Numbered from the whole stretch's first letter, positions 1 through 55,480 are shown. The stretch is DNA of 55,480 nucleotides, filler included, from Platydemus manokwari (GCA_037951405.1; 5 parts of 5 records of this genome joined end to end with filler, not necessarily neighbours in it), one strand, 5' to 3'. Numbers and translations are program-made. Notes: generated by a model not told the origin, from the sequence alone.

Positions 1-1140
1 CTACTGATTCAACCCCACCGACGAAATGTATGCGACGGAGTTGTTGTGGTTTTTTTGATCTTCTATCTCGTGCATTAATGGGTCTTCAATTGGATCAAAT
101 TGCTCCTCGATCTCATCCTGAATACATAAAATTCTACCTTCTACTCTGTGTCTGGTACCTCCTATTAAATGACATGATCTGAAATGATGGCCTCCTTGTC
201 CGCATATTAAGCATTTGTGCCTTAGGGGTCACTGATTTCTGTAATATCCGCTTTCTCTACAGTAGAAGCAAATGTCTCCGCGCAATCGTTCTTCTTTTGG
301 ATCCGGCATGGCTAGACACTTATAGTAAAGTTTCTTGGACATGTATTTCATCGAATACACTGGTCTCTCTACCTGAAACGAACTTCTGTTCTGAAACTAT
401 TGGGTCGGGCTTCCATGTTTTGATAGAATGGAGTGGTTTATAATTACTGGATTCGTTGCTTTCTTTTTTGTACGGGTTATTCCACCGGTTTCTTCTTCCA
501 GTTTTTAGCGCTTCAGCATAGCTGTCTCTAAGAATTGTATTGATTTCCTGGGAATCACGTTGTACACTTTCATCTGGATTCTCGAACACCTTTGCAGCAC
601 TTCTAACTTTTATTATATCCATGTCTGACTTCAGGACAAGAGCGTCTTTTAACCTATTCGACATTGTTCTCTTGCTGATGATATCTTTGACAATGGAATC
701 TTGTTTCAACCCAGGATTGATCACCGCCTCAACCAATCTGTGAACTCTTATCTCCTATTGTTGAACATTTGTCAGTTCGACAATCATATCCATTATAGAT
801 TTTTTGATTGTAAATAAATCTTCAAACCGCAATTTTGCTTATTCCTCTGTGGTATCTTCCGATTTAAAGTTTTTCCACAAAATGCCTACCTTGTCTGAGA
901 GCAGTAAGTCGAATGCGCTAATCAGGCTGAGACTATTAATTAATGGCAACTCCTCTGTATCTTGCATCCACTTTACCACTTCATTGGAATTTTGTCCATA
1001 AAATTTTCAAATATTGAAATTGAGCGCTTCTTGAGCTCTTTTGGTAAACTCTCTAATAACTGTTTCTTCTGTAGATTTTTTGTTATTGGGTGGATTTGTA
1101 TGGCGTGGTAGACAGTTACGACATAAGAACGTTCAGGCAT
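1..1140 (-). mobile_element. Degenerate LTR-retrotransposon gag (Ty3/Gypsy-like), truncated by window start
   Basis: Minus-strand translation with stops and frameshifts gives a capsid-like segment (KFYGQNSNEVVKWMQDTEE...LWKNFK), then the 138-aa ORF, then two zinc knuckles: CFYCRESGYYRNQ* (decayed) and CLICGQGGHHFRSC (intact CX2CX4HX4C). Confidence 0.75.
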
Positions 1141-1799
1141 AATATTTATTTGAAAAACTACACTAAACCGCCAATAAGTTATTTAAACAAACACAACTTT
1201 TTCTTTATTTAATCACGTTACTTATATGATTTATTTATTTATGTTATTATTTATTGATTTATTTATATAATTAATTTATTCATATTATTCATATTATTTA
1301 TATTATTTTTATTATTTATTTATTTATTTATGTGATTAATATATATTGCAATTAAAAATATTTTCCCTACTTCATTTGAGCGTAAATTCTATGATTACCC
1401 AAAGGGAAATGACAGAGCGCACTTTAGAAAATTATTATTAAAATATGAAGACATCGCAGTGCCTTTCTGTTTCATAACAATGATCAGCAATTATTTCGAA
1501 TCATTTTTCTCCATTGCTGTATGTTCCATATATTGCTAGCATAGAGGGCGGAAAAACATTTCGTTCTCCTACGTCGATGAAATCTTATAAATATCTAAAA
1601 AATACAATTTAAAACATTTATTTGTGAAAATCGAGTGTGCAAATATATTAAAAGTGTTAGCAAACCATAACAGGGCCTAAACATAGTGTCCATTAGTTTC
1701 AATGACACTCTGGAATGGATGTGTAAAATTTTGAAACTCGCTTGGAAGCTTGGCCTCCGATGTTGACTCCAAATATTGGCGAAAATCGTTGCTCACGTC

Positions 1800-2500
1800 T
1801 CCTAAATTACTAAAAAAATTTTATGTCGATAGCATTCGGAGTATCTGGAGATAAATCGATCGATGAGGTTTGTGTCAGGTAAGTAGGTTGGCTGCTTTAA
1901 TAGTGACAGGCTTGATTGAAAGTTTAAAATCATATTATGCAGGAATTTCAGGTATTTCTCATCATTGATGGATATATAGGCGTGAAGAATTTCGAAATAC
2001 GTGAGCGATTTTGCATGGTTGCTGGCAACAATAATCAAAATTGTAAGATCAGACATTGTCCACCTAGCAATACACGGTTATATTCTTTTGGAGGTATGTC
2101 TCAAAAGTAAATCCATTTTTCATCGATCACAATGATCTTTTTTCCTTAAGCCTTTTTGCCGAATAAACATTTAACATTTCTTGATTTCTTGACATTGATT
2201 CTCTTCTTATTATCCGCTAGAATGTGAGGAATCCATCTGATGCAAAGTGACTTCTTTCCAAGTTTTTGTTTCAAAATGCAGCGAAACATCGTTTCTTTAA
2301 TGCCGGTAACTCTTGAAATTGATGGACTATTTTACGCCTAATAATGCAGTACTCGTTCTTGGTCTTACTGGACTTTTTTTTCGCTTATAATGTGTTCGCT
2401 GCACTCCTGTAAACTCTTTGGTAATATTTTGTACTCTTCAAAGGCTGGTGACGTTCTTTGCTCCCCAAATTTCGACAGGAAAGCGATAGATTTCGGTAGA
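1800..2500 (-). mobile_element. Degenerate mariner (Tc1/mariner) transposase remnant
   Basis: Minus strand gives LGKKSLCIRWIPHIL (WVPHEL motif), IIVIDEKWIYF (TGDEKW motif) and LKQPTYLPDTNLIDRF (HPPYSPDLAPSDF-like). Many stops and frameshifts. TIRs not found. Confidence 0.7.
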
Positions 2501-3048
2501 CGAAAAGTTGTTTTGTGTTAGAATAGCAAAATAGTAATTTATGTCGCATTGCTTTACCTTTATCCTTTAGGCTAAATCATTTAACCAACTCTAATTGATT
2601 TATTTAAATTTACATCTTAAGCATCCAAGTCTTGTTAGTTATCTACTTTAAAAAATTCACCTAGGAAAGATATACCTAAAAAATTTTAATTTTGACCTTT
2701 TGATATTTTATTATTGATAAAAAGGAAATTTTTTTTACGGGTCTCTCTATATTAAAATCTTAGTAACCTGGGTTTGCTTATTAAAATATTAGTCTCTTTA
2801 AAATATCTAATAATCGTATTACCTTAATAAAACAATAAACACGTTCAGTAATAATAATTTTCTTTCATATTTTCTGAACATCATGACTTTGGTAAAAAGA
2901 AGGTTATTGTTTCGATCAGCTAAAAAATAATAATACATAATACAGAAACAAATAATCAAATTTTACTTTAACTTTAAATATTTTATCGATTAAACAAGAC
3001 TTACCACACATATAAGGTGAGTAAAAAAACAAAATGATTAGTTTAATC

Positions 3049-3841
3049 TAGTGGTCTTCAACCTTTTTGCTGAAGAGGAACCCCACGGAAACATTCGTCT
3101 GGCTCGAGTAACCCTAATAATTTAATTGTTTTATGCAGAAAACAGCATTTATTTTTTAAAATGAAATATTAAAAGTATTCAAGTTCAGAGTATTGTGCAT
3201 GTTTGTTGTTGAAATGAAAACAAAATTGTACATGCTTGAGTAGACTAAATTTATTCTTGTCAAAAACTCAGTGGGAAATTTGAGCCTGGTATTTCTTGCA
3301 CAACTCTTAAAGATTCGGTCGTTTTTATGACAGACACGCATGAATTTCATCTTCCACAAACAGTAATTGTGCTCGTTTCTTGTCAGAGCTGAAAATACAA
3401 ATTTACACAAATATGAGGTTGAAAATTGCATAAATATTCTTAGCACTTTCTGGGCAATTGCAGGGTATTCCTTTTCAATGAGCAACCAAAAAGTATTCCG
3501 ATTAAGCTCAAAAGTCCTGTCATTTAGAACATTAGCAAGTTCTTCTTCTTGCCCTTCATGCTATTGTTCAAGAATTTTAGTTCATGAAAAATATCGACGA
3601 GTTATACCAACTTCAAAGACCAATGGTCATTACTCAAAGATTCTATGAAGTCTTTTAGATTTTCTTGCAAAAAAAAAGTCAATAACTCTTCTCCGAAAAA
3701 CGAGACAATACTTTCTCTCTTGACAATACTTTCCCTCATCGTATTTAACATGTTATTTATTTGTTCGTTGTTTTAATTTGGAAATTTAGAAATTGCGGAA
3801 CTCCTGAAGTGTACTGGTGGAACTCAGATTGAAAACCACTA
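3049..3841 (-). mobile_element. Internally deleted hAT (Buster/Charlie-type) DNA transposon
   Basis: Imperfect TIRs TAGTGGTCTTCAACCT (3049) and AGATTGAAAACCACTA (ending 3841). The internal minus-strand fragment EYPAIAQKVLRIFMQFSTSYLCKFVFSAL matches the hAT C-terminal dimerisation domain. Confidence 0.8.
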
Positions 3842-6800
3842 ATTAAGTCAAATGAATATTTGGAAATTTTACCCATCCATTGTAAAGCTCGAAAGAATAC
3901 GTTTCCAGTTATAATAATTAAATAAATTTTTATTTTAGCAAATAAAATTTCCTTTAATAATCAATATTTAGCTTTCTAATAAATTTCTTCCTGGTGTTAT
4001 TTTGAAAGAACTGTTTCATATAGATCGCATCTTTCCAAACATGATTACAACTCTATGATTTAACATTTTAATGAACTAGCGTTTGTACATCATCTAGTTT
4101 CCACTGGATCTATTGTATTTATATCGATATTTACCTTTTAACTGGCAATTGATTTTACTAAAAATAGTTACATTTTTCTTCAACCAAAATTAACTTTTTT
4201 TGCTATAAATCGAATCACATTGGTAAAAGTAGATAAATATTTCATTGGTCTGTTTTACTCAGTCTCTTTATTTTAAGGACTTTTCAAAACCTACTTAATT
4301 TTAATATGTTTATCTAAACGCGAAAAGAAAAAGGTATTTTGTAGTGATCCGTACCATTTGTATTTATTTAAAAAAATGTATTTATTTATGATGTTAAAAT
4401 ATATACAACTAGGTTAAATGCTTCCAAAATTTTTTTGCCAAAGAATTTAATAAATGCAAAACGTCATGTGACTTTCGTATGGAAAATGATAATTGTATTT
4501 TAGTTTGTTTTGTAATATATTTTCCAAATCTCTCAATGACTTTTGTTTACTTGTAATTTAATTTCACAAAACCTTATCGACCATAAATCAATATAAAAGA
4601 ATAACAAATCCCCAATGTGTTTTATGGTTCTGGTGAATATATTTCAGTCGTTTCCATGGATACGTACTCACACGACTGATGTGCATTGAATGAAATATTT
4701 TTTTGTTAATTTAAATTAAGTATTAAAGCCTTGTCAAAATAATTTCGAGTTAATTCAGTCGCAAGATGTCGAGGCAGAGCTTAACTATTGATTTGTCATT
4801 AATGCATGGACAAATAGATTTGGAGAAATTATCGGAGAAATTAATATATATATATTGACGAACATTAATTTCATCAAAACCCTCGAATAAATAAATAATA
4901 AAACTAAAGGATAATTCTATCGATTATCATGTAATTCGATGGTTTCCATATCTCAGTTATATCATTCGTATTTTATTCCTTCTTTTACGCTTATGCTCAT
5001 TCAGTTTCTGAATATTCCATGCAGCCTTTCTTCAGGATCCATATTGTCAATTATTTGATCCACTATCAATGTGTGCTTGTAAGACCAAACTGTATGCTGT
5101 TATCATAATGTGTCTTGTCTCATATCGTTCACAGTTTTAAGAAAAATTAAATAGACGACAATATAATTTAAAATAATAATCTCCATCTAATAATGCATAA
5201 AAATTTTGATCAGCATAGTCAGTATTCATAGAGTTTTGTATATACAATTTTTGACTGACCTTTAAAATCGATAACGTATTCAGGATAGCCTATTTATGCT
5301 TTGTTCCAAAAACATAATATACTTCTTCCATACTCTTTAATTATTTCCATTTTCTTTATTGATTAAAAATTTATATCTAGCTGCATGCAATTAAAATGAG
5401 TGAAAATATATTCCAAATTTTGAAATCTATGATATTGGTTAGTGGACTCGTTCACTTTAACTAGTTGATCGTGCCGGTGATCGACCATTTCTATGTTTAA
5501 AATCGTTATGAATCGAGAAAAGTTTAATCACTTAGTAAGAATATTTATTATTAATAACTCTTACGGAAGAACATGTTGTTTAAAAGCGATCTAAGCAGTT
5601 CTGAAGTTGAAATTTATTGCTTTTACATTGAAAATGTAAGGTGAGAAATTGTAAATATTAGTGAGTAATATGATGACTTCTCAAAAAAATATCATTACAT
5701 CGCACTCCAACTACTCAGAAAGGAGTTGCAATATCAATTTCTACATTCGATAAAATTACTTATTGAATATCTATCCATTGAAGAGGTTTTTCCAAATTAT
5801 GATTAATAATAATTTAATATAATTTAAAGATTCGTCTTTATCAATTCGTTTTGATATTATTCCCCAATTGTTTTTGATTTCTTAAATCAATTGACCATCA
5901 AGTTTTGGTTGTTGTATATCGATCTTTATTGAAAATAAACAAAGTAAAGAAATGTTGTTGTTTATCTTTTTCTAAATAATTTTCGATTTCAATTTCTGAC
6001 TTACCCTCAAAATTATCGCTACTTACAACCGAATTTACGCCAATATTTGTATGGTTGCTTTGGCTATATTTGCTTTATTAATGTTCCATTTATGGTTACT
6101 AACGGCAGTAAAATATTTCAACGTTGCATTACAACAAATCGTTCACCAAACACAGCCTTCACGTAATTTTCTGTATGATAAAAACTGGGAAAATTATTCA
6201 CCTGTTATTTCATTTTCATTGTCAAACCAAATATATTCAGTATTTCAACGAAATTTCTCAAAATAATTTTTCAGTTATCAAATATCGAGAAATCCCTCAG
6301 AAAAGCACAATTTTTCACAAGTGACTAATAGGCTTGGTGGTTATGTTCTTTTTAGTTTTATAATTACTAAACACTTTATTTTTTGCAAACTGAAATGTAA
6401 TGAAAATCAATATTATTGTGAGTATAGAAAATAAGTCTTTAAATTTAATACGCTTATTGATTATTAAAATAATATTGTCGAGATTTTATCCCTAAAAGTG
6501 TTACTTTTGAGATTTATATGTGGTTTTTGTTTGAATTTGAAAATCTCAATTTCCGGAGTTTTGATAATCCTCGGATAGTAATCAGCCTTAAGTATTTCGA
6601 TTCTATATCGCCTTGGTCATTCTGTCGATCGCATGAAGACGAGATAAGCGACACTGAACAATGTGTTTATTGGTGATATCCAGCTTAAATCTCATTGCGA
6701 TGATTTACTATCACTTCTTTATCATTATTCACTTCTTATAAGTTTTATTGAAAACTTACTACTGTCAGAAAATATAAAGAAATGGCAGTGTCAATGTAAT

Positions 6801-8580
6801 GGGTACTTATCAAAATCAACAACACTTCCCGAATATGAGAAATGTATTATGAATACAAAGGTTACAACAATTATAATAACAGTACCACTATTATTTTGAT
6901 TCTACTTATACATACAAAGGTTGGACCATTAACAATTCACAATAAATATTTAAAGATAGGAGTAAAACCAATAGAAATGTTGATATGAAATTCTATAAAT
7001 ACGATTTCTTACTGTTTGAATCCTCCAGTAAAATACTGATCCAGCGAATTCGTGTCATTGTATTCATTCCATCAACTATCATCATAATGTTCTTAATTTT
7101 AAATAGCACATACAATAATTGAGGTTACTGCTTTATATATGCATTGAAATTCTTTGAAATTAAATTTATTATAGAAGAAAAATTTCCTTTGATTAAATTT
7201 ACTTTCTCTCTATTATTGAAAGCCAATAATTCCTTATGATTAAATTTATTAAGAGTGATTATTTTAGCGTACTTCTTATCACCATATTTTATCGGTTTAT
7301 TTTATTGTTTTAATTGGATAATTAATCCTAAGGAATTTTCTATTATTATTTATATCACACATTCTCTTGAAATGTATTAAGTTTTTTATATACCTAAATA
7401 TAAAATAGTCCACGTAATTTATACGTTGATACATCAAAACAAAGTTATCAGATCATTGTCTTTCCAATGTAATGGACTGCAATAAGGTTAATATTAAAAT
7501 CCTACTTGATTTAGATATTTATAATCGCAATAAATGAGAAAATTCAGAAATCTTAGGTTAGATTAGAATGTTTTTTCGATTATATCCGCATGCTTTTTCG
7601 ATAAAGAGTACGAGAGGTAGAAATCCTTCCAGTAAATGAAAATTAATTTTGATCAAGTTGGTATGATGAAATTAGGTGGAGTATACTTAACAGGAATATA
7701 GTCTATATATAACAACGAAAATTTTGTCTGGTGGTAAAAATATTCAGGTGACAAAGACAATGCAAGAAAATTGATCAATTCTATTGGCTTCTCAATTCAC
7801 GATAAAACTGATCAACATGAACATGCGCTAAATAGCACCAAATCATGATTTACTGCAATATGATCTTATCAAAACCAGTAATCTCGCATTATATTGCAAC
7901 GACTGGACGGAAAGAATTTGATTACTGTCTGCAGTTCTGCTATATAATTACTGCTAAAAGCGGAAATTGCAGTCAATAGAGCGCTCAAGAAAAGTAATTG
8001 TGCTTACATGGGAAGATATATTATGGTCAACGAGCTGATTGTTTAAGTGTCACTTCCCAGACATGATTTGATCAGTATTTTCAATTTTGCCTTCGAATTT
8101 ATAAGTATTGTGTTAGAGATATCAGAACTGTTATGGATATCTTGATAACAACTCGATGTATCATAATAACAGTTTCATGATAAAATTATTCCTAGAATTG
8201 AATTAATAGGCCAAGCAATGTATCAGGCCTCGATTTGATTTTTATGATTGAAGACTTTATAGAAAATAACTTCATAAAAATGAGAAGGTGAGGAGAATCC
8301 TGACAAAAAATAAATTCATATGGAGTCGAACTCCGATGGTGAGACTATATATATAAAATAAATATAAAATAAAATGAAAATGGAAAAGAGAATTTTCAAA
8401 TTAGAACTGATATTTGATTGTAATAAAGATGAAAGAGCTCATTATTTAAGAAGGATAAATTAAAAGTTTAAGATTGGGAAGTAAAATGATAAATACTAAA
8501 AAATAGATTCCTATTTCCTAAAATGAAATTAAATTAGAACAATAATGTTAAAAAATATTTATTATTACCAAAAATAAATA

Positions 8581-9805
8581 TTGGGTTGGTGCGATTTCAC
8601 TTGTTGCAAAGAAAATACCAACTTCTTGTTTTAACTGATTTGAGTTATATTCACTCAGCTGAATTATCTATATAAATCATTTTAGATTAACTTTCCCTTT
8701 CAATACCCTCATTAAAATAAAGTGTCAGGTAGATAAAATGAACATTCCCGCCATCTACTCCTTTTCTATTTTAATCAACATTTAAACGCTGCAGATGCCA
8801 CCAGAATTATTTGTTGCGTTTATAGAGAAAAGGCAGTCAGTAATCGAATAGCACAAAAATGGTTTTCGAAATTTAACAGTGGAAATTTTTATTTAAGCGA
8901 TGCACCTTGGTCAGGTCGAAATAGTGACTTTGATGAAGACTATTTGAACAAATTGATTCATGATTATCATCGTCAATCGTCACGAGCGCTTGGACAAGCT
9001 ATGAATTGTGACCACACCACTATTTCTCGACATCTCAAGAAAATGGGAAAACTTCAAAAGCTTTGGTCATGGGTACCTTGTTTTGCCACCAATCTGCTGT
9101 GCAGCAACATCCATCTTTTCTTTCCAGTATCGTAACAGGTGATGAGAAATAAGGCGTGTTTGTATATTTGAAACACAACAAAGTTTGGGTAAGTCTTCAA
9201 AAGCAACAACACCACTACGTGAGAAATCTAAAGTTCGCCATCGCAAAATCTTGTACGCTTAGTAAGACCAAGTTGGTGTTATTCATTACGAAATCTTGCC
9301 AAGAAACCAACAATCAGAAGCCTAACTTTATTGTTATCAATCAACCGAGTAAACACTGCAATCAAAGCAAAGTGCATTAATAAGAAGTACATAATTTTAC
9401 AGCATGGAAATGCTTATATCGTCACAATGGCAAAATTAGTTATTAAAGAATTTAGCTTGGAAACTCTTCCCCATCCTCCTTTTTTGCCTGGTTTTGCTCC
9501 AACAGATTTTTATCTTTTCCTCTCCACGTCGAACCATCTTTCTGGTCTCACATTTGTAAACGAAGAAGCAATAACAACGTAGTTTGAAGGATTGTTTGAC
9601 CAAAAATCAACAAGCTTCTTCAAACATGGGATTGACAAACTGCTAGAACGATGGAAGACATTTACCGATTGTAGCGAAGAATATCTCACCTATTAAGACT
9701 GAGATATTTGGGTTTTCTAATGATTTCATGAATTCATTTTTATATCTGAAATTTTTGTATTTTTCATAATCGAAAGAAACCACACGAACTTTTACACCAA
9801 CCCAA
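8581..9805 (+). mobile_element. Near full-length decayed mariner element
   Basis: TA flanks at both ends. TIR ends TTGGGTTGGTG...CACCAACCCAA. The broken ORF gives KCQVDK/NEHSRHLLLF...KWFSKFNSGNFYLSDAPWSGR...HLKKMGKLQKLWSWVP...LPHPPFLPGFAPTDFYLF. Length 1225 bp. Confidence 0.9.
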
Positions 9806-10451
9806 TATTAAGTTAAAAATAGCATTAGTTAAGTAAATACCATGAAATAATTATTGAGTAGTAATAATTTGTCCATTGGAATTAAAAATGACAATAGATA
9901 ATTTTCTAGATTAAGAAGTCATTGAATAAAAACAGCATCAAAGAAAAGAATTTTGATGAGAACAAAACTTAATATAAATAGCCTGGCAATCAGTAGCGGA
10001 TTGACAGAAATTTAGTGACGACTAAATTGAGAAGTCTATTGATTATTAATTGATTGTTAAGACATGAAGACTGAAGAAGAAGTAAGAAGAATTTTATTTA
10101 TTAGTAGATCGAGAAACAATCAAGTTACTTATTTTTGAATTTTTTTTATTATTTGAAGAAATTGCTTCCCGAATATTAGCAGAAGTAAACATTTGTTTAC
10201 ATTGTGTGATATTCGATGACTTTTCTTCAGAATATCGATAATTAGTAGAGACAATATGTGTAGTGCGTCTGTAATTGTTTGTTGTTCACTCTAATACGTA
10301 GTAAGACTAGGAGTAACTCTCAGCCGATATCTCAATTTTATGCGCAGGTTTCATCCCTTGTTGTCAATAACTTGAATTTATGAGTAAGACCTTAGTTTGT
10401 GATGGTGATTTATTTAAACAGCTAATTCATTTATTTAATGTACATTGTTGT

Positions 10452-10612
10452 TGTAAGCTACTACTATTTAAAAGAACGCATCGAAAACAAACTGTAAAAG
10501 ACTTGACATTCAATTCTATTCATAGACAATTATTTAAACACAATAAATAAAATTTAATATTAAATTAAATTTAAAATCAAAATAAATTCAAATTCAATTT
10601 GATATTCTCACA
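10452..10612 (+). mobile_element. Short solo LTR (161 bp), family A copy 1
   Basis: TG...CA termini (TGTAAGC...TCTCACA) with a perfect 5-bp target-site duplication GTTGT at 10447-10451 and 10613-10617. Similar to the copies at 10834 and 13113. Confidence 0.75.
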
Positions 10613-10833
10613 GTTGTATTGTTAAATTTTAGTGTACAACAACTAACATTTTTGAGTCAGATATGTAGGATCTTACGAGTACTTCTTGCACTCTACAGCA
10701 GGTAGGCCCATCAGAAATATAAGGATGTGGAAATTGTTTATTTTTAAAATAAATTGTGACGAATCTACAATGGGCAATAAGGCAAGTTCTAACTTTGTCT
10801 GGAAGCAACTAACAAATAAACAACTATCTCCAT

Positions 10834-10942
10834 TGTTGGCCACTACTATTTTAAAAACCACATATTAAAAACGAACTGAAAAGTCAAGGCACCAAAGATC
10901 TATTTAAATACACATATTTAAACAAATAAATTTAATTTTATA
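10834..10942 (+). mobile_element. Solo LTR family A copy 2, interrupted by a mariner
   Basis: Starts TGTTGGCCACTACTATTTTAAAA...AACGAACTGAAAAGTCAAG, closely matching the reverse complement of 13180-13285. Similarity stops at the TA where a mariner TIR begins. Confidence 0.7.
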
Positions 10943-11050
10943 TTAGGTGTATTAGTATGATTCCGGCTTTTTATTTAAAAAACAAAAACATTTTTTAAAA
11001 TATTTATTTAATGAAATTCAATCAAAATATTTTCCATTTGCAGATATGAC
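10943..11050 (-). mobile_element. 3' end of a mariner element (Mos1-like TIR), cut by contig end
   Basis: TA followed by TTAGGTGTATTAGTATGATTCCGGC, which resembles Mos1-type TIRs. The minus strand encodes ...VISANGKYFD*, typical of a mariner transposase C-terminus. Confidence 0.65.
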
Positions 11051-11150
11051 NNNNNNNNNNNNNNNNNNNNNNNNNNNNNNNNNNNNNNNNNNNNTTAATT
11101 AATTAANNNNNNNNNNNNNNNNNNNNNNNNNNNNNNNNNNNNNNNNNNNN
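11051..11150. other. Artificial contig spacer (N44-TTAATTAATTAA-N44)
   Basis: 100-nt gap with a six-frame stop linker. The same spacer occurs four times. Confidence 0.98.
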
Positions 11151-11917
11151 GTAGACTAAAATTAAAAGTAACCAATTAACCTGGAAATAAAAGGAATTTT
11201 TAGTTTAAAATTAGAAATAAGATTTAAATTTAATAGTTAATTCAAATCTAGCCTAATATAAGAATGTAATTTTCGCATTTATTGTATTTTATTCATGTCA
11301 ATATATGGTATTAGATTATTGAGAGTAGTCACGAATATTATTACTACTGGAATCGTGTTTGTTAATATATTCTTAAATGTTCCACCAAACCATTTCGATA
11401 TTTTGTTTTTATTTTTTAACAAAATAATAACGCATAATAATAACTGAAATAAATATTCCCAATGATAACATCATTCTTTGATTTTTTGAAAAAAATATTT
11501 TTGGAATTGATTGGGGAATTTTTGATTTGGAAATTATTTTTGAAATGATTTTTATCAGAATTGCAAATTGTTTCCAGGTTTTATTTGATAAATGAAAAAA
11601 TTATTATGCCAATTTAAAATTGTGTTTATTAGAAGGTTAAAAAAATTATAATGGATTTTCTCAGATAAGTATTATTTATTGTCTAGCATAAATAATGTTT
11701 TTAATTATAAAAATGATGTTGATCCAGTTGTTATAATGTAGCTAGCTACTTATTTATCAATATTATATAAAAAGAGTTATTATATTTGTAGTATTCTCAT
11801 TTATGATGATGTTATGAGCTTTCTTGTCAGGGGTTCTTCATGATATTCAATTCTGCCGATATTAATTACCTACACCCAGAATTATTGACTGCTGATCGAC
11901 AGTCAGTCCGTGAATAT

Positions 11918-12300
11918 TGTTGAGTGAGATGAAATCTTGGAACATAAAATCGGGTTTGCATCTTGGAACCCTACACAGCCATACAGGCATGGCATTCAAC
12001 TAGTCACTGCGGAGTTAAATGGTAAACGACATTAGTAAAAGAGACAGCCATACAACAACGCACACACAACGATTGATGAATCTCAATCATACAAAACCTA
12101 ATAAGCCAAATCGAAACATGGGAAACTAAAGATGCGATTGAAATATGATACATACACGACACAAAAATTACATAAAAATCTCGAGTAAAAATATCGATAT
12201 AAAACCAGGATTTGATTACCTTTTTGAGTAGTACAAGTTTTAGTTGTGAATGAAGTTAGATTGTATCTATGTTATTTTGTGAGTTGTACTGAATTTTTTA
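11918..12300 (+). repeat. Dispersed LTR-like repeat, family B copy 1
   Basis: Begins TGTTGAGTGAGATGAAAT and is colinear with the reverse complements of 19508-20003 and 46354-46748. The 3' end is approximate. Confidence 0.6.
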
Positions 12301-13112
12301 GAGCCTTCGGTTTTGGGAGTCAGCAATAATTCAGTCGTTCAGAAGTTGATCCCAAAAGTATATATGCTTTGTATATATTTGTATACATATTTTGAAGGAA
12401 AATCGATCACAGAAATAGCACAATATTCTAACAGCATTTAGATGATAAATTATGAAAAATATGAAAATTTTCTCATAAGTCATGTCACTTGAAAGGATTT
12501 TATTAGTGAATATTTTTGTACATGATTTTTCACCGAGTGTCATCAACAATAAAATCTCGTGTTCGATTTGATTAGAGCAGTCCATCAATATTACGAAGGT
12601 ATGCGCGAGTTTAACAATAGAAACTGACATTTGTTTCCTTTAAACTTCAAATAATATTATAAACTAGTTACTTAATATATTTCGACGAGTATTCTCGATT
12701 CTGATAATAAATGGTTTGGGACAAATTACATCTCATTAATTTTATTTGAAAAAATTGAGGAAAGATTCGATGTCTAATTGATCTCGAGGAGTATATTTCA
12801 CACCACTTTCATATCATTAAACGGTAATCATCAATTAATTTTTGGTGGTAAAATCGAATTTTCTTCGAGAAATATACTTTCATATAATTGATCAATATCA
12901 TAACTGTCGATATCATCTCCTTAATTACAATTTCGAACTATATTCCTTCAAGTATTGGTTGATACGATATTAAACTGTACCAAGGTATCATTTATAGAAT
13001 AACTATTTGGACCAATAATTCTTAAAATCCATAAAAAATGATTAAAATTTTAAAATTTTCTTAAATACTCCAAGATATAGATTACTAAAAACAATGTCGT
13101 GTTTATTATTTG

Positions 13113-13285
13113 TGTGAGATATTTTAAATAAATTAAATTTTTAATTCAATTTTAATTTTATATAAAATCATATTTGTATAAAATTAAATTAATTTTTTTT
13201 AATATTTGTATTTAAATAGATTTTTAATGTCTTGACTTTTCAGTTCGTTTTTAATGTGTGGCTTTTAAAATAGTAGCGGCTAACA
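13113..13285 (-). mobile_element. Solo LTR family A copy 3 (173 bp)
   Basis: Minus strand reads TGTTAGCCGCTACTATTTTAAAA...TCTCACA. Homologous to the copies at 10452 and 10834. TSD decayed (ATTTG/AATCG). Confidence 0.7.
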
Positions 13286-13559
13286 AATCGAAAATCATAT
13301 TACTGCTTTTATTCATATTATTGAAGAAATACTGACTAAAACCATGTTCTTTTAGTGAGATGTATCCATAAATATATACATATTCAAACCATATTTTATT
13401 ATTTTTTACATGTTTTTTGCATTATTCAAACTTCTTTGTTATTGTAATTTAATATTCGTGAATCAAATAGACTGTGCTCACATTCTTGTTCCGTAGAGAA
13501 AGGGTTAATAAAGATATACAACGATAATTCATAAAAATGAACTGCTTGCTTTATCAGAT

Positions 13560-13920
13560 ATCATGTGGGGTTGATGCCATTCATTTAATTACAGCATTGG
13601 ATTACGAGCTCTTTGAAAATACATTATTTTGAAAGAATATCTGTGAGAGATTTATTTTATAAAGTAGACAGACTTTTGTAAAAAAATTTCTATTGTTTTG
13701 TTCTTAATAATGATTATCGATGGGTTATCAATAAAACTTCCTAAGCAAACATTAATAGTTAGTTTTAAGAGCCAAATTTAAGATATTCTTCATTATTTAA
13801 CAAAAGGGTTAATTGGATTTAAAAAGAAACTTGTAAAATATCTCGCCACAAGTGAGAAATACCTCTTGAAGCCGATTTCATCAGGACCTTTAGTTTCGTC
13901 CAACGACATATGGAATCCTT
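13560..13920 (-). mobile_element. Possible highly decayed hAT-like transposase fragment
   Basis: Minus strand GFHMSLDETKGPDEIGFKRYFSLVARYF resembles the hAT first-catalytic-Asp motif (F..DESTD...L..VRY). The rest is heavily degraded. Confidence 0.3.
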
Positions 13921-16900
13921 GAAATTTTATGAAATAAAAATCTAAAAAAAATAATAAAATAATTTTGTGTTATTATTATCATTCTTGCTGTGTAATTCTA
14001 ATTTATGACTCGACAATTGTTTTTATTTGGGTTAATTAGCGATAACAACTTAACTAGCTACTGATATTGATTACTGATACTAGCAGTGAATCGATAAGCA
14101 TTCGAGTCCTAAATTGGTAATGGAGATGTTCTAGTTGCTTGTATAACTTATCGTTGTACTTTAAATTTAATTCTCACAACTCAGCTATGCAATAGATTAT
14201 AAAAATATTTTATATTTTTCGAAGTCTTCTCATTTGATTATCTTGTTGTTTTTTAATTTATAATGGAATTGTTTTGTTCTGATTGGCTGATATATATATG
14301 TGTGTGTATGATTATCTGTGTATGTCTATATTCGTATTTAAATAGGAGTATTTAAGTTTTTTCGGAGTAATAATTTTTTGCTTCATATTGTCCGAACTCC
14401 ACATTTCAAAAAATAGGAGATCTGATAAAACAAAATAAAACTTACCATTTTCAAGAAATGAGCCCGAAAAAATTGAATGATCGAGTAGTTCACGGTTTTG
14501 CTGAAATCAGAATGACAGAAAGAGTTTTATGATCTGTCGACTAAAGTTCAATCTTGGAAACAAATTGATTGGTTATCAAAAAAATAAAATATGTATAAGA
14601 TTATTAAGATGCGAAGTATTCGCTATTTTCCTTATTTTTTCCTAAACCATTTACTGTAGGTATTGAGAATAATAGTTTAAATATAATTATACACTTTCTA
14701 TAACATAATAATGAAACATGTATTGACGATATTGATTGAATAAATTATACATTGATTATATTTCAACAAATTATTTTAATTCAAAAAGTAGGTTTGTACC
14801 AAAAATTGAAATAAACGCTTATGCAAAGCAGTAGTCTTAGTCATTACATGAAAACTGAATTCAACGATGTTAAAGGTGACTACTGTCTAAAAGGTAATAT
14901 TATATTTTATTCTATAAAAAAGGTAATGAGATTTAAGTGTTTTGCTTAACGGTAATTTGGTAAAAATACAGTATTTTTGGCTAGTTGTATTTGAAGATGT
15001 TTTCGCTACCAGGAGTTTCCGATGGTTATTTGCAAATTGTGTAAGGGTTGAGTCTTCTCCCTATAAGTTTCAATCAGGCCTTGATCCTTATGTGGATTTG
15101 ACAACGCGTATATTGTATTTGTAACATTTTTTATCAGAAAAGAAATTTCTCAGTGCTGGAAGTATAATAACATAAGTTGTGATGTCAAAATACAATTACG
15201 ACAAAGCCCCACATCTAAGTGGTGGATGAAATTGAAAATTTAATTGAAATTACTACACCTTTGGATCCACCGATTTATGAGTTATTAAATAATCGTATGG
15301 ATGTACGATGAATTACCGACATGCATTATAGATTTAAGAAATCAGCCTATGGATTACTCGATGTTATTTTCAAATTCTTTAATCAGTAAATCATCTTAAT
15401 TATCATTTCATTTACAATGACTATTTTTTAACCAATACAGCTGTTTAAAAATTGATTTCTGTTGATGTCACCAAATTTTATATCAATGTTTCTTTAGTAT
15501 TGCTAAAATATTTAAAATTTTCAATTTTTGATAGCCTGTTAACAAATGTGAATTTAAATTTAATTGGCTGAATTGATGGGGACTGTCTAATCACAAAATC
15601 TAATTATTATTTACAAGAAGCAGCTCAATATTCATTGACAGTTCTACTTTGACTAAGTTATGCCTGTATCCAAACTGTTTGTATGATTGCTGGTATTTGG
15701 CTCTTATTTAATTTTCATTCGTTTTCCATCTATTTTTATTGGTCTGTTTAATTATATCAAATTGATTTCACCATTTCAATGGAATGGATGAAGTAATATA
15801 TAACTACATATAAATATAACAGCTTTTTAAAAATCAAATAAATAAAAGGTCAACTTTATTCATACAACAAGAATCTAATTGAACAATGAAAATCATTTAA
15901 TAATAGACATATTCGAGAAATATTTATATTTATTTCTTGATCATTGATAATGGCTTAATAGAAATGATTTCCAAAAGATTAATTTAATACTAATTTTTCA
16001 ACGAGGTTGCCAATTTTTTATTCAAATATATTTCTTCAGCATAATCTCATATTTCGCAAATGTTCCCATTGGTTATCTTAATGTTCATAATAAAAACGTC
16101 ACTTAGATATATATGGTAAATTTTTATGTTATTTTGGAAATGAATTTAATTAATGAAAGCACAATTATTTAAAAATAAAGGCTTGTTTAAAATTAATTTA
16201 ATTTGTTATATGTTTTATAAACAAGTAAGAACACAACATGATGTCATAAATTTATTCGGCTTAAGTTAAGAAAAAAGGTCCTTTGACCTACTTTCGTTAT
16301 AATGAGTTTTCGCGCATGGGATGATTTCATAATTTAATTTTATGTGCGACTCCTATATTTGATTTATTTGAAAAATTCAGTTAATATCACATTTTTTAAG
16401 ATGTCTAATTGTGACAAAACAGTTTTTAAACCAAATTCTCATTCTGATCACAACACTTCTATATGATTATTTGAGGTTTTAAATTTAAATTTTTATAATT
16501 ATAAATCAAGTAAGTTAATTACAGATATGTTTGATAATATCATTGGTTATTTTTATAAAATAATTGTAAAAATAGAGAATATCTCTCAATGTGCTTCTAA
16601 TGTTAAAAAGGGATCCTCGCTAATTTTCAATAAATTGCAATTCGACCTACGTTTTTCATTTTTTCAAATAATCAACTTTTAGGAGATATTTAAGTTTTAG
16701 TGTATTTAATATTTGATTTCAAGCAACTAAAATTCTTCTAAAGTACTTAAATAAAAAATTCATTTTTTTAAAGAATATAATTAAATAAACTATATAGAAT
16801 TTTGCAATGCACTCAACAAATTTAAAATTTCATTTTATGACCTTCTTTTTAAACTTAAGTCATTTATTCAATCAAAATACCTGTTCTGATTATTCTAACA

Positions 16901-19507
16901 AATATCCAAGATAGTATCGAACTATACATAACGATGAAACTCAGAAACGATATTGATCTGCTTCGAATTAACAATGAATGCTTGCTGATAATGTAAAAAC
17001 TTAAATTTGTTAATAATCGATAATGGATGAATAAATTCCACCAATTATCTGAACTTAGTAGATTATATATATATTTGCAATAAATACTTATATGATATAT
17101 ATTTAAATATTAAGAATTAAACGTTATGTGACTTGATTATATGTGTGGATCAGTCTTATCATGAAAGAGATTGAAAAGCCAGTGCTTGGAACTGATAAGA
17201 CAAAACTCTTGTAAAAACGATGTTAGGGAAGAAGAATATTTTAGAAAAATGTCAAATATTCGATTTGATTTTTGTCCCAAAGTCAGAATGATTTCGTTTG
17301 TGGCATTGTCTCGTTGAAAATTACGAGGATAGATTAACAACTCATTGTGCACTATAACTATTGTGATTTTAAATTGCTTTGAATATTTTTTTGAGCAAAT
17401 TACTAAATTTGATGCAATATTAATATTTGCTGATTATATACTTATTTGTTTTTCATATCAATTTATTTCATCAATATATGGATGTGTGTGTTACTATGAC
17501 TGTTTATTTTGTGGTCATAAGAAAGTGAAAGCCTGTCATAGAAACTCGAAATGATCTATAAAAATAATATAATTATATTTTGTCACTTCTATTTAATATT
17601 CATATTATTTTTTTAATCTAACATTGCTCATTAGAGTATTCATTGTCCATCGTTTAAGAAAATTCATTATTTTGTGTGTCGAATATTTTGGTTTTATATT
17701 TTTTCATTATAAAAATTACGTTTTACTCTAATGTTTATTTTTCATTGGCTAATGGAATATTTATTTTATTATTATATTTATTTTCCATTCAAAAGAATTA
17801 TTAATCGAAATTAAAATCAAATAATGGAGAATATTAATTGTGAAAAATGATAATAACCGATTGATTTCAGAAGAAAAATAAGTTGTATCACATGTTCAAG
17901 TAACTTAAGGAAAGCTTCAGATAATATAATGTATAAAATTAATAATTATTCATAAAAATGTTTAAAGATAACGGATTTATTCATTGGATACTTCAGTAAT
18001 CATATTTTATGTGACTGGATCAATATATATTTCTCATTAAACATCGTGGGTTTCAATGAGCCAACCAATACTGTTTTTTTAAAAAATCCAGCCTTATTAA
18101 TAGAATTGATAATACCTTATTTGGGATACTGCATTTAACCTTTGAAAATCAAAACCAATTGATGAATATCACCAAAAAATTAATTGGAACATCCAAAATC
18201 TTTAAAATTTTAAATTAAGATTAAAAAAAATTATTTGTCATAGATACTATTTTGAAATACTATTATTATTTAAGATTATCCATTATACATACCAGGTAGC
18301 TTATCAACAAGATAAACTAGGTTTCATAATAAAAATCTCCTTAAGTAATAAATCACTGCAATGTTTGCTATTGATGGTACATATTTTCTTACTCTTTGCC
18401 AAGGAAATCTGTCGTGAAATTCTTCTGATGTTTCCATGGTTTTGGTTGTTGCTTTAATTCATGTTCATTGTCACACACCTTTCAGAAAGTTTCCGTTTAT
18501 TATGTTTCTGTGACAAAACTCTGTGATTCCAATTGACTCGGCTTTCATGGAATGCAACTGCAATCGTTCAACAGAGACACATATCATTCCAGCAGCTCAG
18601 TATAGATTTCTATCTTTAATATTGCATACTTCGCTAATGTTCTTAAATAATATCCCAGAAATTCTGTCCATTTTCATTTTGATATCGCTAAGCATTGGAA
18701 ATCCGCTCTCTATTTTGAGCGTGCTATTTCCATTGATAAATTATTAACGAAAGATAATTTCTTTAGAGTAAATTATTTCTATAAAATTAATTTTCATTCT
18801 CTTTGATGCTTTCCTCAATTTACAGGAATATTCAATTACATCCATGTTGATAATATTTTGAAAACTAAAGTTATTTCTCATATCTAAATACCCATCTACC
18901 AGTAGATTATCGTGAGGTTACTTTCTCCAAAAATGTCTGTCAGGATATGAATTACACTGGCAAATTTTTTATCCTTTAACGCATATATTGAAAACAATAA
19001 ATAAATTTTTCATCAAGCTAAACACGAAAACAGTTCTAAATGGACAACATATGGAGCTGTCACTCAAATATATAAAATCGATTTAATATCTCTCAGCCAT
19101 TTTATTCCATTAAAACTGGGTTTACATATGGAATGCAGGCACCTGTTGTTATTGGATATCAGTTGCGTTACAGAAAATCAATCACATAAGATATCGCGAA
19201 TATTTGGTAAAAATCCTAGAGTTGCAATTCGAAGGAAACAATTAATAAAATCACCATTAATTTTCAAAATATTTCGAATTCCCCAATTAATAATATCGTT
19301 AAAATTCGTAATTGCACTTCTATTGTGGCCGACTGCGAATACATAATTTTACTAAAGTCATGACCTTAAGGATAACTTTATTTTTTAAAAAAATGAGAGA
19401 TTTCAAAAGAAGATATGTCAGTAATTATTTCCTCTAATGTTAATAATATATTAAATGAGACTTAATTCGTAATAACCAAGTAATTGCTGATTCAAAAAAT
19501 CGGAGGT

Positions 19508-20003
19508 TGTAAGCTTTATTTCTAACTCACATACTAATCAGTACGACTCATAAAGTAACACATAAACAGAATAAAAATTTGGTTTTCAATTGATACCCGT
19601 ACTACTCAGTACAACTCAAATATTCAATACGATGTCTCAAGAAACACAACCAAAAGCTGGCTTCCGAATAGCAGTTAGCCATCTTTACATCGGTATTCAT
19701 ATTCTAGAAATGTGCCTAATTTTAGGGTCACATTTTGCATCACATTTTAATTTGATCTTTACTTTTTCATGTTTCTATTGAGCCTTTTAGTTTTCATATG
19801 TGCGGAATTGATCAATCCTTATTGGTTTGTTGTTGTGTGGCTGTCCCTTTTCCAAATTATAGTTTTTCATCTTACTTAAGTATGATTGCTTGATTGCCAT
19901 GTATTTATTGTTGGGTGGGTATGCAAATGCTTAAAAAGTGCTAAAACAAGAGTTTCAATGTGCAAATTCGTTTTTATTTTGCAAAATTTCGTTTCAGTCA
20001 ACA
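19508..20003 (-). repeat. Dispersed LTR-like repeat, family B copy 2
   Basis: Minus strand TGTTGACTGAAACGAAAT...AATAAAGCTTACA gives TG...CA termini with a poly(A) signal near the end. No TSD found. Confidence 0.65.
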
Positions 20004-21667
20004 CTATAAATAAGGAAAGTAGTATCAGTCAACCCATAATGACCTAGAAATATTTTAAAGGAAAACCAAATATAGAAGCATTGAAATAATTATAATTAAT
20101 TATTTTAGTATAGCATTTATCTAATTTACGTTTATTAAACTTAATATTTAATTATATCTACAATATAAGCCAGTATCATTAAGCATGACATGAGATAATT
20201 AATTTTGTTTATTATAAATAAAATAACAATAACAGCAATATTTAAAATTCAAAAATCGATGAACGAATCATTATTAGTAATCGGAAAATATTGGAAAAAA
20301 AGGCCATATAAGCATGTGCTTAAGCCCAAGTACTGAGAAATAAATGGCAATTTGGTTGAAAACCATAAATGAGAATTATGGAATGATGGATACTAATAAA
20401 CATGCATTAATGATAGATAATATGGAAACAAATTTTGAAGAGTTTTTATCATTATTTTTAATTATTGATAAGTTTATTAAAGATATTTAGAATTTTGTCT
20501 AAATGTTTACAGGATAAATGATCCAAATCATTTCAGTGTAAAGCAATAATAAAATTTTAAAATTAATATTTTGTGGATTCATTAAAAAAAACTAATCTAA
20601 TATTCAAATTTATTGTTCAAAACGTTTTGGAATTTTATCAATCATTAGAAAAATTAGAAATTTTTAAGAGGCTTATTAAAGTACTTAAAATAAATAGATT
20701 TTGCAGAATGCTTCATTTAGGCTAATATATTGATGAATTGCTTAAATTTTATAATGATAATCTTTTATGGGAATTTTATGGGGATTTTTATGAGCAGTGC
20801 CAGTGAAATCATGCTTGAGATATAAATATTACTTATTTAAATAAATAATTACTAGTTTATATGCTACATTGAGACCAATCTTTTCGATCTACATATAATG
20901 CATTACTTATTCTATAAACGATTTTTAAAGGAATAGCTGTAGAAAATACATAATTTTTAAAATTAGAATTCGATCCTGAAAACTTGTTTTTTATAACAGT
21001 TAATTTAATCAAAATTCTTTCGCAGACTAGGATCACTTGGATTTATTAAGTAAAATTTTAAACATTTATTTGAATGTTGGGTTATCAAACAACAATTTAG
21101 AACTAAAAATCTGTATTAACTAAAATAATACACTCAAAGTCTCAATAATAACAACAACAACAAATCCTTACACAATTTACAAAGAAAATCATTCAAGATG
21201 GGATCAGCGCCCGAAATTCAGAAACAGAATGAAGAGTAATCAAAAAGACTGATTACTGAAAGCACACATGAGCTAAGCACTGAAGTTACTGACCGAAAAA
21301 GTCTGGCAAGAATCCATGGAATTCAAACTCTTTTACAGACCCATCCTATGTGTCTGCTTGATGTCACGGATCTTCGTTTTCAATTCGCTGAAATTGTTTG
21401 TGGATCGATTTACTTGAGATTTTCCTTATACGTATCTCTCGTGCCATTGGTGGATATTTGAGCTTGCTTCCATTTTAGCTATGTATTAAAATTACAATGA
21501 ATCTGATTGGTTAACAGCATCTGTGTGTGTCGGGTCTGTGTGTATTGACTCTTTTTAGGGTTTTTCTTGGTTCTTGTGACCCTTTGGTTGATATATTGGG
21601 TCTATAACTTAATAACCGGAATTTGACACCAGATGTAAACACTTGTGTGTGTGCTGTAGCAAATCAT

Positions 21668-21767
21668 NNNNNNNNNNNNNNNNNNNNNNNNNNNNNNNNN
21701 NNNNNNNNNNNTTAATTAATTAANNNNNNNNNNNNNNNNNNNNNNNNNNNNNNNNNNNNNNNNNNNN
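21668..21767. other. Artificial contig spacer
   Basis: N44-TTAATTAATTAA-N44. Confidence 0.98.
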
Positions 21768-22087
21768 CTGCCCCAAAGGGAGGGAGAGGGGCCCCCTACC
21801 TGCTATTTTAATGGGAGCTTTTTTAAAGCCAATCCTCCATCTCTCCCCCTTTTACCGGCGGCCACGCAAAGGGGTATAGGTTTTTATTAAAGGGTACAGC
21901 CGCGAGAAAAAGGGGAGAGATGGAGACCCACCTTGACAGGGATAATTACAACTTAGTGGGAGCCCTTCAAAAGATTTCAGAAAAATCTGCCCCAAAAATC
22001 TACTTAATTAAGAATTAAATATAACTTAAAATATTCAATTTTTTCAAATTAAAAGTTAACTATAAAAATATTAATATTTCTACTATA
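21768..22087. promoter_or_regulatory. Mitochondrial major non-coding/control region, left part
   Basis: Non-coding sequence next to trnY. It has a GC-rich repeat unit with a long hairpin (21835-21925) followed by an AT-rich tract. Confidence 0.8.
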
Positions 22088-22147
22088 CTTCTCAAGGATA
22101 TACCAACTAAGGGTTTACAACCCTCCGCTTTACTTAAGCTATTAAAA
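22088..22147 (-). tRNA. trnY: mt tRNA-Tyr (GTA)
   Basis: Anticodon arm GAGGG-TTGTAAA-CCCTT. Confidence 0.85.
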
Positions 22148-22204
22148 TAACACACACAAGGTTTTAGGGTTCCACATACCCTTAGATTATATATCTTATA
22201 TGTT
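22148..22204 (-). tRNA. trnH: mt tRNA-His (GTG)
   Basis: Anticodon arm AGGGT-ATGTGGA-ACCCT; acceptor AACATAT/GTGTGTT. Confidence 0.85.
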
Positions 22205-22263
22205 ATTAATCCATTTGGTCTTTTTACGTGGAAAGTAATTGTACTATTTTATACTAATTAAAA
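22203..22263 (-). tRNA. trnG: mt tRNA-Gly (TCC)
   Basis: Anticodon arm TTAC-TTTCCAC-GTAA. Confidence 0.85.
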
Positions 22264-22934
22264 TATATATTAAGGTACACATCTGTGGGTACAACTTCTA
22301 CAACAATAGGTATAAAAGCATGATTTGCCCCACAAATTTCGGAACATTGCCCATAAAATACCCCCAACTGTTTAGGGTTAATAGCAGCTCTATTTAAACG
22401 CCCAGGCACAGAGTCCATCTTTACCCCTATTGAAGGAAGAGCTCAAGAGTGAATAACATCAGAAGACGTTCTCAAAACAAGTGAATCAACATCATAAGGT
22501 AAGACCGCCCGCTTGTCTACTTCAAGTAAACGAAACTCCCCTGGGTTTAATCTACCCTCAGGAGTTATATAACTATCAAACGGAATATTACTAAGAGCAG
22601 GTGACTCATAACTTCAGTATCATTGCTTCCCAATTACTTTAAGAATATTATGACCAGTGAGGGGATGTTCGTCAAGTAAATATAAAAGCCGTAAACTAGG
22701 CAACGCCAAAATAACAAGAAGAAAAGCCGGAAGAACTGTTCATATAATTTCTAATGTTTGCGCTTCATGAACCCTTCGAGTCGAAAATTTAGAAAAAAGT
22801 AAAAGAAAACCTATCAAGCTAACTAATGTAAAAATACCCAAAATAATTATTAATGCGTGATCATGAAATAAAATTATCTCCGCTTGAATTAATCTTGAAG
22901 GATCCATCAAGTTAAATTGCCCTCATGTTCTCAT
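22254..22934 (-). CDS. cox2: Cytochrome c oxidase subunit II (code 5)
   Basis: [12 protein letters not shown]...FHDHA...[15 protein letters not shown]. The TAG lies inside trnG, so the real stop is probably incomplete. Confidence 0.97.
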
Positions 22935-22993
22935 TTACTTCGATATATATCTTTGCCCCTTCAAGGCAAGGCTTTAACTTAAGCTACAAAGTA
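22935..22993 (-). tRNA. trnF: mt tRNA-Phe (GAA)
   Basis: Anticodon arm TTGCC-TTGAAGG-GGCAA. Confidence 0.88.
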
Positions 22994-23053
22994 ATTAGCA
23001 ACATAAATGATCTTGAATTTTGCAAATTCACATTTTACTTAAACTATAGCTAA
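22994..23053 (-). tRNA. trnC: mt tRNA-Cys (GCA)
   Basis: Anticodon arm TGAAT-TTGCAAA-ATTCA. Confidence 0.88.
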
Positions 23054-23111
23054 TTACCGCACGACGCAACATCACCTTGACAAGGTAGCATTTTTATTAA
23101 ACTAGATAAAA
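23052..23111 (-). tRNA. trnD: mt tRNA-Asp (GTC)
   Basis: Anticodon arm TACC-TTGTCAA-GGTG. Confidence 0.85.
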
Positions 23112-24223
23112 TATTTTACCAATGAACCCCAAAGAACATTTCTAAGTACCACTATTACAGGAAGAAGAAAATAAAACACAGTTAATGTAGGAGCAAGGCT
23201 CACAAACGGTTCTTCAACAGGACATGCACCTAATCATGTAAGAAGCACAAAAGTAACTACATACTGCCAGAAAAACAACTGCCCTAATGGAGAAAATGCA
23301 CTTGGTATACTTTTAAATTTAAGGGCCAAAGGAAATAAGTATAAATACAATACAGCACCAGCAAGAGCAAGTACTCCACCAAGTTTTGAAGGAATAGAAC
23401 GTAAAATTGCGTAAGCGAACAAAAAATATCACTCAGGTTGAATATGAATAGGTGTGACTATTGGGTTTGCTTCTATAAAGTTTTCAGGATCAGTGAACAA
23501 ATTGGGGAAGAAAAATACAACCGTAAATAATATAAGACTTAAAAGAACTACACCAACAATATCCTTAATAGTAAAATATGGGTGAAAGGGAATTTTTGAA
23601 ATATGATTTACAGAACCAAGGGGATTTGTGGAACCTTTTTCATGAAGAAAAACTAAATGAAGAACAGCAAGCCCCCTTAGAACAAAGGGGAGAAGAAAAT
23701 GAAATGAATAAAAACGATTTAAAGTTGGTTGACCTACAGAAAATCCACCTCAAACCCAATTTACTAAATCCCCTCCTAAATAAGGAATTGCACTTAAAAG
23801 ATTAGTAATAACTGTTGCCCCTCAAAATGATATTTGACCTCAAGGTAAAACATATCCTAAAAATGCTGTAGCTATACTAATTAAATAAATTGTTACCCCA
23901 ACTATTCATGTTCGTGGCTGTACTAAATATCTTTGATAGTAAATTCCTCGTCCAATATGTCCATATATCAAAAGGAAAAAAAATGACGCCCCATTCGCAT
24001 GTAAAACTCGCAAGAACCACCCTCCAGGCACGTCCCGCATAATATGAACAATTGAATTAAAGGTATTAAATATATCTGCAGTATAATGTAATGATAAAAG
24101 AAAACCAGTTACAAGTTGTAATGCTAATATAAACCCTAACAAAGACCCTATGTTTCATCAAGCAGAAATATTTACGGGACTTGCTAAACCTAATAACCCC
24201 TCAAGTTCACGAAATTTTTTCAA
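23102..24223 (-). CDS. cob: Cytochrome b
   Basis: TTG start (inferred). SPVNISAWWNMGSLLG...HANGASFFF...[17 protein letters not shown]. Continuous in code 5. Confidence 0.97.
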
Positions 24224-24512
24224 ATATAATTGACCTAACCTTATCAGAACCAGCCAAACGACGAATTGATATTAAAAGTCTTAACCCAATAGCTGCCCCT
24301 GCAGCAGAAAAGCAAAGGAAGATTGTAAAATACGTATATGAAACACTCAAAGAGGAAAAATAAGGCATGAAACTCAAAATAACAAAAAATATCATTACTT
24401 CAAGACTAATTAAATTTGATAATAAATATATTTGCCGCCGAAATAAAAACCTTACAAGAAACAATAGTAAAACCAATAAACATCTTCTTATTAAGTATTG
24501 GTTTAGAATCAT
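24224..24512 (-). CDS. nad4L: NADH dehydrogenase subunit 4L
   Basis: Hydrophobic 96 aa with LISLE and AGAAIGLSLL. Incomplete T stop abuts cob. Confidence 0.9.
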
Positions 24513-25402
24513 TGTACTATTTGAGATAAAGCTAAAAACCCTATTCTAATGGGAAGAAGAGATGTTCAACATAAACTTATTAATTTATCATAACGTTGCC
24601 GAGGGTAAATCCCTCGAATAAACAGAAAAAAAATAGAAATTAATCAACCATAAAATGCAAGCCTTAAAGGTGTTGAAGGCCCAAAATAGCAAATCCCTCT
24701 AATAACACTTAAAAATAAAATCGCTGTATACTCTCCAAGAAATAAAAATGCAAAAGGACCCCCCCCATACTCAATATTAAAGCCAGACACTAATTCCGAT
24801 TCTCCTTCTGCAAAATCAAAAGGTGCCCGATTAGTTTCCGCAAGACAGACAACTAATCAACAAAACCCTGAAAAAAATATTAAATAAATAATTGGGGGGC
24901 CTCTAAGAAATTGTACTAACTCGCTCCTAGGCCGTAATATGCATGGAAAAAGGATTAAAAAAACTAAACAAATTTCATATCTAATTGACTGAGCTCTAGC
25001 GCGTATTCTCCCTAAAAAAGCATAAACAGAATTTGATGCTCACCCCGCCCCTATCAAAATATAGACATTTAATGCCCTAATAGAAATGAAAATAAGAACA
25101 CCCAACGTAACATTTCTTAATGAATTATGACTTGGAAGAAGCCCTCAACTAAATAAACCTAATCCAAGTCCACAAAGGGGTAATACCAAAAACGGAATAA
25201 CATTCCCACGGTAAGGCCTAATTAACTCTTTCAAAAATAATTTTAAAGCATCCGCAAATGGTTGAAGAATCCCTAAATAACCAACTTTATTAGGTCCTTT
25301 CCGTCTCTGAAGATAAGAAAGAACTTTACGCTCTACAAGAGTTATAAAAGCAACACCAATTAAAACACATAAGAATGTAAAAATAGCTTTTACAAGAGTC
25401 AT
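24503..25402 (-). CDS. nad1: NADH dehydrogenase subunit 1
   Basis: [23 protein letters not shown]...QPFADALKL...[24 protein letters not shown]. Confidence 0.97.
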
Positions 25403-27066
25403 AAAATAAACACGATAAAAAGAAGAATAAAATACTGCTGTATGTAACCAAACCTAATCTTTTGTCAATTTAATAACCCAAATTGGTTCACATTCGAGCC
25501 ATTTCAATTATAAAGATAAGAATAAGGTTCGAATCAATACCCCTCTAACTCTTTAGCTCCCTTGTTAAAAGTATAACTCAACCTAGGTAGACCTTGTCAA
25601 AACGGAACTATATAAAATATATTATAAACAAATAAAGATCCTTTACCTTTTTTAGAAGCCCCCAAAAAAACCCCAAATACTATGAGAATATATAATAAAA
25701 TATCTAGTTTAGGTCTATAAAAATTAAAATCAATTAAAGCTTGATTTATGACTTTTAAAAAACTTCCTAAAAAAACCCTCCCTAAGTATAATAGTATTAT
25801 TGGTACCCAATATGGAAAATTCCTCTGAAAAGCCATTGCTTTCAAGGGGGCTCCCCTTCTCCTTTGTCAATTCAATAATATCAATAACCGTACTATATAA
25901 GCACTCGAAAATACTAAAGAGATTATTAAAATAATAAAAGGAAAAATATTTACTTTACTTGTGAATAAACACCCTAAAATTGCATGTTTTGAATAATAAG
26001 CGCTTAAAAAAGGAAAGCCTATAAGACATAAACTACTAATATTAAGGAAAATTAAGCCTAAAGGCTGACGTTGCAAGGTTCCCCCTAAAAGACGAAGATC
26101 TTGGACCCCGAAACTTTGCATTAAAATATAACCTCCCGCGAGGAATAATAAAGCTTTAAAAAGAGCATGTATATAAAGATGAAATAAAGCAAGTCTTGTT
26201 GCTCCTAAACCTAATCTGAAAACCATTAATCCTAACTGTCTTAAAGTTGAATAAGCAATAACTTTCTTGAGGTCATTCTCAAAAAAAGCACAAACCCCTC
26301 CAACAAAAGAAGTTACGCAACCAAGTAAAAGCAACACCCCCAACACACTACTATTAAATTTACATCTCTCCCTAAAACGAATTAGCAAATAAATACCCGC
26401 TGTAACCAAAGTTGATGAGTGAACCAACGCACTTACAGGAGTTGGGGCAGCTATAGCAGCAGGTAACCAAGGAGAAAACGGATACTGAGCCCTTTTAGTA
26501 ATTGCAGCTACCATAATTACAGCAAAAAATATTGGTGGTAAAGATGTATTTAAAATTAAAAAAAATCTCCCCATAGCCAAAAAATAAATAACCGACCCTA
26601 TAATTAATACATCCCCAAGACGATTAATTAACAATGTTAAAAACCCAGCCCCAAGGCTACTCCCTCTTTGATAGTAAATAATAAGTAAAAAGGATGTAAT
26701 ACCTAACCCATCTCAACCTAGCATTAACACTAAAACCGACCCAGAGAAGATTAGTAAGTTTATAGAAATTACAAATAACAAAAGTAGTCAACTAAAACGC
26801 CAAAAATAAGGATCATCTTTTATATACCAACGGCTAAACATAAACACACAACCAGATACACCAAGAACAAGAGCCCTAAAAGATACTCTTAAATTATCAA
26901 AGATAAACCTTGCAGAAAATTCGACTGTGGAAATTTGACACAAATTATATCTTAGTATAAACCTTATAAAACCCCCTCTTAAAAATATTTGAGCCACTGA
27001 TGCCATAAAAACCCTTGAAACCAATAGTAGAACAGATATCCGTTGCTTATGTATTTGTTGCGTCAT
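25390..27066 (-). CDS. nad5: NADH dehydrogenase subunit 5
   Basis: [40 protein letters not shown] and [15 protein letters not shown] motifs. Open to TAA in code 5. Confidence 0.96.
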
Positions 27067-27523
27067 TTTTTAAAACAGAAACTCCACCCCTAAGTAAAGA
27101 GTAAAGGAATAAAAAAATAAGAAGTAATATAACCCCTATTACATCAACTATAAAAAAATCTATAGATAGAGGCCCCTTAGGACCTCATCTAATACTTCAG
27201 GAAGAAATATTAACAAAAATAAACCTTACAATAAGACAACAAAGAACAGATAGACCCCCTACAAAAATCCCAACACCTTGGAAAATATAATTTCTTGAAA
27301 TAATTACAGCATAAATAAACATCACTAAAATCCCCCCAGCATAAATTAAAAAAAGTAAAAGAGATATTAAACCATCATAAATTATATACCCTGAATAAAT
27401 TAACCCCAATAATAACCCAATGAGGGGTAATAATAAACTCCCTGCACTGCGAGCTAAAAGCATTCCCCCAATAAATATTAAAACATTAAATACTAAGAAA
27501 AACTCAAGTAATAAATAACCCAA
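27047..27523 (-). CDS. nad6: NADH dehydrogenase subunit 6
   Basis: LLLFLIYAGGILVMFIYA motif; lies between trnA and nad5. Confidence 0.92.
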
Positions 27524-27583
27524 TGAAGTTAAGGATTCTACTTCCTAATTGCAGATTAGGCCTTCTAATTAAAGTATAACTTC
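27524..27583 (-). tRNA. trnA: mt tRNA-Ala (TGC)
   Basis: Anticodon arm CCTAA-TCTGCAA-TTAGG; acceptor GAAGTTA/TAACTTC. Confidence 0.85.
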
Positions 27584-27584
27584 C

Positions 27585-27648
27585 TTTAAAAGTTGCACGC
27601 AAACCTTCAACTCCCAAAGTTGATATATCAATATGATACTGCTTTTAA
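27585..27648 (-). tRNA. trnP: mt tRNA-Pro (TGG)
   Basis: Anticodon arm TCAAC-TTTGGGA-GTTGA; acceptor TTAAAAG/CTTTTAA. Confidence 0.88.
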
Positions 27649-27706
27649 TAGTTAACTTACGTTATCTGCTAATCCTAAGTCAGCCGCATATTTTTGCTAA
27701 ACTAAA
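27646..27706 (-). tRNA. trnL1: mt tRNA-Leu(CUN) (TAG)
   Basis: Anticodon loop CTTAGGA in a GCTGA/TTAGC stem. Confidence 0.85.
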
Positions 27707-28700
27707 ATACAATGATAGTGGAGTAAGTCCTTTCGTACAATACACCAAAAATTTAAAGATAGAAACTGACCTGGCTTACGCCGGTCTGAACTCAGATCAT
27801 GTAGGGAAATAACGCTCGAACAGAGCACAAATCAACACCTTCTGGGTTAGATTACCCTAATCCAACATCGAGGTCACAAACTAATTTTTAATTATGCTGT
27901 TATCCCTTGAGTAATTTAATTTTCCGTCATATAAGTGCCCCATCAATAAAGTAGGTTATATGCTACTCTGTCGCCCCAACAAAAATTTATATCTTAAAAT
28001 TTCAAGGGTCTTCTCGTCTATTATTTTAAATAGAGGAATTTTCACCTCTTAAGTAAATTTTGAATATTTAACTGATACAGTGCTTCCCCAATTATTCATT
28101 CATACTAGACCTCAATTAAAAGCCAAATGATTATGCTACCTTTGCACAGTCAAAGTACTGCGGCTATTTAAATCTCATTGAGCAGAAAGCGCCATAAATT
28201 AATCCTTATGGTTATGTTTTTGATAAACAGCTGAGAAAACAATTGCCGAGTTCATTAATTAAACCTTTATTTCTTACTAATTGGTACATTATTTATAGGT
28301 ATAAAAATTCAACCATCACTCATTAGTTAAAATAATACTGGTAGGTTAGTATTTCTACTTATCAGCTAATGATTATTAAACCTTACGCCTTATTTCACAA
28401 TTTCAAAAATATTTAAAGCCTAATCACTTTAAATCTAGTCTCGTACTTAATACCTTTCACGAGTATCAAGATATCATAAGTTTTGAGAAGCCTTTCACCC
28501 CTAATTTTTGATTGACAGTATATTATGCAACATATACCTGAAAGCCTAACAACCTACAAAAATTAACTCAACTTATTTCGTGTAATTATATTTATATTTG
28601 TTTAATACCACCATTATGCAAAAGGTAATATATATATATTTACTCCTCAAAACAATTACTTTATTCTACGAAGCACCACTATTATTAATTTATCTGAACT
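27707..28700 (-). rRNA. rrnL: Mitochondrial large-subunit (16S) rRNA; 5' boundary uncertain (28700-28956)
   Basis: Universal 16Sbr-type site CCGGTCTGAACTCAGATCATGT at 27781, 16Sar-type site at ~28214-28232, and the TACCTTTTGCATAATGG motif at 28611-28627. Confidence 0.93.
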
Positions 28701-28956
28701 CAAATATAATAAATCACTTAATTGATATCACCAATTTGAGGAAAATTATTCCTATAATGACATTCTAAGTCTATGATTAAATTAATGATGTCATAAAAAT
28801 TTACCTCCTATATAAAAACCGATTAACGTACAAATAATATAGTATAAAAAATAGTAATTTTTTTATAGTAGGTTAAAAACAACTTATCGCCTGCAAAACT
28901 CGATAGTAAGGGTATTTTACACCTATTCTTCCGGATGGTAAGGAGGGAAAACATGA

Positions 28957-29012
28957 CTAAGCACAATTATGATTTTCCTGGTGTAAGCAGGCCGAATTTA
29001 ATTATTCTATAC

Positions 29013-29015
<3 letters not shown>
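28957..29015 (-). tRNA. trnV: mt tRNA-Val (TAC)
   Basis: Anticodon arm CCTG-CTTACAC-CAGG; acceptor TAAGTAT/GTGCTTA. Confidence 0.85.
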
Positions 29016-30545
<1,530 letters not shown>

Positions 30546-30551
<6 letters not shown>

Positions 30552-30603
30552 AGGTTATCCCGTAATTGGAGTAAAAATCCAACGCTTACTCAGCCATAAA
30601 AAA
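30546..30603 (-). tRNA. trnK: mt tRNA-Lys (TTT)
   Basis: Anticodon arm TTGGA-TTTTTAC-TCCAA. The 3' acceptor overlaps the cox1 start. Confidence 0.82.
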
Positions 30604-31524
30604 TTATATAAACACTACTAACAACCTTAATATATTTAAAACAAAAAGAATTACCGTCCCAAGGAAATTAAATTCCCTCTTTTTTTGAGATATATATAAC
30701 CAAAAAGCAAATTTTAAATAATAAAGCAATCTAAAAACAGAACTTCCTAGAGCAACCACAATAATTCCGGCTGGTACTGTAGAATCTAATATTCCTGAGA
30801 CAACTATCAATTTACCTAGAAAAACAGAAAATGGCGGTAATCCAGCAAGACTATATAATATTAATCACCTAGGAAATTGCCTTGGATAATTTAATGATAA
30901 AATTAAAAGAAATAAGCTTAATGAATAAACCAATAAATATTTAAATGAATCTCAAGATATAATAGCTAAAATAAATCAACCTGAATGGGTAATTGAAGAA
31001 GCTCCTAATATTCCTCGGACAGATATACAACCCTGCCCAACTAAGGCCCCTGTAATTAGTGACCCTAAGGAAAAAATAACAAAAATCCTACCAATTATAC
31101 TCCTCCATCTCCTCACATAAAAGCTTTGCATCAACCCTAAGGGGAGAATTTTAAGAGGCCTATTCATAAGAATTAAAGGTAAATATGGTAGTGATATATT
31201 TACGGGAATCACCCAGAAATGAAAAGGGAAAACCCCTAACTTTATCCTGAATCCTAATATAATAATACTTATATAAACTACTCTCCCTTCTATGTTATTA
31301 ATAATCGACAACGCCGCAAGAAAAAGTATTAATCTACCAATTGATTGGACAAAAAAATATTTAATTGTACATATGCTTGAACTTAATCTAACATAATTTG
31401 CTGTAATAAAAATAAAGCAGAATATTCTTCATTCTATTGCAAAAATAATTGATAACCAATTTCTTCTAATTAATCCAAAAAAAATACCTATCATTATTAA
31501 TATTACTTGTCTAATACTCCTCAT
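30604..31524 (-). CDS. nad2: NADH dehydrogenase subunit 2
   Basis: KYFFVQS, KLGVFPFHFW, SSITHSGW and SLAGLPPFSVF motifs; ATG to TAA, 307 codons. Confidence 0.95.
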
Positions 31525-31585
31525 AATGGGGCAGGATTACCTAAATATATTGACATCAACAATACCCGTCAACCGGCGGCCCCAC
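31525..31585 (-). tRNA. trnI: mt tRNA-Ile (GAT)
   Basis: Anticodon arm TATTG-TTGATGT-CAATA; acceptor GTGGGGC/GCCCCAT. Confidence 0.9.
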
Positions 31586-31628
31586 TTTAGTACTTTAAAA
31601 TACCTATATTTTAAAATTATTTACTTTT
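31586..31628. promoter_or_regulatory. AT-rich spacer between divergent trnI and cox3 (putative origin/promoter)
   Basis: 43-nt AT-rich gap with a TTTTAAAATA...TATTTTAAAA inverted repeat. This is where pulmonate mitogenomes usually have a candidate origin. Confidence 0.5.
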
Positions 31629-32406
31629 ATGCGACGAACCCCGTTCCATTTAGTCGAATTTAGACCCTGACCCTTAATTGGATCTATTGGAATTTTCTGT
31701 ATCCCCATTGGTTTTGTTTTATTTACCCGCTATAATACCCCTTTAATATTATACTTCGGAATTTTACTAACAACAATCGTTTCCTATGCATGATGACGAG
31801 ATATTGTACGTGAAAGAACATATCAAGGACATCATACATCTTACGTTGTAAAAGGTCTCAAAATTGGTGTGGCTCTATTTATTGTATCCGAAGTTTGTTT
31901 CTTCTTTTCCTTTTTCTGAGCTTACTTTCATAGAAGCCTCTCCCCTTCAATTGAAATTGGGGGTATATGACCTCCATTAGGAGTCACTCCTCTTGAGACT
32001 TTTTCAATTCCTCTACTTAACACAAGAGTCCTCCTCCTTTCCGGAGTTAGAGTTACTTGGGCCCACCACGCGATTGAAGAAGGTAAGTTTAATGATGCTA
32101 GTTGAGGGTTATTAATAACTGTTCTTCTTGGAGTTTATTTCTTATTCCTTCAATATGGGGAATACCAAGACACCTCGTTCACTATAGCAGATAGTGTATA
32201 TGGAAGAACTTTTTTCATCGCCACGGGATTTCATGGACTTCATGTCCTTGTAGGCGCAACTTTCTTATTTGTATGTTGAATTCGTTTCTTAAAATACCAC
32301 TTTAGTAAAAATCACCATGTAGGCTTTCTCGCAGCAGCTTGATATTGACACTTTGTAGATGTCGTTTGATTATTTTTATATGTAAGCATTTACTGATGAG
32401 GTTCCT
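31629..32406 (+). CDS. cox3: Cytochrome c oxidase subunit III
   Basis: [15 protein letters not shown]...ATGFHGLHV...AAWYWHFVDVVWLFLY; incomplete T stop. Confidence 0.97.
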
Positions 32407-32466
32407 ATGAGTATAGCTTAATTAAAGCAAGGGTTTTGTAAACCTTAGATGGCATCCCTACTCATA
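32407..32466 (+). tRNA. trnT: mt tRNA-Thr (TGT)
   Basis: Acceptor ATGAGTA/TACTCAT; anticodon loop TTTGTAA. Confidence 0.88.
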
Positions 32467-32469
32467 TAC

Positions 32470-33787
32470 AGTTTACTGTATAGTTACTAAATAAATTTAG
32501 CTTCAAAATTAAAATTAAAGGTAAGACATGACCAACAAGAGTTAATATATAAGAATGTCTAATATTTTTACCCCTTAAAAGGTATTTTCCAAAAGCCCCA
32601 TGATTTACTATAGCATACAAATATATATTATATGCTACTCCTATAAACATAATAGATATTGTAACTACTAAAAATCCTACCCTAAAAAATCACGCACCAG
32701 GAATAATAAATAATTCCCCTACAAAATTAATAGAGGGAGGGGCGGCCATGTTAATGATACAAACTACAAATCAAAAAAAACTTACTCTTGGGTAAACAAC
32801 TAATAAGCCTTTTGTTAATGTAAATCTTCGCCTGCCAGTGTATGTATAAGTAATGTATGATAATAAAAAAAGAGCTGAAGATGCTCAACCATGAGCTAAT
32901 ATAGTGACTAATGCCCTCACACTCCCTCAACTAGTACCTGACATTAAGCCCACAACTACTAACCTTATATGAACAATACTCCTATAAGCAATTATCGCTT
33001 TAATATCATCCTGCCCAAGACAAATCAATGCTGCAAAAAAACCACCCCATAATCTAACACTTACTAAAACAACTCATGAAAGTCTCGTGAGGGAATACCT
33101 TAACAAAGCACTATATAAATAAACTCCATACCCACCTAACTTAAGGAGAATACCAGCCAAGATTATTGACCCTCCAACAGGAGCTTCAACATGAGCTTTT
33201 GGAAGTCAAACATGAACCCCAAAAATAGGAAGCTTAACAATAAAAGCAATAAACCCTAGAATTATTAGTCAACTTGAAGACCTAGTGCCAAACTGAGTCA
33301 ATTGGTATAAACTTGCCCTCCCAGTATTGTTTATGATATAAACAATTGTAACTAAAAGGGGTATAGATCCAGCAACTGTATATAAAATTATATATAAACC
33401 TGCTTGTAAACGCTCTTGTTGATAGCCTCAAGAAAGAATTAATGCTAAAATTGGCAACAATCTACTCTCAAACCTAATATAAAAAAGCAGCAAGTTCCTG
33501 CTTAGAAAACATAAGACAACAATAACAAGAAGAACTTGATTTAATAAATTATAGCTAATTTCCCGATGTTTTCCTGTTCTAATTATAATAAGAAACACAA
33601 GGGTAAGTCTTATTAAAACTAATAAAGAATTAAAATCATTTTTGCATATTAAAAGATCCTCATAATATATCCTTTGCTTATTTAATCAAGCAACTCCCCC
33701 TAATACCCTAAATCTTAATACGGAAATAATTTGACTAAATTTTGGATTAATTAAGCCCAACACTAAACAATAAAAAACTCTAATCAT
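32470..33787 (-). CDS. nad4: NADH dehydrogenase subunit 4 (3' end approximate, incomplete stop)
   Basis: [40 protein letters not shown] and [13 protein letters not shown] motifs. Confidence 0.95.
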
Positions 33788-33839
33788 AAAGAAGAGGAAA
33801 CACTCCCTCGCCGCAGTTAGCAGCCGCAACTATCTTCTT
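33788..33839 (-). tRNA. trnS1: mt tRNA-Ser(AGN) (GCT), D-armless
   Basis: Acceptor AAGAAGA/TCTTCTT; loop CTGCTAA. Confidence 0.85.
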
Positions 33840-33912
33840 AAATTAAGAAAAATTTTTTTAAAAATGATATTACTTTACTAAATAAGTGGACGACTAACCA
33901 TAGGCATAGAAT

Positions 33913-33961
33913 TATACATAATTAGATTTTGAAAGTCTTACAAGGAAGTATCCATGTATAT
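33913..33961 (+). tRNA. trnS2: mt tRNA-Ser(UCN) (TGA), D-armless
   Basis: Acceptor TATACAT/ATGTATA; loop TTTGAAA. Confidence 0.78.
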
Positions 33962-34305
33962 ATGTTAACGTATTTTCTGACGGCCCTTTTTCTATGCTTT
34001 TTATTATTTTGTCTAAGTATATTAACAAAAATATCCCCAAGACCTTCTAACAAAGGAAAATTCTCCCCATTTGAATGTGGATTTGAACCTTTAAACTCTA
34101 TGCGCCGCCCTTTCAGCGTCCGCTATTTTATTTTAGTTGTATTATTCTTGATTTTTGACGTCGAAACAGTACTTCTAATGCCCTGTCTTGTTAATATTGT
34201 TACTATTGGTGACCTAAATGTACCTATTTATATGTTGGCTTTCCTTGTCCTCCTTATTTGGGGTTTACTATTAGAATGAAAAAACGGCATTTTTGAGTGA
34301 AAATA
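33962..34305 (+). CDS. nad3: NADH dehydrogenase subunit 3
   Basis: [11 protein letters not shown]...[18 protein letters not shown]; incomplete TA stop before trnM. Confidence 0.95.
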
Positions 34306-34366
34306 CCTTGGATAAGCTATTTAAGCTATTGGGCTCATAACCCAAATATGGTGAAACCTCCAAGGA
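34306..34366 (+). tRNA. trnM: mt tRNA-Met (CAT)
   Basis: Anticodon arm TTGGG-CTCATAA-CCCAA; acceptor CCTTGGA/TCCAAGG. Confidence 0.92.
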
Positions 34367-35042
34367 GGTTAATTATGGCCACAATTTCCTCAAGTTCGGA
34401 TAACTATGGTAATTTATGTGACCTACCAGTTAAGAGAATTTATAAGATCCGAAAGGATGCCTAAACCTTCTTGTTAATGTGATTAATAAAGTGCCAGCAA
34501 TCGCGGTTAAACTTTAGCAAACGGAAATCGGGAAGTGTCAATTAAAAAATGCCTGATTGAGGTGGTGAAATACTCATTCTAAATTAACCATAATTTAATA
34601 TTCAGAATATTGGAAAAAAACGGGGATTAGATACCCCCTTATTCAATACACAATATTGTGCACGGAGGACTAAAACCAAATGGTTAAAACTTAAATAATA
34701 TGGCGGCAATGGTGATATTCAGGGGAGCTTACAATTGAATTGACAACCACCAAGGTAAATCAACTTCTGTTAATATCATGTATACCGTCGTTTAGTTAGT
34801 ATTTAATATACTATCATAAAACTAAATAACAGATCAAGGTGCAGACAATACAGAAGATATTGCGAGCTACAATAGTAAATTTATCCAAATTTGTACTTGT
34901 AAAGACACTGAAGGAGGACTTGAAAGTAAGGGTTAAAATTTTTAAAGCCTAAATTAAACCACCATTGTGCACAAATCGCCCGTCACTCTTGGGTTAACTT
35001 AAGATAAGTCGTAACAAAGTAGGTGTAGTGGAAACTGCCCCT
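34367..35042 (+). rRNA. rrnS: Mitochondrial small-subunit (12S) rRNA
   Basis: GTGCCAGCA, GGATTAGATACCC, GCACAAATCGCCCGTCAC and AAGTCGTAACAAAGTA motifs. Confidence 0.95.
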
Positions 35043-35102
35043 GTTTAAATAGTATAAATATTACATTACCACTTCACGGTAAAAATGACCTGTCTTTAAA
35101 TG
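35043..35102 (+). tRNA. trnE: mt tRNA-Glu (TTC)
   Basis: Anticodon arm TTACC-ACTTCAC-GGTAA. Confidence 0.85.
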
Positions 35103-35160
35103 TTAAAATAGCAACAGCACTTAAGTTTCGGCCTTAAGTTTGGTGATTCACCTTTTAATA
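35102..35160 (+). tRNA. trnR: mt tRNA-Arg (TCG)
   Basis: Anticodon arm TTAAG-TTTCGGC-CTTAA. Confidence 0.85.
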
Positions 35161-35812
35161 ATGTTAACAGACTTATTTTCAAGTCTTGATGGGGCCCGTA
35201 GAGTTTTCTTTTGACTCCCCCCTTTAGTTTTTATTTTAACCCAAAGAAGAAATAATTACTGACACTCAAGCTCTAAAGATATTTTAACGCATAGAATTTT
35301 AAATACGTGAATTTCTCCTCAAAGGGGCCGAAAATTCACTTTCTACACTTTCGTCGTCAGGTTATTCTATTTCCTCCTTCTAATAAATCTTGGAGGGTTA
35401 ACACCTTATACTTATACACCAACAAGAAATCTTCTGACTGTTGCAGGATGTGGTTTAACTTCATGGTTAGTATTAATTTTATCTGGTTATTCATTCTCAC
35501 TTAAAATATCTTTGGCTCATTTAGCCCCTGCAGGAGCTCCCTCAATCTTGTTGCCTTTCTTAATTATTATTGAATCAATTAGCCTTTTAATCCGCCCCTT
35601 AACCTTAACCGTCCGCCTAATCGCAAACATTAGTGCAGGCCATATTGTTCTAGGATTAATTGCTAATACATTAAGAAGATTAACCCATAGAAGCTATCTA
35701 GTTCTCGTTCTTCCTATTTACATCTTTTACACTCTTTTTGAATTCTTCGTAGCTGTTATCCAAGCATACATTTTTACACTTTTAATTACCCTTTATCAAT
35801 CAGAACACCCAT
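35161..35812 (+). CDS. atp6: ATP synthase F0 subunit 6
   Basis: MLTDLFSSLDG...AHLAPAGAP...IRPLTLTVRLIANISAGH...VIQAYIF; incomplete T stop. Confidence 0.97.
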
Positions 35813-35867
35813 GTAAATTTAGCTTATTTAAAGCACCTAACTGTTAATTAGAAGAACGATATTTACT
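35813..35867 (+). tRNA. trnN: mt tRNA-Asn (GTT), apparently T-armless
   Basis: Loop CTGTTAA in a CTAA/TTAG stem; only ~7 nt between the anticodon stem and the 3' acceptor strand. Confidence 0.82.
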
Positions 35868-36054
35868 ATGCCACAGCTTAGCCCCCACAGGGCCCTCTTT
35901 CTTTATGTAGTACTATTACTTATCTTAACTTTAATTATAATTAATTTATTTCAACCAATTAGAAATAAGATTACGCCTAATCGAATTCGCCGCAATAGAA
36001 TTCGCCGCAATAGAATTCGCTACAATTGAAAAAAAGACAAATTTCCATTTAAAT
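35868..36054 (+). CDS. atp8: ATP synthase F0 subunit 8
   Basis: MPQLSP start, a hydrophobic helix and a basic tail; 62 codons plus an incomplete T before trnL2. Confidence 0.92.
35979..36026 (+). repeat. In-frame 15-bp tandem repeat (x3) inside atp8
   Basis: AATCGAATTCGCCGC AATAGAATTCGCCGC AATAGAATTCGCTAC AAT. Confidence 0.95.
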
Positions 36055-36116
36055 TTAATAGTGGCAGAAATATGCGTGGATTTTAAGCGTCCAAGATAAG
36101 ATATTCTTCTATTTCC
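36055..36116 (+). tRNA. trnL2: mt tRNA-Leu(UUR) (TAA)
   Basis: Anticodon arm TGGAT-TTTAAGC-GTCCA. Confidence 0.82.
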
Positions 36117-36172
36117 TATTAGGTGTTAGGCACGAAAAAATTTGAGTTTTTAGGAGATTTAATCAATAGGAT
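36114..36172 (+). tRNA. trnQ: mt tRNA-Gln (TTG)
   Basis: Acceptor TCCTATT/AATAGGA; loop ATTTGAG. Confidence 0.82.
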
Positions 36173-36230
36173 AGGCTTGTAAGTTAAGAAAACTATTAAC
36201 CTTCAAAGTTAAAAATGGTATCCGGGCTTA
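36173..36230 (+). tRNA. trnW: mt tRNA-Trp (TCA), on the atp8/trnQ strand
   Basis: Anticodon arm TTAAC-CTTCAAA-GTTAA. Confidence 0.85.
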
Positions 36231-36574
36231 AGTAAGCAAATATGCTTAAAATCTTATACTTTATTATTAAAATATATACTAATAGAAAATAAAACCTTCT
36301 TATTTATAGGGATAATTACAACTTAGTGGGAGCCCTTCAAAAGATTTCAGAAAAACCTGCCCCAAAGGGAGGGAGAGGGGCCCCCTACCTGCTATTTTAA
36401 TGGGAGCTTTTTTAAAGCCAATCCTCCATCTCTCCCCCTTTTACCGGCGGCCACGCAAAGGGGTATAGGTTTTTATTAAAGGGTACAGCCGCGAGAAAAA
36501 GGGGAGAGATGGAGACCCACCTTGACAGGGATAATTACAACTTAGTGGGAGCCCTTCAAAAGATTTCAGAAAAA
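36231..36574. repeat. Control region, right part, with 219-bp periodic repeat and circular overlap
   Basis: AGGGATAATTACAAC... recurs at 36308 and 36527 (period 219). 36357-36574 is identical to 21768-21985. Confidence 0.9.
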
Positions 36575-36674
36575 NNNNNNNNNNNNNNNNNNNNNNNNNN
36601 NNNNNNNNNNNNNNNNNNTTAATTAATTAANNNNNNNNNNNNNNNNNNNNNNNNNNNNNNNNNNNNNNNNNNNN
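36575..36674. other. Artificial contig spacer
   Basis: N44-TTAATTAATTAA-N44. Confidence 0.98.
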
Positions 36675-38422
36675 TCTCTGCTATGATAATTGTTTTAAAA
36701 TAAAATAAGAGTTATAAATCTAAAGCACTTTCTTTGTTTTAATACAGTTCATTGATTTAAAATTTTTATTAATCATCTTTTTATTCATTAGTATTATTAT
36801 CTTGTTTGAGACATAAATTAACATTTCAATAACATTAGAGATTTTTAACAAGGTCAGTGGAACCTTGTATGAGTTTTAAATTCGAAATTGTTCATCATAA
36901 GTTTGGTCGAGATGTACTAAAACTAATAAAACTAGAAAACTTTATGATTTATAATTTCTTTCATGTAATATTAGCTGTAAAGCATCCAAATATTTTTAAT
37001 CTCATTCAACTTCAATCAATTATTTTCGAATTTAATATCAAACCATATGATGATCTCAGTTATGTAGTTGGAATTCGTGACATCCATGACACTACCACAG
37101 TCTGCGGCCATCGGAAATAATAGAACATATTAACCTTCTTAAACAGATAATTTAAATGATGTTATTTCAAGAATGTAGATAATTATTGTAAAATTATTTA
37201 ATTAAAGAGTAAGTTATGCTGTTATTTAAAGATGAAAATTTTAATGATCAACAGGTAAAAGCTTAGATACCTTTTGCATTGACATTCATTACATAAAAAT
37301 ATCGCTTTAATCTTTAAATGCTACTTTTCATACACTTATCTTTGAATATTCGACCATGATATCAAAGTAAATTTTTTGATCTACAAATAATATGATAAAT
37401 TTTTTTAATCTTAGTAAGCTCATAGCTATCTCAAACAAATCTTGTGATCTTTAATCTCTTTTGCAACTAGGACCACTCACTGGAATTGTAAATAATATGG
37501 TTAATTGTATTAAAGTATTTAGGTTAATGTTTTGAAGGTCGTATTTATTAATAAACTATAAAAGTTCAAAATATTCTTCTTTCTAATTTTATTAAAATTT
37601 TACGTAGTGATAATGTGTAAAATTAAGAATGATAAAATGTCATTTGAGCTTCAGATAATAATTTCATTATTTGAATATCAGGAATACGTCAATCATTTTA
37701 TCTTATGCAATGGAAACGGATAATTTGTAGAAAAGTTTTTGTTACCTTTCACTAATAAGAAATGAATATATTTTTTAATTTTTACTATTTGTGCTGATTA
37801 TCAATAAGAATCCCTCAAATAATTTGACATCATGTTTCATAAACTTCATTGTACCAATTTAATAAACTCCGAAATTGACATTCAATTAAAATTAAAGACA
37901 TTACAATACAGGCTTTAAAATTTTTACAGAATTTTGTCAAATTTGCTGTTAATTCTAAACCAGAAAGAATTCAAGCTGTTTCGATATGACTCAGTTTATA
38001 AGTTCTTATCTCAATACTTTTGAATTTATTGAAACATTTTTAATGACAAATATCAAATTATTGATTAAATAAAATTGATTTCTTTTTTTATTGTCCTTTT
38101 GAATGACTTCACGAATTTATTATAAAATGGTTTTATCATTTATAAGTAAAATTCGTTGAATAAAAATCGTTAAAGGATGTCTATTGTTTCTAAAAGTAAG
38201 TTACTCAAAACCGTTATGTTTGATTAATATATGAAATGTTGTTTAATATCTTTATATTTTTCATTAATTTTACCTTCATTTAAAAATCATATATAGGGCA
38301 TGTTATAAATTTTATTGATATCTAGAGAAAACATAATTGTTAAAATAATTAATGTTTATCTTTTAGCAGTAGCATTAAAAAAATAAAACTTTCAATCATA
38401 TTACAATGATTAATATATTTAG

Positions 38423-41140
38423 AGAACTTCGATTACTTGTAATAGAAATTGTTCTGAACACTGACATGTCTCTTCACTTTCAACAATTGAAAAATATGAA
38501 GACGTTATTGGCAGTACCGGAAAAGTATGTTATTCTTATCCGATATTATAAGGCATTTATATCTCAATATATGATGTAAACACAATGAAATTATTAAATT
38601 TGATTTGGTAAAAGTTCAAATAGTTTGATATGACAGTCTGATTTATTATTAAGATTCTTCTGAAATAGATAAAATTCGTACTCAGTTATTTATAAGTAAA
38701 ACAAATTTAAATCTGACTTTTTAAAAATAAGTTTATGTGGAAATAATATTTTTTAATTTTAATAATAACTATCTTTCATTCAAATAAATACTTATTTTAC
38801 AAAAATTCAATTTTTCATTAAATGCTTGATAATTTCGAAAATATTTTCCTTTATATTCATTTATAGTCATTAAATTTTAATATGTTTAATTGAATTACCG
38901 ATTTTTGAAAATCACGAAATAATTCTTATCACTAAATTAGTCTCCCAAAACTATCTGATGAGTATAAATTTAAAATCACTTAAATTTTATTGATAAAGTG
39001 AAGTATGATAAAAAATAAATTTAGCACTTTTGTGGATTATAGTTTACATTGGTTTTATTCAAAGCGTGGAGAAATTAAAAGCCTTCTCTCTATTGGTTCA
39101 CTGTGCTGATATTTCTCATCCAACAAAGGATTGGAGACTTCATGAAAAATGGACTAATTTATTAGTCGAAGAATTCTTTAGACAAGTAAGTGTTATAATA
39201 GCTAGTTTATTGATTAAGTATTATAAAGGGAGACAGAGAAAAAGATATGGGTCTTCCTTGTTCTCCATTATGTGATAGAAACACAACTGTGGTCGCCCAA
39301 TCACAAATAGGTTAATATCTAATAGATTATTATGTAATAAATACTCCTACAGGTTTTATTGACTTCATTGTCGAACCAAGCTTCATATTATTGGGTGACA
39401 TGTTAGACCGAATGCTACAAATGGCTAAAAATAATGCAGAGTCAATCAACGATGGTTTGTATCTTAACTTCTTTTCGTCAAGATATTTTTTTATTTAAAT
39501 AATAATTTTGGAATAAATACTTATCAAAATAACTAGGTAACAGCTTTATTTTTAATATTGGAAATAAATGAACTAAATTTAATGCTAATAAGAAACAACT
39601 GATCCTTAATAATTAAGTTTTCAAGTTATGGATAAACTGTATAATTGTAATGATCGAAAATGTTCTGATTTCTAAATTAATAATAATCATTAAATACTTC
39701 TGGATGAAATCTCAAATGAATGATTGGCTCAAGAAATTTAAAATAATTAGGATATTTGGATGATTTTTTCAAAGATTAAGAAAGACTATATTTTAAGTAT
39801 TATAAGAAGGGCTATAATTTTTCGATTCGGACTTATGCGAACTCAGAAAAATTATCGGTACCAAAAGGTTGACGATATATTCAAAGCTTTACGAAGATCA
39901 AGAAAATACCAATACTCCTCTAACAGTGTTTCATGCACTATTATCAAATCTATTGGCTACAACATATCAGAAGCGTCAAATAAGATGACTCTTTTATTAG
40001 GCCGAAATGATGAAAATGATGTTCGGTGATGGTCTGTTATGTAAAAATGTTTATACTTTGTCGAATTACAAACAAACACGTTTACAAAATGGTTTTCTCT
40101 CAAAATTCTTTGTTCTATATCGTCTCAACAAGATAGTAGAGATCATTGCAAAGAAGATTATCATCATTGTCTACTGTCCGACGAAGAAAAAGCACCAATT
40201 TAGCAATTCAAAACTCCGATATGTTATATAAATTGTCTATGAAGTGCATCAACAACTTCCCCTTACAGACGTCAAATTCACAATGGACGATTGTCAGTTA
40301 AAATTTCCAAAAGTATGATGAATTCAAGAAATTTATAAAGAAATCTATAAAGCTTCTTACCCTTAATCGATGTGCACGTAGCAGTGATGACCTAAGACTT
40401 TCTGTCTAGTGGAAAGATAAGTGAATGAAAAATTGAACTTGATTGAAATGGCTGGAAAACCAATTGATGTTTTGAATTAAATTTCTAATGGCATTTCCAA
40501 AATTCATATTCCGATTGAAAGTTCTCGAATTGAAATTTTTTCTGGCTGAAATGTTAAGGTGTAGTTTTTTTCAGTCGGGTTAAGTAAACAGTAATAATAC
40601 AGTTGTAATTAATTTTCGAAATTCTCGAAGAAATCGAAGAAGTATCAAAATTTGCGGTTTGAGAATGTTGGTTAATAAAGAGCTAATTAAGATTCACAAA
40701 GATGAAACACTTATCAAATTTTTAGTTTTTAAGTCTACATCATCTATTATTCGAGTTACTTGGAAATCAAAGCCAAAAAGAGTCAAATATTTAAAGAGAA
40801 GCTTAATTCGAATTTAATGAGGAAAGTTAGAAATTTTATTTGTTTATATGAATAAATATTTGGAGATATTTGAAATTTGGATAGGTTGATTAAAAATATG
40901 ATTGTAGTTTCTGAATGTAGTTTGTATAAATAGTTCTAATAAAGTCTTAAAAATATGATTTGTAAATTTATCATTAATCTTCTAAAACAAATCAGCTAGT
41001 TAACAAATGTTTTTGTGGAAAATTAAAGTAAAATTTATTCTTTACTTGTGTTTTATTTAGATAAAGTGCTACGACCTTGGACTCAATATATAAGTGATAA
41101 TAAAGAAGCCTGGAAATCAAGAACATTGAAGAAAGATTGA
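38423..41140 (+). CDS. PDE1: Ca2+/calmodulin-dependent cyclic-nucleotide phosphodiesterase 1-like, last five exons (38423-38524, 39065-39185, 39229-39310, 39353-39454, 41061-41140)
   Basis: GT-AG splicing in consistent phase gives ELRLLVIEIVLNTDMSLHFQQLKNMK...LLVHCADISHPTKDWRLHEKWTNLLVEEFFRQ/GDREKDMGLPCSPLCDRNTTVVAQSQI/GFIDFIVEPSF.../DKVLRPWTQYISDNKEAWK...*. This is the PDEase catalytic C-terminus with PDE1-type DISHP and RPW...NK..WK. Confidence 0.92.
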
Positions 41141-42299
41141 AAGTTCCATTAAAATGAATTCATGCATATATCCTTATTTTCATTATAAAGAATTTTTATA
41201 AACAAAAAAATCATATGCATAAGTTATTATATATACATTTGGTTTTATACAAATATATTTAAATATTTTTATTATTATAAATTAAGTTCGATTCTAAATA
41301 CCACCAATGACTTCTGTTTTCTAATTATTATGAAATTTTATGAAGATTCTCTTAATGAGACCATTAATAAACTTAATTGATAGTATTATTTTATTTTTGA
41401 GAAAATTTATCCCGTGGTTTTACATTTAACGCCCAAACTGCTTAATATTGTATTTTCAAAACTTGTTCAAATTTGATTTTTATTTGTAATCGTTAATTTT
41501 TATATTTATCGAAATTCAGCTGAAGCTATGTTTAATATTTAGAAAGAATTATGTTTATGAATGACTAAAATATAATAACTTACAAAGTGTTTTAATGTCT
41601 AACTTTGTTCTGAGATTGTTTTTATTTCAAAATTACAAAATTTTCTTTTGTTAGAATGGGGTTAAATAATGAAAATAATTCGTAACGTGGTACTTCACAA
41701 AAAATTTTAAAGTGTTTCATAAATTAAATTGTGTTAACCTGCAAATCGAAGATTTTAAATTAAAAATTTAAACATAACTGTAACTATGTCATTGAGTTTT
41801 CATTTTATTAAAATTGAATATATTGTTGCCATAAAACAAGGGTTGCAAAACCGAATGCAAAAATAGTCCAAACAATTAAGTGTATATGCTATATTCAATG
41901 TTATTATACAATCACTTCGAGATTCAAGTCAAGTAATTTTAAAGTTATGTTGTTTTTGAGATAAATTTTGAGTAGGAATAGTGCAAACAAATATTTCCAA
42001 TTCTAGTACATATCTGAATATCACTCAGTTCGAACTCAGTGAAAAGCAAGTTATAAAAATCTAGCAAAGAACAAACTAAAAAATAGTTTTTAATTTTTCT
42101 CGATCTAAATACTGTATTGATTTCTGAAGTCCATTTGATGTAGAAAAGAAATATCGGGAATTAGTCATTGATAATATTGACAGTAGTCATTATTTATCAT
42201 TTAACTTTTACTGAAACTATTGATATTGGAAATAGTTTTAATCGTAAATAATTAACCCTAGATATAATGAACCAATTTCTTTCATAATTTCCTTGGGAT

Positions 42300-42900
42300 A
42301 ATTGATGGCAGAACATAATCAGTTGTTACACCTCACTTTCTAATCAATTGAAATTATTGTTCCTTACAAATAATTGGGTTTAATAAAAAATAAATTGATT
42401 TCATGTTTTTGATCAATTATTTTAGATTTATGATTGAGTTATAATAATAGCCATCTAAACCTGAATTGATTATTTTTATTTTGCTTTTTCCATAGTTTTA
42501 AAACTACAAGTTTTATTATAATCATAACCTTGAACTTTTTTTGTCCATTTCAAACTCTTCATAAAATGAATCTTGAAACTGAAACTCATACAAATCCTCA
42601 ACTACAATGTTTATAACCGTTTCACAGAATTTCTGTTTAATGTTTTCTGATAAAAATTCTTCATAGATTCTTACCAAATTATACAAACATTGATTTTCTG
42701 TATAAATGTAGATTTGCAATATATTTCTTCCTTGCCATACTTTCTAAAATATTGTTGGTACTGCAAATTCCAAACATTAAAAATCTATCAAGTTCTTTCT
42801 CTTTTTGAGCTTTTTCATTAGTAACAAAACCTTCATATAGATCATATGCACCTATATAATTGTCACTACATTTTATCATTTATCATACTTAGAAGAAAAT
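42300..42900 (-). pseudogene. Frameshifted coding-like remnant, possibly RAD51-paralog-like
   Basis: Overlapping ORFs 42679-42879 and 42522-42719 give GAYDLYE...KELDRFLMFGI, IYIYTEN and IVVEDLYEFQ. No intact Walker A. Confidence 0.25.
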
Positions 42901-43844
42901 TTTATCATTGATTGATTTACAACCATTCACTATGATATTTGACTCCAACATAAATCGATCTAACTTATCATTTCCTGAATCTATTTTTTCGTAATATTTT
43001 CTAATTTCTTTTACATTATGTTCAATCTGTCTAAATTTCTGAAGAGTTTAAAATACTTTCAGATGAAGGGCATATAGTTTCATGAGATAAATAAAATCAT
43101 AATTTTCTATAAAATATTTAAATATTGAGAATTTCTAAAAATCTTAAAATTATTAAATATAATTTTTGGGCTTGGAATTTGATTACCACTAGTCCTAGAG
43201 GGCTTCGGTAATCCATACGATGATGTAACTATGGGTAAAACTGAAACTATCTAAAGTTAGCTATATGACGTAAATGGATTTCTTAAACGAGAATTTAATT
43301 CTAGCTTAAGTAAGGTTTAAAGTCGTTTTACTAAACCAAAATATAATTTATTACTCGATGTCTTTAATATATCTCACATGTCACAGTGTTGATTAAAATT
43401 CACTACGAAATTACTAAGATTTATTTTGAAAAAACAGAAAAATTGAAATAAGAATTATCGAAATGTATGACTCACTATGCAAGAAGACAGCCCTGAGATA
43501 TCCATAGGAAAGATACCGAAAAATCTCAAAAAGACTTTAAATTTAAAATTTTAATTATTCAAATAATATAGAGTTATTATCATTAACTTGAAAGTGCACT
43601 GAAAAAATTAAATGTCACGAAAATGTGTAATTAATGTTTGTGATGAATGTTAAATTTGTTGTTTAAACCAACTCAACACCGTGAGTTCCTTTACGTTTGT
43701 ATTATATCAAAAACACTCAAAATTGATAACAAACTTTATTAAAATTAAAAATAATATACAAGCAAATTAATTGGTTCACTCCGTTCAACTCACACAAAAG
43801 AAATTTATTATAAAACAAATGGGTAAGGTTATCTCACAGAGATC

Positions 43845-44330
43845 GTGAGAACCTAAGTTTAGACCTTAATAGTTTATTATATAGTTTAGAATATGTGTAT
43901 GACTCCAAAGGGATATCCTTTAGAGTGTGGGTTTTATTCTTTATTTATTTTTTTACCAAAAAAATATTATATTATTCTCGATCCTTTACCTTTTAAGCTT
44001 TGCTCTGGTTTTTCAATTCAAATATCGTTTCAGTTTAGTTACTACTGTGTCGTATTTTATTGAGAGTGAATTGTGATGGAAATCCCTCAGCTTATATAGA
44101 TGCTGAGATTCGGTACTTTGTACCTAGAAATTCCATCACTCTTATAACTTTTAAACAATTTTTCACTTTGGATCTTTAATGTTTACCATTATAAAAGTTC
44201 TAAACCTTAAAAATTCTCGATAATTTACCTAATCTTATAAATTTTATTATTATATTTATGACATTATAAATTAATTATTATTAAATTTCTGACATTATAA
44301 ATTAAATATCTTATTTCTTTTTCCACCTTT
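43845..44330 (-). mobile_element. Candidate 3' LTR with polypurine tract
   Basis: Minus strand has a purine run AAAAGGTGGAAAAAGAA (~44315-44331), a short direct repeat, a TATATAA box, AATAAA signals and an end TTCTCAC like the other LTR ends here. Termini are imperfect. Confidence 0.4.
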
Positions 44331-44559
44331 TGATTTATAAATAATAATATATATTAATTTATTCATAAATAATTTGCAATTCATAATCAAAATAGTTACA
44401 AAAATCCTCGAAATATCAAAATCAAGATAATTACAAAAATATTCAAGATTAAAATATCAATATCGTCTATCAATTAAAAATATTCACGATCAAATATCAA
44501 TAGAATATCAGTTCAAGATTAGGATGAAGTCAAAATTAGGATTTCAATATCAAGTCACG

Positions 44560-44942
44560 AATGAGTCATTATTGGATTGATCACTGGATGGTTTGATTTT
44601 GCAGTTCCGCCGAATCATTGCTGACATCAGGCGTCTTAATCTACGCTCCAGATTTGGGTAGCCCATGTTTCCCATTTTGGGCTCGATTTTATGGGTTTTA
44701 TCACTATTGTCTCAGGTTTCTTACCTATTGGTGTACCGGGTCTTTGGGGGTGTTCTTGGTTTTTTGAACACATAACTGCTCGTTGATGGTTGTGGGTTTT
44801 TCGGTGGTTGTTGTTGTGGTGGTAATTGCGGTTTCTCGGACAGCTGCTGTTGCTGTCTCCATTCATTGTAGGACTTAATGGTATATGGGGTTTTTTCGTC
44901 TTCGCTCTCTTCACTATCTGAATAGAGCACTAGACGTTTCAT
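44560..44942 (-). pseudogene. Disrupted low-complexity (acidic then Q/P-rich) ORF, probably TE-associated
   Basis: MKRLVLYSDSEESEDEK...QQQQLSEKPQLPPQQQPP..., continuing after a stop or frameshift. Confidence 0.35.
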
Positions 44943-46253
44943 ACTATCCCAACAAAGACTACCTTACAATTCAAGAGCAAAAGACGGTTAATACATCCAG
45001 CTCTAGGAATAAAACCAAGTTACCTTTCTTCAGAGCTTTTTTGAACAAAGCTCTATAATAAGAAATATAACGATACGGTATATAATATGAATCAGTATTT
45101 TACAGGTATGGTCTTACTTTGGGTCTTCCAATAAAATACCAGGCATATAATGATTATTATAAAAATCAATATTTCAAACTGATCTTCTCAAAATATAAAA
45201 ATAAACATTGATTAAAAGAAAAATTAAAACACATTATATACGTACTGTCATGCAAATGTATACACATATTTTTCAACGTGAATTGATTATTGTAAATAAC
45301 TTGCTGTGCCAGAACCCCAGCACATAAACTAGAAACAAATGATCAAGTGAAACAAATCCAGATATTACAAGCCTTTACTGATCATAAGTGAACAATAGTA
45401 AGAATGAATATTCAAGACTACGAATTTGTAGATCTCGAAACATTCGTTGTCAAAATAGAAATTGAGAATAAAGAATCACAGCCAAAGAGAAGTGAAACCT
45501 AACAGTATCGACTTTAACTATATAGCGAAATAAACCTGGACTAACTCTGTTTATATTTTAGTAATCAAGTCAACTTGCCGGACAACCTGAAATTCCAAGG
45601 GACAAGATACCAAAGAAAAAACAATCGTAAACATTACCAGTAAATAGTCAACTCACCTGACTCAAGTATTTAATAACTTGGTGCATGCTGACCAAGCAAA
45701 GAAATGTATCTACATACACGATCGCTTCAATTTCAATAATTCTTCCAGGCCTAGAATAAATTTTCTTTCTTCCTAGGTATCATGCATTAGAGATGTGCAA
45801 CTGCGACAACAGAGTATTGAACATAAAAATAGTATCCACAACATTACTAGCCACATCAATATTAAAATCTGGTCGAGATATTATCCCAATGTACGAAAAT
45901 TATCAGAATCTAAATTTAGATTACTTATACCTAGATACCAAGGAGGATCGAATGAAGTATAAGAATCTATTCGAATCCTTACTACAAGAATCGTCTAAAC
46001 AAACCGTGCGATTTACAAGTCTTAGTCTCTAAAACTAAAATAAAACAACAGTAAGAACAAAATAAATGTATTAAGTTACTTTAATGAAATTAGTTACCTT
46101 ATTTATGAAATTTTACAAGCATTTTTAAGAAACTTTATTTATTTTTTTTAGTAATTAACGATCCTCGGTTATATAATTATAAAGTTCAATTCTAAAATCA
46201 TATTAGTATAGTGCTATATTGATATTTGTGTAACATCAAAATTTAGATTTGAT

Positions 46254-46353
46254 NNNNNNNNNNNNNNNNNNNNNNNNNNNNNNNNNNNNNNNNNNNNTTA
46301 ATTAATTAANNNNNNNNNNNNNNNNNNNNNNNNNNNNNNNNNNNNNNNNNNNN
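46254..46353. other. Artificial contig spacer
   Basis: N44-TTAATTAATTAA-N44. Confidence 0.98.
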
Positions 46354-46748
46354 CCAATATAACGTGTATTAATCAATACACAACCACAAAGTCTTCACTT
46401 AAATCTGGCTTTCAACTGGCAGTTGTCCATCTTTACATCGATTTTTATATTCACGATCCGTATGTATTTTTGTGCCATTTTGCATCACATTTTGATTTGA
46501 TATTTGTTTTTCTGTGTTCTTATTGGGTTTTTAAGTTTTTTCATGAGTGACATTGGTAATCCCCATGTGTCTGTTGTTGTGTAGCTATGTCCCTTTTTCC
46601 TATTGTAGTTCATCATCTAACTTCACTATGATTGGTTGATCGCTATACCTGCATAGCTGTGTATGTTGCAAATGTTTAAAGTGCCAAAACAAGGGTTACA
46701 AGATGCAATTTTGTTTTTCTTTTTGCAGAATTTCATCTCACTTAACTA
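46354..46748 (-). repeat. Dispersed LTR-like repeat, family B copy 3 (truncated by contig start)
   Basis: Shares CATCTTTACATCG, TTTTGCATCACATTTT, GTCCCTTTT and AAACAAG blocks with 19600-20003. Confidence 0.7.
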
Positions 46749-47081
46749 TATATATGTGTGTGTATTGCTTTTAGATTTTAATTTATTTTTGTAATTGTCT
46801 AAAGTTTTTCACAAAAAAACATTCACTGGTTTGCTTGTTGATCATTATAACATAAAAAATTGTCAGTTTAAAGATCCAAGAAAGAAAAGTTTTTATTATT
46901 TCAATGTTATTACATTTTATACCGATTGTATGCATAGTATAAGTTTACTTTATAAAGTATAATTTTTATAACGGACTTATAAATTAATGTCATTATTTTC
47001 GCATTCTTCATATTTGATTAACACTTAGATCAGAAGAAGAATTTTGTTTAAATTATTTTTATTCTTTTATTTTATATTTAG

Positions 47082-47721
47082 AATACCTTTTAATTATGCT
47101 TTGAATGAAGAAAACAAGAAGTTATATTTGAAAGAACTCTATTGGTCGATTTTTCTTATTTTAATCTTATTATTGGAATTTTTCGCATTGATTTCCCTGA
47201 TTTTAATCAAGTTCAAATGGGAATATGCTATTTACGAAATCATTGTGGCTCAGTTGATATTGTTCGTATTATCAGTGGTTTTATACCAGAGATCAGATAT
47301 CGTCAGTAATTTCTTTGAAATATCCTTTCTGATCTCAGATGGACGATATATAAAAATTTTGGGAAAAACTAATATTTCTGGTCTTGTGGTGATCAACGTT
47401 GTTGTTCCGTTTGTTGTCGCCTGTTTGGGATTGATTGAAAATTCTAATAAGTGGTTTTTGAAATATCTTGATATTTATAATCTTTTATTTCTCGAGGTTG
47501 GATGCCAGAATTTGTTTTCCTTATTTATTATGATATTGTTTGCTATTCGATGTAATAAACTGAAATATCTAGCATTTTATACTGAGGTGAGTATATTTAT
47601 TTTAATTTATTTTTTTGTTGAAATGGAACTTATCACTATAGCAACGATATGTCTACTTTTTATATTATTAATTTCCATGTTTATAATTAAAATTATACAT
47701 CGACATAGATTTATCTATTGA
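47082..47721 (+). CDS. Uncharacterised multi-pass membrane protein (probable terminal exon)
   Basis: 225-codon stop-free frame in very AT-rich DNA with about six hydrophobic segments. A pyrimidine tract plus TTTAG acceptor ends at 47081. No family recognised. Confidence 0.5.
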
Positions 47722-48699
47722 ATTTTATCATTGAAATCAAATGCAAATCTATAATTTTCTGCAAACAATAATTTTGAATGCCTTTTCCTTAAAAATGTTT
47801 TACACACACAACACAGTGTTGTTTCTGTTTTATTTATTTAAATATTTATTTTTATCAGATCTGCTTATTCACATATTCTCTAAAACATTTGCTGAAACTC
47901 GTGCGATCACCTTGAACATAATATTTTTATTTATATAAATATATGCCAAAATCACTTCATAAACAAAAACATGTTTGTTTAAATGATTATAACTCGGCTG
48001 ATATAAAGTGTGTGTATGTGTGTGATACAAGTTATCGTCTCAAATATTTTTCCTTCGGTTGTTATATTTTAGGATTTGATTTATTAAGTTTATAAAATTG
48101 ACTTCAACAAGTTAATTATTTTTGCTTTTGAATTTAAAATTAAGAAATTTTATTTAAGTTTCGTCAGTAATTTCAATGACATTGTTAAATGAGGTTTATC
48201 AATACTTTATCAAGTGGATTTATATAGCTCGATTAAAAGAAGTAATGAACTGATCGATATAAATTATACATGCGCTCCGGGCAATAAACTTATCGCCATT
48301 TATTATATAGTTTTGTTTTTCTGGTTAATTATTTGATTAAAGGAGTTCAATTTGTAAAATTTCAATTAGCAGACATAATATTTCGGATATCGCTTTTATT
48401 TTACTTTAGCATTTATCGCGACCAGAGGATATTCACATTTGGCTACTCCAATCATATAAAATTGAGTTTTTTTTAACATCATGTAAGGTCTTATAATTCG
48501 TATTTAGAATTTAAAAACATTTTATTTGTGACGATAGCTTTTTAAGTGATTTACGTCAAAAAATTATCCCATGATACTGTTATGACAATGGTTCAAGGTG
48601 ATTGTGTGGTAAATGTGATATTATCGATTTTATATTATTATCGGTTTATGATATTTGAACCTGTTTTGTGAATTGATACAATTAACTAATATTATTTTG

Positions 48700-50350
48700 A
48701 TATTAATTCTCTAGAAAGAAATCCAGAACTTTGAAACTCCTAGGGAATTCGATTATGAATTCAAAGATCAGATCATTGCTATTAATGAAAATACGAAGAA
48801 ACCATATTTTTCAAATAACAATTATCAGATTCTATCCAAAAGAAACTTTTTAATTGTTTATCTGAAACGAAGGCATCAAAAATTGCTGACCTATCTTAAA
48901 TATCGAGATGTGTCTCTAAATTAAATTTATAAACATATTTTTTTATACCAAAATGTATTTAATGACTTACGGTTTTTAATATTTTTAACTATTAAATTGT
49001 AGATAACGTTTATAAGTTACATCTGTTAGATTAGTTGGAAACGTTCGAAAAATAATTTAATACTGTCTAATATTCAAACAAAATTTATCTGCGACTTCAA
49101 TAATCATCATCTTTTGAAATTACAAAAAATCCTTTTATATGAATTCATAGATGATTAATTTTCCTTTTAATTGACTGAATTAAGATTTTAGAGATCTGAA
49201 AATATTTGAAATTGGAATAGTTACACAATTTTTTATCAATAAGTGTTGTTGTTTAAATATTGTGTATGCTGGTATGTTAATAATTAAATAAATTGCAAAA
49301 CAACTTCGGACTTTGATCTTACTTTTCACTACACTGTAATCAACGCTCTGATACGAATTTAGTTTCAGAGAAGCCGTATTGAATTAATATATACCATGAA
49401 CAAAGATCGTGTTCATCAGGACACGAAACTTATATGTAATTCATCAAAGATTTGCCAAGAGGTACTATAAAAATTAATTTTGTGTTAGCAATTTATGTCG
49501 GAGGTGTTAAACGAAAAATTAATTTAGAAGAGATCAGAAGATTATATTTATTCTTCAAGGCCTAAATAGCAACAAATTGAAAGAGTTATATATCACTCTA
49601 TGTCAGATGATCAGAGATGAAGGCTTGTTATTTTCAGTTAACGTCTACCATGCCAATAAACACAGTTACGACGACCTGTACCGAGATAGTACATGAAAAT
49701 ATCTTAAAAAATCATTTCTAAATTAGATCTTTCAACGATACACCCCTACAAGAATGCAAAAGAGAAGATTTTATAATATTCACTATCATCGCAAATAATC
49801 ACTTTCCAATTTAGGACAATACTAGCTGTTTGAAGAACTCGTAGAGTTCTATTTGCAGAAATTAACAAAATATATTCACAAGAAATTGTAATGTTTTCAA
49901 TAAGAAGTTGATCGATAGATTACATTCAAATATATCACGTAAAATTTTGAATAAAGTTCAGAAATGTGATATCTGTATAAACTGAAGGTGTACACTTGGT
50001 CTAACTTATGAAACTATGATTCTGTGGGAATATTTTTACTCTTTCGAACACTTTATTGTGTGTGTGAGAGTTTATGAGTAAAACCACATATCTGTTAATT
50101 ATTGTGGATAAATTCAACGTGCTCATAAGCTTAGTACCACGCTATGACAAAACGAGACCAGTGTTTAAAATTTTATCCACAATGAGCGGATTTATAAATA
50201 TGGTGTCCTGAAATCAATAGTTACTGTTCGGTTAAAATTTTTCAAAAATTTTTTACAAAAATGGCTCTATATTTTGGAATAAAATAAGAATTCATTTATC
50301 TCTACCAACACCAGTCAAATGATCCTAATGAATCATGTAGTTTGACTTTA
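48700..50350 (+). mobile_element. Highly decayed Ty3/Gypsy pol (RT-RNaseH-integrase order)
   Basis: Fragments FIDD (~49145, RT YxDD), VQKCDIC (integrase zinc finger), LIIVDKF, YKYGVLKSIVT and GIK*EFIYLYQHQSND (integrase core) occur in Gypsy order. Confidence 0.7.
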
Positions 50351-52747
50351 CATATTGAGAATACGTTTTTAAATCCCCATTCTTAATGTTATGGGTTGTA
50401 TAAATATTGATCACTAAACTTTATTTTCTTCGAAAAGTTTTTGAGCAAATTTAGAGAATACGATCTTTGGATATGATTTCCTGAAACATTTCAATTGCTT
50501 TACTTCAGTAATTGTTTCTCACTACTCATTTTATTCGTGTTGAAATTGATCAAGAGAGTCAGGAAATACTACTTATTCTACATCAATCTCATTTCTTCTG
50601 TTGATATTAAATTTCGATGAACTAATATCATTGATACTGAATGGGTTCATTTATTTAGGAAAAAAATAAAATATTTTGGTTTTATTTGACTAAGCAATTA
50701 GCCTTCTACATTTTAAAATATCACATACTTGAGGAATAGGTCGAAAATCAGTTTTTCAAAACCAAATATTATAGATTCATATAAGTGTGATTCACAGAAC
50801 AAATGGAAACACATTACACATTGTGTTAGCTTCTGTTGAACAGAATCATAGAGTTTTAGAAATTTATTTGACTTTCATCTGGTGACCATAGTGACAAATA
50901 ATAAAATCTATTATTACTGGATCCAGTTACTTTTATAATTCTTATTAGCTGACTTTAAATATCTTATTTAACATTTTCTAAAAAATGTCTAATATTTTTG
51001 TCCTTTTATCAAATAATTATATTTATACTGTAAATATGTTATTAAGTTAAAAAATAATAGCAATAATAATTACATTTCAAAGTATTTAAAACATATTTCG
51101 ACTCTGCGTGGACCTCGTCAGTGTCTCATAGGAGATATTTAGGAGTGAAAAAAATTTGGGTGGGTTTATTCTCTATTATAGCTGCTGAAAGCGAATCAGG
51201 CAGTAATAAATCAAATAATTCAAAATCCTTGATTGTTTGAATTACGTTAAAATTTTCAGAAATCTCAAGAAAATCCAAAATTCTGACAAGCCAAAAATTT
51301 TAAGGCGTTATTGAGTCAGATTGTCACTGAGCTTCTAGAAGAGCAGCCACAGGCAGATTTAAAACTGAGCTGCAATTCTTATTGAAGATTATTATAGCTC
51401 CGTCAGATTGAATTTGAAATAAAAAAATTGAAATAATAATGATTATATAATTAATTATAATAAATTTACAAATAAAACATAATAATAATTATAATAAGTC
51501 AACTTCATGAATTCACAAGTCAAGAATCAATTTTTTCAGTAATTAGTTATTGTATCACAAGTTGATTAGTTATATTATTCATTCTGAATTTGGCTTTAGA
51601 TTTGATTGGAATTTTGACGGGTCAGAAATCAATTAATTGTATTTTTTATTGGAACTGAATTCGGATTTGATTTGGGATCTCAACTTCCATAGTCAAAGGC
51701 ATGTTTGTTTTGCATGCTGTATGTTTTTTGTACAATATTCTATCATTATTCTATAGGCTATATACATTATTTCATTGGGTATATTTTATTGTGTGTTATA
51801 TACATTATCCTATTGGTTGTATTTGTATTATTCTATTGAAGTGTGGGTGGGGATCCCAACAATTTATACTTTAACAATGGTAGTTATCATAATAATGATA
51901 ATTTCGTTCTGAAAATCGGTTAGCAGCACTTCAAAACTACGAGAATCGAAATAATTTGATTGGTCACCAACAAAACATCACGAATAAATCTGAATATCCC
52001 AGCTGAAAATATTAATGTGGATATCCCACCATTTTGAAATGCTAGATCATAAAATGATAACACAATCTTTGAATATTATATTTCGATAATATTAGGATAG
52101 GCATGTTTGAATTGAAGCATGTATATCAAAATTTTACATTGAGCCAGACTCCTTTTTTATTAAAGATATTTCTAGCTTTTTTCATCAATTTATTGTGAGA
52201 ATCTTTGATATTTAACAAAATAATTTCATTCGAACTGATGACAGTGAAAACCATTAAAGAGTTAATGAATCCCTAAATCGAAAGTCAGAAATTAATCATT
52301 AAAGATACAATTAAGAGTAGTTTTGTATTGATTTTGGTTTTGTTCAATACAGGGTTTAAAAGCTCAAGTATTTTTGAGTCAAACGACGAATATCATTTAA
52401 TTGAAATTATCCAGATATTAATAGTTGAATCCTTTTATAATCGACAAACCAGCTGTAGTTTAAGATCATGAAATGAATGTCCAAGAATTATATTTATCGG
52501 ATTTTATAAAATTGAAAACGAAGGACAAATGAAAATATACGTGGAGAGATTTTAATCGCAATCATATTTAAAAGCAAGCGGAAAATGTAAATTTATGAGC
52601 TAATTCAGTAACAAATTTGATGAATATTTACAACAATCACACTCAACTCATTCCTTAAAAAACAACGATCATCAGATTGTTGAAGACATTATTAATTCAA
52701 GACAAATCAGGAAAACATAATTTTTTTTCTCCTTTGTAAATCTTTTC

Positions 52748-53221
52748 CTACAAATGTTTGCCTAAATTCCGTTCTCGAACTTTCATACATCTCGATTTAT
52801 GCAACGCCATCACGAAATCCGAGTAAGCTTGATTGCAAATATTACATACGGAAAAATTGCTTAAGGCAGTTTCGCCTGTCTTTTCCGACGATATCGACGA
52901 ATCAAACTGATTCTGACCGCTATAGATCGGTAAGGAGGCATAAGATGATAGTAGTGATGAAGATATTTTCAAATGAATCGGACTACATGATCCGATATGT
53001 TTACCGTATTTCGTTGCTGGAATCATTTGATGGCAAACATCACACTTGATTGCATATCGACTGCATGTGAGTCGAATGGAATCATTTCTCTTCGTTGATT
53101 GAACGGAATTGACCAAGTCAATATCTTCGATCAAACCGAATTTTGGAGATTTCTTATTTAAATGTGCTTGATATTCATGTTCATCTGGATTTTTGCTGAC
53201 ATAGTTAAAAAACAAAGACAT
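52748..53221 (-). CDS. Intronless protein with two C2HC zinc fingers (CX2CX11HX3C; zf-C2HC_2-like)
   Basis: CDVC-x11-H-x3-C and CNIC-x11-H-x3-C in an intact 157-aa ATG-initiated ORF. Confidence 0.75.
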   Translation of the reverse strand: MSLFFNYVSKNPDEHEYQAHLNKKSPKFGLIEDIDLVNSVQSTKRNDSIRLTCSRYAIKCDVCHQMIPATKYGKHIGSCSPIHLKISSSLLSSYASLPIYSGQNQFDSSISSEKTGETALSNFSVCNICNQAYSDFVMALHKSRCMKVRERNLGKHL

Positions 53222-54062
53222 CGATCAAATTATTATTATTATTGATCAACATCAATACAATTTCATATATCCTTTATAAATATTGAGGCAAAATTAATGA
53301 TAATATGGTAATGTTCTGTCATCGAGATTGGAACATGGCCATTTATAATTGGTTTATATTCCTCTAATTGGATACATGATGCCAGTCTCGTTTAATAATG
53401 TAAGCAAGTTATGGAATTAGTGATTTGATGAGACTTTTCAACCAATTGTTTCTTTTATTTCCCAACTACTATTTAGGTATCAATTGATTGCTATTCTCAC
53501 AACAGTAATCTTCTTTTTTTCAATCTCAACTCATCAATTCAACAAAAACACCATAGTAAAACAAGTAATTGTTGATTTATATTTTTTCCAAATAAGATAC
53601 AATTTAAACAAAATAATAGATTTTATTTTTTAATTTTTATCGATGTCGTGCGTTTGTGTTGAATTATTTGTGATTAAATAATTATTTTATTTGTTTTAAT
53701 TATTGCCATCAAATAGCAGTGAAATATTTTCCAGTCAACAAAACAATCCGATTAGATTGTTGGAGGTTTTTGGTTTTTTTGGTTTTTTCTTGTTTTTCTG
53801 CTTGTTTTCTTTGAGGAATTTTTGATGATTTCAACCATTGTGTCCGTATTAAATAATCTAATATTTTTCCCTTTTCATCACATCAATTGTACAGACTGAT
53901 GTTTCTTTGACAGCGTTGACAGCAGGCTTTGATTTAAAATTCGAACAGTGTATGGATTTTCCATCAAACCAGTTATCACTCAATTAGTCGCGAATCATTG
54001 AACCGTATTATTTAATCCGTTTATCAGCAACACGTTTTGTCACCTCTCTTCAAACTATCAAG

Positions 54063-54206
54063 TATAAAATGAAAAGAACAGTTAATTAATTAATGAGTAG
54101 AAATCCTAGTTCGTGCGAAAAAAGCTTATTATTTAGTATTGTTATTTTTATTTTCGTAAGTAAAATCGATATTTGTTTATTTATCTGATAAATATTTTGA
54201 TTTTAG
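54063..54206 (+). promoter_or_regulatory. Putative TATA box (54063) and 51-nt 5'UTR intron (54156-54206) of the neuropeptide gene
   Basis: TATAAAA; GTAAGT...TTTTAG ends 13 nt before the ATG. AATAAA at 54501 lies downstream of the stop. Confidence 0.55.
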
Positions 54207-54219
54207 TTTATATTCAAGA

Positions 54220-54468
54220 ATGGTTAAATCGATGATCCTTCCTCTACTAGTGACAGTCATTATCATATCGATTAGTTCTATGGGTCATTCATTCCCATCA
54301 ATGGAATGCCTTCAAGAATGTAGCGTATCGATTTCGGAATGCCAAATGTGCTGCAGAAATTCGTTTGAATCCGCCGCTGAAATTTGTAGTCAAGTGTCGG
54401 AGAGTTTTTCTCATGATCCTCGAGAGTCAAAGAGAGGCTTTGTTCGATTAGGCCGCGCAGTAAAGTAA
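54220..54468 (+). CDS. npp-1: Neuropeptide prohormone yielding GFVRLamide (flatworm NPP-1 / I/L-amide type)
   Basis: Hydrophobic signal peptide, a six-Cys pro-region, then KR-GFVRL-G-R (dibasic cleavage site plus amidation Gly). Confidence 0.8.
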   Translation: MVKSMILPLLVTVIIISISSMGHSFPSMECLQECSVSISECQMCCRNSFESAAEICSQVSESFSHDPRESKRGFVRLGRAVK

Positions 54469-55480
54469 CGAAAAAATATAAAGTGGTTATAGAATTGAGA
54501 AATAAATGATTTGGTTCACCAGTGTTTTGAGATTTTTTTTTCAATTCGTTTATGCCGAAAAAATCTGATTAAATGAAATTATTTGGAGATATTTTTTTCA
54601 ACAGGTCTCACTGAATTCGATTTATCAAGTAGTATGATTCTTATAGGACTTGTAATCTAGGAATAAACTAAATTCCTATTTGAATATCTGTCTTGGTTAT
54701 GTGAGAGTTGCCTGAAATTTTAGCTTCTTAAACTCTAAACCGTTTTTTTTTGAAATATTTATAAATTTAATTCTCTATCCTTGATCTCATGAAGGTATAT
54801 TTTACAACAACTGAAGGTTGTATAAAAGTAAACTTGTATATTATATTATGATCATTAAGAAGCAGTAAAATAAAGACATAGGTTCGAAATATTGATATAA
54901 AATATTAAAAGGGCCCTTAATATGTTTCATCAGGAATAGAACCACGATAACTATTTTAGATGTTTATTGTTTATTACTTTTAGTCGAACTAAAATGTTGT
55001 TTAAGATTTATCACTAGAATAAGTAAATTTGGAGGTGATCTATTCCCCTATTTTCACACCACAAACCATTATCATTATTTAAGAAAGAAAAATAACAAAT
55101 CATAATTTTATTATTTCATTTTCAAACCACTGCTTGGCCTCAATCTCAATCGATAGAAATATCGTTATATTTCTCATATCATATAAAATATTAATTTCGA
55201 ATTAAAGAAAAATTAGATACAAATATTGGATACGGGTTCGTACAGCATTAAATTGTTCTTTATTGTCATTTAATTAAATAAATGTCAATGAGAATAAATT
55301 AAAAGAAAATAAAATTTAATGTTTGTTGAGAACTGATTTATTATTTTTTAAAATTCTGTTGAAATAAATTTCATATTTTCTATCGGTTGATATTTGATGG
55401 AACAAAATCGATTTAGTTATTCCTGTAGATAGACGGAAGCAAATTGATGAAATACTTTATGATGAAGATATCAGAAAGAT

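Follow-up and report, generated by a model that had tools for sequence, protein, structure and literature searches.

A complete land-snail mitochondrial genome, probably of the Helicoidea and probably a minor passenger in its sequencing run

Gene content and organisation

Positions 21768-36574 of the window (the whole stretch of DNA analysed, 55,480 nucleotides with filler, from whose first letter all positions are counted) hold an entire animal mitochondrial genome, with 13 protein-coding genes, two rRNAs and 22 tRNAs distributed over both strands (Table 1). The piece is 14,807 bp long and carries an exact terminal duplication of 218 bp, 21768-21985 being identical to 36357-36574; because the ends overlap exactly, the assembled circle amounts to 14,589 bp. 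The presence of all 37 genes far exceeds chance expectation. A sequence-only reading of the same DNA had described a whole mitogenome, with 37 intact genes on both strands and an atp8 starting MPQL, and both the gene set and the ATG CCx start directly 3' of trnN were indeed recovered; the wholeness stands for the gene complement but not for the length, as 218 bp are duplicated at the ends and a non-coding repeat is probably collapsed.

All 13 protein frames, spread over both strands, were open under genetic code 5. Pfam matches were obtained for cox1, cob, nad5, nad1, atp6, nad2, cox2, cox3 and nad3, and a weak one for nad4L, while nad4 and nad6 were identified by tblastn against L001, a representative of a related Logan mitogenome (L001-L005; runs SRR33145341, SRR33155391 and others) that is collinear with the present one throughout. 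ARAGORN in its default mitochondrial mode found 19 of the 22 tRNAs; the bacterial mode returned none in the mitogenome, so that the mitochondrial mode was required. The other three, trnD, trnG and trnK, were found at a relaxed threshold only and sit in the expected intergenic slots, syntenic with L001; as relaxed thresholds produced hundreds of false tRNAs, only candidates in empty syntenic slots were kept. The Rfam match to rrnS spanned 34362-35051, and rrnL was assigned to the stretch bounded by trnL1 and trnV, which aligns with the rrnL of L001. The start codons of nad6, nad4, nad3 and atp8 directly adjoin the upstream tRNA, whereas the frames of cox3, atp6, atp8 and nad3 overlap the downstream tRNA and that of nad4L overlaps cob, and these five genes therefore probably end in incomplete stop codons. 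Self-BLAST of the mitogenome revealed no duplicated gene, the non-coding repeat being the sole duplication. Within atp8, a 15-bp unit is repeated 2.8 times in tandem and in frame (35979-36020).

Table 1. Features of the mitogenome, in window coordinates.
Feature	Position	Strand	Remarks
Non-coding region, head part	21768-22088	.	holds GC-rich repeat unit of about 219 bp
trnY	22089-22147	-	ARAGORN; order as in L001
trnH	22145-22207	-	ARAGORN; order as in L001
trnG	22202-22263	-	ARAGORN; order as in L001
cox2	22254-22934	-	ATG to TAG, 226 aa; Pfam, alignment to L001
trnF, trnC, trnD	22934-23111	-	ARAGORN
cob	23102-24244	-	ATA to TAG, 380 aa; Pfam, L001
nad4L (open frame)	24066-24512	-	real end probably near cob start, incomplete stop
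nad1	24503-25402	-	ATG to TAA, 299 aa; Pfam, L001
nad5	25390-27066	-	ATG to TAA, 558 aa; Pfam, L001
nad6	27047-27523	-	TTG start adjoins trnA; tblastn to L001
trnA, trnP, trnL1(uag)	27524-27707	-	ARAGORN
rrnL (interval)	27708-28954	-	1,247 bp, about 250 bp longer than in L001
trnV	28955-29016	-	ARAGORN
cox1	29013-30551	-	TTG to TAA, 512 aa; Pfam, PDB alignments; Folmer region at about 29860-30515
trnK	30535-30605	-	weak acceptor stem; relaxed ARAGORN, syntenic with L001
nad2	30604-31524	-	ATG to TAA, 306 aa; Pfam, L001
trnI	31524-31586	-	ARAGORN
cox3	31629-32441	+	frame enters trnT; incomplete stop probably at about 32405
trnT	32406-32467	+	Rfam, ARAGORN
nad4	32405-33787	-	ATG adjoins trnS1, TAG stop, 460 aa
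trnS1(gcu)	33788-33839	-	ARAGORN
trnS2(uga)	33913-33961	+	ARAGORN
nad3	33962-34315	+	ATG adjoins trnS2, 117 aa; Pfam
trnM	34306-34366	+	ARAGORN
rrnS	34367-35042	+	Rfam SSU
trnE, trnR	35043-35161	+	ARAGORN
atp6	35161-35847	+	Pfam, homologue search, trees
trnN	35813-35867	+	ARAGORN
atp8	35868-36086	+	MPQL start
trnL2(uaa), trnQ, trnW	36056-36231	+	ARAGORN; strand and order as in L001
Non-coding region, tail part	36232-36574	.	contains duplicate of head, 36357-36574

Genetic code and taxonomic position

The mitogenome is translated with the invertebrate mitochondrial code 5 (TGA = Trp, ATA = Met, AGR = Ser, AAA = Lys). In cox1, whose first possible start codon is TTG, all three Met of the motif FVMIFFMVMP are encoded by ATA, the Lys of NHKD by AAA and the Trp of GGFGNW by TGA. 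Alignment to PDB sequences put the ATA and AAA codons of this gene opposite conserved residues of mammalian COX1, Met and Lys respectively, with further matches for ATA in AHHM and AATM and for AAA in GIKVF, whose conserved Lys we take to be that of the K-pathway. In the atp6 alignment Trp occupied 86 of the 111 cells opposite TGA, and Ser was the most frequent residue opposite AGA, the signal for AGG as Ser being weak with only two AGG codons. The TTG start of cox1 and the use of ATA and AAA at conserved Met and Lys, all read earlier from the sequence, thus hold.

Rhabditophoran flatworm mtDNA uses code 9 (ATA = Ile, AAA = Asn) and carries all its genes on a single strand, and to our knowledge most flatworm mitogenomes lack atp8. 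Here, in contrast, both strands are coding, AAA occupies two conserved cox1 lysines and ATA conserved Met, and atp8 is present. Together with the stylommatophoran gene order, the code and the two-stranded gene distribution bear out the earlier statement that this is not a flatworm mitochondrion.

One strand reads cox1-V-rrnL-L1-P-A-nad6-nad5-nad1-nad4L-cob-D-C-F-cox2 and the other carries Q-L2-atp8-N-atp6-R-E-rrnS-M-nad3-S2, a heterobranch order as in published arrangements; what had been called a pulmonate order is, by comparison with these, stylommatophoran. A transposition of (Y,W) and (G,H), giving cox2-G-H-Y-W, has been described in Camaena, the Bradybaenidae and the polygyrid Praticolella, while elsewhere in the Helicoidea tRNA-Ser plus nad4 are transposed with tRNA-Thr plus cox3 (Minton et al., 2016, PMC5096375). 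The present mitogenome shares the arrangement cox2-trnG-trnH-trnY-trnW and, like the members of that group, retains trnS1-nad4 before trnT-cox3 and the block L1-P-A-nad6-nad5; the second transposition is absent from it. It differs from them in the at least 446 bp of non-coding DNA, repeat included, that separate trnY from trnW.

In the protein collection searched, which did not contain the mitogenome's own proteins, the top named atp6 matches were Satsuma, Aegista, Cornu, Fruticicola and Camaena, with best identities of 60-68%. Satsuma myomphala, a land snail of the Camaenidae sensu lato (Helicoidea), was both the best named match and the sister of the query in a careful atp6 tree (support 99/96), and a quick tree placed the query inside a Helicoidea clade (96). 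In the careful tree, which is based on a single gene, the Helicoidea did not group together but fell in a polytomy with Oreohelix, Euglandina and the Cerion group. Full-length homologue searches covered atp6 and nad3; the best nad3 matches were mostly helicoids, with Euglandina included, at 50-58% identity, and the nad3 of Satsuma was not among the word-search candidates. The apparent link to Satsuma is thus drawn from one fast-evolving gene, atp6, with long branches (0.57 and 0.64). The two atp6 proteins are 60% identical over 217 columns, and since the path between them (1.21 changes per site) exceeds that between camaenid genera in the same tree, the query appears to belong to a different genus, perhaps to a different subfamily. 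A sister at 60% in atp6 and helicoid nad3 matches at 50-58% point to an unsampled helicoid lineage. On the basis of its sequence, we assign the mitogenome to the superfamily Helicoidea, with Satsuma as its putative nearest sampled relative and a gene order of the Camaenidae/Bradybaenidae/Polygyridae type. This agrees with the earlier attribution to a land snail, and the suggestion that the mitogenome might be unreported fits the lack of a close one in the protein collection searched.

Non-coding repeat and abundance in the sequencing run

The non-coding region holds a GC-rich repeat unit of about 219 bp that contains the 218-bp terminal overlap, as well as a 59-bp repeat with copies at 36308-36366 and 21938-21996. 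Unitig depth in the tail part of this region (36232-36574) was 291-623x, against 18.7-20x in the rest of the mitogenome, and k-mer depth was 15-30 times as high in the repeat as elsewhere; the non-coding region is therefore probably longer in the molecule than in the assembly. The repeat was probably collapsed in assembly, and a tandem array of the unit between trnW and trnY would then be under-represented in the 14,589-bp circle; the gene content was read directly, whereas the number of copies we infer. An open frame of 63 aa on the + strand of the repeat (21827-22015) had no Pfam match and was taken as chance. In L001, trnQ-trnW on one strand face trnY-trnH-trnG-cox2 on the other exactly as here, but its 13,941-bp circle lacks a large non-coding region and has 3 bp between trnY and trnW. 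The two differ in sequence, with identities of 90.6% (protein) and 79.5% (DNA) in cox1, 43% in nad2 and 58% in atp6.

Among the indexed public runs, the cox1 words of the mitogenome occurred in a single one, the best other share being 0.06; two other runs sharing 5% of these words gave no match on 30575-36574, a stretch without cox1. In the sole run, whose longest Logan contig measures 17,126 bp, two contigs matched the mitogenome without any difference, one at a depth of 20 and the other at 18.7. The same run contained a different cox3 unitig, matching only 32337-32383, with a summed depth of about 2,731x, a value that rests on two short contigs and 47 bases, Logan unitig depth being the k-mer abundance of short unitigs. 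With its loose ends, 32 residues of this unitig could be read in the cox3 frame, whose flanks in the query and in L001 are HVGFLAA...VSIYWWGS. A second snail-like mitochondrial contig (3,732 bp, 47x) followed the query through cox3-nad4-nad3 in the same order, its identity being about 85%. The depth of the snail mitogenome was therefore about 1/100 of that of another animal's mitochondrial gene in the same run, and the depth comparison that the sequence-only reading had proposed (about 20x vs. about 2,700x for the different cox3) makes it minor. Standing at about 20x beside the 47x contig and the far deeper cox3, it is regarded as a minor, non-target component.

Origin of the snail DNA

Taken together, these results are very probably best explained by a helicoid snail mitogenome present as a minor, non-target passenger, with its repeat array under-represented. 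The piece would represent the complete, functional and circular mitogenome of a stylommatophoran land snail of the Helicoidea, not that of the run's dominant organism. It is of low abundance, and the assembler joined it into a single closed contig. How it entered the library can be said with less confidence. Ingestion by a snail-eating animal is the leading candidate, and we put it forward tentatively. A more specific version, possible but rather doubtful, is a diet record, in which the gut of a snail-eating flatworm would have contained two or more species of land snail, including a Satsuma-allied helicoid without a published mitogenome and with a multi-kilobase array (about 15-30 copies of the GC-rich unit of about 219 bp) between trnW and trnY.

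The two snail-type mitogenomes of the run would be as compatible with several prey species as with bleed-through from a multiplexed snail project. Laboratory or index-hopping contamination from co-sequenced snail libraries is unlikely in our judgement: the two reach about 0.7% and 1.7% of the depth of the dominant mitochondrion, values typical of index bleed, but the cox1 was found in no other indexed public run, and a snail library sequenced alongside should normally have been released as well, although this is not certain. Quite unlikely, too, is that larval stages of a parasitic flatworm or other parasite were sequenced from the tissue of their snail host. Many digeneans have land snails, helicoids included, as first hosts, and the minor share of snail in the run is in keeping with this; however, one host individual should provide one snail and not a second, divergent mitogenome, and in dissected larval stages the share of host mtDNA is usually far above 1%, neither point being decisive. 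It is highly improbable that the assembly is itself that of a helicoid snail, with its flanks misjudged and the mitogenome its own. The molecule is circular with no gene missing or broken, 20x is what a large snail genome skimmed at low coverage would ordinarily give, and a single run contains it, but in most libraries the deepest mitochondrion is that of the animal itself, and here a different cox3 was more than 100 times deeper and another snail-like contig also exceeded it. A nuclear mitochondrial copy (NUMT) or horizontal transfer into a host's nuclear genome, for which no supporting point was found, can be practically ruled out, because all genes are intact (13 frames open under code 5 only, with 2-12 in-frame TGA each and one in atp8; tRNAs intact) and the contig closes on itself through its overlapping ends, and no perfect-identity contig of the run entered foreign sequence over the 6 kb checked (30575-36574).

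Whether prey, host or cross-contaminant, the snail mitogenome is ordinary by-catch, and it leaves knowledge of mitochondria and of prey DNA in shotgun data unchanged. Curators of the assembly should mark the contig as non-target, and it should not be presented as the mitochondrion of the organism. To malacologists it offers a usable complete mitogenome from a helicoid lineage not closely covered by the protein collection searched (best atp6 identity 60-68%). In ecological terms, should the target be a predator, the mitogenome identifies a prey lineage, to which the second snail mitogenome of the run could add another.

The ingestion reading has a parallel in the land flatworm Amaga expatria, from whose NGS data prey gastropod DNA was recovered and read as a diet record (PMC7659627). 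In that case, as probably here, snail DNA was a contaminant of another animal's shotgun library; the present case differs in that the snail mitogenome could be closed in full and in that two or more snail-type mitogenomes occur together.

Gene content and genetic code

Read with the invertebrate mitochondrial code, the piece from JBBMOY011389203.1 has 13 long open frames, distributed over both strands; stop-free pieces of these frames matched COX1, cytochrome b, COX2, COX3, ATP-synt_A, NADHdh, Oxidored_q4 and Proton_antipo_M in Pfam, the match for nad4L being weak. The identity of nad4 and nad6 was confirmed by tblastn against L001, a related mitogenome recovered from Logan assemblies. ARAGORN (metazoan-mitochondrial mode) called 19 tRNAs; trnD, trnG and trnK, called at a relaxed threshold only and with mismatched acceptor stems, occupy exactly the three empty slots (cob/trnC, cox2/trnH, cox1/nad2), and L001 carries them at the same places. 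Rfam matched the small rRNA and trnT, while the trnL1-trnV interval, which aligns to the rrnL of L001, is the large rRNA. The total of 37 genes on both strands, claimed in the sequence-only reading, was thus recovered by Pfam, tblastn, ARAGORN and Rfam, and the annotation is further supported by the start codons of nad6, nad4, nad3 and atp8, which adjoin the end of the upstream tRNA.

The atp8 open frame (72 aa) is long for this gene, and a tandem repeat contributes to its length. The trnL1-trnV interval measures 1,247 bp vs. 994 bp in L001; the extra stretch showed no similarity to L001 or to the rest of the piece. It may belong to a variable 5' domain of the rRNA, or else form another non-coding region.

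All protein genes contain TGA in frame (1-12 per gene) as well as AGA/AGG codons. In cox1, ATA stands for all three Met of FVMIFFMVMP and also in AHHM, AAA in NHKD and GIKVF, and TGA in GGFGNW. When aligned with mammalian COX1 (PDB), the table-11 reading falls on FVMIFFMVMP, with 'ahhi' on AHHM, and both AAA lysines fall on conserved Lys. When atp6 is aligned with 37 named gastropod sequences, 86 of the 111 cells in TGA columns are W, and S is the most frequent residue in AGA columns. Since ATA is Met and AAA is Lys at conserved sites, the piece is read with the invertebrate code 5 and not with the flatworm code 9. Both codon assignments had been noted from the sequence alone and proved correct in the cox1 codons and the mammalian alignment, as did, on frame reading, the MPQL start of atp8 and the TTG start of cox1 (the earliest possible start codon).

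Features of the snail mitogenome and matching contigs of run X1, in positions of the whole stretch
Feature	Position	Observation
Whole piece	21768-36574	14,807 bp, without N; G+C 31-37%, steady strand skew
Cox1 strand, first block		cox1-V-rrnL-L1-P-A-nad6-nad5-nad1-nad4L-cob-D-C-F-cox2-G-H-Y, then non-coding region
Other strand, after non-coding region		W-Q-L2-atp8-N-atp6-R-E-rrnS-M-nad3-S2
Last block		S1-nad4, T-cox3 (other strand), I-nad2-K
Extra stretch of rrnL interval	28631-28954	~260 bp at trnV end, 26% G+C
Two X1 contigs	30575-36327	zero differences to piece; depths 20 and 18.7
X1 contig of 3,732 bp, 47x	32312-34311	five collinear pieces over cox3, nad4, nad3 and rrnS start
X1 contigs of summed depth ~2,731	32337-32383	match here only, two differences
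Small rRNA	34362-35051	Rfam match
atp8 tandem repeat	35979-36020	in-frame, 15 bp (AATAGAATTCGCCGC x2.8), encoding RIRRN-SIRRN-SIRYN
trnW	36172-36231	trnQ/trnL2/atp8 strand, opposite trnY/trnH/trnG, in piece and L001
Repeat unit	36308-36574 and 21768-21996	49% G+C, runs such as GGGGCCCCC
X1 unitigs at repeat	36326 onward	60-152 bp; depths 291, 623, 402

Non-coding region and repeat

The trnW-trnY interval (446 bp) consists of an AT-rich stretch, a 59-bp element, 160 bp of 49% G+C, the 59-bp element again and a further AT-rich stretch, the two element copies being identical at 48 of 49 positions over the compared part. The repeat period is 219 bp. The terminal 218 bases are identical at both ends of the piece, which as assembled therefore closes to a 14,589-bp circle, and this overlap falls within the repeat unit. 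In run X1 the unique mitochondrial sequence lies in unitigs at depth 18.7-20 (Logan k-mer abundances), and short unitigs of far higher depth begin at the repeat. The simplest reading is that the assembler probably collapsed roughly 15-30 tandem units, in which case the 218-bp 'circular overlap' would also be a repeat overlap and the true molecule several kb longer; alternatively, other sequences in the sample may also carry many copies of the unit.

Depth in run X1 and route of entry

Only one indexed public run (X1, 2024; longest contig 17,126 bp) holds the cox1 words of the piece, all others sharing at most 6%. Its ~2,731x contigs, with loose ends at the borders of their match, read in the cox3 frame with HVSFEIT as one flank, whereas the flanks at that site in the piece and L001 are HVGFLAA...VSIYWWGS. 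The deep sequence is therefore the cox3 of another animal, more than 100 times deeper, and presumably belongs to the mitochondrion of the main organism of the run. The 47x contig, deeper than the piece, with ~85% identity to it and the same spacing, is a second stylommatophoran-type mitogenome. The two snail mitogenomes stand at ~0.7% and ~1.7% of the dominant mitochondrial depth, and the snail of the piece is a minor passenger within a mixed sample.

Ingestion by a snail-eating animal is a possible route, held here at somewhat below even chances, and it has a precedent in the land flatworm Amaga expatria, in whose shotgun library gastropod DNA was read as prey (PMC7659627). Carry-over from other snail libraries, through indexing or in the laboratory, is unlikely, even if the depths of the two mitogenomes fit carry-over and ingestion about equally well. 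That the snail was the host of a parasite is rather improbable. The piece being the target's own mtDNA is very improbable, as its minor-passenger depth beside the far deeper cox3 of the same run counts against it, and a NUMT can scarcely be credited.

Affinities of the snail

The best named atp6 matches (Satsuma myomphala, Aegista, Cornu, Fruticicola and Camaena) reached 56-68% local identity. In a quick atp6 tree (66 sequences) the query fell within Helicoidea, recovered there as a clade (SH-aLRT 96), and grouped with Satsuma as its sister (97); a careful tree (41 sequences) joined the two at 99/96, with Helicoidea as a whole a polytomy. An independent nad3 search returned mostly helicoids as top matches (50-58%), with Euglandina among them. 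The piece is the mitogenome of a land snail, probably a helicoid, whose lineage has no close mitogenome in the collection searched. The land-snail origin proposed in the sequence-only reading is borne out by gene order, atp6 trees and nad3 matches; each mitochondrial detail it listed was correct, and its interpretation is supported in part, namely for a snail and against the flatworm code. To a specialist, a further stylommatophoran mitogenome obtained as by-catch is unsurprising; its value lies in curating the assembly and in providing a reference for a lineage, probably helicoid, that has not been sampled.

Satsuma myomphala is the atp6 sister of the query, yet at 60% identity, and with 1.21 changes per site along the path between them, the two are only distantly allied and not congeneric. 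L001 and its companions L002-L005 (2025 runs SRR33145341 and SRR33155388/391/393/398, whose numbers a literature search found in no paper) represent a complete 13,941-bp circle (L001:1-13971) of a helicoid-like snail; L001 shares the gene order of the piece, including trnW on the trnQ strand, and is distant from it (cox1 90.6% identical in protein, 79.5% in DNA). The order is stylommatophoran, in agreement with the pulmonate order noted from the sequence alone. The piece shares the (Y,W)/(G,H) transposition reported in Camaena + Bradybaenidae and in the polygyrid Praticolella (Minton et al., 2016; PMC5096375). Another transposition, between tRNA-Ser+nad4 and tRNA-Thr+cox3, is reported elsewhere in Helicoidea (PMC5096375) and is absent from the piece.
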